Assembly: GCA_946965045.2 (NCBI GenBank)
Contig: OX337228.1
Coordinates: 2,356,001 to 2,420,000 of the forward strand
From: Epithemia pelagica
Taxonomy: Eukaryota > Protista > Bacillariophyta
Reading direction: 5' to 3'
Length of the DNA stretch: 64,000 nucleotides
Within the stretch, counting starts at the first letter, position 1. Every line of letters starts with the position of its first letter. A program made the translations under genes and the position numbers. Positions 1 to 64,000 of this stretch are shown here, piece by piece. The notes beneath the pieces are model-generated. The model searched no databases, was not told the DNA's origin, and saw only the letters and a list, made by a program, of their open reading frames with translations.

Positions 1-2025
1 GATGGTGATGCGCAAGGGCGTCCTCCACGACAAAGCTCGAAATCTGTGAAGAAAGATGATATTGTTCAACATGCAATAATACGTCTGTCGGATTCTGGTT
101 TCCGTTGTGGATCTTTTGGTCCATTTACAAGCCTGTTGGATCTTCTCGAATCTGTTTCCGAGTCATTGCCATTTGAACTTCGATTTGATCTGCCTCCTAT
201 GAACCGTGCCATCCGTGAGGAGGGATCCCAGCCATCCCCGAATGCTCTTCTTTTCCGAAGACTTACTCTTAGCCAGACGGATAGTATGGATCCTGTTCGT
301 CGAGACAATGACAATGAAGGCAATGCCGGTATTTCAAATGACAGGGTTACCCATGAGATGGAACCCTCAGAACGTAATCGATGCTTTGGATCTTTCTTAG
401 ATCTTCTCCTCCTTTCAAAAATACGGAGACAGCTGACAGGGGTTGCCATCGTTGGCTACAATGACAATGCAGCCGATGCCGAAAACCGATCAGATCGAAC
501 TCGGAACGACCAATCTCACTATTCCACCACTCAGGTAGCTTCATGGATTGTTGGACCTCTTCTCGGCTGGTGTCGGTCGTTGGAAGTGAGAGCAGTGTAT
601 GAGCTCGCTCCGAGTGTGGCTTCCTTGTGGAAAATGCTGGGAGAGAAATCGAAAGCCATGATGGACGTATTAGAGCAGTCGATTGAGATCACTCTTGGTC
701 CACATGCTGGAAACTCGTCAGATAGCGGAGACTACATCCTGCGCTCTATGATACAGCGGAACTCAGGCGTAGATTTCAGCACTTTGAGACTTGTTGATGG
801 AGGAGATTGTTCCATGGTTGTCCTCTTCAGTAAGAACGAAGCAATTCAATGGCTGGTGTCTAGCGGTACCGAATTATCTGAAGCAGATGCTTCACATCGC
901 CTTGCCAGAATGGAAAGAGAGCGAGTCATAGAACCCATCGATTTTTCACGACTGCCTTTGAAACAACGCCCTGCTGACTTGGATGAAGGTGTCCGATACC
1001 GCTTTGTTGACCCATGGGAAGTCGAAGCTGTGAACTCCCGTGAGGGCGAGACGTCGAGTGCATCCTTGGGTCGACAACATTTCTTGGGATTCAGCTTAGG
1101 AAGAATAGCTTTGGCCTGTGAGTCTGATTTCAGGATGCTTGGCGGTATTCCGCTTCTAGAGTTATGGATGAGTACCAGCGGAGGAGTCGTCCTTTCCAGA
1201 GCTCTCGCGGCGGTGCATCCTCCCTGGGAACGATCCTCTGGAGGTGATCTGCAGGTTCGAGGTGGTGTTTTGGCTGAACCGGAGCCATTCGCAAACAGTA
1301 TTCGTCAGCATTTATACAGAAACGCTTTGTTTCAACGTCTTGAGTTACCTCAACGCTTTCTGGCGTTGGTACAGGTGGAACTCTTGGATTTGAAAAATCT
1401 TACCTCACCAGGGGGTGCATTGGCGATGTCAGTGTATTCTTTGCTTCGTCTGAAACGAAGAGGCTCAAGCGGCGTTCTTTCTAACAAAACTAGAACTCTG
1501 GACACAGCATCTACGAGTCCCGTTCGTCTTGGAAAGCCAACCGGAGTTGGTCCGAACGCCCCGGCATCTTGGGGAAGCGTCGTCCGGTTCAGATATCCTT
1601 TGCCTGATGAAACTTCTGTTGATGGCACTAGTTTCGATTCTGATCGGGAGGCCCTCTTCAAAGGTCCTCCGTCTGTTTTACAGATAACTGTGTACGAAAA
1701 GAAGCTTCTTGTCGATCATGCGCTTGGCACAGCTGATGTCGACATGGATGGTCTCTTCGCTGGGGGCCAAGTAGAAGAGTGGGTACCGCTGAGATCGGAA
1801 AAACATGGAATACATTGGTTTACTCGAATCAGGTTAACGCTTCGATTTGAACTCATGTGCCTAGCATCCCGGGAATTGAAGGACTTGTCGTCCACTGCCC
1901 CTAGTGTGGGACTCCAGCGAATTGAAAACCTCTGCCAAGCGGGTGGTACTGCTGCACATGAAGACCAAAGACGCAGCATGAGTTCTCCTGACCTACTGCA
2001 GTATCTTGAAAGTATGGTCTATTAG
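1..2025 (+). CDS. C-terminal part of a large multidomain protein with a DEP-like domain and a C-terminal C2 domain (5' truncated by the window edge)
   Basis: The frame is open from base 1 to TAG at 2025. FSKNEAIQWLVSSG...DASHRLARMERERVIEPI resembles a DEP domain. VQVELLDLKNL...VLQITVYEKKLLVDHALGTADVDM...EEWVPL resembles a C2 domain. Confidence 0.7.
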   Translation, partial: DGDAQGRPPRQSSKSVKKDDIVQHAIIRLSDSGFRCGSFGPFTSLLDLLESVSESLPFELRFDLPPMNRAIREEGSQPSPNALLFRRLTLSQTDSMDPVRRDNDNEGNAGISNDRVTHEMEPSERNRCFGSFLDLLLLSKIRRQLTGVAIVGYNDNAADAENRSDRTRNDQSHYSTTQVASWIVGPLLGWCRSLEVRAVYELAPSVASLWKMLGEKSKAMMDVLEQSIEITLGPHAGNSSDSGDYILRSMIQRNSGVDFSTLRLVDGGDCSMVVLFSKNEAIQWLVSSGTELSEADASHRLARMERERVIEPIDFSRLPLKQRPADLDEGVRYRFVDPWEVEAVNSREGETSSASLGRQHFLGFSLGRIALACESDFRMLGGIPLLELWMSTSGGVVLSRALAAVHPPWERSSGGDLQVRGGVLAEPEPFANSIRQHLYRNALFQRLELPQRFLALVQVELLDLKNLTSPGGALAMSVYSLLRLKRRGSSGVLSNKTRTLDTASTSPVRLGKPTGVGPNAPASWGSVVRFRYPLPDETSVDGTSFDSDREALFKGPPSVLQITVYEKKLLVDHALGTADVDMDGLFAGGQVEEWVPLRSEKHGIHWFTRIRLTLRFELMCLASRELKDLSSTAPSVGLQRIENLCQAGGTAAHEDQRRSMSSPDLLQYLESMVY

Positions 2026-2397
2026 TTGTCGATGGTCGTAGTTCCTCAGCGCGACCGTACATCAAGAAATTTTGCTCGACGTCATAACGCGGTTGCTTAG
2101 AATGTATTTACTCACTGCTTGGCCTTGATTCAGCAATAGAATGTTTGCAACTGCTCAAGTATTCCATTCTTATTTTCGGTCATCGGGACCCTGTTGTCAG
2201 TTGTAATCAACCACACCAACAAACACACCACATGACACCAAGGGCCATAGCCATGGTAAGGAACGGTAGGTCTCCCGCGGACCGGCGACGTCCAGTCGCA
2301 TGTGACGTGGCGCTTCCTCTTACGGAAACCGGGTGGCATACAGACGGCAATTCATCATTCATCTCCATCCAAGGGAACAAAAACAACGCCATGAACC

Positions 2398-4150
2398 ATG
2401 ACAGTTTACCACTGTGACGACGATGGTCCGAGTCACATGCAGCAACTGATTGGAAAGCTGGTGAGGAAGAAGAAGCGAGAAAACCGTTGGGTTCTTGCCA
2501 TTCGACCTCTACCAGTCAAAACAGAAACTGGAGGTCTTGTTCAGCCAGTGGCACAAAACATATCGATTCCCCGTGCGACTGATAACAACTCGTTACCCTA
2601 CGACTTTCTCTTTTTGTTTTCAACCCTGCGTGTCACTTATCAGGGCGGTGATGAAAAGGACACACCAGTGGCATCTCACATTGAACTGCTATGCTGTGCT
2701 CCCGATCCGACTGCAGTGGCCTTGGCTCTAGAGGGGATATCTCAAGGTGAGCGTTCATTTTCTTTCCTGGTCTTATCGTTGGAGCAACCGACACTTCCGC
2801 GCTGCTGTGACATTCAATTTCTTACAGCATTGCTCCATAGGAAGATTTCCATGGTATATCATACCTGCCCTGGAGGAAGTGGGTGACGAACACGATGAAC
2901 CAATACAGAAGGTAAATGACATACTCGAATTAAAGAACCCATCAAGACTTCGACGATTGGCCATTGCGCGCTTGGTGCGTGGATTAGAGAATGGACCGGG
3001 TGCCGCGGTGGACAAACCTGCTCGCACTCGTCCTCCATTTATTCGGCCCAATGAGTACCTGTTGATAAAAGACTTGGAGCAACTTCGTGAGCAAGGACGA
3101 GTCAGCGAACAAACTATTGACACCGAAGGAAAAGATGCTAGCAACAAGGTAGAATGGGCTTGGATGGAACCAAAACTTCTCGAAACAGGAAGCGACGAAA
3201 ATGGAACGAGTTCTAGACAACGAGGTGAATCTGTGATTTCTAACAGTGAAAAGCAGCATGTGGTTCCCTTGAACCTTCCACTCGATGCAGAACATGAACT
3301 TTCGTTTCGCGGCCGGCACACTCGGAGTGAGTATATGTTGACGAAGAAAATGCCTCAAGTTCGACGTATGGTCCAAAGAGTACGACAGCTTTTCTTTTCT
3401 CAAGAAAAGTTCCAGCAGCCTCGTCATATTGTGGATGTCGGTGGCGGACGATGCGACCTGGCCTCTGCCTTGGCACTGGGATTTCCAAACTGCATTGTTA
3501 CCGTAGTCGACAAAAACGAAACTTCTCTTATGGCTGGCAAGGAATTCTGTGAAAAGCTTGGTTGCGCTTCTCGGATGAATTTTGTGTCGGGAGACATGGG
3601 GCAGATTGTTGCGGCCATGAATCAGGACACCTCGTCTTCAAATGGGGTGTTTCCATCGTCATCAAACAGTGACCTCAATGATTTTCTTGGCTGTTTAAGC
3701 GGTATCGATACGAGATGGCCCAAAGTGGACTTGGTTGTGGCCTTGCATGCATGTGGTGACTTGTCGGACCTGGCTTTGTCGTTTGCCAACCAACTTCAAG
3801 TTCCATTTGTGGTTTGTCCATGCTGCTATACGAAACGTTACATATCAAACTTCACCCCTATCTGGGATCAGTATTGTCCATTGGCATTGCCATCCAACGA
3901 AAACAAGAATGAGGGACCAAGCTCAGGGACGGTCGACAAGGATTTGATCCCGCTAGCAGATTCCTATCGGAAATCACTTGTTCGGCTGGCTGAAATCGAC
4001 GACAACATGCATGTTAGTCGACTCGCTAGGGTTGCGATTAATTCGATGAGATTATGTGGCATGCAAGATAGTGGAGGCTATCAAGTGTCCCTGGAAGAAT
4101 ATGACATAAAGACGTCAAGGCGCAACATTGTGCTAGTGGGGTATAGATGA
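2398..4150 (+). CDS. Class I SAM-dependent methyltransferase (Methyltransf_32 / GSTCD-METTL25-like), two exons
   Basis: Motifs IVDVGGGRCDL, DLVVALHACGDLSD and FVVCPCCY. A predicted intron 2747..2840 (GTGAGC...CCATAG, phase 1) joins ORF 2398 to ORF 2747 in frame. Confidence 0.8.
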
Positions 4151-4448
4151 TACTTTGTACGAGTTGCGAGTAGGCATTGGCGTTCGCCTTGCATTGATTT
4201 TGGAGGATCGATTCTTCCTAGAGTACTCCTTACTCATAGTTGCTCTTGCTTCTATGCCTAGTCTAATCCGTAGGCAAAGCCAGCAAAGTTGCACTCTTAC
4301 TCCTACCTCCGTAGGAGTAGTAGAGCGAGAGAGGTACTCCCATAGCTCTAGCTAGAAAAGTTATCAGAGTCAGTGGGTAGTTCTTCCTTGTTGGTCGCGG
4401 ATCTTTAATTCGGTTTTCGCCAGTAGCCACACATCTTACCAATACACG

Positions 4449-5264
4449 ATGGCGGCCTCCATCCGTCGGACAGACTTGTTGTCCCTTTCGAACTTGCGCA
4501 ATGATGGACGACGACCTAACGAAATCCGAAGAATAAAGATTCAAATGGGTCCAATGTCGCAGTCCTCTTCAATGGGAGGGAGTGCCGTGTTCGAAATGGG
4601 ATTGACGGTCGTTATGGCAACCGTCCGTGGCCCCTTTGAATGTGCACGAAGATCCGATGAAATGGGGGATCGGGCAATTGTCGATGTGACTGTCAAAATG
4701 GCTCCCTTTGCTTCTTCGACTGATCGACGCTTTGTCAATCCCAACACCGATCGACGCCTCATTGAAGCTTCTCATATTATCCAACGAGTGATGGAAGCCT
4801 CAATTCTGTTACATCTCTATCAGCGATCCAGAATCGAAATCACAATTTTGATATTAGCGGACGATGGAAGCCGATTATGTGCGGCGATTAACGCGGCCAC
4901 CTTAGCGCTGCAAGATGCAGGCATTCCCATGAAAGACTTTTGCTGTGCCTGCTCGGCTGGATACGCAACCGATGGTAACACCGATACAACCTTGGTGGAT
5001 CTCAATCGGAGAGAAGAATCGGCGAATGGAGGACAACCGGCCGTGCATCTCCCATGTGCTATACTTCCACAGAGAGGGACCGTTGTATTCGCCCAATGCG
5101 AAGCACGGTTGCCGAATTACGTGGCCTTTGAACAAGTTCTTGAAGCAGCCCAGGATGGGTGTCAAGCCGTATTTACAGCCATGCAGTCAGCAGTGCGAGA
5201 GAAAGCGACATCTCTTCTCGCGACGACTAGTGGGCAAGCACAAATAGTGGAGGTGTTTGAGTAG
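4449..5264 (+). CDS. RRP41: Exosome complex component RRP41 (RNase PH family)
   Basis: RNDGRRPNEIR, GSAVFEMGLTVVMATVRGP, SRIEITILILADDGSRLCAAINAATLALQDAGIPMKD. Confidence 0.93.
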   Translation: MAASIRRTDLLSLSNLRNDGRRPNEIRRIKIQMGPMSQSSSMGGSAVFEMGLTVVMATVRGPFECARRSDEMGDRAIVDVTVKMAPFASSTDRRFVNPNTDRRLIEASHIIQRVMEASILLHLYQRSRIEITILILADDGSRLCAAINAATLALQDAGIPMKDFCCACSAGYATDGNTDTTLVDLNRREESANGGQPAVHLPCAILPQRGTVVFAQCEARLPNYVAFEQVLEAAQDGCQAVFTAMQSAVREKATSLLATTSGQAQIVEVFE

Positions 5265-5741
5265 AAAGAGTAAGTTCATTTGTGACTTTGAGTGCTGTGG
5301 GTTGTAGTTGCGGGTGACGGTCGGTTGGGGATCATTTCATGCGAGTGAGGAAAGCTTTAAACTTTAACTTTTCAAACTTTGTCCGACCCATTCGTGGGAT
5401 GGCGACACTTCTCCTGTGGTTCTGACGCATGACTTGAAACAAACTGGTTGAACACACCCCTTGGCATGGCAATGACGAAGATTTATATCGTATTCCTTGA
5501 CAAGCGCAAGATTGCTTTGGTGGAATTTAGTCTTTGAGATCGGATGCCACACATTGTCACGCTTCTCTTGACTGTCCAGTCAATGGGATTACTGCTTCAT
5601 CTCACTCTTTCGTTGTTTTCCCTTCAGGATCATTTAAGCACGGTTGGGTCTACTTCGCGCTTAGCACGACTGCTACAGCTATTTCGTGAGAACATCTACG
5701 GTTGACTCTTGTCGAATGGTTTACTATTGGAATACAGTTAC

Positions 5742-7175
5742 CTAGATCATCATAGTGCGCAAGGCCTTACTGCGCTCGAAGAGCGAGGTGACAACCGTAT
5801 CAATATTTTGGATGACATCCAGGCCTTTTTCCATGGTTCGATCTTTGTCCATATCTTCGTACAATATGAGATGACCCTTTCCTTGATCCAATATTCCCTG
5901 GATTTTATCATCGAGAATCATTTGTGACAATTTCTTCTCGACAGTGGCCATTGGTATGTCAATAAGATGGGCCACATGTTCCAATTCCACACAGCTGTAC
6001 GGTTCCACGATACGTATCAAGTTGGACTCAAGTAGCTGTTCTTTGAGTACATGTAAATGGTGGTTCACCAATAAGTCATCTTGTAATTCGTTTGTATACT
6101 TGTCCAATACAGCTTCAAACTCTTTGAGATCGCGATTCGCCGCAGCCCCCGCAATCGCTTGCATAGCGTCTATGTCAGAGCCAGCATACTTGACACCTTG
6201 CTTTCCACTAATCATACCAGATAAGTCCACTTCTGCCTTGCTCGTTTTGATGCCCACGTTCCCAGTGGATGAGAGTTGCAGCGCCGCACGGAGTGAATCC
6301 AAAATCTTACAAAGCATCATGTACTTGAGGGCCTTGGTGGCTTGCTCAGTGGCATTCATTTGATCCAACTGTTCAAAGGCTTCCAAAAAGTATGAGTGAG
6401 CAGTGTTGTAATCCCCTTCTTCCGTATGGATTGTTCCAGACATGGTGTCGATTTCCGCCTGCAAGTTCGGAGAAACGTAAATGGCATTCGCCGCGGTTCG
6501 ACTAGCCGTCAACGCCGCCTTTGCTTTGGGGACATTCCGAAGGGCAAAATGAACTTTGGATTCCAACAAATGAGTTTCTACCAACAACTGCTTGTCGTCC
6601 AACTTTTTCAGCTCTGAGAGCAACAAGTCACACATTTCGAGGGCGGCCGTGTACTTTTCTTGTCGATACAAAATACCAGCCAACTTTGCCTCGACCCGTT
6701 GTCTCAAAAAGGATCGCTTCTCTGTGACGGTCCAGGCAATGATATTACGAGCCACCGATTCTTGCATGGTAAGTTGATCGGGTGCTGCATCGCAGACAAT
6801 GTCCAAGACCTGACGAACGACCTTTGCGGTTTTGGCTTTGGTAATTTGACTCAAAAACACCTGGCCTGTGCTGCCTGTCAAAAATGCTGCCACCGCATCG
6901 TATTGCTTGGAGGCACAATACGATCTAGTGAGATCATAAACGGCACGCTCTTTCACTTGAGTGGCTTTTGGGCCAGTCTTTTCGGTATCTTGAAGCATGT
7001 TCGCCAAGACCTTGGAGGCTTCTTCCGAAGCTCCATCTGAAGACAATTTCGAAGCTTCGTCTAAAGCTTTTTGCAGATCCGCAATATCTTCCTCCTCATC
7101 ATCTTCGTCTTCCTTATCTTCCACTACAGCTGGAGAAGGTTCATCTATTTCCATTGCGTCGCCCCCCGAAGACAT
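5742..7175 (-). CDS. RPN6: 26S proteasome regulatory subunit RPN6/PSMD11
   Basis: KAKTAKVVR, EKRSFLRQRVE, ELKKLDDKQLLVETHLLESK, KAKAALTASRT and a C-terminal PCI domain (LLESNLIRIVEPYS). Confidence 0.96.
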   Translation of the reverse strand: MSSGGDAMEIDEPSPAVVEDKEDEDDEEEDIADLQKALDEASKLSSDGASEEASKVLANMLQDTEKTGPKATQVKERAVYDLTRSYCASKQYDAVAAFLTGSTGQVFLSQITKAKTAKVVRQVLDIVCDAAPDQLTMQESVARNIIAWTVTEKRSFLRQRVEAKLAGILYRQEKYTAALEMCDLLLSELKKLDDKQLLVETHLLESKVHFALRNVPKAKAALTASRTAANAIYVSPNLQAEIDTMSGTIHTEEGDYNTAHSYFLEAFEQLDQMNATEQATKALKYMMLCKILDSLRAALQLSSTGNVGIKTSKAEVDLSGMISGKQGVKYAGSDIDAMQAIAGAAANRDLKEFEAVLDKYTNELQDDLLVNHHLHVLKEQLLESNLIRIVEPYSCVELEHVAHLIDIPMATVEKKLSQMILDDKIQGILDQGKGHLILYEDMDKDRTMEKGLDVIQNIDTVVTSLFERSKALRTMMI

Positions 7176-7485
7176 GATGGTAGTGTTCGGCTTTATCTGG
7201 ATAACTTAAATGTAGGAGAGGACGAGATGCAAAAGTCCAAGGATGCAATTGGAATCCGTTCGAGGCATCAAAAATGATCCGGGGCAGTGTGGGGGCAGGC
7301 AACGGTATTTGAGGGTAGAATCAGGAATGGCAAGCGCGACATACGCGGGACTATTACTACTCATCCTATCAGGAGTAGTCTCGCATAGCTTGAAAGGGTG
7401 TTTCTCAATCGTTTGGTCTAAACGCTGTTGTACAAACAAACAACAACAAATCCACTCACAAACTTGATGTGACTACCTACTACTG

Positions 7486-9321
7486 CTAGTAATAAAAAGA
7501 CGTGGGCGCGGGTGGTGGCGGGGGTGGAGCCGCTGGTGCGGCTCCGACTGGTTCCAATACACCGGAACCTGGAGGCCCACCCATGACAAAGCCACCAGTG
7601 CTATCATCACTCGACTGGCGTTGCGAAAGAGCAATTGGTGTCTTCAACGGTTCGGGTGGTGGTCGAGCAGGAGCGCCAGTAACGGCAAAGCTTGTGGCAC
7701 CCAAAGTCGGAGCAGAGCCAGCGGGGGGCGGAGCCATGGGGGTCAAGGATGATGTCGAAGGTGAGGAAATAGATAGACGGTCAAGGGAATCCAATCCATT
7801 CATGTTACCAACGTTGTTGCTGTTGTGCGGAAACGAAGGTCCTCCTCCTCCCTGTTGCCATGATTGTGTGTGGCTTGGCTTGTGTTGTTGTAAACCACTC
7901 CTACTGCCGTCAAGTGGATTGAGTGAATCCAATCCATTTATGCTTCCAGCTTTGTTGTTGTTCTGTGGAAAGGAAGCGCCCCCTCCTCCTCCCATTTGCC
8001 ATGACTGTGATTGCGTGTTGCTTGGCTTGTGTTGCTGTAAACCATTGTGACTCCCGACAAGTGGATTGAGAGCATCCAACGCTGCAAATCGATCTACAGA
8101 ATGGTTCCCCGAAGAGAAGGACATGACTGCTGTGGTAACAGAAGTACCTGTAAGCGTTGTCAAACCAGTACCAACAGCATTCATGGATGGATTCATCCCA
8201 CCCGCCAGTGGAGCGGTGGTTATAGGATTCATAATGTTACCGCTGGGTACTTGCAGCAGATCTGGCGCTGGTGTTTGGTTTTGTGTCTTTGGTGCTGATG
8301 ACTGCAAATCCAAGAGATTCCCCATCATGGAGGAGCCACCAGTTGGCCCGGGATGCGACATGCCTAGCGAGAGAAGGTCATTGTTGTTGTTATTGCTGCT
8401 GGAAGAAGAGCGCATTCCCGGATATGCGGTGGTGGTCGCTCCCATCGATAAAAGATCTACTTGAGGTGGCGGCGCCGGTGTGATTGCGCCAAAGGCATTT
8501 GGTGCTTGATATTCCGAAAAGTTACTACCACCTGCGTTGTTGGAGGAGGAAGGTTCATCAGTAAATCGTTGTTTAGCAGCTTGTTCCTTCTTTTGCGCAT
8601 CCTTAATCATTTCCTCCAAGCTATGAGCAGCACCGACAACGGCCTTGCCGTCTTTGCTGTTGTATCCACTTCCAAAGGCAGAATCACTCTTGGCGAGATT
8701 GGACTTGAGTGTCACTTGTCGTTCTTGCTCCATCCGTCGTTGCAAAATGGCCAACCGTGCTTCGTCTGTGACAAAGGCGACTTGTTGTCTCGAGCCGATC
8801 GGCACAAGCGACTGTGGATCGGCATGGGTGTTTCGTTCAAACTGCAAGACTGCTGGATCGGAAAGCAAACGATGAATGGATTGAGCCACTTGTCGAGCTG
8901 GTCCGCCCTTGTCGACCGAACCACCCTTCAAACGAATAAAGAATCCCGTCGCACCAGTGGCTTCTTGGGCCATGACGGCTGTGTTGTACTTTTCCTCGAT
9001 TGTAGCGACGTAGTGTCTCAACGTCTGTGCTGGACCCAGTACTTGTTCGGCGCCGTAAAGGAGCAAATGACGCAAGACGACCAATGCCTTGTGCATGGCC
9101 AGGACGGAAACATCCAGTGGTCTCGATATCACTTGTTCCAGTATATCCAGCATACGTTCAAAAATGAGACGACCACCGGTCATGGATCGCTCGTGGTAGG
9201 TATAAGATGCTAGCTGGTTCAACTGTAGAGATGACAAAACCTGTTCATTCTCGTCGTACAACAACGCCGAAAGTTGCTTCTCCGCATCCGATTGTTCCTG
9301 AAATCCCAGTGCACTCAACAT
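7486..9321 (-). CDS. ENTH-domain (epsin-like) adaptor protein with low-complexity C-terminus
   Basis: N-terminal LNQLASYTY...HKALVVLRHLLLYGAE is ENTH-like. DLL motifs and a proline-rich tail follow. The true 5' end is uncertain. Confidence 0.75.
   Translation of the reverse strand: MLSALGFQEQSDAEKQLSALLYDENEQVLSSLQLNQLASYTYHERSMTGGRLIFERMLDILEQVISRPLDVSVLAMHKALVVLRHLLLYGAEQVLGPAQTLRHYVATIEEKYNTAVMAQEATGATGFFIRLKGGSVDKGGPARQVAQSIHRLLSDPAVLQFERNTHADPQSLVPIGSRQQVAFVTDEARLAILQRRMEQERQVTLKSNLAKSDSAFGSGYNSKDGKAVVGAAHSLEEMIKDAQKKEQAAKQRFTDEPSSSNNAGGSNFSEYQAPNAFGAITPAPPPQVDLLSMGATTTAYPGMRSSSSSNNNNNDLLSLGMSHPGPTGGSSMMGNLLDLQSSAPKTQNQTPAPDLLQVPSGNIMNPITTAPLAGGMNPSMNAVGTGLTTLTGTSVTTAVMSFSSGNHSVDRFAALDALNPLVGSHNGLQQHKPSNTQSQSWQMGGGGGASFPQNNNKAGSINGLDSLNPLDGSRSGLQQHKPSHTQSWQQGGGGPSFPHNSNNVGNMNGLDSLDRLSISSPSTSSLTPMAPPPAGSAPTLGATSFAVTGAPARPPPEPLKTPIALSQRQSSDDSTGGFVMGGPPGSGVLEPVGAAPAAPPPPPPAPTSFYY
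7787..8070. repeat. Imperfect in-frame tandem duplication (two copies, about 140 bp each) inside the ENTH gene
   Basis: Copies at about 7787..7924 and 7925..8070. The protein repeats LNPL.GS..GLQQHKPS.TQ..WQ.GGGG.SFP.N.N..G..NGLDSL. Confidence 0.85.
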
Positions 9322-9859
9322 TTTGCGGGAAATGCACTTTTTGTTTGCGATTGGAGCACTGCCGCCACAAGAATAGCAAAATCAATTCACCCGATAGGAA
9401 AAGGAGTCTTCCATCATGATCATGGTCATCCAAAATCTCTGTGACAAACCTGTGAGAGTTTGACCGAGCGCGCGCGGCCGCTTCCTGTCCCACGATCACG
9501 ATCACGAGTATATTCACTTCCGATATGTCTTCGACATCCCATTATTAACAAAAACTTATCCTTTTTCCGAATCAACTTCTGGAGAGTAGGATGACTTTAA
9601 ATGAGGGGATGAATTCTCCATCCCCTGGATAAGAGGGGTCATCGATTTTGTGGAGGTTGATCCGCATCACAGGGCCCCTCTTTTTCTTTTCTTGCGCAAC
9701 CAACAATGGTGGTTGCTCCTCGTGCGACCTCTCCGCCGCGGCGTGCCCCACAACGCGCCGAGATCTTTTCTCTTGTCTGGTTCGGTCTCTCGTTGTCGTG
9801 AGTGCAAAGACAAAATCGCAACAGCATTCTATTCATCATAGTCGAAGGACCTTTCTACA

Positions 9860-12800
9860 ATGAACGTCATTCACGACGACGACCCGATGCCATCCTCATC
9901 CATGATGGTGGACGAGGAAAAGGAGGCAGTTGCAGGTGGTGTTGTCAAAGCAACGTCACTCGTAGGACAAGCCGTGCTCCATCGGGACGACGACCCTGAG
10001 GATCAAGAGGATGACGACGACAACAACGATAGCGAGGATCGCTCGAGCACAATCTTGTCGGAGCAGGGGCTTTGGAAATTGAGGAGTTCTGCGCGATGGC
10101 TGATTCAGGACCGTGAATCCTTTCTAGCACCGTCTCCCGATGTCACAGACAAACCAACCGCAGGAGGTCGTGGAAGTGGTGGTCTGCCATTGACGGCTGC
10201 CTATCAATTTCCTATGGAGGATTCCATCGATTTTGTTCGAACTCAGAAACTTCATGTCGTCCAAGAAGCGTTTCGGGTAGCGGCCGGCACAATCTTGCAA
10301 GCCATTCGTAACAAGAGAGAAAACTCTGTTAACGATCAGGAGACCACTGATGATGACAGGGAAGAAGACCAGCGCGAGGACGACGATGAACCCATTCCCG
10401 ATTTACCTCCTTCTCTCAACGACCGGCATCATATTTCCATGTTGCGACACACGGCCTTTGGACGGAGCCTCGGAAATAAGGAATGGGCCAAAAAACGCGT
10501 GCTCAAAGCACAATCGGCCACGTCGTCGTATATCGATTCGCTGGCGGGCGAAGCTCTGGAGGGATCCGGTTCGAAACGAGGTGTCGGTGGCCGCAAGCGC
10601 AAGGCGGATGCCATTACCCACGAGGAAGACGGCGCTGACACCAATGCCATGGACCATCATCGTCTGGGGGAAGACCTTGGCGGACACGCACGGACCGACG
10701 GAACCAAGAGTGGTGGTACAACAGCTCCCTCCTCCTCCGGTCCCAAGTTTACTCGAAACACACCTGCATCTTCTGCGGCAGCCTTGGATCACCGCTTCAC
10801 CAACGCACGAGCCATCTTGTGTGCTGCCGGCAATCTCGTCATGGCTGCCCTAACTCCAGATCTGGCCGGACATGAACTGGAGCCTAATGATGTCCCCCAG
10901 AAAAAGACCCATTCTTCGGTCAATCTTGCCGCCGTCCTGGTCGATGCCAATGTCTACGCGCAACGCACCATTACCATTGCCGAAAATGCGGTCAAACGAG
11001 CTGATATGAGAAACCAATATCGAAAGGAGAATGCACGATACAACTACAGACGAAACTTTTATCCAAACAAGACCCCAAACATGTACTATCTTCAACTACC
11101 AAACTTGTTTGATTTGAGATCAGACTCGGAATCCTCATCTTCTTCGTGGGGCGATTTCATGTTCGAGGAAGAAGAGTTTGTCAAGTACAGTCCAAATAAA
11201 GAATCCATGACAGAGCCTTGGAACTTATTCTGTCTTCCTCGCTTACAGGCTATTTTACAGCAAGGGTCGGGGCATGTTCTCTATCATGACATTCAATGGT
11301 TCTCAAGACACGGGAGACTAGCGCATCTTTTGAAAACTCTGCGACGGCCGAATAAAGACACGAACGATATCCTTGAGAAAAAGTTGGATTTGACCAGCAA
11401 AAAATCTGCGAGCTTTGGTCCTCATTTGATTGTAACCACCCAACCAGACACAACCAAGTTTGCTCAAGAATTTCATGATATGCGCATCCATGTTCCTCTT
11501 GTATATGACCAACTCAACGAGGAACAATCAGAGCTCCGTGTTCTCGTATATGCCGGAAACAGAGAACAGCGGCGCAAGTTACGCCGTCACTTTGCCCGAG
11601 CCACAGGGGTGGCCGAAGCCCCCTTTCATGTTATTGTCGTCTCATACACCGTTCTTCTAGAAGAATACCTCCACTTTTGTCAATTACCATTTGAGGTGGT
11701 CATTCTTGACCACGGGGCATCATGGATGGCTGCCAGTCATGGGGACCCCAACTCGTCCTTAGCTACTGTGTGGCAACAGGGAATCTGGAATGGCCACACC
11801 GTAGGAGCTGCTGGCATTGCGGTGGGTGATCCATGGGATTTCAACGTGGATAAGATATCAGAACCTGCCATTAAAGAAGCATTCATTGGATTGACCGCGC
11901 GTCATCGGATCATGACTGCGTCGCACCTTGTGGCTGAAAATAAATCTTCTGTGGAATTGCTCCCAATTTCGGGAGTCGTATCATTTCTTTCTCCTATATT
12001 TGCTTCTGTGGTCCAAGAGGAATGGGACCGAAGCAACATTGCCAAAGACGCCGATAGTATGCAGCATTTTCGAAAATTGGTGGCGAGGTCAATGGTGATT
12101 CACCATCAAGACAGTCCACTCCGTGATATGCACGAAATGGCGTTGCTCGGCCTGGAAGGCCAATTGGGTTTCACTGAGCGATTTGGTGATCCCATCGCTC
12201 CTGATTTTATTACAGATGATGATTTCGTTGCGTCGGATAAAGTCACATTTTCTCGAAGGGCGTGCTTGTCATGGCTCGGTACAAAGTCTGTAGATTGGCT
12301 CCGATATGAGTTGGGGTCGGCCAACTTTGATTACATATTAGATGCAATGAAGGTTTCCACGAAACATGGTCATTATTGCCAGGAAGTAACTACTGCTTCT
12401 TCCACCACATCGTCTGGTGCGAACGGCCAGGTTGGCGGTACAATGGCGTATCGTATGGCTGTATGCTGTCTTCGACATTTTGGGTCTGAACAAGGATTAC
12501 GGCAACATATTTCGGCGCAGCATGCTCCTCCGGGAACCTGGCTCTGTCGTACTTGTGGAAGTGATTGCATCACCAGTCAGGCCAGAACACACCATGAACG
12601 GACTTGTGGTCAACCGGCGACAGGCCCAACAAATGATCCGACAGGGAGTCTTGGAGGAGCAACGCCCACTGTTGGCCAAGGTGGCACAAAAGGGGGTGTG
12701 GGCAAAAAGAAAAGTCAGCGGTCTTCAACCGCACAAACTGGTGGGACTGTACAAGAGGAGAAAGACCCTAACGGGGCCCTTCGCGTCCCCGGCTATCGAG

Positions 12801-14411
12801 GTGTTTGGGTCAACAAAGAAGGGAAGCACTTTATCAAAATTGACAAAGATCAATATACGGGAGATGGAGACGAAGTGGTCCTATTTGACAGCAATGACGC
12901 AGCGGCTCGAAGGTACGACGAAGTCATATCTAAAAACGCCAGTGAAAACCAGACGCTCGAATTGAACTTCAAGCCCGATGGCACAAGAAATATTTACGAA
13001 GATGCAACGTCATCGACCGCAAGTGGATTGGGTGGCAGTGCCGCCAATGTCGTACCATTGCTCTCTGTCATCAATATCAAAGATCTTCCTCCTGATGTGA
13101 AACCTCTGCTGCGAGATCCTCGACAGACTTCTCGAACTGGAGGGAACTCAAAGCGTCATATCTATGCTTATAGAGGTGTGTGTCGCCAAGCAAGAAAAGG
13201 TCACGATCGCTGGCAAAGCCAAATATCGTTCATGGGTGTGAACCACTACCTTGGAACGTTCGATTCCGAATGGGACGCTGCCGCAATCTATGCATGGGCT
13301 CATCTTATTCTGGTAAGTCTTTTTTAACAACATGGACTCCCCGTGTGACAATCGACTCTGACAGTGCTTTCTTCATTTTAAGTATGGTGAAGAGGCTACA
13401 AAGCAAGCTCAGAAAGAGGGAGAAGAAGCAGCAGAAGCTTATGAACAGGAAAAGCGTGATCTTGCGGCTGGAAAGATCCCTGCAGAACCGCCAAAACCGG
13501 AGAAAACAAAGAAGCAAACAAGGAGGAAAAGTGACCAGCAGAAAAATCCACGAAAGACGAAAGGGAAGACGGATTCAGTTGATCAAAAAGAGGAAAAGAA
13601 AGATGGCCCAAAGAAGCGCAAGACCAAACCGAAGGAGCCTTCGGATATGGACAAAAAGGGGAAAGTTGATTTGAAGAGTGCTAAATCCGAGAAAGAAGCC
13701 ATGAACGCTACCCTCTCCCTAGGCGTAACAAAAACTCCCGTATTAGGGGAACGAGATTTTGCGGATGGCATGGAGATGTCACAGCTTGAATCGATGATGT
13801 TAGCAAGGCTTCGCGCAGTACGTGGATCGTCGTATTGTGTCGGTGACTTCGAAATATCTGCAGCCCCTGCCGCCAGTTCTATGAGGACCTGTCTACCCTT
13901 AATGAACGCCCGAGGATCAAGCTCATTGGGAATTGCCGTACTACTTGGACTTTCTTGTGACATTGGTTGGAACTTGAATGAGTTTGTGGCGGAACATTTA
14001 GACGAACGATTCCATGGTTCTAATGCAGCACATCTCTTGGCTGAGGAATATGAGGGGGATGGAATAAATGAGAACTTCAAAGTGTGCGTTCAGGGTTCGA
14101 CTTGTATTTTGGGACGGGCGACGAGCCGAATGACACGAATCTTCACTGAACTAGTGGGAAATTCTGTTTCTCTTGGACGGGGAGTGGGAGAGATCGATTG
14201 CCACGTTGGTGGTATCCGAGGCAGTTGTAGCAGACGAGCTTCATGCATTCGCTACGCTCATGGCCGTTTTCAGCTCTGTTGCCTGTCGGACCACGACGTC
14301 GTCACGCTAAACGGAGAACGAATCACAGTATCCATGGGTTGGATTGGCCTAGAACACAATGATGTTTGTTCAGTGGGGCCTCGTGTCTTCGTCTTTGTTT
14401 TGCCAAACTAA
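9860..14411 (+). CDS. Nuclear protein with degenerate SNF2-N-like region, two C2H2 fingers, two AP2 domains and a C-terminal FHA-like domain; two exons
   Basis: FGPHLIV...LVYAGNREQRRKLR...FHVIVVSY...FEVVILDHG (SNF2-like); CLRHFGSEQGLRQHISAQH and CRTCGSDC...RTHHERTC; GYRGV...DAAARRYD and YRGVCRQ...RWQSQI...YLGTFDSEWDAAAIY (AP2). Intron 13313..13382 (GTAAGT...TTTAAG) joins in frame to the 13647 ORF, which ends in an FHA-like segment. Confidence 0.8.
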
Positions 14412-14508
14412 ACTAAGAATTTTGTACGACCAAACACATGACTTACTTTTCAGAATGGTCTCTATGGGAATGTGACCTCACCTATCCCCAATCGCGACGA
14501 GGTTGCTT

Positions 14509-17256
14509 TCAGTCGTCTTCATCCTCGTCTTCTTCTTCATCCAAGGCATCTGCTCGTTTGCTCCCATAAACCTTGTCCCATTCCTCGTACTGGACCAAGT
14601 CATCCGGTGACACACTTGGTTTCATTCCGCGAAGAGAGGAACGAAAGTCTTTGAACGAAATGGCCGGGAGATCTTGAGCGTTTACGTTTTCTAAGTTTTG
14701 GTCAGAGGGCAAACTACGTAACGGTCCCATTGCTGCGTCTTCACAAAGGGCTTTGAGATCGGCACCAGAGAATCTTTCTGTTTTCTTGGCCAGTTTTTCC
14801 ATCTCTTGATCAGTCAAGCTATGTGTGTTCTTCCGTAGCATGACTTGCAGAAGGCGGAGTCGATCCGCTTGATTTGGAAGAGGAATGTAAAGGCGTTTGA
14901 CAAAGCGACGACGGGCGGCTTCATCCAGTTCTTGCGGCCGATTGGTGCAACCAATCGTCAGAACACGGCCCTGACCAGACGTCCCAGTCCCGTCCATTTG
15001 GACAAGGAACTCTGTCTTGATTCGTCGACTGGCTTCGTTCTCATCTGATTTTCGCTGTGTCAACAGAGAATCAATCTCGTCAATAAAGACAACAGCGGGT
15101 TCACGATAGGCTGCCACCGCGAACATGGTCCGCACAAGCTTTTCCCCTTCACCAATCCATTTGCTGGTGAGTGAGGAACTTGATATCGAAAAGAAAGTGG
15201 CTCCACTTTCGTGGGCAATGGCTTTTCCAATGAGCGTTTTGCCAGTTCCTGGCGGACCATAAAGCAAAAGTGCATTGGGACCACGACGCAAGCCGGTGAA
15301 AAGATCAGGGCGCTTCATAGGCCAGCAAATGACTTCTTGAATGGTCTGCTTGGCATCATCAAGACCAGCAATGTCCTCAAAGGTTGTGGGATCTCCCCCG
15401 TACATGATTTCACTTTCAATTTTCTCCACCAAATCTTTCCCGAACCGCTTTAGTTCTTCAGGAAGATCGTCGTCTTCATCATTGTTTTCATCGGACTGTT
15501 TCTGTTTCTGTTGCGATGTTGCCTTGTTGACGACTGCGGAAGGTTTCTTTCCACCTTGTTTGTTTCCTGCCGGAGGATTGCTGTTGGTCACTTCGGCACA
15601 TGGCTGAACCCGTTTCGGCGGCTGGAACTTGCGCTTGAGAGAGTCGCGAATGACAAAGTTTTCTGGTGCGGCAGACGCTTCGTCATGTGGAGGAGGTTGT
15701 TGCGGTGGAACCATCACACGCTGAGCATTATTATGGTGATGAAAGGCTGGTGGTGTGGGATATTGCTGTATTTGATGTTGTTGGTGTTGTGGGTATCGTT
15801 GGTATGGGTTTGCATGTTCTGTTTTCTTGTTCTTACTCCCATGGGCCGCAGCATCGACCTCAAAGGCAGTCTGAAAAGGATTCAAGCTATTGTGAAGGTC
15901 ATCCCAGGCCGAAGGTCCAGGAGGATTGGATTGCGTCACTGCAGGTCCCGGAGCCGTTGGTGGAGGATACCGCTTTGCAGCAGCATAGGGGTTTCGAACC
16001 GGTGGTGCTGGGGGAGGTGGTGGAGGAGCCTGTGCATGTTGTGGGTTCGAGAAGGAACGCTGTAGTGGTGGTGGTGGTTGTGACTGTGGTATAGTTTTCC
16101 GTGGCGGGGCATGATGATGGTTGGAGGAGGAGACGAAGGGGGCCACTGCATGGGCGACGGCATGCGGGTCGTTTGATCCATTGTGTCCAACAACGCTCAT
16201 GGTGATTGAACCAGTGGCAGTGCTCTCAGGGGTGGTGGGGACAAAGACCAAATCCGGAGGAACAGCTGTTGTTAGGTTGGTTTTGTGAACCTCCATCGAA
16301 GTGTCTGGGACGTCCAATCTCGTTCCGCGTGCTGCACCAGGGTTATGCTGCGATTTGTTGCGATTGCTTTCAGAGTCTCGTTTTTCCGGTTGAGTTATTG
16401 TTGGATGATTGTCCTGTTGCGTTCCATCAGGACGTTTGTGGGACGTTTTGGTTTTACGCTTCTTCTTCTTCTTGGTACTTCGCCGACGGTGGTGTTTCTT
16501 TCGCGAGAAATGCTCTTGAGCACGAGTATTGTCCCGTGATGGCAGCGACGAGGAAGACGAAGTTGTCGTCGATGATTCTGAAGAAGAGGACGAGCTTGAC
16601 TGGTCGCTGCGAGAGCGTACAAACTCTGGATATTCCGCAAAAAAATCATCGACATCGACAAAATATTCATTTTCTGTATCATCTCCATGGTTTTGATCGG
16701 GACTCGCCGAATCATTGCTGTGAGAAGGAGCATTTTGTGGAGCGCCTGTTTGCTCACTTTGAAAGGCATCCAAAAGGTCACTGCTCCTATGATCCATTTC
16801 CACGTGCATTTGATTCATCAACTCAGTTAGATCACACGAACTGGTTCTTGCACTGTTTGTTTTATGATCCTTCGCGAACTGTACGAGCTGCAAGAGCTCG
16901 GAATGAGCGGTGATGACCATGGCGGCAGCCTCTGGTGGAGACAAGGAGTCCTGTACGATCGTTTCTTGTCGACGATCATCCTCACTGCTATCATCGCCAG
17001 AGCTGTCAAAGTCATCCACTATTATACGGATATCCTCGTCACCATCATCGTCGTCGTCCTCGTCCACTTCTTCATCCGCAGCCTCGGGATTAGTGGAAGC
17101 AAGTTTCTCTCTCTCCTGTTTCTTGTGCTCCGCCAGACAACGAACCAGGTTTTTCTCGGCGTCTTCAAAATCCAAATATAATTCCTCATATAGGGCCAAA
17201 TACTCGTCTTGACTGAATGAAGTGGGATGGAACTTATTGCGGTTCATGGTCGTCAA
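14509..17256 (-). CDS. FIGNL1: Fidgetin-like AAA+ ATPase
   Basis: DIAGLDDAKQTIQE, LLYGPPGTGKT, SSLTSKWIGEGEKLVR, FIDEIDSLL, TNRPQELDEAARRRFVKRLYIPLP and a Vps4_C-like tail. Confidence 0.88.
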   Translation of the reverse strand: MTTMNRNKFHPTSFSQDEYLALYEELYLDFEDAEKNLVRCLAEHKKQEREKLASTNPEAADEEVDEDDDDDGDEDIRIIVDDFDSSGDDSSEDDRRQETIVQDSLSPPEAAAMVITAHSELLQLVQFAKDHKTNSARTSSCDLTELMNQMHVEMDHRSSDLLDAFQSEQTGAPQNAPSHSNDSASPDQNHGDDTENEYFVDVDDFFAEYPEFVRSRSDQSSSSSSSESSTTTSSSSSLPSRDNTRAQEHFSRKKHHRRRSTKKKKKRKTKTSHKRPDGTQQDNHPTITQPEKRDSESNRNKSQHNPGAARGTRLDVPDTSMEVHKTNLTTAVPPDLVFVPTTPESTATGSITMSVVGHNGSNDPHAVAHAVAPFVSSSNHHHAPPRKTIPQSQPPPPLQRSFSNPQHAQAPPPPPPAPPVRNPYAAAKRYPPPTAPGPAVTQSNPPGPSAWDDLHNSLNPFQTAFEVDAAAHGSKNKKTEHANPYQRYPQHQQHQIQQYPTPPAFHHHNNAQRVMVPPQQPPPHDEASAAPENFVIRDSLKRKFQPPKRVQPCAEVTNSNPPAGNKQGGKKPSAVVNKATSQQKQKQSDENNDEDDDLPEELKRFGKDLVEKIESEIMYGGDPTTFEDIAGLDDAKQTIQEVICWPMKRPDLFTGLRRGPNALLLYGPPGTGKTLIGKAIAHESGATFFSISSSSLTSKWIGEGEKLVRTMFAVAAYREPAVVFIDEIDSLLTQRKSDENEASRRIKTEFLVQMDGTGTSGQGRVLTIGCTNRPQELDEAARRRFVKRLYIPLPNQADRLRLLQVMLRKNTHSLTDQEMEKLAKKTERFSGADLKALCEDAAMGPLRSLPSDQNLENVNAQDLPAISFKDFRSSLRGMKPSVSPDDLVQYEEWDKVYGSKRADALDEEEDEDEDD

Positions 17257-17388
17257 GTCGTTCGCTCCAAAGATGAGATGGCATGTCTTGTCATTGTCGG
17301 TCTATTTGAGATTTTTGGGCGCGAATTTTTGAAATTCAAATTCTGAGACAAAGTGCATTGGTCGCACTTTAAAGTGTGCGCAACCCAC

Positions 17389-17408
17389 CAATCACCACAC
17401 CACAACCA
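17389..17408 (+). repeat. Left target-site duplication of the retrotransposon
   Basis: Exact direct repeat of 25733..25752. Confidence 0.95.
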
Positions 17409-17558
17409 TATAATTTCGTGGACAGACGAAATTGAAAGGCGTAGTGCCTCGTGTTATCTGTCCGATAGTTTCTGGTTTCTCGTAGTTTACCGCGAAAGTT
17501 TTTCCCAGAAAGTAATCTGAAACGCATTCAGGTCACCGGCGACCGAACCACGTCGACC

Positions 17559-19586
17559 ATGGCGGATCCCCCCCGTTCGGACTATGACTCTCCTATGGCT
17601 GAAGCCCAACAAGACGACAACACTAATTATGCTGCAAATAACAATAATGATACCAATAATCAAGATGATGCGAGCGACGCCGCCACTGCAGTTACAGCAG
17701 TATACCGCCCTATCCCCTACGAAGGTGACGAAAAAGAGTATACGATCAAGTTTGTGTTCAGTCCGGATGACGATACGAACAAGAGTATCGCCTTGCTCCA
17801 CTATGATATTCTCTATTCTATCTCACAAGTATTTCCAGAGGTAAAAATTTTTGATAATAAAGGTGCAAAACTTAACAGGAAAAAGTTGGAGTCCTTCAAG
17901 GCAGTCTCAGTTTACCTACGACACTTCGACTTACACTACTCCAAGGGCAACGAAAAGAAACAGAGGAAACCGATGTACATTGTAATTCACCGATTCCAGT
18001 CAAAAATTTCAATAAGTGAGATCCGCCGCCACGAATCAGTGCATGAGAAGCTATTGTTAGGGAAGGCAAAAATGACGCAACATCTTTGGAACGAGAACGA
18101 AACACGAATTTCCAACTTGGGATTCTTCGTCGGTTTTGACCCCAGTAATATTCCTCCGGACGAAATGATTGAAGATGTTGTACAAGAAATTATCAAGAAA
18201 ACGAATAAACCGAGGAAGAAAATTCCGAAGTTCAAGTGTAATTACTCTTCGCCCTTCTTCAAGAACGGAGATGACACCTTCAAAACAAAAGCATTTGACT
18301 TGCAGTGTCGCCAACACGACGCTAAAGAATTGCTGGAACTTCTTCAGAAGACATACGTTGAAGACCCGAAGTTCATCTTTCACAAGTTCCGACACACAAA
18401 CAAGTACTTGTACAGCTCCTCTATGATTGAACAAAATGCATACCTGAGAGAGAGCAAGATTTTACCGGTTGCAGGAATTCACCCGAGCGTAATGTGGAGT
18501 TTGAAAGACAGGATTGCACGTGATTATGAAGGAGTCATCAGGATTACCGGCCATAAAGATACGGATCGTATTGGTCGCCACAACATTCATACCACAGAAG
18601 AACACTTTGATGTACTCAGGAGCGCTCTTAGAATGAGTCTGCCAACATTGGTTATGCTCGAAAAAGATGCACGAAACCTACATCATCTTAAAGGTTACGA
18701 CGATCCTCCAAGGCTCGCATTTCGACACGAAAGCTACGGACGACAAGGCACAGGAGAAGACGACGATGACTCAACGGACCACGGTGGTTCTTATGCAACT
18801 TACGTCTCTGCGCTAAATTCTTTGTACACCACCAGAGAGAATGAGTTTCAAGATGACTCAAACAACAGTTATTCACGTCCTCCGAAGATGATTGGACCAA
18901 CAACACAGGTATGGAAGACTATGGCACCCGTCCAAACCGTCGTCGCATCAACAACTACCGAGACAACTACGAGTCAGGTAACCAACGAAGAATACGAACG
19001 AATGAAGAATGAGAATGCTGAATTGAAGAGCGAGTTACGGGAACTGAAAGATGCTTTCAAGTCTTTTGTATCGAAACAAGAAGAAGAAAGTGAATCGAGA
19101 CAAGAGAAGATGATGCGTTCAATGATGCAGGCGATGCAGCAACAAATGTCCGCTATGATGATGCAGCAGAATTATATGCCTCCTCCAAACTACGCTCACC
19201 CTTACCAACAACAACCACAATTTGGTATGAGCCCCATCAACGCTCAACAGCTGCAACAGTTACCCAACAACTTGTTCCCAGCTCATCAGACTACTCCTGT
19301 TTCCGATCATTGCTTACCACCAAATCAGATGCCACTCCCACAGACCCCAACAAACCACCAGATGCCAACAAACCACAACTACCAGAATCATCCCCAGTAC
19401 AACAACCAATATCAACGCACAGAGCATGATATAACAAATCCAAAAGCACAGAGTCGCAGCGCAAATGATGAGCGCAATCAGGACTCAGAACAACAGGCCG
19501 CATCGCGAATTGATGTGAGCATGGCCCGAGCAAACTCGCCCTTGCACGCGGACGAGTCCTTGGCCGACTCAAGCATGCAGAAATGA
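17559..19586 (+). CDS. Retrotransposon ORF1 protein (675 aa)
   Basis: First ORF inside the TSD-bounded element, with a coiled-coil (EEYERMKNENAELKSELRELK) and Q/P-rich tail. Its stop overlaps the ORF2 start (ATGA). Confidence 0.85.
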   Translation: MADPPRSDYDSPMAEAQQDDNTNYAANNNNDTNNQDDASDAATAVTAVYRPIPYEGDEKEYTIKFVFSPDDDTNKSIALLHYDILYSISQVFPEVKIFDNKGAKLNRKKLESFKAVSVYLRHFDLHYSKGNEKKQRKPMYIVIHRFQSKISISEIRRHESVHEKLLLGKAKMTQHLWNENETRISNLGFFVGFDPSNIPPDEMIEDVVQEIIKKTNKPRKKIPKFKCNYSSPFFKNGDDTFKTKAFDLQCRQHDAKELLELLQKTYVEDPKFIFHKFRHTNKYLYSSSMIEQNAYLRESKILPVAGIHPSVMWSLKDRIARDYEGVIRITGHKDTDRIGRHNIHTTEEHFDVLRSALRMSLPTLVMLEKDARNLHHLKGYDDPPRLAFRHESYGRQGTGEDDDDSTDHGGSYATYVSALNSLYTTRENEFQDDSNNSYSRPPKMIGPTTQVWKTMAPVQTVVASTTTETTTSQVTNEEYERMKNENAELKSELRELKDAFKSFVSKQEEESESRQEKMMRSMMQAMQQQMSAMMMQQNYMPPPNYAHPYQQQPQFGMSPINAQQLQQLPNNLFPAHQTTPVSDHCLPPNQMPLPQTPTNHQMPTNHNYQNHPQYNNQYQRTEHDITNPKAQSRSANDERNQDSEQQAASRIDVSMARANSPLHADESLADSSMQK

Positions 19587-22500
19587 GTGAGTCACTGAAC
19601 GGTAGACTCGTAACTATAACCAACAATACAAACCTACAACCACATCCTCTTGCACGATTAATACGTGAATTAGACACTTCCGATCAGGATAACCATAACA
19701 ACGACGACGCCGCGAGCGACGACGACCCAATTCCCCAAACTACCGATCAGGATAACCATAACAACGACGATGCCCCGAGCGTCGACGATCGAAACACAAA
19801 CAATATCACAACAACCACATCCACCATCAACACAACTATTCCAGGCACCCAGAACAGCGATGACGCTACGAGTGTCGCCGAAGACCCACAACAAATAGAG
19901 AACGGAATACAAATAGAAAGAGGAGTTCAAGCATATGACTCGGACGAGTTCATTGGTGTTAAAACTCGAGATGTTAAGCCGCCAGACACCTATCGCGTGT
20001 TTGGCTGCAACCCGAACGGCTTTAAAACTTTACTCTCGAGTGGAGGAACTTTTGCGGAATACTGTGAAGAAATGTGCAGGCTGGACGCCGACACATGGTG
20101 CTTCTACGAAACCAACATTGACACCACTCAAGCTCAAGTTCGCAACGTTCTTCACACCACTGTTCAACGTCATTGTGAACACTCTCGTATCACTTTTGGC
20201 AGCACTAATATTCCATCACCGAGACCAACACCTTACAAGCCAGGTGGAACCCTCATCGCTTCACAAGGCAAGTCAACAGGTAGAATCACCACTCAAGGTA
20301 CTGATCGAATGGGCAGGTGGTCATATCAAGTCTTTTCAGGTCGAGGAAACAAAACCATTACGGTCATCTCAGCGTATCAAGTGTGTCGTCAGTCTCTTCT
20401 CACAGAGGAAACGAATCGCGTCCGATCCTTCACTGCCTCGGCCCAACAAATATCAATGCTTCGCCAAGTAAATCGACCCGTCTCCCCGCGAGAAGCGTTT
20501 ATTATTGATTTAACAGATTTCATCAGGCAATGCCGTGCTCGCAACTCGGAAATCTTACTTCTTGGTGATTTTAACGAGGCACTTAACGACAACAATGAAG
20601 GAATGTCCAAATTGTGTTTGGAATCGGAACTTCATGATATTATGGGAGAGCAGATTGGAAACACAACATTCGCAACATATATCAACGGCCGAGAACGAAT
20701 TGACTACGCACTTGGTACTAGCCATGTCGCTGCTGCAGTCACTCGTGCTTGCTACGAGCCTTTTCAACACAGAGACATCCCCAACGACCACAGAAACATG
20801 GTGATTGACTTCGATATTCAAAGACTTTTCGGCAACAGTACTCAACAACTTGGTCCCATCGCGAGTCGAGACTTTACCAGCAAGGACAGGAGCTCGAACA
20901 GACGCTACATTGAACACAAGCACAAGTTCTGTGTGCAGCACAGTTTCGCACAACGCTTAGAATCGCTCAAACAAAACTGGAATCCATGTTTGGCAGAACG
21001 ACTCGACAAAGACTTTCAACGGGCAGGAGAACACGCTAGTCGCAAATGCATAAAGAAACCACGAAGCATTCCCTTTGTTAAACAACTGGCAAGTCTCAGG
21101 AGCCGTAAGAATCTTCTTCTGAAACTCATCTCGGCCGAGAAATGGGGCAAATCATTCGAATCCGGAATCGCTTATACTACACGACATCAATCAGTGATCA
21201 ACATTCCCAGCACACTGGAGGCATGCCAACAAGAATGCAGAATAGTACAGCGACAAATACGAGAGATGACAAAAGATGCAGTTCAACGACGCCACAACGC
21301 ATTACAAACAGAATTGCAGCAAGCACTTGCAGAAGGCAACAAACAACAATCAAAAGCGCTCAAACATAGAATCGCGGCTGAACGTACCAAGGCCATGTAT
21401 ACTAAATTGAGACAATGTCGCGGGAACTTGAAAACAGGCATCACTCGATTAGATGTCCCAGCTGATCCAACCACTACAGACTACACAGGCTGCACTGAAT
21501 GGATCACTATTGATACACCGGCAGAAATAGAAGAAAGACTGTTAACGAGAAACCAACGTCATTTGGGTCAAGCTCACAACACATTCCCAACCAAACCGCC
21601 CTTCTCCGAATGGTGCGATTGGGGGGCATCTACCCACACAGCCGAGCTCATCCTAGAAGGCAACTGGCAAAGCGACGAACTCGACGACATGCAACAATCG
21701 TTGATCGACCACATGAAAGCACGCGTGACTCTTGACGCTATTCCTGCTCCAATCACGACCGAAGAATGGATCGGGAAGATTAAATCGTGGCCGGAATCCA
21801 CCACAACTTCTCCTTCTGGCTTTCATCTGGGCCATAGCAAAGCCTTGGTAGCTCCTCATGATCTGGACACTTCTACCGACGACGGACAAGAACTAGAGGG
21901 AAAACGTGAACAACTAATTGAATGGCAAGTCGGTCTGCTCAACTGTGCTTTATCCAACAAATACTCGTTCGACAGATGGAAGCACATCGTCAATGTAATG
22001 ATTTTGAAAGAGCCAAATAATCTGAAGATCCATCGTCTTCGTGTGATACACCTTTACGAGCAAGACTACAATCTGGTCTTAGCCATTAAGTGGAGACAAA
22101 TGATCCAACTAAACACCAATCAACGAACTCTACATCCTATGCAATTCGGAGGAGTTCCAGGCAAAGACGCAGTTATACCAACGCTTTGTGAAGAACTACA
22201 ATACGAAATTTCCCGAGCTAGTAAGCGTCCTCTAGTCCATTTGGACTACGACGCCACTGCTTGCTACGATCGGATTGTGCTATCCTTTGGGAGTCTTGCG
22301 TCACGCAGTTTCGGACAGAATAGATCTATTGTCTTCATCAACGCCACCACCTTGGAAGAAGCAAAGTACTATTTGAAGACAAAGCTCGGCGTCTCCGAAA
22401 GACACTACCAACATTGTCAACTGTACCCAATTTACGGATCCGGTCAAGGAGCCGGCAACTCTCCTGCGATTTGGTGTGTAATTTCTACTATTCTTTTCGA

Positions 22501-25500
22501 CACCTACGAAGACAAGGCTCATGGAGCTATTTTCAGCAGTCCCGATGGTTCAGTTACGACAGCCCTCCATATGATTGGATTTGTGGATGATACAAGCGGC
22601 AGCGTGAATGACTTTCTCCGAGAACAACCTGCTACACCAGATTACTATATTGCAAAGGCACAAGAGGATGCACAGCGATGGAACAATCTACTTAGTTTGT
22701 CAGGTGGAGCCCTCAATGTGGAGAAATGCTCTTATCATTTCATGCACTACACCTTCAATGTGGACGGACTAGCCTCTTTACAATCAGGCACCTTTGGCCC
22801 CCAAATTTCAATTCAATTTCACGGTTCCGAGCAAAATACACCCATCAAACAACTTTCTTCGTATCGCAGTCACAAAACTTTGGGAGTCCAGAAATCCCCT
22901 CACTGCACAGACAAGGGACTCTTTCTCGCTCTGGCAAAAAAGAACCGAGCACACACCTCCGTTATGGCTACGAGTCCCTTCTCGCGAACCGACGCATGGG
23001 CTTATTACCATGCCATATACTTACCCAGTATTTGCTACCCAATGCCCTCATCTACCTTGTCGGACGCACATTGCGACGCGCTTCAAGTTCAATTCAAGAA
23101 AGCTTTCCTTCCAAAATATGGCTTCAATCGGCATATGCCTAATGCAGTAGTCTACGGTCCTAACGAACTTGGTGGAATTGGCTTAAGAACGTTATCCGTT
23201 GAACGAGGCATCTCGCAAACATACCTATTGTTGGCGTGTCTTCGATCTCCAGGAGTCCCCGCAAAGCTCGCTAACATTGCCATCTCATGGGCACAGTTCT
23301 TAGCTGGCACAAGTGTGTCGATTTTCGAAGACGTCACCACTTCACTTCCTCATCTCGCGCCAATGCAATGGATCCCACAGGTACGCAAGTTTCTCCACTC
23401 TACAAGCTGCCAGATTGAACTAGAGACCAAATTTCTCCCCCCTTTACAACGCGACAACGACCGCTATCTGATGGATATTGTACTCGAGTCACAAATCTTT
23501 ACCAAGGCCGAACTTTTGCTGGTGAATGCATGCCGCATATACATGGGTGTCACTCTCCTAAGTGATATTACTACTCCCGACGGCACTAAACTTTCCAAGT
23601 TTGTGCTCGAACACCGACAGGACACCTTCTCTACTCACAACGGACTTCTGCCTTACCAAGAACTACCTGGACCTCGCGCTTGGACTCAATGGAACAAGAT
23701 GCTTAACCTTATCCGGGAACCAGGAGAACAACATCTGTCTATTCCACCACTCGGACACTGGATAGTTCATGGACACGAGACATACCGCCGTTGGTTTTAC
23801 TTCGTTGATTGCCAGAGTTCCACTTTATTCGTCGCTAACGGCGACAACTCTTTTCGCCATTACTGGTACCAGCATCCTTTCTTCTTACCCACATCTCAAG
23901 TCTCCCCACGACCACCGTCAACATCTGTTCCTGTTCATGTTGCTCAGTCCGGACCGGCCCTTGTCTTGTCACCATGTCGCCCCCAACTCATTCCGCAGAG
24001 TCCGCCTCCTCCGCAAAGCTTCTCCGCTTACGTCCAAACTCTGAAACAATGGGATCAGCATCTTCTCGCCAAAGTAGACCTTATCCAAACCGTGGAAGCA
24101 ATACAACAATACTTTCAGTCCTCGACAGTTCGTCTTTTTCTCTGCAGTGATGGCTCCGCCGCTTTGTTCAGAGGAAAATTTGGTTGTATCTGTAGTACTG
24201 ATACTGGACAACGGCTTTTCAAACTACATGGACCTGCACCAGGATTCCGCACCTCGTCGTTTCGCTCTGAAAGCTACGGAATGCTTGCTCTCTTCCGGAC
24301 CGTACTACATCTTACTACCCATTACCGACTGAGTTTTCCCCCCCACTGCATTTTCTACACCGACTCTCAGAGTTTGATCAAGACAGTGGAGAAACGATTA
24401 GAGTGGACATACGACTTCCCGTATTCCACCATGGAAGCTGATTGGGATATCCAACAATCGATTACTACTTCCTTACAGCAATTTCCTGAGATTCCCCAAT
24501 TTCTTCACGTCAGAGGACACCAAGACCGTTTTCATGCATACTCTACGTTACCTCTTACCGCTCAGCTGAATGTCGACGCAGACCGCCTGGCCAATTTGTA
24601 CGACTATCCTCCTGATATTTCTCCGCTCCGAGTTCCGTTGATTACTGGTTGTTGTGCTTTACTTCACACCCCTCAAGGTACAGTCAATTCCAATTATCGG
24701 ACGACCTTGCGCTATTTAGCAACTTGGCAACCGCTGCGACACTATCTTTGCAATAAGCATGACTGGGATATCGATACTTTTGAGTCTGTGGATTGGACTT
24801 CTCACGGCCGTGCTCTCCGAGCCTCTTTCCATCGCCGCCAATTTCATATCAAGTTTCTTCATGACTGGCTCCCCCTCGGCTACCTTCGATCCCGTTACGC
24901 TGTGTATTACTCTGACTCTTGCCCGCTATGCACTCCACCTGTTATCGAGACGCGTACCCACTTTCTCCGCTGTCCACATCGCCCTTGGAAAGGTCCCCTC
25001 TTCGACGATCTTGAAAAATTTTGGCGCCTCCAATATCTAGACCCCTTCCTCCGATTATTGTTGGTGGAAATCCTACAGTCATGGCTTGGCAATGTCTCAC
25101 CGACGTTTCCTACTCTTTCCCCATCATACCAACTTCTGATTACTCAACAACGTCGAATCGGATTAGATCAACTTTTCTTTGGACGCTTTTCTACTCAATG
25201 GCAAGTTCTTCAAGACTCGTATCTCTCCTCAACAAACCAGAAATCTCGTTCGGTATCGGGCTCCCACTTTGTCACTGGTTCTATAAAGGTTCTATGGACA
25301 CATGTCCACGCCCTCTGGCTCAAGCGGAACCATAATCTACACGGTGATACCCCACAAACTATCGAAGCTGCGTCCTACGCTCAAGCCCAACGCGAAGTTA
25401 TTGCTCTTTACGAGTACCGCCACCAACTTCCCCCCTCTGACCGGGACATCTTCTATTCCTCTACCACCGCCCATTTCGAGGCGGAAACGACTGCATTCTC

Positions 25501-25561
25501 ACTCCGCTCTTGGATCAACACCTGGCGTCCTGTTATTCTCAGGACTGCTCCACTCTCTTAA
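19583..25561 (+). CDS. Retrotransposon ORF2: APE endonuclease, reverse transcriptase, RNase H, C-terminal Cys/His finger (1992 aa)
   Basis: APE: FGCNPNG, FYETN, LLGDFNE, IDYALG, DHRNMVIDF. RT: RLRVIHLYEQDYN, LDYDATACYDRI, GSGQGAGNSP, GFVDD. RNase H: LCSDGS, RSESYG, YTDSQSL, HVRGHQD, NVDADRLA. Finger: CPLC...ETRTHFLRC. Confidence 0.96.
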   Translation: MSESLNGRLVTITNNTNLQPHPLARLIRELDTSDQDNHNNDDAASDDDPIPQTTDQDNHNNDDAPSVDDRNTNNITTTTSTINTTIPGTQNSDDATSVAEDPQQIENGIQIERGVQAYDSDEFIGVKTRDVKPPDTYRVFGCNPNGFKTLLSSGGTFAEYCEEMCRLDADTWCFYETNIDTTQAQVRNVLHTTVQRHCEHSRITFGSTNIPSPRPTPYKPGGTLIASQGKSTGRITTQGTDRMGRWSYQVFSGRGNKTITVISAYQVCRQSLLTEETNRVRSFTASAQQISMLRQVNRPVSPREAFIIDLTDFIRQCRARNSEILLLGDFNEALNDNNEGMSKLCLESELHDIMGEQIGNTTFATYINGRERIDYALGTSHVAAAVTRACYEPFQHRDIPNDHRNMVIDFDIQRLFGNSTQQLGPIASRDFTSKDRSSNRRYIEHKHKFCVQHSFAQRLESLKQNWNPCLAERLDKDFQRAGEHASRKCIKKPRSIPFVKQLASLRSRKNLLLKLISAEKWGKSFESGIAYTTRHQSVINIPSTLEACQQECRIVQRQIREMTKDAVQRRHNALQTELQQALAEGNKQQSKALKHRIAAERTKAMYTKLRQCRGNLKTGITRLDVPADPTTTDYTGCTEWITIDTPAEIEERLLTRNQRHLGQAHNTFPTKPPFSEWCDWGASTHTAELILEGNWQSDELDDMQQSLIDHMKARVTLDAIPAPITTEEWIGKIKSWPESTTTSPSGFHLGHSKALVAPHDLDTSTDDGQELEGKREQLIEWQVGLLNCALSNKYSFDRWKHIVNVMILKEPNNLKIHRLRVIHLYEQDYNLVLAIKWRQMIQLNTNQRTLHPMQFGGVPGKDAVIPTLCEELQYEISRASKRPLVHLDYDATACYDRIVLSFGSLASRSFGQNRSIVFINATTLEEAKYYLKTKLGVSERHYQHCQLYPIYGSGQGAGNSPAIWCVISTILFDTYEDKAHGAIFSSPDGSVTTALHMIGFVDDTSGSVNDFLREQPATPDYYIAKAQEDAQRWNNLLSLSGGALNVEKCSYHFMHYTFNVDGLASLQSGTFGPQISIQFHGSEQNTPIKQLSSYRSHKTLGVQKSPHCTDKGLFLALAKKNRAHTSVMATSPFSRTDAWAYYHAIYLPSICYPMPSSTLSDAHCDALQVQFKKAFLPKYGFNRHMPNAVVYGPNELGGIGLRTLSVERGISQTYLLLACLRSPGVPAKLANIAISWAQFLAGTSVSIFEDVTTSLPHLAPMQWIPQVRKFLHSTSCQIELETKFLPPLQRDNDRYLMDIVLESQIFTKAELLLVNACRIYMGVTLLSDITTPDGTKLSKFVLEHRQDTFSTHNGLLPYQELPGPRAWTQWNKMLNLIREPGEQHLSIPPLGHWIVHGHETYRRWFYFVDCQSSTLFVANGDNSFRHYWYQHPFFLPTSQVSPRPPSTSVPVHVAQSGPALVLSPCRPQLIPQSPPPPQSFSAYVQTLKQWDQHLLAKVDLIQTVEAIQQYFQSSTVRLFLCSDGSAALFRGKFGCICSTDTGQRLFKLHGPAPGFRTSSFRSESYGMLALFRTVLHLTTHYRLSFPPHCIFYTDSQSLIKTVEKRLEWTYDFPYSTMEADWDIQQSITTSLQQFPEIPQFLHVRGHQDRFHAYSTLPLTAQLNVDADRLANLYDYPPDISPLRVPLITGCCALLHTPQGTVNSNYRTTLRYLATWQPLRHYLCNKHDWDIDTFESVDWTSHGRALRASFHRRQFHIKFLHDWLPLGYLRSRYAVYYSDSCPLCTPPVIETRTHFLRCPHRPWKGPLFDDLEKFWRLQYLDPFLRLLLVEILQSWLGNVSPTFPTLSPSYQLLITQQRRIGLDQLFFGRFSTQWQVLQDSYLSSTNQKSRSVSGSHFVTGSIKVLWTHVHALWLKRNHNLHGDTPQTIEAASYAQAQREVIALYEYRHQLPPSDRDIFYSSTTAHFEAETTAFSLRSWINTWRPVILRTAPLS

Positions 25562-25698
25562 CCGACTTTCTTCTTTCACCCACCAGTACTCCCAGTTCCA
25601 TTCCTTGTTTAGTCCTCGCTTCACATCTTGTGTGGAGCCGGGCGCGTCGGTCGACGCTACCCTAGCGGGTGCGCGCGGCAGCGTTAAAATAGATTGTG

Positions 25699-25732
<34 letters not shown>

Positions 25733-25752
25733 CAATCACCACACCACAACCA
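25733..25752 (+). repeat. Right target-site duplication of the retrotransposon
   Basis: Exact direct repeat of 17389..17408, immediately after T32. Confidence 0.95.
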
Positions 25753-25785
25753 ATAGAACTCATAAGTGATAGACCGACGACCATC

Positions 25786-26751
25786 ATGTCGCGACCTGAG
25801 TTGACCGGACATGCCTCTTTGTTTTACAATGAGAAAGAGGCCCGGAAATACGATTCTTCATCGCGTATGATTGGAGTCCAAAGAGAGATTACCGACCGAG
25901 CGATTGAATTGTTGAGATTGAATGATAGCACCCCGAGCCTGGTACTCGACATTGGATGTGGGAGTGGGTTATCTGGCAAAGTTCTTGAAGAACGAGGGCA
26001 TGTCTGGGTAGGATGCGATGTTTCTCGTGACATGTTGACTGTAGCCAAAGAACGTATGGACAATCAAGAACAAGTCTCTCGGAATCCCAAAGCAAAAGAA
26101 TCGGACGACGACGTTGAACTGGCAGACTCGCACGACGAAGACGAGGACACCAAATGTTCCACGGGCGATTTACTACATCACGATATGGGAACGGGACTTC
26201 CTTTTCGACCGGCAACGTTTGATGCATGCATTTCAATCTCGGCATTGCAATGGCTATGTTATTCCAACTCGGCCCACCAGAATCCCAAGAGACGTTTGAC
26301 TCGGTTCTTTTCGTCCTTGTACACAGTGTTGAAACGCGGAGGTCGTGCCGTACTACAGTTTTATCCAGAGACCGCCGAACAAGCCGTATTAATAAGCGAA
26401 ACGGCGACTCGGGTTGGTTTCACTGGCGGTGTTGTTGTCGATTATCCCAACTCGGCAAAGGCAAAGAAACACTATCTTGTTCTTGGCTTTGAACGAAATA
26501 ATCAAGCTAGAAAGAAAGCACTTTCGGAAAGCGCATCCAACAAAAGCGGTCATAACAATGGGCACGTGACCGTTGGTGGCATGGAAGCCCAAAATAGGAA
26601 TGGAAAGAAGCAACCACCGCCTCGAAAGAAAAAGGGAGGGACGAAAACAAAGGAATGGATTCTTCATAAGAAGGAAATGCAAAGGCGGAAAGGAAAAGAT
26701 GTTCGGGCCGATACGAAATACACTGCGCGGAGACGACCGACAAAGTTTTGA
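25786..26751 (+). CDS. BUD23: 18S rRNA m7G methyltransferase BUD23/WBSCR22
   Basis: MSRPE...FYNEKEARKYDSSSRMIGVQ, LDIGCGSGLSG, DMGTGLPFRPATFDACISISALQWLC, GGVVVDYPNSAKAKKHYLVL, KYTARRR. True ATG at 25786. Confidence 0.96.
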   Translation: MSRPELTGHASLFYNEKEARKYDSSSRMIGVQREITDRAIELLRLNDSTPSLVLDIGCGSGLSGKVLEERGHVWVGCDVSRDMLTVAKERMDNQEQVSRNPKAKESDDDVELADSHDEDEDTKCSTGDLLHHDMGTGLPFRPATFDACISISALQWLCYSNSAHQNPKRRLTRFFSSLYTVLKRGGRAVLQFYPETAEQAVLISETATRVGFTGGVVVDYPNSAKAKKHYLVLGFERNNQARKKALSESASNKSGHNNGHVTVGGMEAQNRNGKKQPPPRKKKGGTKTKEWILHKKEMQRRKGKDVRADTKYTARRRPTKF

Positions 26752-26999
26752 GGGGGTAGAATACTTCATAACAGTGAACAAAGCGTATATATTGAACAGA
26801 CTACAATTTCTGTAACTTAGTCTCTGCAATCGGCCATATCAACCCAAACACAACTAGGCAAACACAAAAAAATCTCTCTCTTGGGTGTGTTTTAGAATGA
26901 TCCAAAACCACGGAAGGATTGTTAAACGACGTGTTCCACTCTAGAGAGGAAGATAAGGAGCAGTTCATTGTGAGCGTAGACCAACGAAAATCCAAAAAG

Positions 27000-27072
27000 T
27001 GGAGGACTTGGGAATCGAACCCAAGACCTTGTGCATGCTAAGCACACGCTCTACCAACTGAGCTAGACCCCC
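27000..27072 (-). tRNA. tRNA-Ala (anticodon AGC)
   Basis: The reverse complement GGGGGTCTAGCTCAGTTGGTAGAGCGTGTGCTTAGCATGCACAAGGTCTTGGGTTCGATTCCCAAGTCCTCCA folds as a cloverleaf with anticodon AGC and the G3:U70 alanine identity pair. Confidence 0.97.
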
Positions 27073-27132
27073 GCTAGGAATTTTTTCTCCTCTCGATGGG
27101 TAAGTTTCCGCATTATATATAAACACTATTAA

Positions 27133-27941
27133 CGCCATACGTAAGGGAGCAGTATATATACTGATCCCATAAATTCGAGCAGTATATACACTCCTCCCAT
27201 AACTTTGAATACATCTACTAATTGGAATATAGACGTCATTGTCTTTTTCACTTGTAATTCTAATAGTTTGTGGAATTTTGAACATTTTCATATATCATAG
27301 TCTACACTGATTTTGAAATTATAACAGTCGTTTCGTGTATCAAAACTTGGATGATTTTTGTGATTTTCTCATCCCATCGACCATGGCCCAACTTTGAGCA
27401 GTACGCACACACTCAATATCCAACAGCAAATGTCAAGACCTTCCATTCTGGTGTAAAATAATATGAACTATAGGACTTTGTCTTTATTTGTGATTTGACA
27501 GCACCTCTGTTGAGAATTCGGCAATTCCCTTTCTCAGACCATGTTTTTGCCTGCTTCACAGCATTGACCCTTTTTCGACACATTGAACCTTTCCTTGGTC
27601 AACTTTCGCCTCCACATACCATCTGTCTTGATCAATTGACTTTCCTTCATCCATTCTGACCTGGTTTGGCATCATTGGAAGATGATCCATGCCATTTTCA
27701 TTGTCCGCCCTCATTGTCTCTCATGGTCATCGCGGATGGCCGCTCAAGTTCGAGAAAAGCGACTAAAATGACAAAAATTCTCACTATGAATAAATTTGTA
27801 CTCGAAATTAAAACGACAATTTTTCAAATCGTGTTAAGATGGGAGCAGTTTATGGGACACAAACCATATATCGCTAAAGTTTTATGGGAGTAGTTTATTT
27901 GCTAATCCGTTAGGCTTAAAACGCGTTCCTTACGTATGGCG
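27133..27941. mobile_element. Non-autonomous TIR element (MITE), 809 bp, flanked by TTAA
   Basis: Perfect 14-bp TIR CGCCATACGTAAGG (27133..27146) / CCTTACGTATGGCG (27928..27941). TTAA at 27129..27132 and 27942..27945. TCCCATAA occurs twice at the left end and its complement TTATGGGA twice at the right end. The interior is AT-rich and non-coding. Confidence 0.88.
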
Positions 27942-28313
27942 TTAAAATGTGATCGTCCTTGAGACTAATTTTGGCTCATCTGGAACTTTTTATACAAGCA
28001 ATTTCGATATCGTCCCGCACGTGGAAGTGACCAGCATGTGCGCGAGAAGACATTTTTCGCGCCTGGCATGCCTACAATATGATTATTTCCGTACCCCATA
28101 TCGCAATAGATCGCAATCTTTGAAATTATTGATAGAAGCTACGGGAAAAACGAGATGTGCATGGTTATCCAAGGGCATCCCTAAGGAGTCGCTATGTGAC
28201 TCCATCGTCCTCTAGTCTACAGCTTTGCGGCCTCATCACAATTCCACCGAGAAGACCAAGAGCTCTAGAGAATCAATTGAATGTAGAAACTAGTAGTCAT
28301 TGTTATATGGTAC

Positions 28314-30132
28314 CTAATTATCAAAGTCGTCAAAGTCGCTCACTGCTGTTGCTGTCTCCATGTTTCGATCCTGGTTCCCGACGACTGCAGTTCCCTCACC
28401 AAAGTGCTTCTGATAGAGCTGGACCGTCTTTTTCACATATTCTCGTGCAGCGTTTGCGTGAGTGGTGACTCCTGGAGAGCTCAAGTCCTTGTTTGCCTCA
28501 TCCAGACATTTTTCGGTGCTGAGTACAGCTTGCCGAGCCATCTCCATGCAAGAACGTGCATGCCCAGCGAATTTTGTGTGAATGTCGTTTGACATTTCTT
28601 GGGCTGCCCGAGCATGTGTCTCCGCCTCAGCCTTGGCTTGTTCCAAAGCATGCTTCTTGAGTTCTACAGATGCACGGAGAAACTCGACATCTTTCTTGCA
28701 ACTTTCGGCATACTGCTCGGCCGAGAGCATCTGCTTCACGGCCTCGGTGTGCGTAGATTGCACCTCTTCGAGGCGAGTCTTCAGCATCTCATTCTCTTGC
28801 ATGAGATCGTTGGCTGCAATTGTGGTTGATGTAGCGTTTATAGTGCGCGTACGCTTTGGTCGCTGATTGTTTGCGTTGTTGTTGCTTTTGTTTGCATCCT
28901 CCATTAGCTCATCTGTATCCTGCTGACTCGCCCATCCTCCGTTGCTCCGACAAACAAATGTGTAGTGGTCTGGCCCCACAGGCTTACGGAAGGTGTTGCG
29001 TTGTCCTTCACACTCTAACAGAAGAGCGCCACACCAGTATCCGTGGCTCTTCAGCGTCACACGATCTCCCTCCAGGCCCATCAAATCAAAGGAGTTCCCA
29101 ACTGGGATCGGGTCGAGCTGACAAGGGGCACTGAGGTTGATTGTCATGCTTGGCCGCATATCCTCCCCGGGCACGTTCGACCGCTTCTTCCATTTGTCCA
29201 TCTGAACGACCAGATTGGAGACAACAGGCACAGTCTGGAAGGGGTAGGTCTTCATCTCTTCAGCATTGCGGGGAGGCCCAATAGCTGTGTGGCCATACCG
29301 GTGAAGCTGGGCGAGGAACTTGACAGGAACAAACTGTGCCACACTTGTTGTTGCCTTTGGCCACTTCAGAGTAAGTTGGATCTCTGAGTTCTTCGTAATA
29401 GAGGGGGCGACTGCCTTTGCCTCCACCCCCGAAAGCAGATTCACTGCGACCGAGAGTCGCTTCTGCCCATCATGGGCTTTCCAAGATGAAAAGATCACTG
29501 GAAACGGGGATACTGGCCCATCAACCAAAGCCACCATTTTTTGGGGGGCTATCGACATCTTCTTCATTTTTTCGTCTAGGAAAGCATCACGATTGGGGGC
29601 ACTGTCACCCAGGACAACGTAGCCATCCCCTCCTCCCTCGCCTTTCCCCATGCCAGCACCACCTGTGCTTCCAAAGACCTGCTCCGCATAGCCGTCTTGT
29701 TGTTCCGCCCCGTCGTCTTCTTCCTCATTTTCGTCATAGCTCTCATCGTCGTCTGACTCCTCCACATTGTCACGAAAGGACGAAAACATGTTGACTGGCA
29801 CAACTGAAACAACAATGATGTGAGAAAGCTGCATGCAACTCAAAACACCAACAATCAAACACACCTGCGACAGGATTCGCAACAAGAGGAGGAGGAGGAG
29901 CATCAACTCCAAGAGCAGCAGTCCTCTCTCGTTCACGAGTGGTCTTCCATTTGGTTGTGAGTTCCTCACAACAAGCACGACGATAGAGGGTGGAAAATGA
30001 TTCAAAGTCGACTCCAAATCCCCCATTCTCATGAAACAAGTATTCAACATGGGCTTTGGAACACAAGTAAGGATCCCAAAGCCCATTGTCAAACCGCTGA
30101 CGCATTGTTTCAAAGACTTCTTGAAAACGCAT
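28314..30132 (-). CDS. Transposon accessory protein A (about 585 aa; helical N-terminal domain, acidic linker, HSP20/ACD-like domain, coiled coil); two exons
   Basis: Exon 1 30132..29865 (MRFQEVF...VDFESFSTLYRRA) joins exon 2 29803..28314 in frame through a 61-nt GT-AG intron 29804..29864. The segment SWKAHDGQKRLSVAVNLLSGV...IQLTLKWP resembles the matching segment of accessory protein C. Confidence 0.65.
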
Positions 30133-30646
30133 TTCACTAACAAAGAAGAAACCCAACAATCAGCAAGAAATGAGCTTCAGACGAGACAAAGCGTTTGATT
30201 GATGGATAGTAGCCGTGCGAAAGGTAGAGGCGCAATGGCCGAATGGAAAACACAAGATGAGACAAAATGAGATGCCGCCACCGTTTTTGTTGCAAAGTGT
30301 GTTCGCTCCACACAACCACACAGTAGTTTCTTCATCTCAATCACCCCGCTTGGTCGTGTCTAGTCGTAGGTATAAAGCGTCGAGACTTAAGCCTTAGAAT
30401 TGAAAATTTGTATGTGAACACCACGTCAACAGACGTTGGAGTATATCGCAAGAGGCATAAAACGAAGCCATCCCAAGGCAATATTTGTATTTTATATATA
30501 TTCCAGAAAGATCCCGGATGGGCCGGATTTGTACTATACTATTTGGATTACTCGTATGTGTCACTTTATGGTTCTAAAGTAGTGCGTATTATTGTACATG
30601 GGTCTCTGCCGGCGCTCTCGCACCTCCATGGCAAAACTATGAAACG

Positions 30647-31009
30647 ATGGGAATGGTGGATATCCATGATGTCCATGGGTATCCACCATTCCCATTATTC
30701 CGACGCCATTTTCTTGAGCTGTGGAGCTTTTCACTCAGAGCCATATCAGCATCCATTAGACCTCAATGCACCCTAAACATCGCCCAAGAGACATGGGATT
30801 GGGGCATTGTGGCTCTCAGGATATGCTTGGGAAAGTCGTGAAATCATCAAAAAAGCGTTGATATCCACACTTTCCCAAGCATATCCTGAGAGCCACGATG
30901 CCCCAATCCCATATGTTTCAAGGGGGATCTTGAGGGTCCATTAGGGTCTAACAGATCCTGGTGTGGTTTTGTCTGAGGTCCTTCAAGGCCTGAGAAAATG
31001 GCGTCGGAA
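30647..31009. repeat. Nested inverted repeats (foldback) in the transposon's divergent intergenic spacer
   Basis: 22-bp hairpin 30647..30668/30674..30695 (1 mismatch); 44-bp IR 30793..30836/30869..30912 (1 mismatch); 17-bp IR 30698..30714/30993..31009. Confidence 0.92.
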
Positions 31010-31236
31010 AATTCGACTTGTTGGGATTCCCAGTTTCCACGGGAAATCTGTGATTTTGTGAGTATCGTGGGTATCCATGGATATCCATCGGGTGTACAGA
31101 ATACTGATGTACACTACTTACGTATTCATAAGTTCTACTGTAGGTACTCTAAGTAGTGTGTCTTACCTCATCAACGATATCACGATTCGTCTTCAGCCTC
31201 ACACACAATTCTCCCAACAAGCCAACAAAAACGACG

Positions 31237-32160
31237 ATGAACGCCATTGCTCCAGAGCTGTTTCAGGAACTGGGAGCAAGCATCTTGCGCAAGAGAATCT
31301 CCGAGACGGAGACCTTTTGGCGTCTCTGGGCCAACAAGTTTGGGGCCTCGCCATCCATGTGCAGCATCCTATGGGTTCGTTTGGAGGATGCACGAGAGCA
31401 TGAGATGCCAAACAATCCACAACCCAAGCATCTTTTGTGGGCTCTCATGCTTCTTCGGACCTACGCAGATGAGCCTGATATGGCTAAGGATGCTGGAGGG
31501 GAGGATGGTGGAAGAGTGGACCCCAAGACATTTCGGAAGTGGAGCTGGCATTTTGTCCGTGGGCTTTCGTTTCTCGAACCGCTTGTAATTCGCTGGGAAA
31601 ATCGATTCAACAATGACATCTACAACGATTCTACAGTTTCTGTGGATGGAACAGACACGAGGGTTCCCAGTTATCGGCCCTTTTGGAAGGGTTGGTTTTC
31701 GCACAAGTTCAACGGCCCTGGAACTCGTTGGGAGATTGGCCTGTCCATCCGCAGCCGTGACATTGTGTGGGTGCATGGACCCTTCCCTTGCGGGCGTTGG
31801 CCAGATCTTAAAATTTTCCGCCACGCGATGAAGTCTTTCCTACATGACAACGAGAAGGCAGAAGCGGATGATGGATATGTGGGCGAACCTACAAAAATTC
31901 TCACGCCCGAAGTGAACTCGCGGACAGCAGCGGACGTGGAGCTACGACAGCGCGTCCGCAACAGACATGAAACAATCAACAGGCGCCTAAAGGAATGGAA
32001 GTGCATCAAAGAATGCTTAAAGCATTCATTGGACAAGCACTCTGCCATGTTTCGGGCAGTTGCTGTGATTGTTCAGCTTTCTGTGGAAAATGGAGAACTC
32101 ACTCTTTTCGACGTTGACTACGATGACAGACATATTTCGATGCCTGCTGGTTATGCTTAG
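31237..32160 (+). CDS. DDE_Tnp_4 (HARBI1/Harbinger/ISL2EU-type) transposase, 307 aa
   Basis: HLLWALMLLRTY...KTFRKW (HTH-like), SVDGTD, FSHKFNGPGTRWEIG, ADDGY, RNRHETINRRLKEW. First ATG at 31237. Confidence 0.9.
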   Translation: MNAIAPELFQELGASILRKRISETETFWRLWANKFGASPSMCSILWVRLEDAREHEMPNNPQPKHLLWALMLLRTYADEPDMAKDAGGEDGGRVDPKTFRKWSWHFVRGLSFLEPLVIRWENRFNNDIYNDSTVSVDGTDTRVPSYRPFWKGWFSHKFNGPGTRWEIGLSIRSRDIVWVHGPFPCGRWPDLKIFRHAMKSFLHDNEKAEADDGYVGEPTKILTPEVNSRTAADVELRQRVRNRHETINRRLKEWKCIKECLKHSLDKHSAMFRAVAVIVQLSVENGELTLFDVDYDDRHISMPAGYA

Positions 32161-32541
32161 GAGTAATAATACCTTCATACTATCCAATATCCAATCGCCC
32201 TACTCCCCATAACACACGCCTAAGATACAGCCATACAATGACTCATAGTAACTTGTGTAGGAAAGACAGACACTTTGAATGACAGCAAGCTAACTATCGT
32301 CTATATTCTAGTGCAGACAAAAACGAATACCACTGCCCATGATATGCCCTTCAAACGACCAATCTTGTCTTCACTTGAACCATGAATGAAGAATTATGCC
32401 ATCCACCCAGTATGGTCTCTCCTCTCTCCGCCTCCCAGATCCCAGAGGGACCAGATGGACTCATGTGGTTTTGTTGCTTTGGTGGCTCACAAAACGCCGA
32501 CTCCCAAACCGCAAGAGGAACGCAGCAAACAATCAAACAAC

Positions 32542-33471
32542 ATGGCAAAGAAATCTACAAAGGCTTTTAATTGGAAGGGGGAGCAAGGCGAATACATTCG
32601 CAAGCAGATTAGTGAAGGCAAAATGCCTCCTAATCCCTCCCGAGAACAGTACAAGGCAGTCTACGAAGCTTCGGAAGGAGAGGTGCTGAAGTTCCAGAAC
32701 TTCAGCTCCTCGTGGAAGAACGCCCAACGCAACCTGAAAGCTGCTGAGGATGTGGCTCTCTCAACGGGAGCCCGGCGTGGAGAGGCAGAGCATGTTGGGT
32801 TTATGTCTCCGGGGGGTGGATTGATGGGTCAAGCTGGTCGTGCCACTGCATTCTTTGGTTCTCCCACTCCTGGTGGTGCAAGTGTCAGCATGAAAACACC
32901 ACGCTCTGCAAAGACAGGGGGGACAAAGAAGGGTAAGATGCATGCCAGTGGAGACCTCTACTGGCCAACGATGAACTCTTATTGGCATGACAAGGACAAG
33001 AATCTTCGCCTTTGCTTCTTCGTTCTTCTTCCATCGGGAACACGGGCGGAGGATATGTCAGTTTCCATTGCTCCTGGTGGTATGAAGATTCGGATCGTCC
33101 ACAAATGGCCCGAGTATCTTTTCGATTCTCAGCGGCTTTTCGAGGGCCAGTTGGATCGTGGTGGTGGCGTCGCTTCTAATGCTTCAAGTGCCAAAGCTGC
33201 TGGCATCGTTGAAACAAAAGAGAAACTCAAACAGGATGACAGTAAAGTCGTCACCACCAACCTAACAATCCACCTAGAGAAGAAGGTCGAGAATAACATG
33301 ATTGACATCAAAGGTGATGTTGTGTCTCGGCCCATGTTCTACAAGCTCGATGGGGATGGGCCCAGTGGGGCTGCCTTACCTACACTTGTCATGCTCATTT
33401 CTTGCATGGTTGAGCGTGCAACTGAAGGATATGGTGGTGACAATGATGACGACGTTCAAGACTATGAGTAG
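32542..33471 (+). CDS. Transposon accessory protein C (309 aa; helical N-terminal domain plus HSP20/ACD-like domain)
   Basis: MAKKSTKAFNWK...LKFQNFSSSWKNA; YWHDKDKNLRLCFFVLLPSGTRAEDMSVSIAPGGMKIRIVHKWP...NLTIHLEKKVE. It ends about 80 bp before the right TIR. Confidence 0.7.
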   Translation: MAKKSTKAFNWKGEQGEYIRKQISEGKMPPNPSREQYKAVYEASEGEVLKFQNFSSSWKNAQRNLKAAEDVALSTGARRGEAEHVGFMSPGGGLMGQAGRATAFFGSPTPGGASVSMKTPRSAKTGGTKKGKMHASGDLYWPTMNSYWHDKDKNLRLCFFVLLPSGTRAEDMSVSIAPGGMKIRIVHKWPEYLFDSQRLFEGQLDRGGGVASNASSAKAAGIVETKEKLKQDDSKVVTTNLTIHLEKKVENNMIDIKGDVVSRPMFYKLDGDGPSGAALPTLVMLISCMVERATEGYGGDNDDDVQDYE

Positions 33472-34622
33472 AGAGCCTATAGCATAATTGATGGTATAAG
33501 AAGCTTTCCTCTAGTAACAACCCATGCGCTTTTGTCTAGGTATCTAGTAATATCCATGACATCTTATTTTTCCCGTAGCTTCATTTTGAATGGCACCTAT
33601 TTTAAGTTTTATTTACGAAACTTGACGAAGCTTGTGTTGAGTGTTGAGTCCGTCGTTGTCGAAATTCAGTCCAACCTACCTTCTTAGGTACAAGCGTCAG
33701 AAAATGCCATCGACATTCGACATGACATCTTTCACTTTTACGTTATTCTCGTACAAAGGTGAACATACAATGTCATGAAAACTTGTTTACCGGAAGACAA
33801 CACAAGTAGTTACTCCTATCATCTATCATCCGCCTCAGCTTGATTAGCCACGAAGAAATATCTGGAGTATTTAGTAAAGCTCTTATCATTGATCATCCAC
33901 AAGGGGCAAGGGATGTAGTCCGGCAACTCGGACTTGGAAGTAGTTGAATAATGAATAATAATATTAGTCCCATGTCTATGTTATAAGTTGTAATTTGTGA
34001 TGTTGCCTGATGCCTGATGACTGATGATAGTTGTTTATCACGAATGACTTGATCGCGCCATGCGTAATGATATCGTCGGGTAAGACACATGATTTTGACG
34101 TGATGCAAAAAGTAAATTGGATTGGGAATAGTCACATAGTCACCACAAATTGGAAGTTAGCAACAGATCATTGATTTCTTGATCTCGGGTTCAAAGTTCA
34201 AATTGTGAGAGAAGGACGAAAGGATATTCTATATTCCGTCTAGGGAAACTCGGGACTCGGGACCACGAGAAGCCGACCAATCGTACGCCTATGTCATACA
34301 ATAACTCTAGGAAATACAACAATATGTAGTGGAAGGCTGAGGTGTAGTCTACTCTTGAAGTCGCGGTTAGCACCACCCAGCGGGGGTGGACCTTCGAACC
34401 AACTGCGCTGGGGGTGTCGCGGATGGATGTCTGTCCGCGACGTGCGTACCCTTTCACAGCCATCAAACCAGTCGCTCGCCCCATTGCCTTCTCACTCCGA
34501 TGTGCAAAAAATGGAGGTCCTAGAACAGAGATCCCAGTGCACCACAGAAGTCCACTCAACAGTTTGTATTTGTCCGCTTCATGTGCGAACATCAAGAGCA
34601 AGAGGCAAACTGATCGCGACGC

Positions 34623-35846
34623 ATGCTCAGAAGGAGAGAACGATCAGGGGTGGGTGTGCTTCTTCGTATAGCTTTTGTCCGAGCAGTTGCCTTGGATGCA
34701 ATTGATGGTTGGAGTCCTGGCAGAACTTACAATTCGCTATCTTCCATGAAAATGGCTCCACACAACAGTAATCCCGTCGAGGCAAGACACAACCGTGACT
34801 ACTTCTCTTACAAAGAAATGGTTTTTCCTGGACTAAAGTATGAAATGCAATTAAAGAGAGTATTAGTAAGCACAAACAGCGAATTTCAAGAAATCGACAT
34901 CGTTGAAACTTGTTTCGGAAAGGTGCGTTGAGACGACATGTCTTCTAGATCACATGCCCTGTAGTCCTCACCATCAAGTCTAACATATTCACAGACCTTG
35001 GTCACAGATGGTCTTACACAGAGCACTGAATTTGATGAGTTTGTTTACCACGAAAGCTTGGTTCACCCCGCTATGCTCAAATGTGCAGAACAAGGGAAAG
35101 CTCCAGAGTCTGTGTTTATTGGAGGAGGAGGTGAACTCGCAACAATGAGGGAAGTTCTTCGGCACAGATCTGTCAAACGAGTAGTAATGGTTGACTTGGA
35201 TCAGAAAGTTGTTGAGGTTTCTAAAGCGTACTTGCAGGAATGGGGCGGCGAAAAAGTTGCCTCAGATCCAAGGGTCAACTTGATCATCGGTGATGCGCAC
35301 GAGTACATGCTTAATACCCAAGATGTGTTTGACGTCATCATCATGGATATATCTGATCCTGTCGAGGCCGGGCCAGGAATTGCTCTTTACACCAAAGAGT
35401 TCTATGAATACGCCTTGACAAGGCTTTCTAGTACTGGGGTCTTCGTTACTCAGGCAGGAATGGCAAGTTCAGTTCCGATGAAAGTGGACGACGCAAAAGT
35501 CGAGGAGTCTATGAGTTTCGCACCGATTACCAATACGCTCTCTGCCGTTTTTGAAGTTGCCATGCCGTACTCGGTAAACATTCCTTCATTTGGAAGTGAC
35601 TGGGGATTTGTGATGGCTTTTCATAGCGATGATGAAAAAAGCGCTGTCGATTCCTGGAGATCACCATCAGCCAGATCCATTGACAGGCTACTCACGAACC
35701 AACTGACAGATGGCCCGGACTCACTTCAGCATTATGATGGAATCACACACTGTAGGATGTTCTCTCTTACCAAGCCGCTTCGCATATACTTGAACCAAGA
35801 CAAGAGAATCATGACGAAAGACAATCCTATCTATATGTTTGGCTAG
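34623..35846 (+). CDS. Spermidine/thermospermine synthase-family aminopropyltransferase, two exons
   Basis: Intron 34923..34994 gives ETCFGK|TLVTDG. Motifs YHESLVHPAML, FIGGGGELAT, VMVDLD, FDVIIMDISDP, GVFVTQAG. The start is at 34623 or at the later MKMAP ATG. Confidence 0.9.
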
Positions 35847-35908
35847 CATATCTTGAACCAAGACAAGGGAACCATGACGAAAGACATCCTTTCTATATGT
35901 TTAGCTAG
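35783..35908. repeat. Imperfect tandem duplication of the last 64 bp of the aminopropyltransferase CDS
   Basis: 35783..35846 versus 35847..35908: both read CATAT(A)CTTGAACCAAGACAAG.GAA.CATGACGAAAGACA...TCTATATGTTT.GCTAG. Confidence 0.9.
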
Positions 35909-36311
35909 TCACTTCTGAATCTTGGGACCACAAACGTGACCTAGGTTGGGCCGTCACCTTACATGACACATTTGTCCTTTGTTAGAAATGTTCATCTACC
36001 TGGCATTCTGCAACATGTCTTGTTTATCATCATTACCGGCTTAAAAGGAGACAGTTTGCCCATTTTCGATTCTGGCAGAGATCCTTCACTCGTTGGGGAC
36101 CTTCAGTCATGTAGTGCAGGAGGTCCATGCTGTCTCAAATTTTGGTCTAAGGATACCTCAAAAATGTTCCATAGTTGGGAATATTGACACATTGTCGTTA
36201 TGTGGGCAATTTACTTGCGGTAGCTCCGGACGATAGGCGCTCTCTCTACTAGAGAGAGATTAGGAGTAGGTAGTAGGAGTAGCACTGAGAGTATTGGTAT
36301 TGGCTGTATGG

Positions 36312-36345
36312 ATGGTCTATGGTCTATGGTCTATGGTCTATGGTC
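36312..36345. repeat. (ATGGTCT)n heptamer tandem repeat, about 5 copies
   Basis: ATGGTCTATGGTCTATGGTCTATGGTCTATGGTC read directly. Confidence 0.9.
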
Positions 36346-36703
36346 CCAACTCCCAACGAGCTCGTACTCCTCGTAGGAGTACGACTAATACAAAAAACAT
36401 GCTCCTACGAGTACTACTACTCGTACACATAATGATAATCTGCTTTTTAGTTAAGCCTCTCACAGCCTGTATTACAGTGATTTCCAGACTAAAGAACTAT
36501 ACCTCATATAGTACGGTCTTTCATCCACGAACTGTCCAGAGTCTCTGTCAGTGTACAGCTTGGTTGTAGTTTTTTATGGCGCCAAACGCTCACGAGTCTA
36601 CCTAGTGTTGCCGTTCCCTCTTCGACAGTGTAACGAAGTCCGGTTGGAGAGATTGAATCCAACGTTCCATCAAGCACAAACATAACAAAAGGGATTGTGG
36701 GCT

Positions 36704-38071
36704 ATGGAAGCGACAGATGACCTTGACAGAATTTTGAATGGTGAAGGCAGGGTATTAAGTGGCGCAATCGGGATGCGAGATCACTCGGTGCCAGCTTCTG
36801 ACACTCAGTTGAGCAGTCAGGCTGGTTTAGAAGAAGAATTGACTGGTACCGAATACGACATTCGTCCAGATCCACAGGCAGAGAAAGTTGATTTGAGTAA
36901 AATCCGTGGACAAACAGTTAGCGCAGAAAATAAACTCGCTATTGAGGATGACGCAGAAACAGAACTTGCTGCGCTAGCGGAGCTTCTACCAGAAGTTACC
37001 ACAAAGAGAAGACCCGCAGCTGCAACAAATGAAGAGTTAATGTTTGCTGGAGCGGAAAAGGGAGTCGACGATACTTTTGAGAAAGGTCGTACCAGGGAGG
37101 AAGTTGAGCCTCCTACACCTGCAGCTCCAGCCCGCCAAACTCTATCATCCCCAAAGAAGGAAACACATTTAGAGGATGATGAGGTGGATTCTAACACGGC
37201 AAAAAAGTTGTCAGTACATTCCGTCACGGAGCTTCTAAATCATCAAACATCTATGAAAGTAATGGGATCAGGTGACCAGGAAACTTCTCGAGGTGACATG
37301 GACGGTGGCCACACTTACGGGTCGAATGCTGCACCACAGGATGCTACCTCCTTTGAAGATTATCCTGATTCGGAGCATGCGTTGAACGATGCCAATCAAA
37401 CTTCTGAAGAAGAAGCCGCAAATATTCCAAAAGAGTTTATAAATTCTGGGCAGTCGATATCAACTGCCACCCAGACTCATGAAGTGCGAATGCCTATGTA
37501 TCTCCCGACATTTAAGCCTGCAACCGGATGCACCAACGCAAGTGATTTTATTGTCCGCTGCTTCGTAGCCCGATTAAGGTCTGGAATCACGGTGGTGAAA
37601 CATGGGCGATCTCGCTGGTGCAAATCGCGTCTCCGCGTTCTACAAATTCACCCTGACGGACGCAGTCTGACTTGGAAGCCGGCCGAAGGAGAACCTACTA
37701 CCAACCGAAAACCACCGAAGTTGGACCTCTCTACTTGCCTGGAAGTTCGACACGCATGGTCACCCGATCCGCACAACCCAATGTACACTGGGACTCCGAT
37801 CCTCCGCCAAAAATGTGAAGCAGCAAACGCTCATAAATCGTTCGCGTTGATATTCAAACACCGAACAGTTGATATAACTGCTGTAACAGCAGATCAATGC
37901 AAGGTCTTGATGGAAGGATTTAGTGCACTTTGCTTCCGGCTACAGGTCGCTAGTTTGGCCGGCCGCTCGGGCAACAGGAACAAGGCCGCTCGACCGATGC
38001 CAGATGAAGACGGAGTTTCCGTTACTGCAAGTGCAACTTTAACGAACTCCTCTACCCCAAAGAATCGATAG
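36704..38071 (+). CDS. Protein with an acidic disordered N-terminus and a C-terminal PH-like domain
   Basis: LRSGITVVKHGRS...RVLQIHPDGRSLTWK...LEVRHAW...FALIFKHRTVDITA...LMEGFSAL resembles PLC/Num1-type PH folds. Confidence 0.65.
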   Translation: MEATDDLDRILNGEGRVLSGAIGMRDHSVPASDTQLSSQAGLEEELTGTEYDIRPDPQAEKVDLSKIRGQTVSAENKLAIEDDAETELAALAELLPEVTTKRRPAAATNEELMFAGAEKGVDDTFEKGRTREEVEPPTPAAPARQTLSSPKKETHLEDDEVDSNTAKKLSVHSVTELLNHQTSMKVMGSGDQETSRGDMDGGHTYGSNAAPQDATSFEDYPDSEHALNDANQTSEEEAANIPKEFINSGQSISTATQTHEVRMPMYLPTFKPATGCTNASDFIVRCFVARLRSGITVVKHGRSRWCKSRLRVLQIHPDGRSLTWKPAEGEPTTNRKPPKLDLSTCLEVRHAWSPDPHNPMYTGTPILRQKCEAANAHKSFALIFKHRTVDITAVTADQCKVLMEGFSALCFRLQVASLAGRSGNRNKAARPMPDEDGVSVTASATLTNSSTPKNR

Positions 38072-38472
38072 TTTTATGCGAATGCTTTGTTTATCTTAAT
38101 CACTTATTATATCTGTTTTAATGGCATGTGTTTCATTCTTCTCATACTGCTGCTCTATCTCTAATCTCTATGTGTGCATATGATAGGTACTGACGTTCTT
38201 TGGTAGCTCAGGAGCGATCAAAGGGCGACCAAGAAGTTTCAACCACAGAGTACGTGTGCCACCCAAACAACCGCGCAACAGCGCAACTACAACTGTGGTG
38301 TTGATGCGCCGATAACTCTGTTTCCTCCCTTATCAAGACGTTACTTTCTTTGTTGTTGTAAGGAGGAAAGAAGTGTTTAAATATGAATAGCTTCTTCGCT
38401 ACGCGATCGGTATCCTTGCTACGTTTGACGGGTCTTCGTTCCGCGTCCGCCACATCGTCCGCGAGGCGGACC

Positions 38473-38851
38473 ATGGCAACGAAAATTAACTCCTTCTCGA
38501 GTACTCCCTCTGCTATCGTTCCCGCCGACTTTCTCCGAGGATGGTATAATACGTAAGTTGATTAAAAAAATTTCTTACGATGGTCGTACCTCGGGTTCCG
38601 TGGACCTTCTTACTGACCTTCCGTTTCGTTACCCTGACAGGTTCGGTAAATCAACGGCCAAGTACGCGACTTGGGTGGTAATCTTGGTTATTGCTGGTGA
38701 ATTGACTGTCGGGAAGGGAAGAGATCTTCTGTGGGAGATGAACAATCATGGGCGTACTTTCAGAAGCGCTGACTGGAGCAAGTTTGATCAGTTTGATGAG
38801 GATGACGACGATGATGAAGACGATGACGACGATGAAGATGATGACGAATAA
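38473..38851 (+). CDS. QCR9: Cytochrome b-c1 complex subunit 9 (QCR9-like) with acidic tail; two exons
   Basis: Intron 38553..38640 (GTAAGT...CTGACAG) gives MATKINSFSSTPSAIVPADFLRGWYNTFGKSTAKYATWVVILVIAGELTVGKGRDLLWEMNNHGRTFRSADWSKF, matching the QCR9 pattern Y-x-TM-W-x-x-x-N-x-G-[KR]. Confidence 0.75.
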
Positions 38852-39182
38852 ATGTGGAAACTGTAAGAAAAGGTTCTAATGTGGCTGGACCCCTTTGGAG
38901 TGCACTCCAATGAAGACTTACTGTTTTATCAAGGAATTATATCATGAACTAAGGGCGAAATCTTCGCACAATAGTCTAATCGGGTACAGAACTATCCGTC
39001 GAATCTACCCAATGTGATTGTCTTCGACTTCGATCGACAACTGAATCATTGTCATTAGAAATGTTGGGCAATATGTACCTGATACCTGGAAACCTAACTT
39101 CTCTCATCTGATCGTGGCATTATGACGCCCGTTTTAGTATAAACCTATCCGAGATGCAATGTTTTGATGTCGTTTAAATATC

Positions 39183-41770
39183 CTACGAATGGAACTTTTT
39201 GTTTGTGGAAGCGTAATCCTTCAGGAGCTGGCATGGTTCAAACTGGGGACCATTCTGATCCGCAAACCGATTCATCATGTCCACATATCCACTAACACCG
39301 ACTTGATCCAAGTATCGGAATGGACCGCCTCGGAATGGAGCAAATCCGGTTCCAAAGACTAAACCAATATCACCAACTTCTGGATTTGCGATGATCTCGT
39401 CTTCCAAGCATTTAGCAGCTTCGTTCACGAATCGAGAGACAAGACGATTTTGGATGTCTTCCTCAGAAAGCCTTAAATCCCTTTCCACGAATTTTTTCAA
39501 GTAGGACTGGACAGCCGGGTTGACCGTCTTCTTTTTCCCCTTGTACGTATAGAATCCTTGACCAGACTTCTTTCCCAGCCACCCTTTCTCCATCATTTCC
39601 TTCATAATACTTACATCACCACCTTCCATTCTCACACCGAGATCGGCATTCGACAGAAACGTGGCCACGTGCGAAATGATATCGATTCCGACATCGTCAG
39701 CTAGGGATATGGGGCCCACTGGCATCCCAAAGTTCTTGATAGCCTTGTCAAGCCCTTCCAATGAAACTCCGTCACGTATCAAGGCTGCCGTCTCAACTAG
39801 GTACGGCCCAAAACAACGGTTCACGTAAAAGCCAGGCACATCTTTCACAACGATACATGTTTTGCCTTGCTTGGTTCCCACCTCAAATGCGGTCGCTATG
39901 GTTCGGTCACTGGTTCCCTCGTGAGGAATGATCTCCATTAGCATCATTGCCGGAACGGGAGAAAAATAATGCATACCAATGATGTTCTCGGGACGGGTGG
40001 CTCCTTGGGCGATGGAGCCAATTGGGATAGCACTTGTGTTTGTCGCGAAAATGCAGTGAGCTGGTGTCGCTCGCTCAACGTCAGCGACAATCTTGCGTTT
40101 CAAATCGATATCTTCATATACGGCTTCAATGACCTGAGAACAGACAGAAAGTACCATGTCCAATCATGTACGAAATTAGACAGTGTCAATGTCTGGACTT
40201 CCACTGATGCTCCAAAGTAGACTTACCATATCGGCATTCGCAAAGTGTCGATCTAAAGAAGGATTGTCGTCTGTCAAAGGTGTAACATTTGATGTGTTGA
40301 TGCTGAACTGGTGTGTAGTCATACGCTTTCGAGAGACTTTCTTTTTCCAGTTATCAACCATGTAAGACTGACCCCTTGCAACCGACTCGTCGTTGCGGTC
40401 CTTAAGCATGACTTGGAAACCCTTTTCTGCAGAAACTTGACCAATTCCAGCCCCCATCAGTCCCGCTCCCATGATTGCTATTTTCTCAACTGGAAGCGCT
40501 GTGTCGGAACTGAAATCATGTTTCTTCATTTTTGTCATGAAATCAAAAATACCGATCAGGGCTTCTGACTCGGGCGTCGCTGCGAGAGCGGCAAACTGTT
40601 CCCTTTCGTACTTGAACTTTGCATCGCCATGAGGGTTTTCCAATCCATACTTGATGCAATCAAGAATCTTGAACGGAGCCGGATACTTTCCATTGGTGTT
40701 TTTCATTACATTTTCCGACGCAAAATGCCAAATAATGCGACGTCCAAGTGAGTTGTCTTCCAAAAGTCGGTTGGTGAATGACTTTGTTTTGCGTTTAGGC
40801 TTTAACGTCTTGTTTGAAAGTCCAAGAGCTGAGGCTATGGCGACCTGTTCAAGTGAGGCTGGAGCGACGACCAAATCAACCAGACCCATTTTTTTGGCTT
40901 TGTCTGGCCGGATCTCTTTTCCTAGAAGCATCATCTCAATAGCAGGCTGCACGCCAACCAGACTTGGAAGATTCTGAGTTCCTCCGAATCCAGGAAGTAG
41001 TCCTAACTTAACTTCCGGGAGACCCATCTACTCAAAAACAAACGAGTGAGGATGCAATGTCGTTTATATAGTTCGACGCATTTCTCGTCAGGAAAGTGTC
41101 TTACCTTGGTTTTTGGGTTGTCCGTGCAAATGCGATAGTCGCACCACAAACACCATTCCAAGCCACCTCCGAGCGCAGGCCCATCAATTGCCGCGACTAG
41201 GGGAACTCCCTTCGATCGCATGCGCTGAAACAGCTTCAGACCACCTTCAATCACAGGGATCAGGTCTTGTTTGTTTTCGGTTCGCTTGATGTCGTAGATA
41301 TCAGCTCCCACGATAAATGTGTTTGGCTTCGCGGAGGTAAACACCACGGCCTTGACGTCATTATTGTTCTCAAGATCGTTCGTCCACAAAGCTTTCGCTT
41401 CGTCGGCCAGAGCAAAACTAATAGCATTGACGGATTTACCCAGGCAGTCGAATCGGACAATAGCTACTCCACTGTCTGTGATCTCAACGTTCCGAAAGAA
41501 CTGATACTGTCGTTCTGGAGTCGGTACAAAGGGGGTGGCTCCTGTCTCTTCAAGTGAGACATGCTGCTTCATTCGAGTCGAGTGGTCGTCGTTCGCCACT
41601 GGTGCCGTCGACTGCAATCGTCGAAACACCGATGACGGCTGGCTGCCAACCATGATTCTTGGTCGAGGGTTCAAATACATGGTTGTGATGGATGATTGAC
41701 CTGGGACAGAAACGGCTGATAGAGGGCGGCAGCCCATCGTTCGCAAGCACACTCGGCCTCTCGTCAACAT
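39183..41770 (-). CDS. HADHA: Mitochondrial trifunctional enzyme alpha subunit (enoyl-CoA hydratase / 3-hydroxyacyl-CoA dehydrogenase); three exons
   Basis: Exons 41770..41105, 41027..40227 and 40133..39183 join in frame (805 aa). Motifs GPALGGGLE, GLPEVKLGLLPGFGGTQ, GAGLMGAGI, VIEAVYED, FATNTSAIPI, GMHYFSPV, GFAPFRGGP. Confidence 0.95.
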
Positions 41771-42105
41771 TGTCGTGTTCTTTCCAATCTCCTAGTGCAA
41801 TCCTTTTACATTTGCACAAATGAGACAAGATACGATTTCCTATCGTATATCATGTTGACACTTTTAAACGTGACTGAAGTCACGAGAAGCGTCACCCATC
41901 AAGAAGATGTCGCGTCATGATGTCTCTGTGTCTCTTGTCGTCCACATTATTTCTTATTCGCTTTTGTATAGTCTTATGAGTCGCGTCAGTTCTACCGGCT
42001 TCTTTTATCCCGAGCCCCAACGCAACAAACGTTGCTGCAACAAGGTTCTTGTTTTCGAGACGACCATATCGATATCCCTATTTTTAATTCTACGACATCA
42101 ACAAC

Positions 42106-43667
42106 ATGTCGCCTAACACAAAACGTCCTTCATTGCCTCTAGCAAAGAATGCTCCAGGCTATGAAGAAGGGACGGGCCAAGGAAGTTACCCGTCTAAGCG
42201 CGCTAAACATGAAAACGATGACGAAGATTCCAAGCAAGACACCCCGGCCGAAATTGGAGAAAGCTTCCACGATGATGAGGATATCTTAACTTCGGAGACA
42301 CTTAAGGAGCAAGATCCTGCGTCAAGCAGGAATATGCCAGCCGAAAACATAGCTCGACCGTCGTACGAGACCATTCGAGCAAATCCGTAAGAATTTCTAT
42401 GTATCAAAAGAGATGAGAAATGATCAACTTTCACCTTACCGTTGATGGTTATTTGTAGAACGGACCCTGCTTTCTTTAATCAGTACTTGTTCGCGCTTCT
42501 GTCCTTCAAAGTGGATACTGGGACCTATGCGGTTCACAAGGATGCATGTCCGAATTTATATGCTTGGCTCGGACACATGAGGCGCGAATATGCACGTCTC
42601 ACACACCAACCCGCAACAGCAACGTTGACGGCTGAACAGAAAAAGATCCTCGAGTACTTGCACGTGCCCCTGACGGTAAGTGTGTTCCCCCAGAGCCTTC
42701 CTACTTTTGTAGGATGAACAAATCTTACATGAATCCATCTGTTGTTGCTACTTCAGCACCGTGGAGATGACCATTGGAACCGCTTCTACAACATGCTTCG
42801 GGACTACAAAGAACGGCATGGCCATGTCCTCGTCCCGCGCTTGTGTGAAGTCCCAGGTAAGAGTCAATGGTATGACTGTATGTTACCCTTTCCACTTTCC
42901 TTACACGCCCTTGCCCTGTACCACCTTGATTCGAACTGCCTAGGTTTGGGAGACTGGGTAAGTAATATGACTCCGGGAGATCCGTTTTATGTTGTGCCAC
43001 GTACGCCTAATTTGGTTCCTTTGTTTATTATTGCACACAGGTCACTGATCAGGTGTGTTTTCTAATGCTGTTGATTTGTCAATGTTTTTTAAAGAGGGAG
43101 TCGACTGAACTAACATTTCTCGTTTCTTTCCCTTCAACTTCCCTTAAACAACAGCGTCGACAGTACAAGGCATACAAGCTTGGCAAAGCCTCCCAACTCA
43201 CAACAGAACGTCGTGAGCGTTTAGAAAAGCTTGGCTTCACGTTTCAGGTTCGATCGCGTCCACAGTGGGATAAGAGATACGAGGAACTGGTTGAGTACAA
43301 GAAAAAACATGGAGACTGTAAGGTTCCCCAGCACTTCAGCGAAAATCGAGCACTGGGCAAGTGGGTTGCAAAGCAAAGAGAACAATACAAGCTCAAGAAG
43401 AAGGGACGACATTCATTTTTGACGCCAGATCGTGAAGAAAAGTTAAACAACATCGGATTTTTGTGGCAAGTCCGGTCGGCAATAGCTGAAGAAAACGAGG
43501 ACGAATTGCAACGTGGACAGCAAATCGCACTGCCGTCAACGACAACAACGTTACCCCCGACCGGGATACAGAACACATTGGCAGCTGCTCAATCGGACAC
43601 TTCAGGGCTCACGGCACATCCACCTGCAACAGATCCTCTTGCGATGAGGGATGTTGCCAATCTGTAG
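42106..43667 (+). CDS. Helicase-associated (HA) domain repeat protein; six exons including two microexons
   Basis: Exons 42106..42386, 42459..42675, 42757..42856, 42944..42957, 43041..43052 and 43155..43667 join in frame and give HA repeats (W..FY..L..YK..HG...VP...LG.WV..QR..Y). Confidence 0.88.
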
Positions 43668-43793
43668 TTCGCGTCTGTATGCCAATAACAGTTGAATGCC
43701 AGTCTGCAATGTCAAAAGCGGAGAGTCTTAGGATATTCACTGGGGCCTCCCAAAATGTTAAAACATACATTGGAGTCTCCCAAAAGCAGATGC

Positions 43794-45137
43794 TTAGATT
43801 AGGTTGACCTCAATGTTCCCACTCTTACTTGTGCTGAATAGCGTGTTCGGTTTTGACATTGCCAAGAGAACAGCTGGTCCTACCCGTCCTTCAAGAATTT
43901 GAAGATCTTCATTGTCCATTGAAGAATCTAACCAGCACCAACAATCCAATCTGTTTCTGTTTCGATTCAGCCATTCATGTAGTTGCCATGCTGTTGGGTC
44001 TGTGAACAGAAATAAGGTTCCTTTGTTGGATAGTTTAGTCAGTGTGGTTTTACTGTCTTCACAGTGCCCTTGAGTTGGTCCTTTGGTCGAGCAAGCGTCC
44101 ATTATCCTATCATAGAACTCGAACCACCTGCCTCTCGTTTCTGAAAGCAGATACGAAGTCATGATTAAATCCGCCTCCGCACACTTCTCAAAGGCAGCAT
44201 GGTTACTACTCGCATATTCTGTATTACCCAATACGTCGCAAACATTCAGTTGAACATCTTGGACCAAATTCAAGCCAAGAATAATATTTTTCACAGGTTC
44301 AACAAGAGATTTCCACTTTGGCATTGCCCAATCTAGTAGCACAAGCCTTTTCAATCGGCTGTTCTGTTCCCCCAAGCTCTTTGCTCCAGAAAGTGCGGCA
44401 AGCCATGCCGCCATTCCTACACCATCACATCCCGGACCGCATCCTATGCTCACAACTGACTGGACGGATCGAAGGCGATTCCACAGCCGATCTCTTGTTG
44501 TTCCCTTTTCGTCGACACTATCGGATGGAGGGATCAACTTTGAAGCAGACGTGGCAATCAAAATTGCACGTTCAATAAATTTTTGTCTTACATATCCCTT
44601 GAGAGCTTCCTCGTTGTCGAACATGGCGAGCTCCTGTGTCCCCTTCGTCATGTTACGCAATAGGGAACGAGCCTGATGAGTCTGAAACTCTTTCTTGGCG
44701 GCGGTTGATTCAGAGGACCACCTTTTTGATTCTTGGAAATGACGTGGCTTTATTTTTCTTTGAATCTCATGGTATATTGATTCTATAAGCCTTCGGCTTT
44801 CGTTTACAACAGCCGATGGGTCATCCATGGAGTTCGCTGGATTCGCGTGGGTGTCCTTTGGATTTTGTTGCTGCAAGACAGTCTGCAAATCTCGAAGCGC
44901 CTGGTCAGCTGCGGCAAGATCTTTTCGTCGCAGGGCATGCTCATATCGAATTTGATATTTTCGCTTCCGACTTTCAAGCTTAAGTCGGGCCTTGAGAGCC
45001 TTCTTGACTTGTTTCTCACCGGGTGTGAGGTCTTTGTTTGGCACGCATCGCGCCACAAACTCATTTTTGTTTTTCACGCATGGTGGATCATCAACGGTCC
45101 CTTCTCTCCGATCTGAGCTAGATTGTTTCTGGTCCAT
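43794..45137 (-). CDS. Hypothetical class I SAM-dependent methyltransferase-like protein
   Basis: 447-aa ORF with VVSIGCGPGCDG (motif I-like) and ADLIMTSYLLSE. Confidence 0.6.
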   Translation of the reverse strand: MDQKQSSSDRREGTVDDPPCVKNKNEFVARCVPNKDLTPGEKQVKKALKARLKLESRKRKYQIRYEHALRRKDLAAADQALRDLQTVLQQQNPKDTHANPANSMDDPSAVVNESRRLIESIYHEIQRKIKPRHFQESKRWSSESTAAKKEFQTHQARSLLRNMTKGTQELAMFDNEEALKGYVRQKFIERAILIATSASKLIPPSDSVDEKGTTRDRLWNRLRSVQSVVSIGCGPGCDGVGMAAWLAALSGAKSLGEQNSRLKRLVLLDWAMPKWKSLVEPVKNIILGLNLVQDVQLNVCDVLGNTEYASSNHAAFEKCAEADLIMTSYLLSETRGRWFEFYDRIMDACSTKGPTQGHCEDSKTTLTKLSNKGTLFLFTDPTAWQLHEWLNRNRNRLDCWCWLDSSMDNEDLQILEGRVGPAVLLAMSKPNTLFSTSKSGNIEVNLI

Positions 45138-45408
45138 CTGTCCCGGTGAAGATCGTCTTATCTCTCAAGCCGGATTGTCACCGATCCCTTCTTTTTCGCT
45201 ATCGTAGGTCGGCCATCGTCGTGCGTCGTGCCCTTGACTTCAAAATCCTACTGATACTCCAACTGCGGCTCCTACGTCGTGAAGACTACCCACATAGGAT
45301 GAGAAGCTATGAGTAGGTATCGGGGCTGACAGCCTAGAGGTACTACTGGGATTAAAATAGGCCTTCGATAAACTGTAGTCGATTCACTGAAGGTTCTTTC
45401 TTGATCTT

Positions 45409-46710
45409 CTACCCTAGTTCTTTTCTCCATAGAATGATTTCTTGTTGTTTGAAGTATCGCCGATCGTCTTCATCGACCAAGACTAAATTCAGGAAATATC
45501 GAACGCTGAATCGGTTATTGGAGGCATTGTACGTTGGCGTCAAATCGGCTGCAATACCCGCCAAGGACAGCTTGACTGGAATCGTTTCTCCCTTCACGGG
45601 TGCCCCATCCATGATTTCATATTTGATCAAGGTTTGGGTTTCCGTAAAGATATTGTTCGGATCGCCGTTGTTGTTATTCGAGTTGTTGGGATTGCCTGGT
45701 TGGGCCATGGGGTTACCACCAGCAGTGTTTTGGGCCATGGCTGCGGCAATGGCCACTCCTTCTCCACTCGTTTCGCGACGCAAAACGGCCAATTCCATGT
45801 ACTTGATTTTGATGCGTACCAGAAGGAAATGGATCTGGCCACGAATGGTATCCAGCAAATGATAATGTCTTCGTTCGTACTCAAATTCAATATGCAAACA
45901 ATCTTCGATACCCACTTCCATTTTAATGGGTTCATCGTGCGCAGGAGGCTGTTGCAACAGTTGTACCCACACATCGTGCTCCCGTCTCAACGGAGGTACA
46001 AACTTGCGTTCCATGACAAACTGGACCATGTACCGTACCGACACATTTCGACCTCGATAAGACTCGAGTTCCTTGTCCATATTCTTGAAGCGAAAAGGCA
46101 TGACTGTTTGCTGTTGGAACAACACATCCGGAGGAGCTAACTCCTTAGCCAAACTGACAAAGTCATAATGCGGTTTTCCTTCGTGAATACCGACGCTCAT
46201 ATCAATGCGACCGATAAATTGTAGTTTAATACCCAAATGATCAGCCTTTTTCCCCGGTGGTAGAGTCAAAATAACATGGCCTTCAATGTCCTGTGAAGCT
46301 TCGTATGCATACCATTGGTGTGATACAGCTGGAGACTGCATCATCATGGGAGCACCGCCACCAGCCGTGGGATGATGAGGAGGAGGCTGACCCGGGTGAT
46401 AGTGGGAATCGGGACCCGGAGACATGTGGGAATTGTATGGGTCCGAGGACGGCTGTTGAGACGGCGGCATCATCATGTTGTTGCTTTGAGGAGCAACACG
46501 TTGTGGATGTTTTACACGCCAGAATGGATTCTTGTGCATTTTCCATGAGGGGAGATGGTCCATCGGTACCACCATTGGTTTTGCCATGATTACTCCCGAA
46601 GATGCATCTGTCGCTGGTTGTGGCGGCTGTGGAGGAGGAGGCGTCAGGCGAATCTCCACCGTCAACCCACTGCCACCGGTCAAGGCACCAAAAAACTTTC
46701 CCTGTAGCAT
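45409..46710 (-). CDS. VPS26: Retromer subunit VPS26
   Basis: GKKADHLGIKLQFIG, ESYRGRNVSVRY, IKMEVGIEDCLHIEFEY, YEIMDGAPVKGETIP, RYFLNLVLVDEDDRRYFKQQEIILWR. Confidence 0.97.
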   Translation of the reverse strand: MLQGKFFGALTGGSGLTVEIRLTPPPPQPPQPATDASSGVIMAKPMVVPMDHLPSWKMHKNPFWRVKHPQRVAPQSNNMMMPPSQQPSSDPYNSHMSPGPDSHYHPGQPPPHHPTAGGGAPMMMQSPAVSHQWYAYEASQDIEGHVILTLPPGKKADHLGIKLQFIGRIDMSVGIHEGKPHYDFVSLAKELAPPDVLFQQQTVMPFRFKNMDKELESYRGRNVSVRYMVQFVMERKFVPPLRREHDVWVQLLQQPPAHDEPIKMEVGIEDCLHIEFEYERRHYHLLDTIRGQIHFLLVRIKIKYMELAVLRRETSGEGVAIAAAMAQNTAGGNPMAQPGNPNNSNNNNGDPNNIFTETQTLIKYEIMDGAPVKGETIPVKLSLAGIAADLTPTYNASNNRFSVRYFLNLVLVDEDDRRYFKQQEIILWRKELG

Positions 46711-47218
46711 ACAAGATAAGCTAATCCATGAGGCGTTTTGTCAAAATTCATCTCGCCATTGACTGTGACATTTTTCGAGACTGGTGAAACGCAATTTCCA
46801 CAACGATTCGGAGCACTCACCACATCCATTGTTCGGCACTGGCTCGTCTGCTTCTATGGTCTTCTGCCGTATGGACGAGGAAACTATTTGCTGTTCCACA
46901 CAAGTCGTTAAGGCAAATCTATTCTTGTCGTGCCGAGCTGAATGAATCCAACGGGCGGAGCTCCCTGTTGTGCGACCGAAAACGACCGATGGGTGTTCAG
47001 TCGTGGATGGAGGCCCGACTCCCGACTGACAACTGACGGCTGACCGACATTCACTCGTGTTCGTGTCGGGGCGGCGTGCGCTTGCTCGAATGCGCCTGCG
47101 CGTTTGCGCCGGTACACGAAAAAATAATTGGTGTCATTTTTTGGCTCCATCCTCCATCACAACAGAGCGAGGTCTGGAATAGTAAGGTTGGAGATCTCTT
47201 GTTGTGTCGGACATTATC

Positions 47219-49801
47219 ATGACAAAGCCATACTCGTGGAAAGAAAGTACCAACGAACAACGACAAAAGGTCAAACTCGAACAAGAGCCACGACGATCGC
47301 AGAATGGGCGAAAACGACGCCTACGACCAGGGCGAGGCCGTCGGCTTTGGAGCTGCAAAGGGACGACCAAGTGTTTAGCCTGTGTTTTGTGGATCTTGAT
47401 TGGTTACATTGGAACGGCCATGGTTTTACCCTCTTTTTGGATGCTATCATCGACAACAACTCCGTTGAAGAGTGGATACCATCTTCATGAGTATGGTGAA
47501 GATGGATCCAAACGGCGCAAGAATACGAATCTTCCACCCGTTGCCACTCTAGAATCACTCTTTATCCCAGAGGATGATCCTCGATTGGCCTGGGATCCAT
47601 TTGCTATTGCCCAGAGACCTTTCCTTCGAAACCCCACCTTGATAAAAAGCAACAAACAACAACAATCCTGGCTCAAAACAAAGAACACGGCTCATCACGA
47701 CTCGTATTACTACCAAACACGAAAACACTTTACGACTTTGCGTAGCTTGTTTCTACAGCGCTATGGAACATTTGCCAGGTCCATGTTGGCGCAATCGGTC
47801 AAGACTGTACATTCTATAACGTCCGACCAGCAAAAACTCGACGATGCATCCTTTTCCATTGCAACCTTTGTCCAGGCTGTAAAAACACACCTAGCAACAA
47901 CAAAGAATCAACCCTTAGATATTGTTGTGGTCGGTAATGGAGCGGCTGCTGGATATGGAAATTATCGATCGCAAGCCTATTCGCACCAGTTCCAACAACT
48001 GCTACATAACATTGTGAATCATCCCCAAGCAACAACTGTAAAGGCCACAAGACCTGTTCATGTCACGAATTTGGCCATGGATCAAAGTACCGAATTCCCT
48101 CACCTCTGGTGTATACCTTCCTTGTTGCAACAACAGCAGCAACAAGCTCAAGAACCCCACATTCTCTCCTCCCGTAGACAATCTTCGAATCGTGGTGCAC
48201 AACAGGTACAGTCGTCTCCTCCCTTCATGGTCGTGTGGGATTATGTAGGAAGTACACCGCCAAGGCTTGAAGCTGTCTTACGCTTCTTGTTACAGTGGGG
48301 AGTACCAGTCGTTGCCGTACGTCTTCCACCCTTTGTGGACCACCAATCCTTTGAAAAAGTCCTTGCTCGGTATTGCCCCCCTCTCTCACCACGTGATGAT
48401 GCAAGACAAGAGCAAGTCAAGATTTCCTCGGACCATCCCACGAATTCGTCAAAGTTGTTCGGAGCCTGCTTGTTGTTGGAACCGGTCCAACAAGTCATCG
48501 AACCCTTTGTCACGGCTCTTGGCAATCAGACGGGGGGTCGTTTGCCCCCGGGCTTGGACGGTTGGTATACCGACTTTGGGACGGGCCGAAAACCATTGAC
48601 TTACCATGAAATGGATCATTTATCTCATCAACGACCTCATTACCTGACAAAGCCACAACATAGTTGGATTGCATGGACCTTGGCCATGCCGTTTTTGTCG
48701 GCGGCTGAATTCTTACTATTGGAAAACCATGAGGATGTGTCCAACCAAGACAAGCATTTGTCCACCTCGACATCTCTAGGACTGGTCCTTCCACCCCCGT
48801 TGCTGTTGGACCAGAAAATGTTGGATCCATTGATTCTAGCGTCATCGTTTGGTACTAATTGGAACTGCTACACTAGCTACGAATACGTTCTTCGAAATGC
48901 CGACATGTCGGAGGGCGTTCGAAGTAACGAGAAGAATAAGCAGCAGGACCCTACATCCATCGCAATGAATATTTCTGGCTCGCTTTCCAGTATAATCGTG
49001 AGTCGTAACATTTTGGGCACGGCCAAGGACTTGTTGCGTCCGAAACTTGCCGTTAAGGAGGATGCCTGGCTCTATGATTTGGATGACAGTACCAAGTTTG
49101 ACAAAAGGCAAATGCAACATCATAAACACCATTTCTCTCCCCAGAAGAACCCAAACAAGGACCACAGCAACTATATTGATGGTGATGGCGCGGCTTTTTA
49201 CGGTATGCCCGATTGGAAAATTGCCTACTACGGTGCTTACCAATCAGGGGTTTTGAAACTACGACTACCTGTTGACTTGTCCACAAAAACAACTGATAAA
49301 AACCGTTTTCCTTCATGGCTTCAGGGGAGACGCACCATTCCCACGAATGAAACACTCGACTACAACGCCACTGATTATATTCAATCCGTGATTCTTTGTC
49401 AATCCGATGCGCCCATGGTCACGTCATCCTTGAAGGCAAGTGGGTGTTCGTGGGTGAACGATGTGCAAATTAGAATCGGCATGGGAAAGAACAAGACAAC
49501 AGCAACAATGATTCCGGCCAAATCACACCCTCTGGATACGTCCTATGACATTGTCATTTCCACACGGGGAGGAACGCGTATCGAACATGTCCAACCGCTT
49601 TGTCGACGAGTGTCGCTGCCTCCCGAGGCGCAACTACAAGTTGACAGAAACATGAATGTTGCGTATCTACCACTAGAAGTAGAAGTGACAAATCCTCGTG
49701 TGTTGTGGCATCCCAAACATTCCGTCCCATGTTCCTTATCACATGTGTTGGTTGAAAACAAGGCACTGTCGAATCACGTTAACTACAAAGGTAGTGATTG
49801 A
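47219..49801 (+). CDS. Type II membrane protein with a divergent SGNH/GDSL-hydrolase-like domain
   Basis: N-terminal TM helix (CLACVLWILIGYIGTAMVL). DIVVVGNGAAAGYGNYRSQAYS resembles SGNH block I but lacks the catalytic Ser. First ATG at 47219. Confidence 0.55.
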   Translation: MTKPYSWKESTNEQRQKVKLEQEPRRSQNGRKRRLRPGRGRRLWSCKGTTKCLACVLWILIGYIGTAMVLPSFWMLSSTTTPLKSGYHLHEYGEDGSKRRKNTNLPPVATLESLFIPEDDPRLAWDPFAIAQRPFLRNPTLIKSNKQQQSWLKTKNTAHHDSYYYQTRKHFTTLRSLFLQRYGTFARSMLAQSVKTVHSITSDQQKLDDASFSIATFVQAVKTHLATTKNQPLDIVVVGNGAAAGYGNYRSQAYSHQFQQLLHNIVNHPQATTVKATRPVHVTNLAMDQSTEFPHLWCIPSLLQQQQQQAQEPHILSSRRQSSNRGAQQVQSSPPFMVVWDYVGSTPPRLEAVLRFLLQWGVPVVAVRLPPFVDHQSFEKVLARYCPPLSPRDDARQEQVKISSDHPTNSSKLFGACLLLEPVQQVIEPFVTALGNQTGGRLPPGLDGWYTDFGTGRKPLTYHEMDHLSHQRPHYLTKPQHSWIAWTLAMPFLSAAEFLLLENHEDVSNQDKHLSTSTSLGLVLPPPLLLDQKMLDPLILASSFGTNWNCYTSYEYVLRNADMSEGVRSNEKNKQQDPTSIAMNISGSLSSIIVSRNILGTAKDLLRPKLAVKEDAWLYDLDDSTKFDKRQMQHHKHHFSPQKNPNKDHSNYIDGDGAAFYGMPDWKIAYYGAYQSGVLKLRLPVDLSTKTTDKNRFPSWLQGRRTIPTNETLDYNATDYIQSVILCQSDAPMVTSSLKASGCSWVNDVQIRIGMGKNKTTATMIPAKSHPLDTSYDIVISTRGGTRIEHVQPLCRRVSLPPEAQLQVDRNMNVAYLPLEVEVTNPRVLWHPKHSVPCSLSHVLVENKALSNHVNYKGSD

Positions 49802-49871
49802 GCTCAAAGTATGTATCCATGGAAATTTTTTGAAGCAGAGGGTGGGTATTTAATACAAATTCAGCTACTCT

Positions 49872-50888
49872 TCAACTTTCCTCTTCCGTATTCTTCTTAG
49901 CCTCGCGCTCTTGTTCATCGGCTTCGAGTGCTTTTTGACTCATCTCAATTCCAGCAACAATAACTTTGATGTCAAGTGATTGGCCGACCACGACGACTGA
50001 GGCTACCGACTTTGCTTCACGGGGACGATTGTCTTCCGCTCTGGCAAGTCTCCACTCTTTATCGTCTTCGTCTTTTTCCTCCACCGGAACTTCGACCTCC
50101 TCAATAGCATACCCAGCAAACGATTCTTCCGTGCCTTCTAATGCGTAGACAGTAATAGGAAGTGAGGCAGGGGGATCTTTCCGCGGGGCTCGTTCCAAAT
50201 AAGCAAGAATATCCGGAGCGAGTTTTGCGGAGTTCGTTATGACACGAACTGAAGTTCTGGTTCCCGGTACGTGGCCTTCTGGACAGTAAATATGTTCAGA
50301 AAGAGAAATAAGGTCTCTTGAGCGCTGGCTTACTTCGTCAAACGTTTCAAACGACAAGTCCCCTGATCCTGCTTCCGGCATCTTGGACGCAGCTGCCGGT
50401 TTTACCTGTGACACAAGAGGTAAGAAATCACTAACGGGGTCGAAAGGCAAATCATGAAGGTATCTCAACGACCTACCGACAAAGGCATCTTCTTTGGTAA
50501 GGACAGACCCGCCACTTTGAGATCTAAAGTTTTCGAGATTCGAAAAGCCGACCTACGTAGAGGAGTCACCCCATCGGAGTTGAGACACCAATTGAAATGG
50601 TAGACACATCCCGGACTTTCGTTTGGAAAAGGGATCGTTTGGCCGACACGCTTCAAACTGTCGGGAATATCAGGTTGAGCACCGGCCGTGGCTTTGTCAT
50701 GACACAGAAACAGGCGCATACATCCAAGTCAGAGAAACATAGTTTTCATTGTGTTTGATGTTTCGCGCTGTGGGAGCGAATCACTTACAAAAACTTCGTG
50801 TTGCGGCGGAGAAGGTCTTCGTCGTGTGCGAAACTCCATTCCGTGAGAGTAAACGAGTTAGGTACGGCGAAAAGACACGGCAACTCAT
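49872..50888 (-). CDS. Predicted mitochondrial protein with a PEP-carboxykinase N-terminal-like segment (282 aa); three exons
   Basis: Exons 50888..50789, 50691..50477 and 50405..49872 join in frame. The N-terminus MSCRVFSPYLTRLLSR...AATRSFST is presequence-like. FETFDEVSQRSRDLISLSEHIYCPEG...TSVRVITNSA resembles the PEPCK N-domain. Confidence 0.6.
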
Positions 50889-51112
50889 GGGTTCAATGGA
50901 CTTGGCAAGAGGAATCTTTATGCAGGTACTTGCCGTTCGCTTGGTCGGCGATTTGCATGGCCTTTCAAGCTTGTGGCGGCCGCATCACGGATCTTGTCCG
51001 CCCCACCAGCGTTTCTACGTACTATAACGTCCATGCGGTGCCCCCCCCCAATTTTCTCGGCCGATTTCCGTCGCTCCCCCCTACTTGCACAAAGCCCGCG
51101 GATCGCTTGACC

Positions 51113-51547
51113 ATGGCGACGAGAGGCCGTAGCACTGAACATTTGGCAAGTCATACACGACAAGCCACAATCTTGCGTAAAAATTTATTAGAATGGGATC
51201 GAACGCTCAAGACGACGGGAGAGGAATGGCCAAAAACTTTAGGTCGCTTTAACGCAGCTTTGAATCAAACTGTGAATCTGGATCGCAGCATCGACGATAT
51301 GATGGAGCACTTTGTCTACGTTCCACAAAAGGCCACTGCGAATGCACAGGACGTTCCGTTCTTTCTATCCACGCGCTTGGAAACCGTTCCTGACAATGGT
51401 GACAGCGACATTCTAGCATCCGAGGAATCATCCACCATTACTGAACCAATGAAAGGAGTTGCTGATCCGATACAACACTTGGCAAGGTATGAAAAACATG
51501 CGGCCGATGTAGCAGCTGAGTATGAACAAAATATGGTTCGATTTTGA
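51113..51547 (+). CDS. MED8: Mediator subunit 8-like protein
   Basis: EWPKTLGRFNAALNQTVNL...EHFVYVP...DVPFFLSTRLE pattern. ATG at 51113. Confidence 0.65.
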   Translation: MATRGRSTEHLASHTRQATILRKNLLEWDRTLKTTGEEWPKTLGRFNAALNQTVNLDRSIDDMMEHFVYVPQKATANAQDVPFFLSTRLETVPDNGDSDILASEESSTITEPMKGVADPIQHLARYEKHAADVAAEYEQNMVRF

Positions 51548-51818
51548 AAGTCCAGTAAGGTTCGTATACCCAGTTACAGGTTTTTCGTCTTTTCTTCGAC
51601 GACGAGACAGGTACGTGTAGCTATCGGATGCAGCTCTGCCGTTCGGAAAAGGCGTATGGTGCAACTCCTTGAAAGCAGTGAGACCACATTGACCATGGAC
51701 TGTTAGTGGGTGCCGCCCCTCCCTAGAGTTTTACTTGCTACTGTCAGATAGATGGTAAATAAATGCCATTAATAACCTATTGATGCACGATATTCACTTC
51801 TATGCCATATAATTAAAT

Positions 51819-53900
51819 TTACTGTCGATTGACGAGACCTCTGGCCATGAGTTGACTCATGGTCGTTTGATCCTCGTCACCTTTCGGTCGTGCCATGTTG
51901 TCGGTAAGATTGAGGACATGAAGCATGTCACCACTGGCAACAGCAATTCTCCTTCCGTCAGCTGACCACTGAAGCTTGTTGAGTCCGCGTTGAGCTTCGC
52001 TGGGTTCCACCACAATGCCTTCTTTTCCAGTCAGGGGTTCTTCCATTGACGAAGCGATATTCCAAAACCCAACTGTCCCGTTACTGGAAGCTGTGGCAAA
52101 CAATGACGGATGAACAGGGCTCCATTTTACGTCGCACATGTAGTCATATGAGTGACTCACAAAACTCATCAATGGTATATCGCTGTACGATGGGGACCAC
52201 AGCTTCACGGTCCAATCCACACCGGATGTCAACACCAAGCCTCCACTGCCACGAAGAAAGCCTTTGGAGAGGCCAGCAGTACGGAGAGACGAGCCAGACT
52301 TTAGTACTTTCGTCGAAATCGAAGTGACCATACCATAGTGACCGAGGCTCTCTCCTTCTTTGTCTGTAGCGTCCAGCTTTCGGAGATGCTTCCTGGACGA
52401 ACGCTGGCCTTCTGAGGTACTGATAGAATGCAGAAGACCATGCTCGTCACCCAATAGCAGCGTCTCAGATTCAGGGGCGACTCCAAAACACGAAACGCTT
52501 TCGCCTACCTGGATAGATTCAACAGGCTCCCTAAGGTTTCCGAGTGACCAATAGTTTACACGTCCGTCAGTCGAAGCTGTTACCAATCCCAACTTCAAAA
52601 AAAAAGCCATGTGAGATTCAGCGACAGAATAAAAAGCAATGACAGAACTTCGCGAAACATTGTCCAAACTTACACCTCCTTCAATGACCTCCATGGAACA
52701 TATGGGATGAGTATGCGATTTGGCTGAAGCACCCAGAACAGTCGTTAGCGCGGACTTCTGTACTGGCAATCGTCCCCCACGGACATCCCATACTACCAGT
52801 TGTCCCGACTCGCATCCTCCTAATACCAAAGTTGATTCCGAAGGATGAAACCGCCCTGTTGTAGCAGGGCTACCACATGTGAAAACATGTTCTGGTCGTT
52901 CTGGCATAGACAAACTCCAAACAACAGCCAAGCCGTCGGATTGAACTTCTCCACTGCGTGGTGTCAATGAGGACGACAAGGTATCATTGGGAGCAATTGC
53001 CTGAACAGCTGCCGATCCCTTTGCCAAGGGTGATGCAGATCCAGTCGAGTTTGGTACATGATATGTAGAGAGAAAAAGTTCTCTGTGCAGAGGTGACCAC
53101 GCAATATCGGTAATATCTCGGGATGCGGTCCATTTTTTACATTCGTACACTTGCCGAGACGAAATGAAACGACTAACATCGGAATCCTTGGCATCCCTTG
53201 TTCTGTCCAGTTCACTGTCCGCTTCTCCAACGTAATCAGACAACAAATCCTTGAGTATAGGGGTGCCCATAACCCGTTCAACTTTTTTAGATGCGGTTGC
53301 GATAAATGATGTGAAAGGAGCTTCAGTAACTTCTTTTTCCACCTCTTCACCGGTTAGAATTTTTGGTATTTTTGTTTCCTCTTCCAATTCTCCACTCATT
53401 TCTGCTTCTTCCGCCGCTTCTTCCGGTGGTTCTTCTAGTGCAGGTCCATCTTCATCGACCTTTTGCTCAGGGAAGTCATCATCCTCTGTCTGAGTCCCAA
53501 TGGCAAAGGTTTCCACTTTTGTCAAAGCAGGGGCTGGGGCAGGTTGAGCAGCGACAGCGTTTATCATCTCAGAACTGCCGTCGGCGAGCCGTATATCATT
53601 GTTTTGAGCGTCCACGGCCTCGTTCGTCTCACTGACTTGATTCCCATCCGCCCCCGTGATTGAAGATTCTCGGTTTTCTCTCTGTGCAGCCAATTCACTC
53701 CGTGCTTCCGCAGCCGTAGCTGCAACGCTTGGTTGGCTTAACAATCCATCAATGTATTCATCGAGATTGGCCGAAGCCCGCGATCGTACAGTGGCTGTGT
53801 CCTCTCTTCGATTGGCCCTTCTCCTCCGCAGCTCATCCAACTTTTGCCTCTTTTTCTCAAGCTCAGCTGCTCGTTGAGCCCGAGAAGCAGAGTCGGCCAT
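51819..53900 (-). CDS. Cytoplasmic dynein intermediate chain (WD40)
   Basis: N-terminal ELEKKRQKLDELRR coiled coil, KVETFAIGTQT light-chain-binding motif, WD40 repeats (DGLAVVWSL, SHTHPICSM, TSGVDWTVKLW, DVKWSPVHPSLFA). Probable 81-nt intron at 52593..52673. Confidence 0.9.
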   Translation of the reverse strand: MADSASRAQRAAELEKKRQKLDELRRRRANRREDTATVRSRASANLDEYIDGLLSQPSVAATAAEARSELAAQRENRESSITGADGNQVSETNEAVDAQNNDIRLADGSSEMINAVAAQPAPAPALTKVETFAIGTQTEDDDFPEQKVDEDGPALEEPPEEAAEEAEMSGELEEETKIPKILTGEEVEKEVTEAPFTSFIATASKKVERVMGTPILKDLLSDYVGEADSELDRTRDAKDSDVSRFISSRQVYECKKWTASRDITDIAWSPLHRELFLSTYHVPNSTGSASPLAKGSAAVQAIAPNDTLSSSLTPRSGEVQSDGLAVVWSLSMPERPEHVFTCGSPATTGRFHPSESTLVLGGCESGQLVVWDVRGGRLPVQKSALTTVLGASAKSHTHPICSMEVIEGGVSLDNVSRSSVIAFYSVAESHMAFFLKLGLVTASTDGRVNYWSLGNLREPVESIQVGESVSCFGVAPESETLLLGDEHGLLHSISTSEGQRSSRKHLRKLDATDKEGESLGHYGMVTSISTKVLKSGSSLRTAGLSKGFLRGSGGLVLTSGVDWTVKLWSPSYSDIPLMSFVSHSYDYMCDVKWSPVHPSLFATASSNGTVGFWNIASSMEEPLTGKEGIVVEPSEAQRGLNKLQWSADGRRIAVASGDMLHVLNLTDNMARPKGDEDQTTMSQLMARGLVNRQ

Positions 53901-54066
53901 GATCCAACGTCCCAAATGACTGGACTACAAGTTGAAAGATTTGCACCAGACAGTTGGCGCCCAAGATCGACTTTGGATTTGGGGATTGGGGATTATTGCA
54001 CAAACTGCAATTTTGGTGTGGTGTTCTTGGCTCCACAAGCTACCTTTGCTACTAGGTGAGCATCAC

Positions 54067-54098
54067 CTAGCTAGCTAGCTAGCTAGCTAGCTAGCTAG
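54067..54098. repeat. (CTAG)n microsatellite, about 8 copies
   Basis: CTAGCTAGCTAG... read directly. Confidence 0.9.
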
Positions 54099-54122
54099 AG
54101 AGGCTTGTAGTGGGACCCTCCT

Positions 54123-54722
54123 ATTTGGGACGTTGCTGAAGCTCAAATCGACGAAAGACGTTCTTCATGTCAGCATATTATACAGATTTATGTTCTAATG
54201 ACTTGATACGGGAAGAATGTGACAAGACCACAAAATGACGAAAGAGGGACGTAGAAATGGTCGACACCGAGTTGGCAAAATTGGTCCACTGAATGGAAAC
54301 TACTCCTACATGTAGGGTCCGTCGCTGTCTGAATTTGGAAGATGAAAAGCCACCTCTGAAAGGGAGTGTTTCGGAGTATGAGTGTGTTCTGACTTGAAAG
54401 ACACCGGCTCTCTTCTGTAGCAAAGTTTAATTTCCGACTTTTAGTTGCCCTACAAAAATCGTTGACCAACCAAAAACTCGCATTCGGGATTTGGGACGTT
54501 GCTGAAGCTCACATAGATGAAAGACGCAATAGGTGCAATACCTTCTTTATGTAAGCATATTATAGAGATTTATGTTCTAAGACTTCATACAGGAATATGA
54601 CACGATCAAAAAATGATGAAAAAAGCACATAGCTTGTACCTTCAAATGGGAGACATCGAGTTGGCAAAATTGGTCCATCGAGAATGGCAACTAGGCGCTG
54701 GTCCGTCGCCGCCTGAATGGAA
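54123..54722. repeat. Degenerate direct duplication of a non-coding unit of about 220-235 bp
   Basis: Copies at about 54123..54340 and 54489..54722 share ATTTGGGACGTTGCTGAAGCTCA, GCATATTATA.AGATTTATGTTCTAA and CGAGTTGGCAAAATTGGTCCA. Confidence 0.85.
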
Positions 54723-54729
54723 AGGTTGT

Positions 54730-55245
54730 TCAATGGGTAGATGTTGTTGTGCGTCTTTGGCCTGACTGCTCCCTGTTGGACCTGTTCCGACGGTGGGACG
54801 AAGTTACCTCCGCAGAAGCATCAACTCGTTCTTCTTCTGACCGGGATGACGACCCAGACTGCATGCAGGCAAATTGCTCCATGACATCTGCAGACACTTT
54901 ACAAAGAAACACTCCATTGCCGTTTTCGTGCCAGTCGTCGTCGTCATCATCATCATCGTCGTCCATGTCGGAAAGAAATTCGGTATCACTGTCTGTCATT
55001 CCTCCTTCCAGTATCCGTTGCTCTCGCCAAGCAAGGATCTCGCTCTTGAGGGCATGATTAGACACAAGTTGAGTAATATCCATTTGTTCTCGTGTCAGTG
55101 GAGACGTGTTGTGGATCGTCAACCATGTTAAAATGGCGGATTTCTCATAGGAATGGCCTTCTCTGGTCATTAGAGGGTCTTCCATAATGTTCAAGGTGAG
55201 CGGACAGAAGAACTTGGCGGGAATCTTTTCTTTGGACGAACTCAT
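54730..55245 (-). CDS. U-box domain protein (E3 ligase-like)
   Basis: IPAKFFCPLTLNIMEDPLMTREGHSYEKSAILTWL...SPLTRE...LVSNHALKSEILAW. Confidence 0.88.
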   Translation of the reverse strand: MSSSKEKIPAKFFCPLTLNIMEDPLMTREGHSYEKSAILTWLTIHNTSPLTREQMDITQLVSNHALKSEILAWREQRILEGGMTDSDTEFLSDMDDDDDDDDDDWHENGNGVFLCKVSADVMEQFACMQSGSSSRSEEERVDASAEVTSSHRRNRSNREQSGQRRTTTSTH

Positions 55246-56315
55246 GCTGCAATGAACACTGGTCGACTTCGATGTCGTTGGAAACTATGCTACCTTTCGA
55301 AACCCTCACCGACAAACTTGAATTCTCATTTGTACGCCCATCTGAAATCTCTGAAATATCGACAATCGATGCCACATCCGCCCACCGACCGGAAGATCCA
55401 AGAATTCCTGATCGGCATTGGCACTTTGTATACAGGCTTGGTTGAAGGAGTTCCACGTTTCGGTCGCTTGCACGTGGAAAGCGTTGCGACGTCAGATTGT
55501 TTTTGATCCGCTTTGTTATTTTGGGATCTCCCACGATGGGGATTTCTTTTGAGCGACTGAAAGAAGTTTTGGGGGGTGTTGGGGGCTCATGACTGATGAT
55601 GTCTTGGTATCTGAAATGGCGTGACGTTTTCCATCCCATTGCTCTGCGGCTCTGAAAAAAGATGGCATCCGATGATGTTGACATGAAAAGGTGAGAAATC
55701 ATGTGTCTTGTGTTAAGCCATTGTCCTGCAGGATACCGGGGCTGTTCGCTTTGGGGTCCCTAGAAAACAAGCTCATTCTACCATCTTCTTGCCCCTGCAG
55801 AGTTGCTCGCTGGCAATCTTGCGAACCATTGACAGTCCAATAGATCTTGCGACATTTCAAGTGCCGTCCTAGTTCTGCCGCACATGACGTTGACAACCTC
55901 TTCAGTGCGTTTTTGACCGTGCTGGCCAACAAAAGCATGCGATTTAGTATTATCCGATAAACAGGGGACAGATTCTGTTGACTGAAACTTCCTGGACAAA
56001 AGTGGTTTCCCACTTGCACTACAGAACACAGAACACCATAAGTAACTAGGATGCACGAATCGTTTGTCACAATACAGGATACGATGCAGGAAACTTTTCT
56101 GCATCTCTAATTCGGTCTTTTTGTAACCCAGAGAGACGCTAGAACAATACATGTTGCCTTAAACCGATTCGGATTGAGGCCAGAGTCCTATTGGCCAGAG
56201 GGAACCGTTTAGAACAACGGGTTTGGGAGGGAGCATAGAAGTCAACGTGGCGAATCCTTTTCTCGTGAAAGTAGACTCTACCCAGAAAAGTGGGCCTTGA
56301 ACTCAACAGTCAGTC

Positions 56316-57686
56316 TCACTGCAACCCATCGCTCTTCTGAACAACGAAAGAAGGAGGTTTCAGAGAAGCGATTTCCTGTTCCGATATGATACCTACATCC
56401 GTTGGCTTCGAAGTCCAGTTTTTGGATCGTTGTGCCAGGTGTTGCGTTTCGGGTTCCTCAAATCTATCGTACTGGTCGAACGTGACTTTTCCTCGACGTG
56501 CGATCCTTCCCTTTCTCTTGATCGTCACTAATCGCTCCGTCCATTTCTGTCCATGTCGATGTTTGATCCATCTCTCGTATTCATCATTTAATGATGTAGT
56601 ACTTTCTGGAGGTATCCTCTGTAATGAAGTATACATCAGAAAGTTTGTGGTTGGTAAGATCTCATGCACGCCACGGGTGTACCTTGCGTTGTCGGCATGA
56701 CATCCCGACTTTTCTTGAGTGACCATCCCCCATCCATCGCGCCGTAGGCAATTGATGGCCTTTGCGGCCATGATTACATCGTTTTCCGTGGCCAATCCCA
56801 ATGATTTTTGAAAGTGCAGTTCGAGTAGTATCTGGTCCACCAATCGACTGCTCCGATCTTCATTGCAAGCCAGCTGATGTAGGACTCCCCACTCACAACC
56901 CTCACAATCAAGCATTAAGACGTCAATTGTTCGTTCCCCGTGCCCCAAGCGTTTCATAATATTGGTGAGTGTGAGAAGACGGGATGGATCAATAGCCTTG
57001 TACTCTGCTGCGTTGGTAGTCTTGTTGGTTCCCTCTCCTTGTAGTCCCAACTGGTGGAACGTTAGCTGAGATGTATTTTTATGGAATGTAGTAGGATCGA
57101 AGGCATGTACTTCACAATCGAAATAGCGAGCGATTTTGCGCTCCCATTCGATGCTACGTTCAATACCAAACGAATATACCAGACATTTTGTCGGTTGCTC
57201 ATCAGAGTCGGGTTGGGAAGAGGATTTGAGTTCTTCACTACGAGCTTGCAGATCTCCCGTACAAAACGACATTTCCTCCCATACTTTTCTTCTCTGAATT
57301 TTCTTGGGAACCCCGTGTCTACATCTCCACCGAGGAAAACATTTTGACGTAATAAAGCAGCTCAATGTATTCAATGCGGATTGGAAAAGTAGTTCCTTGT
57401 CATACCCTCGGGGCAATGTATGATTGTCATCACGTGGACTTGATCGGAGTTCCTTCCATTGTGTGATATCCAGGGAAGGAGGGATGCCATAAGCTTGCTC
57501 CGTTCTTCTTCGAAAGGAGTCCAACTGAAGCATGACGTAGCATCCAAACCCAGCGAAAGCGAAGAGGATAAGTGAGGGAAAAGAATGCAAGGCCGAACCT
57601 CTTTTCCTCCTTGCTTGACTTCCGTTGTGCCTATGAGTGGGGCTTCCAACTGTGGAGGAACCATGCGATGCGATGGATCGTTTCAT
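56316..57686 (-). CDS. Type II membrane methyltransferase (Methyltransf_22 / METTL24-like)
   Basis: TM helix, then CLVYSFGI, CEVHAFDP, IDVLMLDCEGCEW, QILLELH. First ATG at 57686. Confidence 0.8.
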   Translation of the reverse strand: MKRSIASHGSSTVGSPTHRHNGSQARRKRGSALHSFPSLILFAFAGFGCYVMLQLDSFRRRTEQAYGIPPSLDITQWKELRSSPRDDNHTLPRGYDKELLFQSALNTLSCFITSKCFPRWRCRHGVPKKIQRRKVWEEMSFCTGDLQARSEELKSSSQPDSDEQPTKCLVYSFGIERSIEWERKIARYFDCEVHAFDPTTFHKNTSQLTFHQLGLQGEGTNKTTNAAEYKAIDPSRLLTLTNIMKRLGHGERTIDVLMLDCEGCEWGVLHQLACNEDRSSRLVDQILLELHFQKSLGLATENDVIMAAKAINCLRRDGWGMVTQEKSGCHADNARYTRGVHEILPTTNFLMYTSLQRIPPESTTSLNDEYERWIKHRHGQKWTERLVTIKRKGRIARRGKVTFDQYDRFEEPETQHLAQRSKNWTSKPTDVGIISEQEIASLKPPSFVVQKSDGLQ

Positions 57687-57976
57687 TGCGTAGAGTCTCA
57701 CCTTGTCGAAAAGTGTGCCGTCGTGTTTAGAACTTCTGACTTCTTCTGAGGCCGCAAAGAAGCAAAAATGATTTTGTGAGAGCGTTGTGTGCGCAAATTT
57801 GCCGGAGTGGCATGCTCTCTCTTTTATTATGCCCTTTGCACGCCGCACAAGCAAGCAGAGACTCTCCACATGTTTTCCGCTTCCCACTTTTTGAAGTTAC
57901 CCCAGACTTGAGACATAAACCTGCACCGTACTCGCAGTCGGGAAGAACGGTATACACCAACCCGAGGGAAGCAAAG

Positions 57977-58393
57977 ATGAGCAACGTTCAACAGCTTAGA
58001 TCATCGAGATTGAGAGAGGATTATCGCGATTGCGAGCGGTACGGCCATTCCGAAACCAGCGGCTTTGGTCTTGTCGATACCCATGGTGAAGCAAAACTGA
58101 CAGGGAAGGAGGGGAAGACAAGAGATTACAAAGGAAAGTACGCTGATTTGATGAAATCAGTTTCTAAATCGATGCTCCTGATGAATCGTCATCGCGACTG
58201 CTTATTTACTCTTCGTATGAAGAATGCGATCCTGTTGGATCGACTGACCATGATTTTGGACTACGACGACGACGATGATGATGATGTGGTTGTGGTGGAT
58301 GAGGAGGAAGAGGAAGATGGGCAAGAAGGACAAGAAGAAGGAAAGGAGAACAGAGGCGAGCCGGATTTATCGACTTCACGTGTGACCCCGTAA
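57977..58393 (+). CDS. Small coiled-coil protein, INO80E/TFPT-like
   Basis: DYKGKYADL...LRMKNAILLDRL followed by an acidic tail, resembling the INO80E/TFPT KY..L....LLDRL pattern. Confidence 0.5.
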   Translation: MSNVQQLRSSRLREDYRDCERYGHSETSGFGLVDTHGEAKLTGKEGKTRDYKGKYADLMKSVSKSMLLMNRHRDCLFTLRMKNAILLDRLTMILDYDDDDDDDVVVVDEEEEEDGQEGQEEGKENRGEPDLSTSRVTP

Positions 58394-58802
58394 ATGTTTA
58401 TTTCTTCGGAAGCATCTGTCTCTCAGTCTTTGTGCCCAAGCGGACGCAAGATGACTTTTGGTCTGGTCGGCGATGAGGAGTCGGTGAGTGGCTTACCATG
58501 CACATGTGGGGAGTGGGGAACGAAATATATAGGGGAAAATAAGATGGCAAGAACATGGCCACCAATTTCATCACCAACTAGATATCTGTAAGCACAAATA
58601 AAGACCAAATTGATGCCATAACATGATGCATTATTGATAGCCTCTGAATCCAACAATAAATGGATTCATCGTTTGTCGCGCCAGAATCATCATATGAATA
58701 TAAGCATAGCAAAAGGCCAAGCGTCCTTAAACGAACAGAGCCATTTCGTTGAGCGAATACCAAAAGTTTAGCGAATCGAAGTTCGACTTCCGTCAAAACA
58801 TT

Positions 58803-60269
58803 TCAGTCCAGATCTCCGTCGGGATCATCATCTTGTACAGAGTGTCTCGGACGCTCTAGTAGGCGTTGGGCAATGCCATTCACATGCAACAGGCCCAATA
58901 CGGCCACCACTCGCCCTCCTCCATTTTCTTTGAGACTATTACTTTGTGACCCGTTGTTTGATCCTCGCGTTGCAAGTCGACATGCCGATTGAATGCCCCG
59001 AGCCATTACATCGTCGCGCTCTCGCAGGACAACACGGACCGCTGGGAGGACAAGGGACATGTACGTCATCGTCAAAAGCAGAAGTGACGAGAAATGAACC
59101 ATGATTGATTGTATAGAAAACTGTGAAATCATTGGTTCCTGATCCACTGGAGATGTACCATAAGAGTTCGTCCAGTCCAACAGAAATTGATGAGGATGTT
59201 GTAAAAAATTAAGCCCCAAGTTTGTGACCAAAACAAGAGCCTGAAGGCCTAACAAGCCTAACGTGGGCGGAACCAAAAGCCGCAACATATCACGGATCGC
59301 TTCGTCGCTTCGAGAAACAAATCCCAAAAGCGACACAAGTTCTCGATCCGTGTCGTCAATTCTTAATCCGACAGCTTGGCCCAATGCTGATGCTTCCACA
59401 CCAAACGTCTCCTCCCATGAACGACCGCGGAATAAAACATCTCCCCACATCTCCATAGCCACTCTCGGTAATTTCCCAATCTCTTCCAAGGTTTCGTCAA
59501 CGTTTTGATCTACCAAGACGATATCAAATATTTTCTCGTCGCCTCTCCCACTAGATGGATAATCGGTGGGCGCAGCATCCATTGTGTACGTTAAGGCAGT
59601 TCGAAATTCCAAGCCGGGTTGAAGACCTGACAATCCGGTTTGTATGCCAGAGATGCCGCCCAACAATCCAGCCACCAAGCCAGTTGACCATCCTCTCTGT
59701 GCGGCAGTGTCTCGGACCATCTTTAAAAATCGAACAGCCCATGGCTTGGACGCTGACGGCAGAGTCGATGGACTCTTTTCTTTCGCACGTTCCCTGAGTA
59801 TATCCCGTCGCAAATCGGCAAACCGTGTGGCACATAACTCCAGAGCAACCACAGTATTGCTAGGCCCAGACGAATCTCCATGCTGATCAGGTTGTGAGAG
59901 ACACTTAATGACATCAGTGGCAGAAGATTGAGATCCATGGAAACATCCCAGAAGTATTACTTCACAGTTGGTTTCTGGGTCGACAAATTCGACAGTGCAG
60001 CCAGACGGATACGAAGACACAGATGAAACTGGCTCCTTCAGTGGTTCGTCTTGATATGACACACTGGCTTTCAGTTTAGTTGAGGTCGGGATCCATCTAT
60101 TGATCCAATCGATACCTCTTGAGAGATGTAGAGACGTCGAATGAGGACCAGTAGCTCGGCAATGATTGAAAGGGCCAAGGCCAATCTTGATGAAGTGAGT
60201 TCCCAAACCAAAACCAACAGGTAGCAACACCATCAACAAGGCAATCAAGAGCCCTATTCTGCATCCCAT
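58803..60269 (-). CDS. TraB/PrgY/GumN-family protein with N-terminal signal peptide (possibly plastid-targeted)
   Basis: VILLGCFHGS, VVALELCATR, GLEFRTA, LVDQNVDETL, RERDDVMA, VVAVLGLLHVNGI; hydrophobic N-terminus. Confidence 0.8.
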   Translation of the reverse strand: MGCRIGLLIALLMVLLPVGFGLGTHFIKIGLGPFNHCRATGPHSTSLHLSRGIDWINRWIPTSTKLKASVSYQDEPLKEPVSSVSSYPSGCTVEFVDPETNCEVILLGCFHGSQSSATDVIKCLSQPDQHGDSSGPSNTVVALELCATRFADLRRDILRERAKEKSPSTLPSASKPWAVRFLKMVRDTAAQRGWSTGLVAGLLGGISGIQTGLSGLQPGLEFRTALTYTMDAAPTDYPSSGRGDEKIFDIVLVDQNVDETLEEIGKLPRVAMEMWGDVLFRGRSWEETFGVEASALGQAVGLRIDDTDRELVSLLGFVSRSDEAIRDMLRLLVPPTLGLLGLQALVLVTNLGLNFLQHPHQFLLDWTNSYGTSPVDQEPMISQFSIQSIMVHFSSLLLLTMTYMSLVLPAVRVVLRERDDVMARGIQSACRLATRGSNNGSQSNSLKENGGGRVVAVLGLLHVNGIAQRLLERPRHSVQDDDPDGDLD

Positions 60270-60646
60270 GGCCCTTTTTTCAGTATATGTACTCAGCTCA
60301 GGTGGGAAATGTCTTGTAACTTACAATAGCTCCTCTCTTGGTTGGCGAAAGGTCTCTCCCAAGGAATTTCTGAGACTTCAAGTATCGGCACCATTCCCGG
60401 CGTTCGGCGTTCGCGCGGTGCGAAAGGGTGTTCGGCGGTGCTGAGCGAACAGCGAGAACAGCGAACAAAGCTATGCATACTACCACTCTAGTAGGACGAC
60501 GCGCCCTAGCCCTAACCCCCCACCGAAAAGTGTTCGAATTCGATAACAGAAAGACGACTACCGTTGTCTCAGATTTCAACTATTGACAGGTAGGTTTACA
60601 GTCTGGCTATGATTATTGGGGAGAAGCAGCACGAAAGGGTGTAGAC

Positions 60647-62596
60647 TCACTGGTTCCATCTTCCTTGGTTTAAGTCCACACCTGTTTCTTCCCCCGCCTT
60701 GTTCAAAATCGCATCGGCATCCAAACGGAATTCCCCAAAATGGAGAGTGGGACGGGCTTTCGGCAATTTCGAAACCCAATCCCGAATTATTTCCATATCT
60801 GCTTCATACTGCCTCTGTTGCGAGGCACGTAATCGCTCCAACTTGGTCACCGGCTCTGACGTGGACAGAAGACTCGTTCCTTTTAGCCTATCGCGCGAAG
60901 CCGCAGCCAATTTCTGCGATTTGGACGCTTGACTTCGTTTTGTAATTTCGGCATCTGTAAAGAAGACTTCCTGTTCATCGTTGCTGCTACCAGCTTGATC
61001 ATTAGTTGGGTTTTGCACATGCTTCGATTTCTTTTTGGAATTCGAGCCACCAGACGTCTCAGTAGCAGACGGAATTGTCCGGGCAGGAGGTGCAGTGGCC
61101 GCAGTCAAAACCACATCACCCCAGGGAGTCGTGCCATCATCTGCGAAGAAGGGCCGCAGTTCGTCATCTTCAGCCCCTTCCCGTCGAAACAGAGGCTGAA
61201 GTTTACTAGTCGATGGTGCCGGTGGAAGGGTATTGCCACTGTTCAAGAAAGAACCTCCCACCACGTGAAAGGCATGAGGATCTTGTCCACCAAAAAAGCC
61301 TTGTTCGGCAAATTGGTGCGGGTTACCATCATAGTCGATCTTACGTCCTAATAGCTTTTCATTGGCATAAAACATATCTTCTTCGGACCAGCCGGCTGCC
61401 GTACTGGACGCGCCTTGGTCCAAGAGTCCACTCTCGACCAAAGCATCTCGTTCGGCCTTCGACCGTGGACGTGAGCCATGGCGAGAACTTGGACGTGATC
61501 CTGGACGAGACCCAGGACGTGATCCTGGGCGCGACGATCCCGGGGTACTCTGGCCTCCACCACGACGAGGCGTCTCATATGGAGAGTTCTTATGGCTGCT
61601 ACTGTCTCGTTCCTTGTTGTTCCGTGGTTTGCTGTTTGGACGGTGTTGCTCTTTCTTGGCGGACGATTTATTTTTCTTCTTCTTTCCCGACCCACCCGTA
61701 GAAGTACGCTTCTTGTACTTTTTGATCCAACGCTTCAGTTGACTCATAAATGGACCCACAGCATAGTGTGGTTTGGGTAGATTGTCCAAGGGATACCAGT
61801 CAATTTTTGAGACTTCCTTACGACACACTGGCTCGAATGGGAAGTCTTCCGGCACTCCACAACAAACATAGCATGTACGGCGTTTTCCTCCATCAGCTTC
61901 TTGGTAGGATAGTGCATCTTGTTCTTGCAACGGAAAATTCCAAGGTACCTTGTCCCCTGAAGTGGTGGCCAACATGAGCATTTCTCGTGTTTTTCCAAGC
62001 TTACAGTGAGGATCGAATCCAGTTTCTTCGTACGTTTCTCGAGTGGCGGCATCGACTCCAGACTCGCCTTGATTGATTTTTCCGGAGGGAAAAGTGTGGG
62101 ATTTGCCATTCCACACTTGACAGAGCACGAGTTTGGTACAGTCTCGGTTCAGCAAGATGCATCCGAAATTGGAGATCTTTCGCTTGTATTGAACAAATTC
62201 ATTCCATAAGCTGGAAAACTCTTTGATATCGGGAAGCAACGGAGAATACTCAAACATTTTCATGGCAAAGGGCTTCAAATGATTGAATCGAGGCAAGTTC
62301 AAAATTGCATCCTCGGCAGCCGCAGCGGCAGGATCACATATCCAATCTTCATAAAACCACCAAGCCTGTTCTAGTTGGAAAAATATCTTTTCGGGTGTCT
62401 CCAGTTCCGTCGCGGGGTTTAGATTTAAAAGAAATCGAGTATGGACATCTTCTAACGCATCCAGGAATTCTTGGTTGGCATTGTTGTCCGTGTCGCTCAT
62501 GTCTCCGCCATGGTCTGTACCCGAGTTCTCCGTTCCAAGGCTAACATCGCTTTTGTGGTCCTGGATTTGCTTATCCAACAATGCCATGGCAGACAT
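60647..62596 (-). CDS. DCP2: mRNA-decapping enzyme DCP2
   Basis: Box A (LEDVHTRFLLN...FFQLEQAWWFYED) plus Nudix box (FPSGKINQGESGVDAATRETYEETG). Confidence 0.95.
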   Translation of the reverse strand: MSAMALLDKQIQDHKSDVSLGTENSGTDHGGDMSDTDNNANQEFLDALEDVHTRFLLNLNPATELETPEKIFFQLEQAWWFYEDWICDPAAAAAEDAILNLPRFNHLKPFAMKMFEYSPLLPDIKEFSSLWNEFVQYKRKISNFGCILLNRDCTKLVLCQVWNGKSHTFPSGKINQGESGVDAATRETYEETGFDPHCKLGKTREMLMLATTSGDKVPWNFPLQEQDALSYQEADGGKRRTCYVCCGVPEDFPFEPVCRKEVSKIDWYPLDNLPKPHYAVGPFMSQLKRWIKKYKKRTSTGGSGKKKKNKSSAKKEQHRPNSKPRNNKERDSSSHKNSPYETPRRGGGQSTPGSSRPGSRPGSRPGSRPSSRHGSRPRSKAERDALVESGLLDQGASSTAAGWSEEDMFYANEKLLGRKIDYDGNPHQFAEQGFFGGQDPHAFHVVGGSFLNSGNTLPPAPSTSKLQPLFRREGAEDDELRPFFADDGTTPWGDVVLTAATAPPARTIPSATETSGGSNSKKKSKHVQNPTNDQAGSSNDEQEVFFTDAEITKRSQASKSQKLAAASRDRLKGTSLLSTSEPVTKLERLRASQQRQYEADMEIIRDWVSKLPKARPTLHFGEFRLDADAILNKAGEETGVDLNQGRWNQ

Positions 62597-63382
62597 GGTT
62601 ACTCAGGGTCTTAATCTTCCCACCTTTATCCTTTCGTCGAGGTATTCGACGTCTCTCTTGATTCTTGATCCATGCAAAAATAGGGATAGAATAGTCTATT
62701 GTAGTAGCAGTAGGTATATCTCTATGCTATGGGCATTGGGCGCCATAGACGAAAATCCTGGAGTAGTACACTTTCCGCTAGTGTCCGATTTTTATTCATC
62801 CGTTGGAAATACTCCTCACTTTTATATAAGACTGATAGTACACCTTATCCAATAGTAGTGTACGATTGCTTGTCAGACAGCTCGAAATCGTCCGTCGGTT
62901 CAACCAGATACTCTGCCATGAACTGTACGATTTTTCAGAGTCGCGCACTTTTTTGGGTAGCCGTTGAACATCATTTGGACCTGTCGCGCGGACTTCGATT
63001 GCCTATGTAGCTATAACGTAGGACTGTCACAGGACACCCTAAGTATTGTTCGTCGTGCTCTGGGAGCGCGCCCCACTTCTCCACCTCGCGCATGCAGACG
63101 CAGACATCTCTCAGAAAATGATCGACTTTTCCAAATATGTCACAAACAATGAGCCGAAGTGTGTGCAAGGATGCGTCCAAGAGAGGTGGACGCTTCGTAT
63201 GAACCTATATGAAGCACATCGACCATTCTTTTGTCTTGAGACGACGACTTCTCCCAGATCTTCTTCACTCCGCGTATTCCTGAGTGGCCCATCAGAGTGC
63301 ATTTCTCCTTGATAATCGATGAGACGCGGTTCACGTCCGCATTGAATGAGTTTACAATCGAATAGAGAGAACACTGATAATC

Positions 63383-64000
63383 ATGAGTAGCCGGAACCAA
63401 CATCCGCATTATCTTCCTCCATTGTCACCGAGACAAACTCAACCCAAAAAGCCACGAACAGGAGTTGCAGACTACTTTGCCATATTGGGAGTAGGAGACA
63501 AACTGATCTGGAAGCATACACAAAAACAAAATATCAATGGCGTCAATGTGGGTGAGGAACACGACAAGGACAACGCTGGAAATGAGGGAGGTGACGAAGA
63601 AGATTCTGTCGAATGCGGAGCAAGTCAGGATGAAGCACAGGAACGATTCTTGAGAGAAATTGTGGATGTCGCCATCCTCGCCTTGGATAATTATCCATCT
63701 TCGAGTAACGAAGATTCGCTCCTTCTAGGTACCTCGATGTCAGCTGCATCCGAAATGAGCGGCGGTGGCCTTCACAATCCATCCTTGATTTCCCAAGTCA
63801 CCTCCGCCGACCTATCCGATCAAAACCAATCGCATTTGTCTGCCGTCGTCACGAACAATCAACACTCTGCTATCCCTCATCCTCCACAACAGATTCCTCA
63901 ATCGCCTGTTTGCTCGGATGCCACAGGCACAACAATCACTCGCAATTCTCTACCTCCACCAAGAATTGATAGCACGAAAAGCGCACTTGGTACCGAACAA
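63383..64000 (+). CDS. 5' part of a probable DENN/MABP-domain protein (runs off the window)
   Basis: ATG at 63383 and open for 206 codons to the window end (absent from the ORF track). RTGVADYFAILGVG resembles the N-terminal R.ADYF.V.G motif of uDENN/MABP proteins. Confidence 0.55.
   Translation, partial: MSSRNQHPHYLPPLSPRQTQPKKPRTGVADYFAILGVGDKLIWKHTQKQNINGVNVGEEHDKDNAGNEGGDEEDSVECGASQDEAQERFLREIVDVAILALDNYPSSSNEDSLLLGTSMSAASEMSGGGLHNPSLISQVTSADLSDQNQSHLSAVVTNNQHSAIPHPPQQIPQSPVCSDATGTTITRNSLPPPRIDSTKSALGTEQ

Follow-up and report, generated by a model that had tools for sequence, protein, structure and literature searches.

An intact diatom LINE with an oligo(T) 3' end, a tail inherited across its clade

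The 3' tails of LINEs are thought to be either poly(A) or short tandem repeats. UnaL2 of the eel (L2 clade) and LINE1-1_ZM of maize, the latter with ZmSINE2 (PMC3747384), have, like the diatom element described here, a conserved hairpin at the 3' terminus that shows compensatory changes and is bordered by conserved nucleotides, and stringent LINEs also share with it a short-repeat tail of variable length, 5'-truncated copies and the TSDs typical of TPRT. The tail itself differs, being (TGTAA)n in UnaL2, poly(A), as reported, in plant L1s including LINE1-1_ZM, and homopolymeric T in the diatom LINE, which also departs from stringent LINEs in an ORF2 of ~2000 aa with RNase H and an RT too divergent to match solved RTs by sequence. 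Retroposed elements with a sense strand ending in (T)n, as here, include p-SINE1-3, Au and ZmSINE1/2 (PMC3747384, Table 2), although these plant SINEs are short Pol III transcripts in which the T run is also the terminator, whereas here an autonomous 8-kb element carries the tail. No autonomous (T)n-tailed LINE is listed as a partner of the T-tailed plant SINEs in that work (PMC3747384). In the searchable literature homopolymeric T tails appear to be confined to Pol III-derived plant SINEs, with autonomous partners bearing such tails unrecorded, and nothing relevant to T- or U-tailed LINEs was found in the literature we searched.

Human LINE-1 resembles the diatom element in being a two-ORF, APE-type LINE with a variable homopolymer tail that is longest in young copies, and in having a primer end complementary to that tail (TTTT/A for L1, dA here). 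It differs in the opposite tail base, a relaxed 3' recognition and the lack of RNase H, while a distant target word sets the diatom family apart from it. R2 and other site-specific LINEs have a structured 3' UTR that is recognised by the RT and a tolerance of non-complementary priming, both probable here as well, and, as here, a sequence-directed target, but R2 uses a restriction-like endonuclease at one rDNA site, whereas the diatom family has an APE endonuclease and a short degenerate word found at many genomic sites.

The element lies in a stretch of 64,000 nucleotides of Epithemia pelagica, hereafter the window, to which all positions refer. Its outline is as follows.

17361-17365, + strand: target word GTCGC (within GGTCGCAC, 17360-17367), starting 28 nt upstream of the TSD
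17389-17408, + strand: 5' copy of the TSD, the 20-mer CAATCACCACACCACAACCA
17409-25732, + strand: full-length LINE with its T tail, 8324 bp, flanked by the exact 20-bp TSD
25701-25732, + strand: oligo(T) tail, T32
25733-25752, + strand: 3' copy of the TSD, the 20-mer CAATCACCACACCACAACCA, directly after the T run

These coordinates agree with an earlier note made on this DNA, which had described an intact LINE with both ORFs on the + strand, a T32 end and a perfect 20-bp TSD. The 5' end, TATAATTTCGTGG, is common to the window copy and nine other full-length copies, and the sequence immediately before the T tract is ...UAGAUUGUGUC. The T32 is the length as assembled, Logan contigs (four runs of unspecified kind, 24300-26800) breaking at the homopolymer and showing neither a junction nor an empty allele nor RNA ends. 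The bases before the 5' copy of the TSD are ...CCCAC, with no T, which places the T run within the insertion rather than in the target; together with the exact TSD that directly follows the tract, this upholds the note's view of the tract as the element's own 3' terminus. The LINE is intact and recently inserted. It sits 33 bp upstream of a Bud23-like gene.

The coding part of the element comprises two overlapping reading frames.

17559-19586, + strand: ORF1, 675 aa, with a predicted fold (AF2 pLDDT 82)
19583-25561, + strand: ORF2, 1992 aa, with the domain order APE endonuclease, RT, RNase H, CCHC zinc knuckle
20000-20812, + strand: APE-type endonuclease (~aa 140-410), a PF03372 match with invariant catalytic D/N/E/DH columns
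21800-22912, + strand: reverse transcriptase (~aa 740-1110), motif C FVDD at aa 1000-1003, RT motif columns invariant
24125-24973, + strand: RNase H (~aa 1515-1675) and CCHC knuckle (aa 1780-1797), with consensus motifs

The core of ORF1 (~aa 50-390) is predicted at the same AF2 confidence to form tandem ferredoxin/RRM-like folds; a coiled coil and then a Q/P-rich tail come after it, and the predicted structure of ORF1 gave weak matches only in the PDB. In ORF2 an APE endonuclease at the N terminus precedes the reverse transcriptase, the order that characterizes APE-type LINEs; against a PF03372 cut-off of 24.5 bits, the whole protein falls barely short at 24.4 and its N-terminal 500 aa pass at 26.6. 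RVT_1 is weak on the window ORF2, above the cut-off in homologue P0053 and sub-threshold in P0081, and the RT gave no match to solved RTs in the PDB by sequence or profile. The alignment of homologues gives the consensus DGS...SYRAE...TDS...HVKGHQD...NVDAD for RNase H and CPxC..H..C for the knuckle. A domain search found no nucleotidyl-transferase domain in ORF1 or ORF2. An assignment to the L1 clade was rejected given the oligo(T) tail, the lack of any sequence or profile match to solved L1 ORF2p, and an ORF1 layout in which several ferredoxin-like folds are placed before the coiled coil, unlike the coiled coil, RRM and CTD of the L1 ORF1; the only L1-like traits are zf-RVT matches, found in ORF2 homologues. 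Ambal, a name raised in the earlier note, is a Repbase clade name that was added after the 2009 classification.

Each of the 32 copies in this genome, which span several subfamilies ~75% identical, has the conserved 3' motif followed by a terminal run of T6-T32 (median 9), a recurrence far beyond chance that cannot come from an assembly artefact at one locus; the comparison with other copies proposed in the earlier note thus came out in favour of the trait, with TSDs following the T run. Exact TSDs stand directly after the run in 15 further insertions of this species (14-19 bp in 14 of them, 9 bp in one), and exact TSDs of 14-20 bp were found around ten full-length and three very short copies, while a second assembly of the same species yielded two more full-length copies and a 6.4-kb truncated one. 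Relatives in NCBI assemblies of Epithemia (T9, 11-bp TSD) and Fragilaria (T14, 15-bp TSD) are tailed too, and over these and the present species the TSD is exact in 18 insertions, at 9-20 bp. TSDs of variable length, truncated copies that lose the 5' but not the 3' end and the absence of LTRs make up a TPRT footprint. The 5'-truncated copies of 62, 95, 96 and 6375 bp retain the T end, which indicates that synthesis starts there.

T-run ends were also seen in metagenome lineages L048, L051, L060 and L063. A metagenome scan with the ORF2 C-terminus gave five loci, the 3' end being reached in L051 only. L061 and L062, with T5 after a different motif and an ambiguous 3' end, were left out of the count, and the MMETSP transcript of a distant relative (L031) runs ~600 nt beyond a motif-like site with no T run and no clear tail, and so lends the model no support. 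Since every checked copy and at least six other diatom lineages end in T, it is a trait that the whole clade inherits. Tail length varies widely even where the last ~400 nt of the copies are 97-99% identical; T9, T10, T16 and T32 all occur on near-identical copies, with T32 in the youngest and T9-T16 in its closest relatives. An inverted neighbouring poly(A) element and a T run already present in the target were both ruled out by the 5' flank, which contains no T run, and by the association of tail and TSD in 18 independent insertions.

Upstream of the tail the 3' UTR contains a conserved module, in which the stem-loop is followed by UAAAAUAGA and a short spacer.

25618-25638, + strand: 3' UTR hairpin 1, from MFE folding, with covarying pairs CG/UA
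25644-25684, + strand: conserved 3' stem-loop, from covariation
25685-25693, + strand: single-stranded conserved motif TAAAATAGA, 7 nt before the tail

The ~95-nt mini-copies begin just upstream of hairpin 1. In the stem-loop, the invariant GGTCGA and GCGGCAG blocks pair together, with a core of invariant GUCG (25650-25653) paired with CGGC (25676-25679), and the flanking pairs covary: compensatory changes occur at 8 of 14 pairs across nine lineages, and the covariation extends over lineages that share just 33-47% ORF2 identity with the full-length protein of the window. Epithemia, Fragilaria, L048 and L060 all carry the motif TAAAATAGA, of which L063 and L051 have variants. Such a conserved module with a covarying stem-loop makes this element, as far as alignment and folding can tell, a LINE of the stringent type.

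The insertion sites are also biased. GTCGC or GCGAC starts at -32 to -22 in 10 of 17 sites (background 2%, p=2e-13), and 14 of 17 insertions have a T at the nick, where the TSD has its 5' edge (p=2e-6). A target T at the nick implies a bottom-strand primer ending in dA and able to pair with U; as the window copy and two others lack this T (3/17), base pairing would not be obligatory. The earlier suggestion of homology-independent priming, with no complementarity between target and tail, therefore holds for the window copy only and is not supported at the level of the family. Alternatively, the T bias could reflect a preference of the endonuclease alone.

The reading that we favour, and regard as probable, is that this LINE is a young member of a diatom-wide clade of stringent APE LINEs which primes on a U tract of its template. 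Judging from the DNA, the U tract would lie at or near the RNA 3' end, after the stem-loop, UAAAAUAGA and the short spacer. The ORF2 protein would bind the stem-loop and nick the bottom strand ~28 nt downstream of the GTCGC word, freeing a 3' end that usually would finish in dA. This primer end could pair with one to three U, reverse transcription would begin within the U tract and the cDNA would start with oligo(dA), so that the sense strand would end in oligo(T). The U tract would most simply be the Pol II transcript of the T run in the source copy, and tail length may be reset in every cycle through slippage of the RT, a start point that shifts or, possibly, the action of a uridylyl transferase, which would explain tails of T9, T10, T16 and T32 on near-identical copies. 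More tentatively, and with some doubt, we put forward the wider idea of a clade of autonomous diatom LINEs replicating via an oligo(U)-ended template as a mirror of the poly(A)-dependent L1, with the U coming from a uridylyl transferase or from RT slippage.

The tail might also be absent from the RNA, the RT adding untemplated dA to the target 3'-OH before it engages the RNA where the spacer ends. Such a mechanism would suit a tail length unrelated to that of close relatives and the 3 of 17 sites where no pairing is possible, and the R2 RT needs no complementarity to prime and adds nucleotides without a template (PMC4117753). We nevertheless consider it unlikely, because R2 additions reach ~5 nt at most, against a median of 9 and up to 32 here, a pure homopolymer would require a strict dA bias, and the T excess at the nick is left unexplained unless it is purely an endonuclease preference. 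Quite improbable, in our view, is an RNA that ends at the spacer and receives its U tail from a host or co-opted terminal uridylyl transferase, much as poly(A) polymerase acts for L1, the T run being copied from the added tail. The contrast between T32 in the youngest copy and T9-T16 in its closest relatives is the pattern of de novo poly(A) tails, and human cells are known to uridylate LINE RNA (PMC6191937); there, however, 3' uridines abolish L1 retrotransposition, blocking rather than supporting it (PMC6191937), neither ORF holds a nucleotidyl-transferase domain, and RT slippage accounts for the variation in length equally well.

A Pol III origin, with the T run acting as terminator for a transcript (the element itself or a mobile form of it) that ends in UUUU-OH, would agree with the record of (T)n tails, which is restricted to plant SINEs transcribed by Pol III (PMC3747384). 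It seems very improbable for this element, because the 8.3-kb sense strand holds 27 internal runs (24 T4 and 3 T5; up to T7 in relatives) that would terminate Pol III early, and such a terminator needs far fewer T than these tails contain. Bulk retroposition of Pol III RNAs has no support either, U6 having only four matches in the genome.

If priming does occur on the U tract of the template, a widespread and active LINE clade with an oligo(dA)-first cDNA would mean that TPRT is workable around the opposite tail, and it would offer a natural system for studying how an RT start site is chosen, the stem-loop, the conserved single-stranded motif and the U tract being the candidates. For annotation, tools that seek poly(A) will mis-orient or miss T-tailed LINEs in diatom genomes, and the target bias of this family places its insertions in promoters. 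Should the oligo(U)-ended template prove true, uridylation, an anti-retrotransposon mark in animals, would here have been turned into a priming platform, Pol III-terminated SINE RNAs could plug directly into oligo(U) LINE machinery, and T-tailed SINEs would gain in this clade the sort of autonomous partner that has long been missing.

The LINE in the window is bounded by the features listed here, and the earlier description of its ORFs, T32 tail and target-site duplications (TSDs) turned out to be exact to the base.

14509-17256, - strand: AAA ATPase gene with a Vps4_C domain, on one flank of the LINE
17361-17365: GTCGC word, within 17360-17367
17389-17408: 5' copy of the TSD, 20-mer CAATCACCACACCACAACCA, ahead of the 5' UTR
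17559-19586, + strand: ORF1, 675 aa, overlapping ORF2
19583-25561, + strand: ORF2, 1992 aa, overlapping ORF1
25701-25732, + strand: uninterrupted T32 tail closing the 3' UTR
25733-25752: 3' copy of the TSD, 20-mer CAATCACCACACCACAACCA, directly after T32
25786-26751, + strand: Bud23/WBSCR22-like methyltransferase gene on the other flank, in the same orientation as the LINE

The element has inserted into a former divergent intergenic (promoter) region of 185 bp, and now lies upstream of the Bud23/WBSCR22-like gene, whose ATG (25786) is found 33 bp beyond the TSD. The 5' TSD copy comes after CCCAC and not after T, therefore the T run belongs to the inserted DNA and not to the target. With T32 abutting an exact 20-bp TSD, this bears out the earlier proposal that the T tract is the element's own 3' terminus.

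The last 433 nt of the element, searched against the 60.5-Mb assembly to which the window belongs, gave 44 matches. All readable copies close with the motif CCCTAGCGGGTGCGCGCGGCAGCGTTAAAATAGAYTGT(GTC/ACC) and a T run, beyond which the flanks are unrelated, and none of them ends in the poly(A) that the earlier note had considered as a possible outcome. Within the window's own subfamily, in which the 3'-terminal ~400 nt are 97–99% identical, the other tails are T9, T16, and T10, and the T-run ending is kept even in subfamilies just 71–77% identical. Tail lengths go from T6 to T32 (median 9, n = 32 copies); at one copy outside these 32 (L026) the tail is nearly absent. Nine further full-length copies, with 5' and 3' ends paired, have exact TSDs of 14–19 bp, and very short copies of 62, 95, and 96 bp have a 16-bp TSD each. 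Two more full-length copies with 16-bp TSDs and one truncated copy of 6.4 kb came from another assembly of this species (ERZ21939226), whose locus L034 is the same insertion as locus L021. T runs and TSDs at so many insertions rule out both an assembly artefact and a feature of the target. Beyond this species, the T run was found in an Epithemia relative (T9, TSD of 11 bp), a Fragilaria relative (T14, TSD of 15 bp) and four metagenomic or Logan relatives, where the same motif is followed by T7, T5GT6, T7, and T9. The oligo(T)-tailed LINE is thus genuine and clade-wide. In L051, one of these relatives (public metagenome contig OEIO01001071.1), a Nextera adapter, CTGTCTCTTATACACATCT, lies at 3123-3141, ~30 nt past the LINE tail, which makes the contig chimeric from there on.

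Every truncated copy retains the T end, which indicates that DNA synthesis starts there on a sense-strand template, as in target-primed reverse transcription. Near-identical copies have tails of 9 to 32, so the tail must be regenerated in each cycle and not simply inherited. The model that we consider probable is a template that would carry a U tract, within which reverse transcription would begin, the length being reset by slippage or uridylation. Addition of untemplated dA by the RT seems unlikely; non-templated additions by the R2 RT are documented, yet do not exceed about 5 nt (PMC4117753). A tail made strictly by a terminal uridylyl transferase appears slightly less likely still. Least credible by far is a Pol III terminator, as the sense strand of the window LINE already contains 24 T4 and three T5 runs (up to T7 in relatives), which makes Pol III transcription of the LINE unlikely.

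Upstream of the tail, an alignment of nine lineages revealed a conserved 3' module with two invariant blocks, GGTCGA and GCGGCAG, that pair mutually (GUCG:CGGC). The helix segments on either side of this core covary, with double changes in 8 of the 14 pairs of the stem (e.g., CG 5/UA 4; GC 7/AU 2; UA 4/GC 3/CG 2; GC 5/CG 2/UA 1/AU 1). The stem is followed by the single-stranded UAAAAUAGA, a spacer of 7–9 nt and the tail. Such a layout is that of a "stringent" LINE, one in which the 3' end would be recognized by the element's own RT (cf. PMC3747384). In the minimum free energy fold the first tail U's pair with the conserved AAAA of UAAAAUAGA in a weak terminal hairpin (25685-25705), a functional role for which would be speculative.

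Priming and target choice were assessed at the 17 insertions whose empty sites could be reconstructed. In 14 of them a T directly precedes the annotated TSD (background T 0.26, p = 2e-6), and the nick context is often C|T. Such a T would merge with the tail, which means that the primer freed at the true nick most often ends in one to three dA. The homology-independent priming suggested earlier is consistent with the window copy, one of the three exceptions, and is not supported by the 14 insertions with T: either primer-tail pairing is favored without being required, or the endonuclease just has a preference for such sites. Independently of this, a GTCGC word (often GGTCGCAC) or its complement stands at a fixed distance ahead of the TSD, starting 22–32 nt before it in 10 of the 17 sites (background 2%, p = 2e-13, the range having been chosen post hoc); loci with the word or its complement include the window and the copies L027, L034, L040-L044, and L047. 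A string resembling this target word, GGTCGA, is invariant in the 3' stem of the element itself. At L047/L017, two copies on contig C11 of the window's assembly (~2938260-2946740), there are three occurrences of one target sequence of 16–17 bp, alternating with the copies: TSD, full-length copy with T8, TSD, 62-bp copy with T8, TSD. One site seems to have been hit twice in succession, the expected product of repeated targeting guided by the upstream word.

About one third of the 44 matches (L025-L030 and about 10 others) are mini-copies just ~95 nt long. Their starts all cluster, to within a few bases, at the foot of 3' UTR hairpin 1, and two have exact TSDs of 16 bp. Upstream of the mini-copies there was no SINE head in common; a preferred RT stop or a discrete short template may account for them. 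At the 5' junction of the full-length copy L043 (contig C6 of the window's assembly, ~1093600-1093810) the upstream flank is duplicated in inverted orientation over ~160 nt, 115 nt of them exact, and the duplicate lies between one TSD copy and a second abutting the element. At L042 (1324-1444, - strand) a second LINE 3' end in opposite orientation precedes, by at most ~60 nt, the 5' end of a further full-length copy.

ORF2 contains an APE endonuclease (PF03372, 24.4 bits over the whole protein, just below the 24.5-bit cut-off, rising to 26.6 bits with the N-terminal 500 aa alone), a divergent RT with a weak RVT_1 match (among homologues, P0053 reaches the cut-off and P0081 stays below it) and FVDD as motif C, an RNase H domain (consensus DGS...SYRAE...TDS...HVKGHQD...NVDAD) and a CCHC knuckle, with a zf-RVT match in homologues. 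Neither the single ORF2 sequence nor a 15-sequence profile matched any solved RT by sequence, which places the clade remote from L1 and R2. Homologues are many, at 31–86% identity; those with a named source are from Epithemia clementina and Fragilaria crotonensis, both diatoms, and from an MMETSP transcript. ORF1 matched no Pfam family. Its conserved core (~aa 50–390, window 17706-18730) gave a confident predicted fold (pLDDT 82, pTM 0.74) of tandem beta-alpha-beta-beta-alpha-beta units ahead of a coiled coil, with weak structural matches to Cas6, ACT, raver1 RRMs, and Prp24; we tentatively regard these units as RNA-binding ferredoxin/RRM-like domains, with low confidence.

No description of a T- or U-tailed LINE turned up in full-text literature searches outside Repbase Reports, the home of Ambal and diatom LINEs, where T tails may already be documented. 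The (T)n tails in Table 2 of PMC3747384 are those of plant SINEs only (Au, p-SINE1-3, and ZmSINE1/2), the sole identified partner of which is LINE1-1_ZM of the L1 clade, and plant L1-clade LINEs are reported to be almost always poly(A)-ended (PMC3747384). In human cells L1 retrotransposition is abolished by 3' uridines, and L1 ORF2p copies U-tailed RNA only with an oligo(A) primer (PMC6191937), whereas here it is the LINE sense strand itself that ends in oligo(T). The diatom element has the (T)n end in common with the plant SINEs, but carries it on an autonomous LINE.

Follow-up and report, generated by a model that had tools for sequence, protein, structure and literature searches.

A clade of diatom Harbinger transposons pairs its transposase with an alpha-crystallin-like (ACD-like) protein in place of a Myb-like one, and sometimes with two. 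Such a protein is the standard partner of the whole clade, usually encoded by one gene divergent to the transposase. PIF/Harbinger is the textbook DNA transposon needing a second, Myb-like protein: zebrafish Harbinger3_DR and rice Ping/Pong combine a DDE transposase with a Myb/SANT-like ORF1. The element studied here spans 5,448 bp, at positions 28135-33582 of the window (the whole stretch of 64,000 nucleotides of Epithemia pelagica DNA that was analysed). It is best explained as an intact, recently active, autonomous PIF/Harbinger DNA transposon of a diatom, and we consider this reading as a whole, including the proposed cofactor role of its accessory proteins, to be likely. In the literature we found no Harbinger element described as carrying an ACD gene of its own, and the original prediction, made from the sequence alone, had likewise not recognised the architecture as described.

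The element is bounded by terminal inverted repeats (TIRs) of 24 nt each, at 28135-28158 and 33559-33582, which proved 92% complementary in an inverted-repeat search of the window and coincide with the ends of the copies. The TIR core, GAAGCTACGGGAAAAA, is also kept in a second family of the same genome (L014) and in another diatom assembly (L019). Five copies with ~99% identity were located in the Epithemia genome (C1, C17, two on C7, and C9). They diverge from one another by 15-60 substitutions across 5.45 kb, and all three ORFs are intact in three of them, so that the element is a candidate active transposon for use in diatom genetics. The 3-bp target duplications are perfect in four of the five copies (TCA, TAG, ACG, and AGA); the window copy has one mismatch (ATA at 28132-28134 on the left, ATT at 33583-33585 on the right). 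TWA (TAA/TTA) duplications are typical of Harbingers, and those of the five copies do not follow this preference. A paralogous site free of the element was found at G000:C7:1717103-1717325. The mobility of the element follows from the near-identical copies, the TIRs, the 3-bp duplications, and this empty site. Comparison between families gave pS values of 0.65-0.83, which are saturated, versus pN values of 0.15-0.37 for all three genes, and we read this difference as selection.

The transposase (307 aa; 31237-32160, plus strand) matched the Pfam family DDE_Tnp_4 (PF13359) with an E value of 1.1e-5 and 25.5 bits, the cut-off being 24.8. Its catalytic residues D137, D211, and E245 are invariant across 16 aligned sequences. 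The search for homologues yielded 288 sequences, many with PF13359, from Mayamaea, Amphora, Cylindrotheca, and Chaetoceros. The Harbinger-type assignment of the original prediction is thereby confirmed, as the DDE_Tnp_4 transposase, the TIRs, and the 3-bp duplications are all present; its three ORFs and every peptide block that it quoted were also recovered in the translations. The transposase and ORF A are separated by a divergent intergenic region (30133-31236) containing palindromes at 30647-30695 and 30793-30912. At the equivalent place, the L014 family has a palindrome with 159-nt arms.

ORF A lies on the minus strand and consists of exon 1 (29865-30132) and exon 2 (28314-29803, with the stop codon at 28314-28316), separated by a GT..AG intron of 61 nt (29804-29864). 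This intron had been anticipated, and its removal (29864..29804) rejoins the frame. Introns of 60-71 nt with the donor GTGTGT occur at the same position in L014, L019, L021, and L027, and their removal resulted in an open frame in 5/5 lineages, ORF A included. The predicted expression and splicing are supported by this comparison between lineages. The exons were searched separately and joined for the stop-codon count only. Exon 1 encodes an N-terminal helical domain, a paralogue of the N-terminal domain of ORF C. Exon 2 encodes an acidic linker, an ACD-like core (~28812-29525) that is homologous to the core of C, and a coiled-coil tail (~28392-28811) with weak matches to coiled-coil families.

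ORF C (309 aa; 32542-33471, plus strand) was modelled with AlphaFold2 from a 64-sequence alignment, and the structural results apply to this protein only. The model had a mean pLDDT of 81.4, rising above 90 in the core; an earlier model from seven sequences (mean pLDDT 40) was left out of the fold searches. A three-helix N-terminal domain (32542-32796) is predicted, followed by a disordered linker and an ACD/CS-like beta-sandwich (~32941-33426). Foldseek against the PDB returned small heat-shock proteins as the ten best matches out of ten, with a probability of 1.00 and a best E value of 1.4e-3. The leading 29 rows of VIA-align were all ACD or CS domains. The ACD matches reached Z scores of 11.1 (Hsp16.5), 10.2, and 9.4 (Sulfolobus Hsp20.1), and for 4rzk 82/87 residues were aligned with an rmsd of 2.3 Å. 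The closest ESM Atlas clusters to ORF C belong to PF00011 HSP20. Thus, the ACD/HSP20-like sandwich proposed for this protein, of the seven- to eight-stranded ACD type, is supported by the model, with ACD/CS domains ranking first in three independent fold searches.

The same results bear on the possibility that the sandwich is a convergent or generic fold, in which case the lineage-specific partners would be unrelated to small heat-shock proteins and the ACD label would be functionally meaningless. The borderline Foldseek E value, the TM-score by query of 0.24, the identity of 8-18% to the fold matches, and an insertion of ~70 residues, helix included, within the sandwich would all suit such a fold. 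So would the Pfam results, which gave no HSP20 or CS match for A, C, 20 distant relatives, or the partners in other families. However, unrelated sandwiches scored below ACD/CS domains in all three libraries. The best PDB sequence match of the core profile was also an Hsp20 ACD, although with a non-significant E value of 0.12, and two hallmark ACD motifs ('G..eDi.v.v..gg..l.i' and 'i.LP..v.e') are collinear with those of Sulfolobus Hsp20.1. We therefore regard a generic fold as very unlikely. Homology to small heat-shock proteins, beyond the shared fold, is not proven because of the missing Pfam match and this E value of 0.12 for the best solved ACD.

CS domains matched the ORF C model with Z scores of 9.7 (PIH1D1), 8.5 (Sgt1), 8.0 (Shq1), and 6.8 (p23), those at Z 8.0-9.7 having rmsd values of 2.1-2.5. 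The CS domains of Hsp90 co-chaperones thus match the predicted structure as well as ACDs do, and at low rmsd, as expected if A and C were of a chaperone type. They would then be holdases maintaining the transposase in soluble form, or CS-like adaptors through which Hsp90 is recruited for its folding or loading, with no DNA contact. On the other hand, neither CS nor HSP20 families were matched by sequence, and the extra N-terminal helical domain and the coiled coil are unusual in simple holdases. A chaperone-type function seems unlikely to us.

Compared directly, A and C are weakly similar (BLASTP, E = 4e-4 with 26% identity over 136 aa; hhalign, E = 7e-4). A profile built from the C family only nevertheless recovered the A-family members P0183 (E = 2.2e-7) and P0212 (E = 2.2e-4) among 1.84 billion proteins. 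P0183 also bridges the two families transitively, matching C with an E value of 2e-14 over 189 aa and A with 2e-37. The N-terminal blocks match less strongly, though in collinear order (hhalign, E = 0.0024 over 38 columns). In a tree of the core domain (n = 45), SH-aLRT values were 99 for the A clade, 100 for the C clade, and 81 for the A+C grouping. By these sequence comparisons A and C are true paralogues, as had been claimed, the profile search and the P0183 bridge both being significant. In this family and its relatives, the second ACD-like gene, downstream, goes back to an old duplication. ORF A probably has the same fold as C, judging from this relationship; an ESM Atlas feature search with the ORF A core gave no usable match.

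The survey of co-occurrence suggested in the original prediction was run in the Epithemia genome. There, 73/78 ACD-like domain matches have a transposase match of the same clade no more than 5 kb away, versus ~2% expected by chance. Among the 73 linked pairs, 62 are divergent and 11 tandem. Many of the matches belong to compact elements (3.1-3.6 kb), with only the transposase and an ACD-like partner between their TIRs; the target duplications of these families allowed no clean reading from two or three copies. In a nine-copy transposase family (~364 aa), the partner is present below the first threshold. The partner also adjoins related transposases outside this genome, in Mayamaea and on a metagenome contig. 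The status of standard partner rests on the linkage, the divergent majority, and the many two-gene elements.

The predicted three-gene architecture, with two accessory genes, stands for the element studied, and the identical gene order recurs inside TIRs in L014 and L019; as a rule for the clade it does not hold, the usual number being one partner per transposase. The Mayamaea locus L022 was considered as a further three-gene element and set aside, the simpler reading being one element nested in another. Contigs carrying distant family members were too short to show gene context. We rejected the reading of A and C as captured host genes because 73/78 family members are transposon-linked and the solo copy in Epithemia is frameshifted. 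A PF00011 search of the genome returned eight places, none of them the A or C loci, and the canonical HSP20 genes lie elsewhere.

The N-terminal domain of ORF C matched an FF domain (Z = 7.0), HMG-C1 (5.8), and a homeodomain (5.7), scores which are within helical-bundle noise. Pfam, including Myb/SANT, returned nothing for A, C, or 27 N-terminal domains. A profile search of PDB sequences with the domain found nothing of use, and an ESM Atlas feature search with the C N-terminus gave no usable match. A Myb/SANT identity is a lead to follow, and DNA binding by the modelled domain is a guess, given the lack of a Pfam match and the noise-level fold scores. The partners in compact elements (197-229 aa) have no such domain; hence, the clade as a whole does not depend on it.

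In each accessory protein, an ACD/CS-type sandwich would follow a small helical domain at the N-terminus and a disordered linker; A adds the coiled-coil tail. We propose that A and C fill the place of the Myb/SANT-like ORF1 of classical Harbingers and bind the transposase. The N-terminal domain perhaps binds the element ends or the internal palindromes. The sandwich, together with the coiled coil in A, may serve as oligomerisation modules, through which the transposition complex is assembled, stabilised, or carried into the nucleus.

A and C could instead be anti-silencing or chromatin factors resembling IDM2/IDM3, which would keep DNA methylation or heterochromatin off the element and act outside the cut-and-paste reaction. 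Besides the predicted ACD-like fold of ORF C, this idea draws on the Harbinger-derived HDP1/HDP2 of Arabidopsis, which belong to a histone acetyltransferase complex and co-purify there with the ACD proteins IDM2/IDM3, but neither HDP1 nor HDP2 was reported to interact directly with IDM2/IDM3 (PMC5339849). Moreover, nearly every element of the clade carries the partner, minimal two-gene ones included, a pattern expected of an essential cofactor and not of an optional defence. The anti-silencing idea is speculation and, in our estimate, quite unlikely; A and C more plausibly act as transposition cofactors. Should transposition depend on the partner, an unrelated fold would be shown able to take over the cofactor slot in a cut-and-paste transposon, and the partners would constitute a new, unannotated domain family marking active DNA transposons, with at least 78 copies in this genome and none recognised by Pfam. 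The parallel to the plant complex would then be testable.

The diatom elements share with PIF/Harbinger the DDE_Tnp_4 transposase with its D-D-E residues, short TIRs, 3-bp duplications, and a separate accessory gene, here usually divergent. They differ in that this gene is ACD/CS-like without a detectable Myb/SANT domain, in duplications other than TWA, and, in the family studied, in having two accessory genes. ORF C resembles the small heat-shock proteins of PF00011 (M. jannaschii Hsp16.5, S. solfataricus Hsp20.1) in its predicted fold and the two collinear motifs. Unlike these, it is missed by the Pfam model, has the ~70-residue insert with a helix, carries a helical domain fused at its N-terminus, and is encoded by a transposon, with the host HSP20 genes located elsewhere. 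The CS domains of p23, Sgt1, Shq1, and PIH1D1 are equally good matches to the predicted structure (Z = 6.8-9.7), whereas the weak sequence signal favours ACD over CS. An ancient, functional link between Harbinger transposases and ACD proteins, with the ACD partners forming a second class of Harbinger cofactors, so far undescribed, and the plant IDM complex descending from or repeating a transposon-encoded transposase-ACD assembly like those still mobile in diatoms, strikes us as highly improbable. By analogy, both the Arabidopsis IDM complex and the diatom elements may bring Harbinger-type and ACD-fold proteins together; the plant ACD proteins are products of host genes, whereas the diatom ACD-like genes reside inside the transposon.

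The element at window positions 28135-33582 is real and mobile. It is bounded by 24-nt terminal inverted repeats (TIRs; 28135-28158 on the left, 33559-33582 on the right) with 92% complementarity. At the DNA level, a search of the 60.5-Mb genome yielded five full-length copies with ~99% identity, all ending at the TIR ends to within one or two bases. The four copies outside the window are flanked by perfect 3-bp target duplications (TCA, TAG, ACG, AGA), while the window copy shows ATA on the left versus ATT on the right. The window copy was inserted into another repeat (27946-28134, 33583-33900), and a ~90% identical paralogue of this host repeat (contig C7, 1716600-1717900) does not contain the element at the matching point. 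The copies differ by 15-60 substitutions, with no indels in coding sequence. ORF A, the transposase and ORF C are all intact in the window copy and in two others; ORF A carries a stop in one of the remaining copies and has lost its ATG in the other. The TIRs, duplications and copies confirmed the Harbinger-type transposon with TIRs around a DDE_Tnp_4 gene of the original prediction. A tRNA-Ala(AGC) gene is present on the minus strand at 26999-27072, ~1.06 kb beyond the left end of the element.

The transposase (31237-32160, plus strand; 307 aa) cleared the Pfam DDE_Tnp_4 threshold narrowly. Its 288 homologues, many of them annotated as PF13359, include sequences from Mayamaea, Amphora, Cylindrotheca and Chaetoceros. 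Residues D137, D211 and E245 were invariant among 16 transposase sequences of 37-69% identity.

For ORF C (32542-33471, plus strand; 309 aa, with a start that agrees with those of its homologues), an alpha-crystallin domain (ACD)/HSP20-like sandwich had been predicted. A seven-sequence alignment gave a useless model (pLDDT 40). With 64 sequences, collected from profile matches, AlphaFold2 yielded a mean pLDDT of 81.4, and most 10-residue blocks of both folded domains exceeded 90. The model contains helices at residues 14-24, 34-43 and 54-83; residues 86-123 are disordered, and a beta domain with an inserted helix follows at 134-290. Each of the ten best Foldseek matches in the PDB was a small heat-shock protein (probability 1.00, best E = 1.4e-3), in line with the prediction. 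VIA-align against 48,161 chains ranked ACD or Hsp90 co-chaperone (CS) domains in all of the first 29 rows, including Hsp16.5 (Z = 11.1), PIH1D1 CS (Z = 9.7; 84 residues, 2.1 Å), the Sulfolobus Hsp20.1 ACD (Z = 9.4; 82 of 87 residues, 2.3 Å, 18% identity), Sgt1 CS (Z = 8.5) and Shq1 CS (Z = 8.0). The nearest ESM Atlas clusters were PF00011 HSP20. At the sequence level, the top PDB match of the family profile was again the Sulfolobus Hsp20.1 ACD (E = 0.12), with two hallmark stretches in order. The Pfam HSP20 and CS models detected no family member, and a PF00011 search of the genome hit eight other places, none of them the accessory genes. On the combined Foldseek, VIA-align, ESM Atlas and sequence-level results, we accept an ACD/CS-type fold, as predicted, for ORF C. 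Common descent with small heat-shock proteins is likely, and ORF A, by its homology with ORF C, would adopt the same type of fold in its core (28812-29525, minus strand).

Compared directly, A and C are weakly similar (26% identity, E = 4e-4; hhalign E = 7e-4). A profile built from the C family only, run against 1.84 billion representatives, retrieved 88 proteins, among them the A-family proteins P0183 (E = 2.2e-7) and P0212 (E = 2.2e-4). P0183 aligned with the entire core of C (189 aa, 30% identity, E = 2e-14) and with A at E = 2e-37. The two N-terminal domains are collinear and weakly similar (E = 0.0024, 38 columns). In a core-domain tree of 45 sequences, A and C each formed one group (SH-aLRT 99 and 100, respectively), joined at 81. 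Judged by these alignments, A and C are paralogues; the recovery of P0183 by the C-only profile bore out their predicted homology. The tree is compatible with an old duplication within an ancestral element.

ORF A, on the minus strand, is interrupted by a 61-nt GT..AG intron (29864..29804). A second family of the same genome has an intron at this position, with the same GTGTGT donor, as do two loci in another diatom assembly and one metagenome contig. The ORF A-type introns span 60-71 nt, and their removal left the frame open in all five cases; what backs the intron is thus comparison between lineages. Between ORF A and the transposase lie nested palindromes (30647-30695 and 30793-30912) with 22-nt and 54-nt arms.

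The second family, 72% identical at the DNA level, has 21-nt TIRs with a common ACGGGAAAAA core. It is decayed and has the gene order of the window element (C, transposase, palindrome, A). Its palindrome (159-nt arms, 97%; second-family locus L014, 4890-5245) occupies the equivalent place, so this feature is conserved despite sequence drift. An element of 5.7 kb in the other diatom assembly is complete: its TIRs are related, the three genes are all present, and their protein identities to the window element are 68% (transposase), 58% (C) and 48% (A). Between families, pS was saturated (0.65-0.83) and pN was 0.15-0.37 in all three genes, which shows that all three have been maintained as proteins. 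On contig C11 (2012500-2065500), the second family's right part occurs three times (L014, L015 and L016), with 99.4-99.9% identity across no less than 4.8 kb, a stretch that extends past the element. With spacings of ~19 and 24 kb, this looks like a segmental triplication. Each of the three has a 353-bp tandem duplication within the C gene.

The proposed co-occurrence of ACD-like ORFs with the transposase was surveyed across this genome, where a domain profile gave 78 matches and a transposase profile 131, reduced to 113 main pieces. Of the 78 ACD-like matches, 73 have a transposase match no more than 5 kb away; ~1.9% of the genome is that close to one. The two genes were divergent in 62 cases and tandem in 11, the tandem ones being C genes. 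In each of six further multi-copy families that were sampled, an ACD-like ORF lies at a distance of 1.0-1.6 kb from a same-clade transposase, and at five of their loci TIRs enclosed just these two genes (3.1-3.6 kb). The partner was also present in a nine-copy family below the first threshold, fused to an N-terminal domain; in Mayamaea and in a metagenome contig, related transposases likewise have it as a neighbour. Just one solo C homologue came up; it is from Epithemia and carries a frameshift. From this linkage, the sampled families and the other assemblies, the ACD-like protein is the regular accessory gene of one diatom Harbinger clade; the family of the window element carries two such genes. 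No ACD-like partner was seen in more distant transposase families of this genome (L035-L037).

Three loci showed other arrangements. A 3.5-kb JGI metagenome contig (L026, 1-3515) has ~29-nt inverted repeats at its ends, with an ACD-like gene and no transposase between them; it may be a non-autonomous element with the partner gene alone. A Mayamaea pseudoterrestris locus (L022, 741-6901) contains two ACD-like genes followed by two transposases. The two ACD-like genes group as sisters (SH-aLRT 100), and the locus looks as if one two-gene element had inserted between the genes of another. L035 (2413-5845; contig C5, 1650000-1660000) represents a distant transposase family of ~8 copies. For its neighbouring ORFs (198 and 492 aa), neither a Pfam match nor an ACD-like signal was obtained; the partner in this family may thus be of another type.

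The idea that A and C act as anti-silencing factors is drawn solely from the plant IDM complex, in which ACD proteins are co-purified with HDP1 and HDP2 but are not directly contacted by them (PMC5339849). The data show the linkage, the selection and the fold; by analogy with the Myb-like ORF1 of classical Harbingers, we infer that the partner is most likely a transposase-binding protein that assists complex assembly or import. The sandwich, plus the coiled coil of A, would provide oligomerisation modules. That the predicted three-helix domain at the N-terminus binds DNA is no more than a lead. This domain had no Pfam match, its VIA-align fold matches were within noise, and the partners in the compact elements do not have it.

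A full-text literature search, with incomplete coverage and Repbase outside its scope, returned no paper on a Harbinger element with an ACD/HSP20-like gene, consistent with the view that the architecture is not previously described. Classical Harbingers carry a Myb-like ORF1 (PMC5339849), whereas this diatom clade carries an ACD-like accessory gene.
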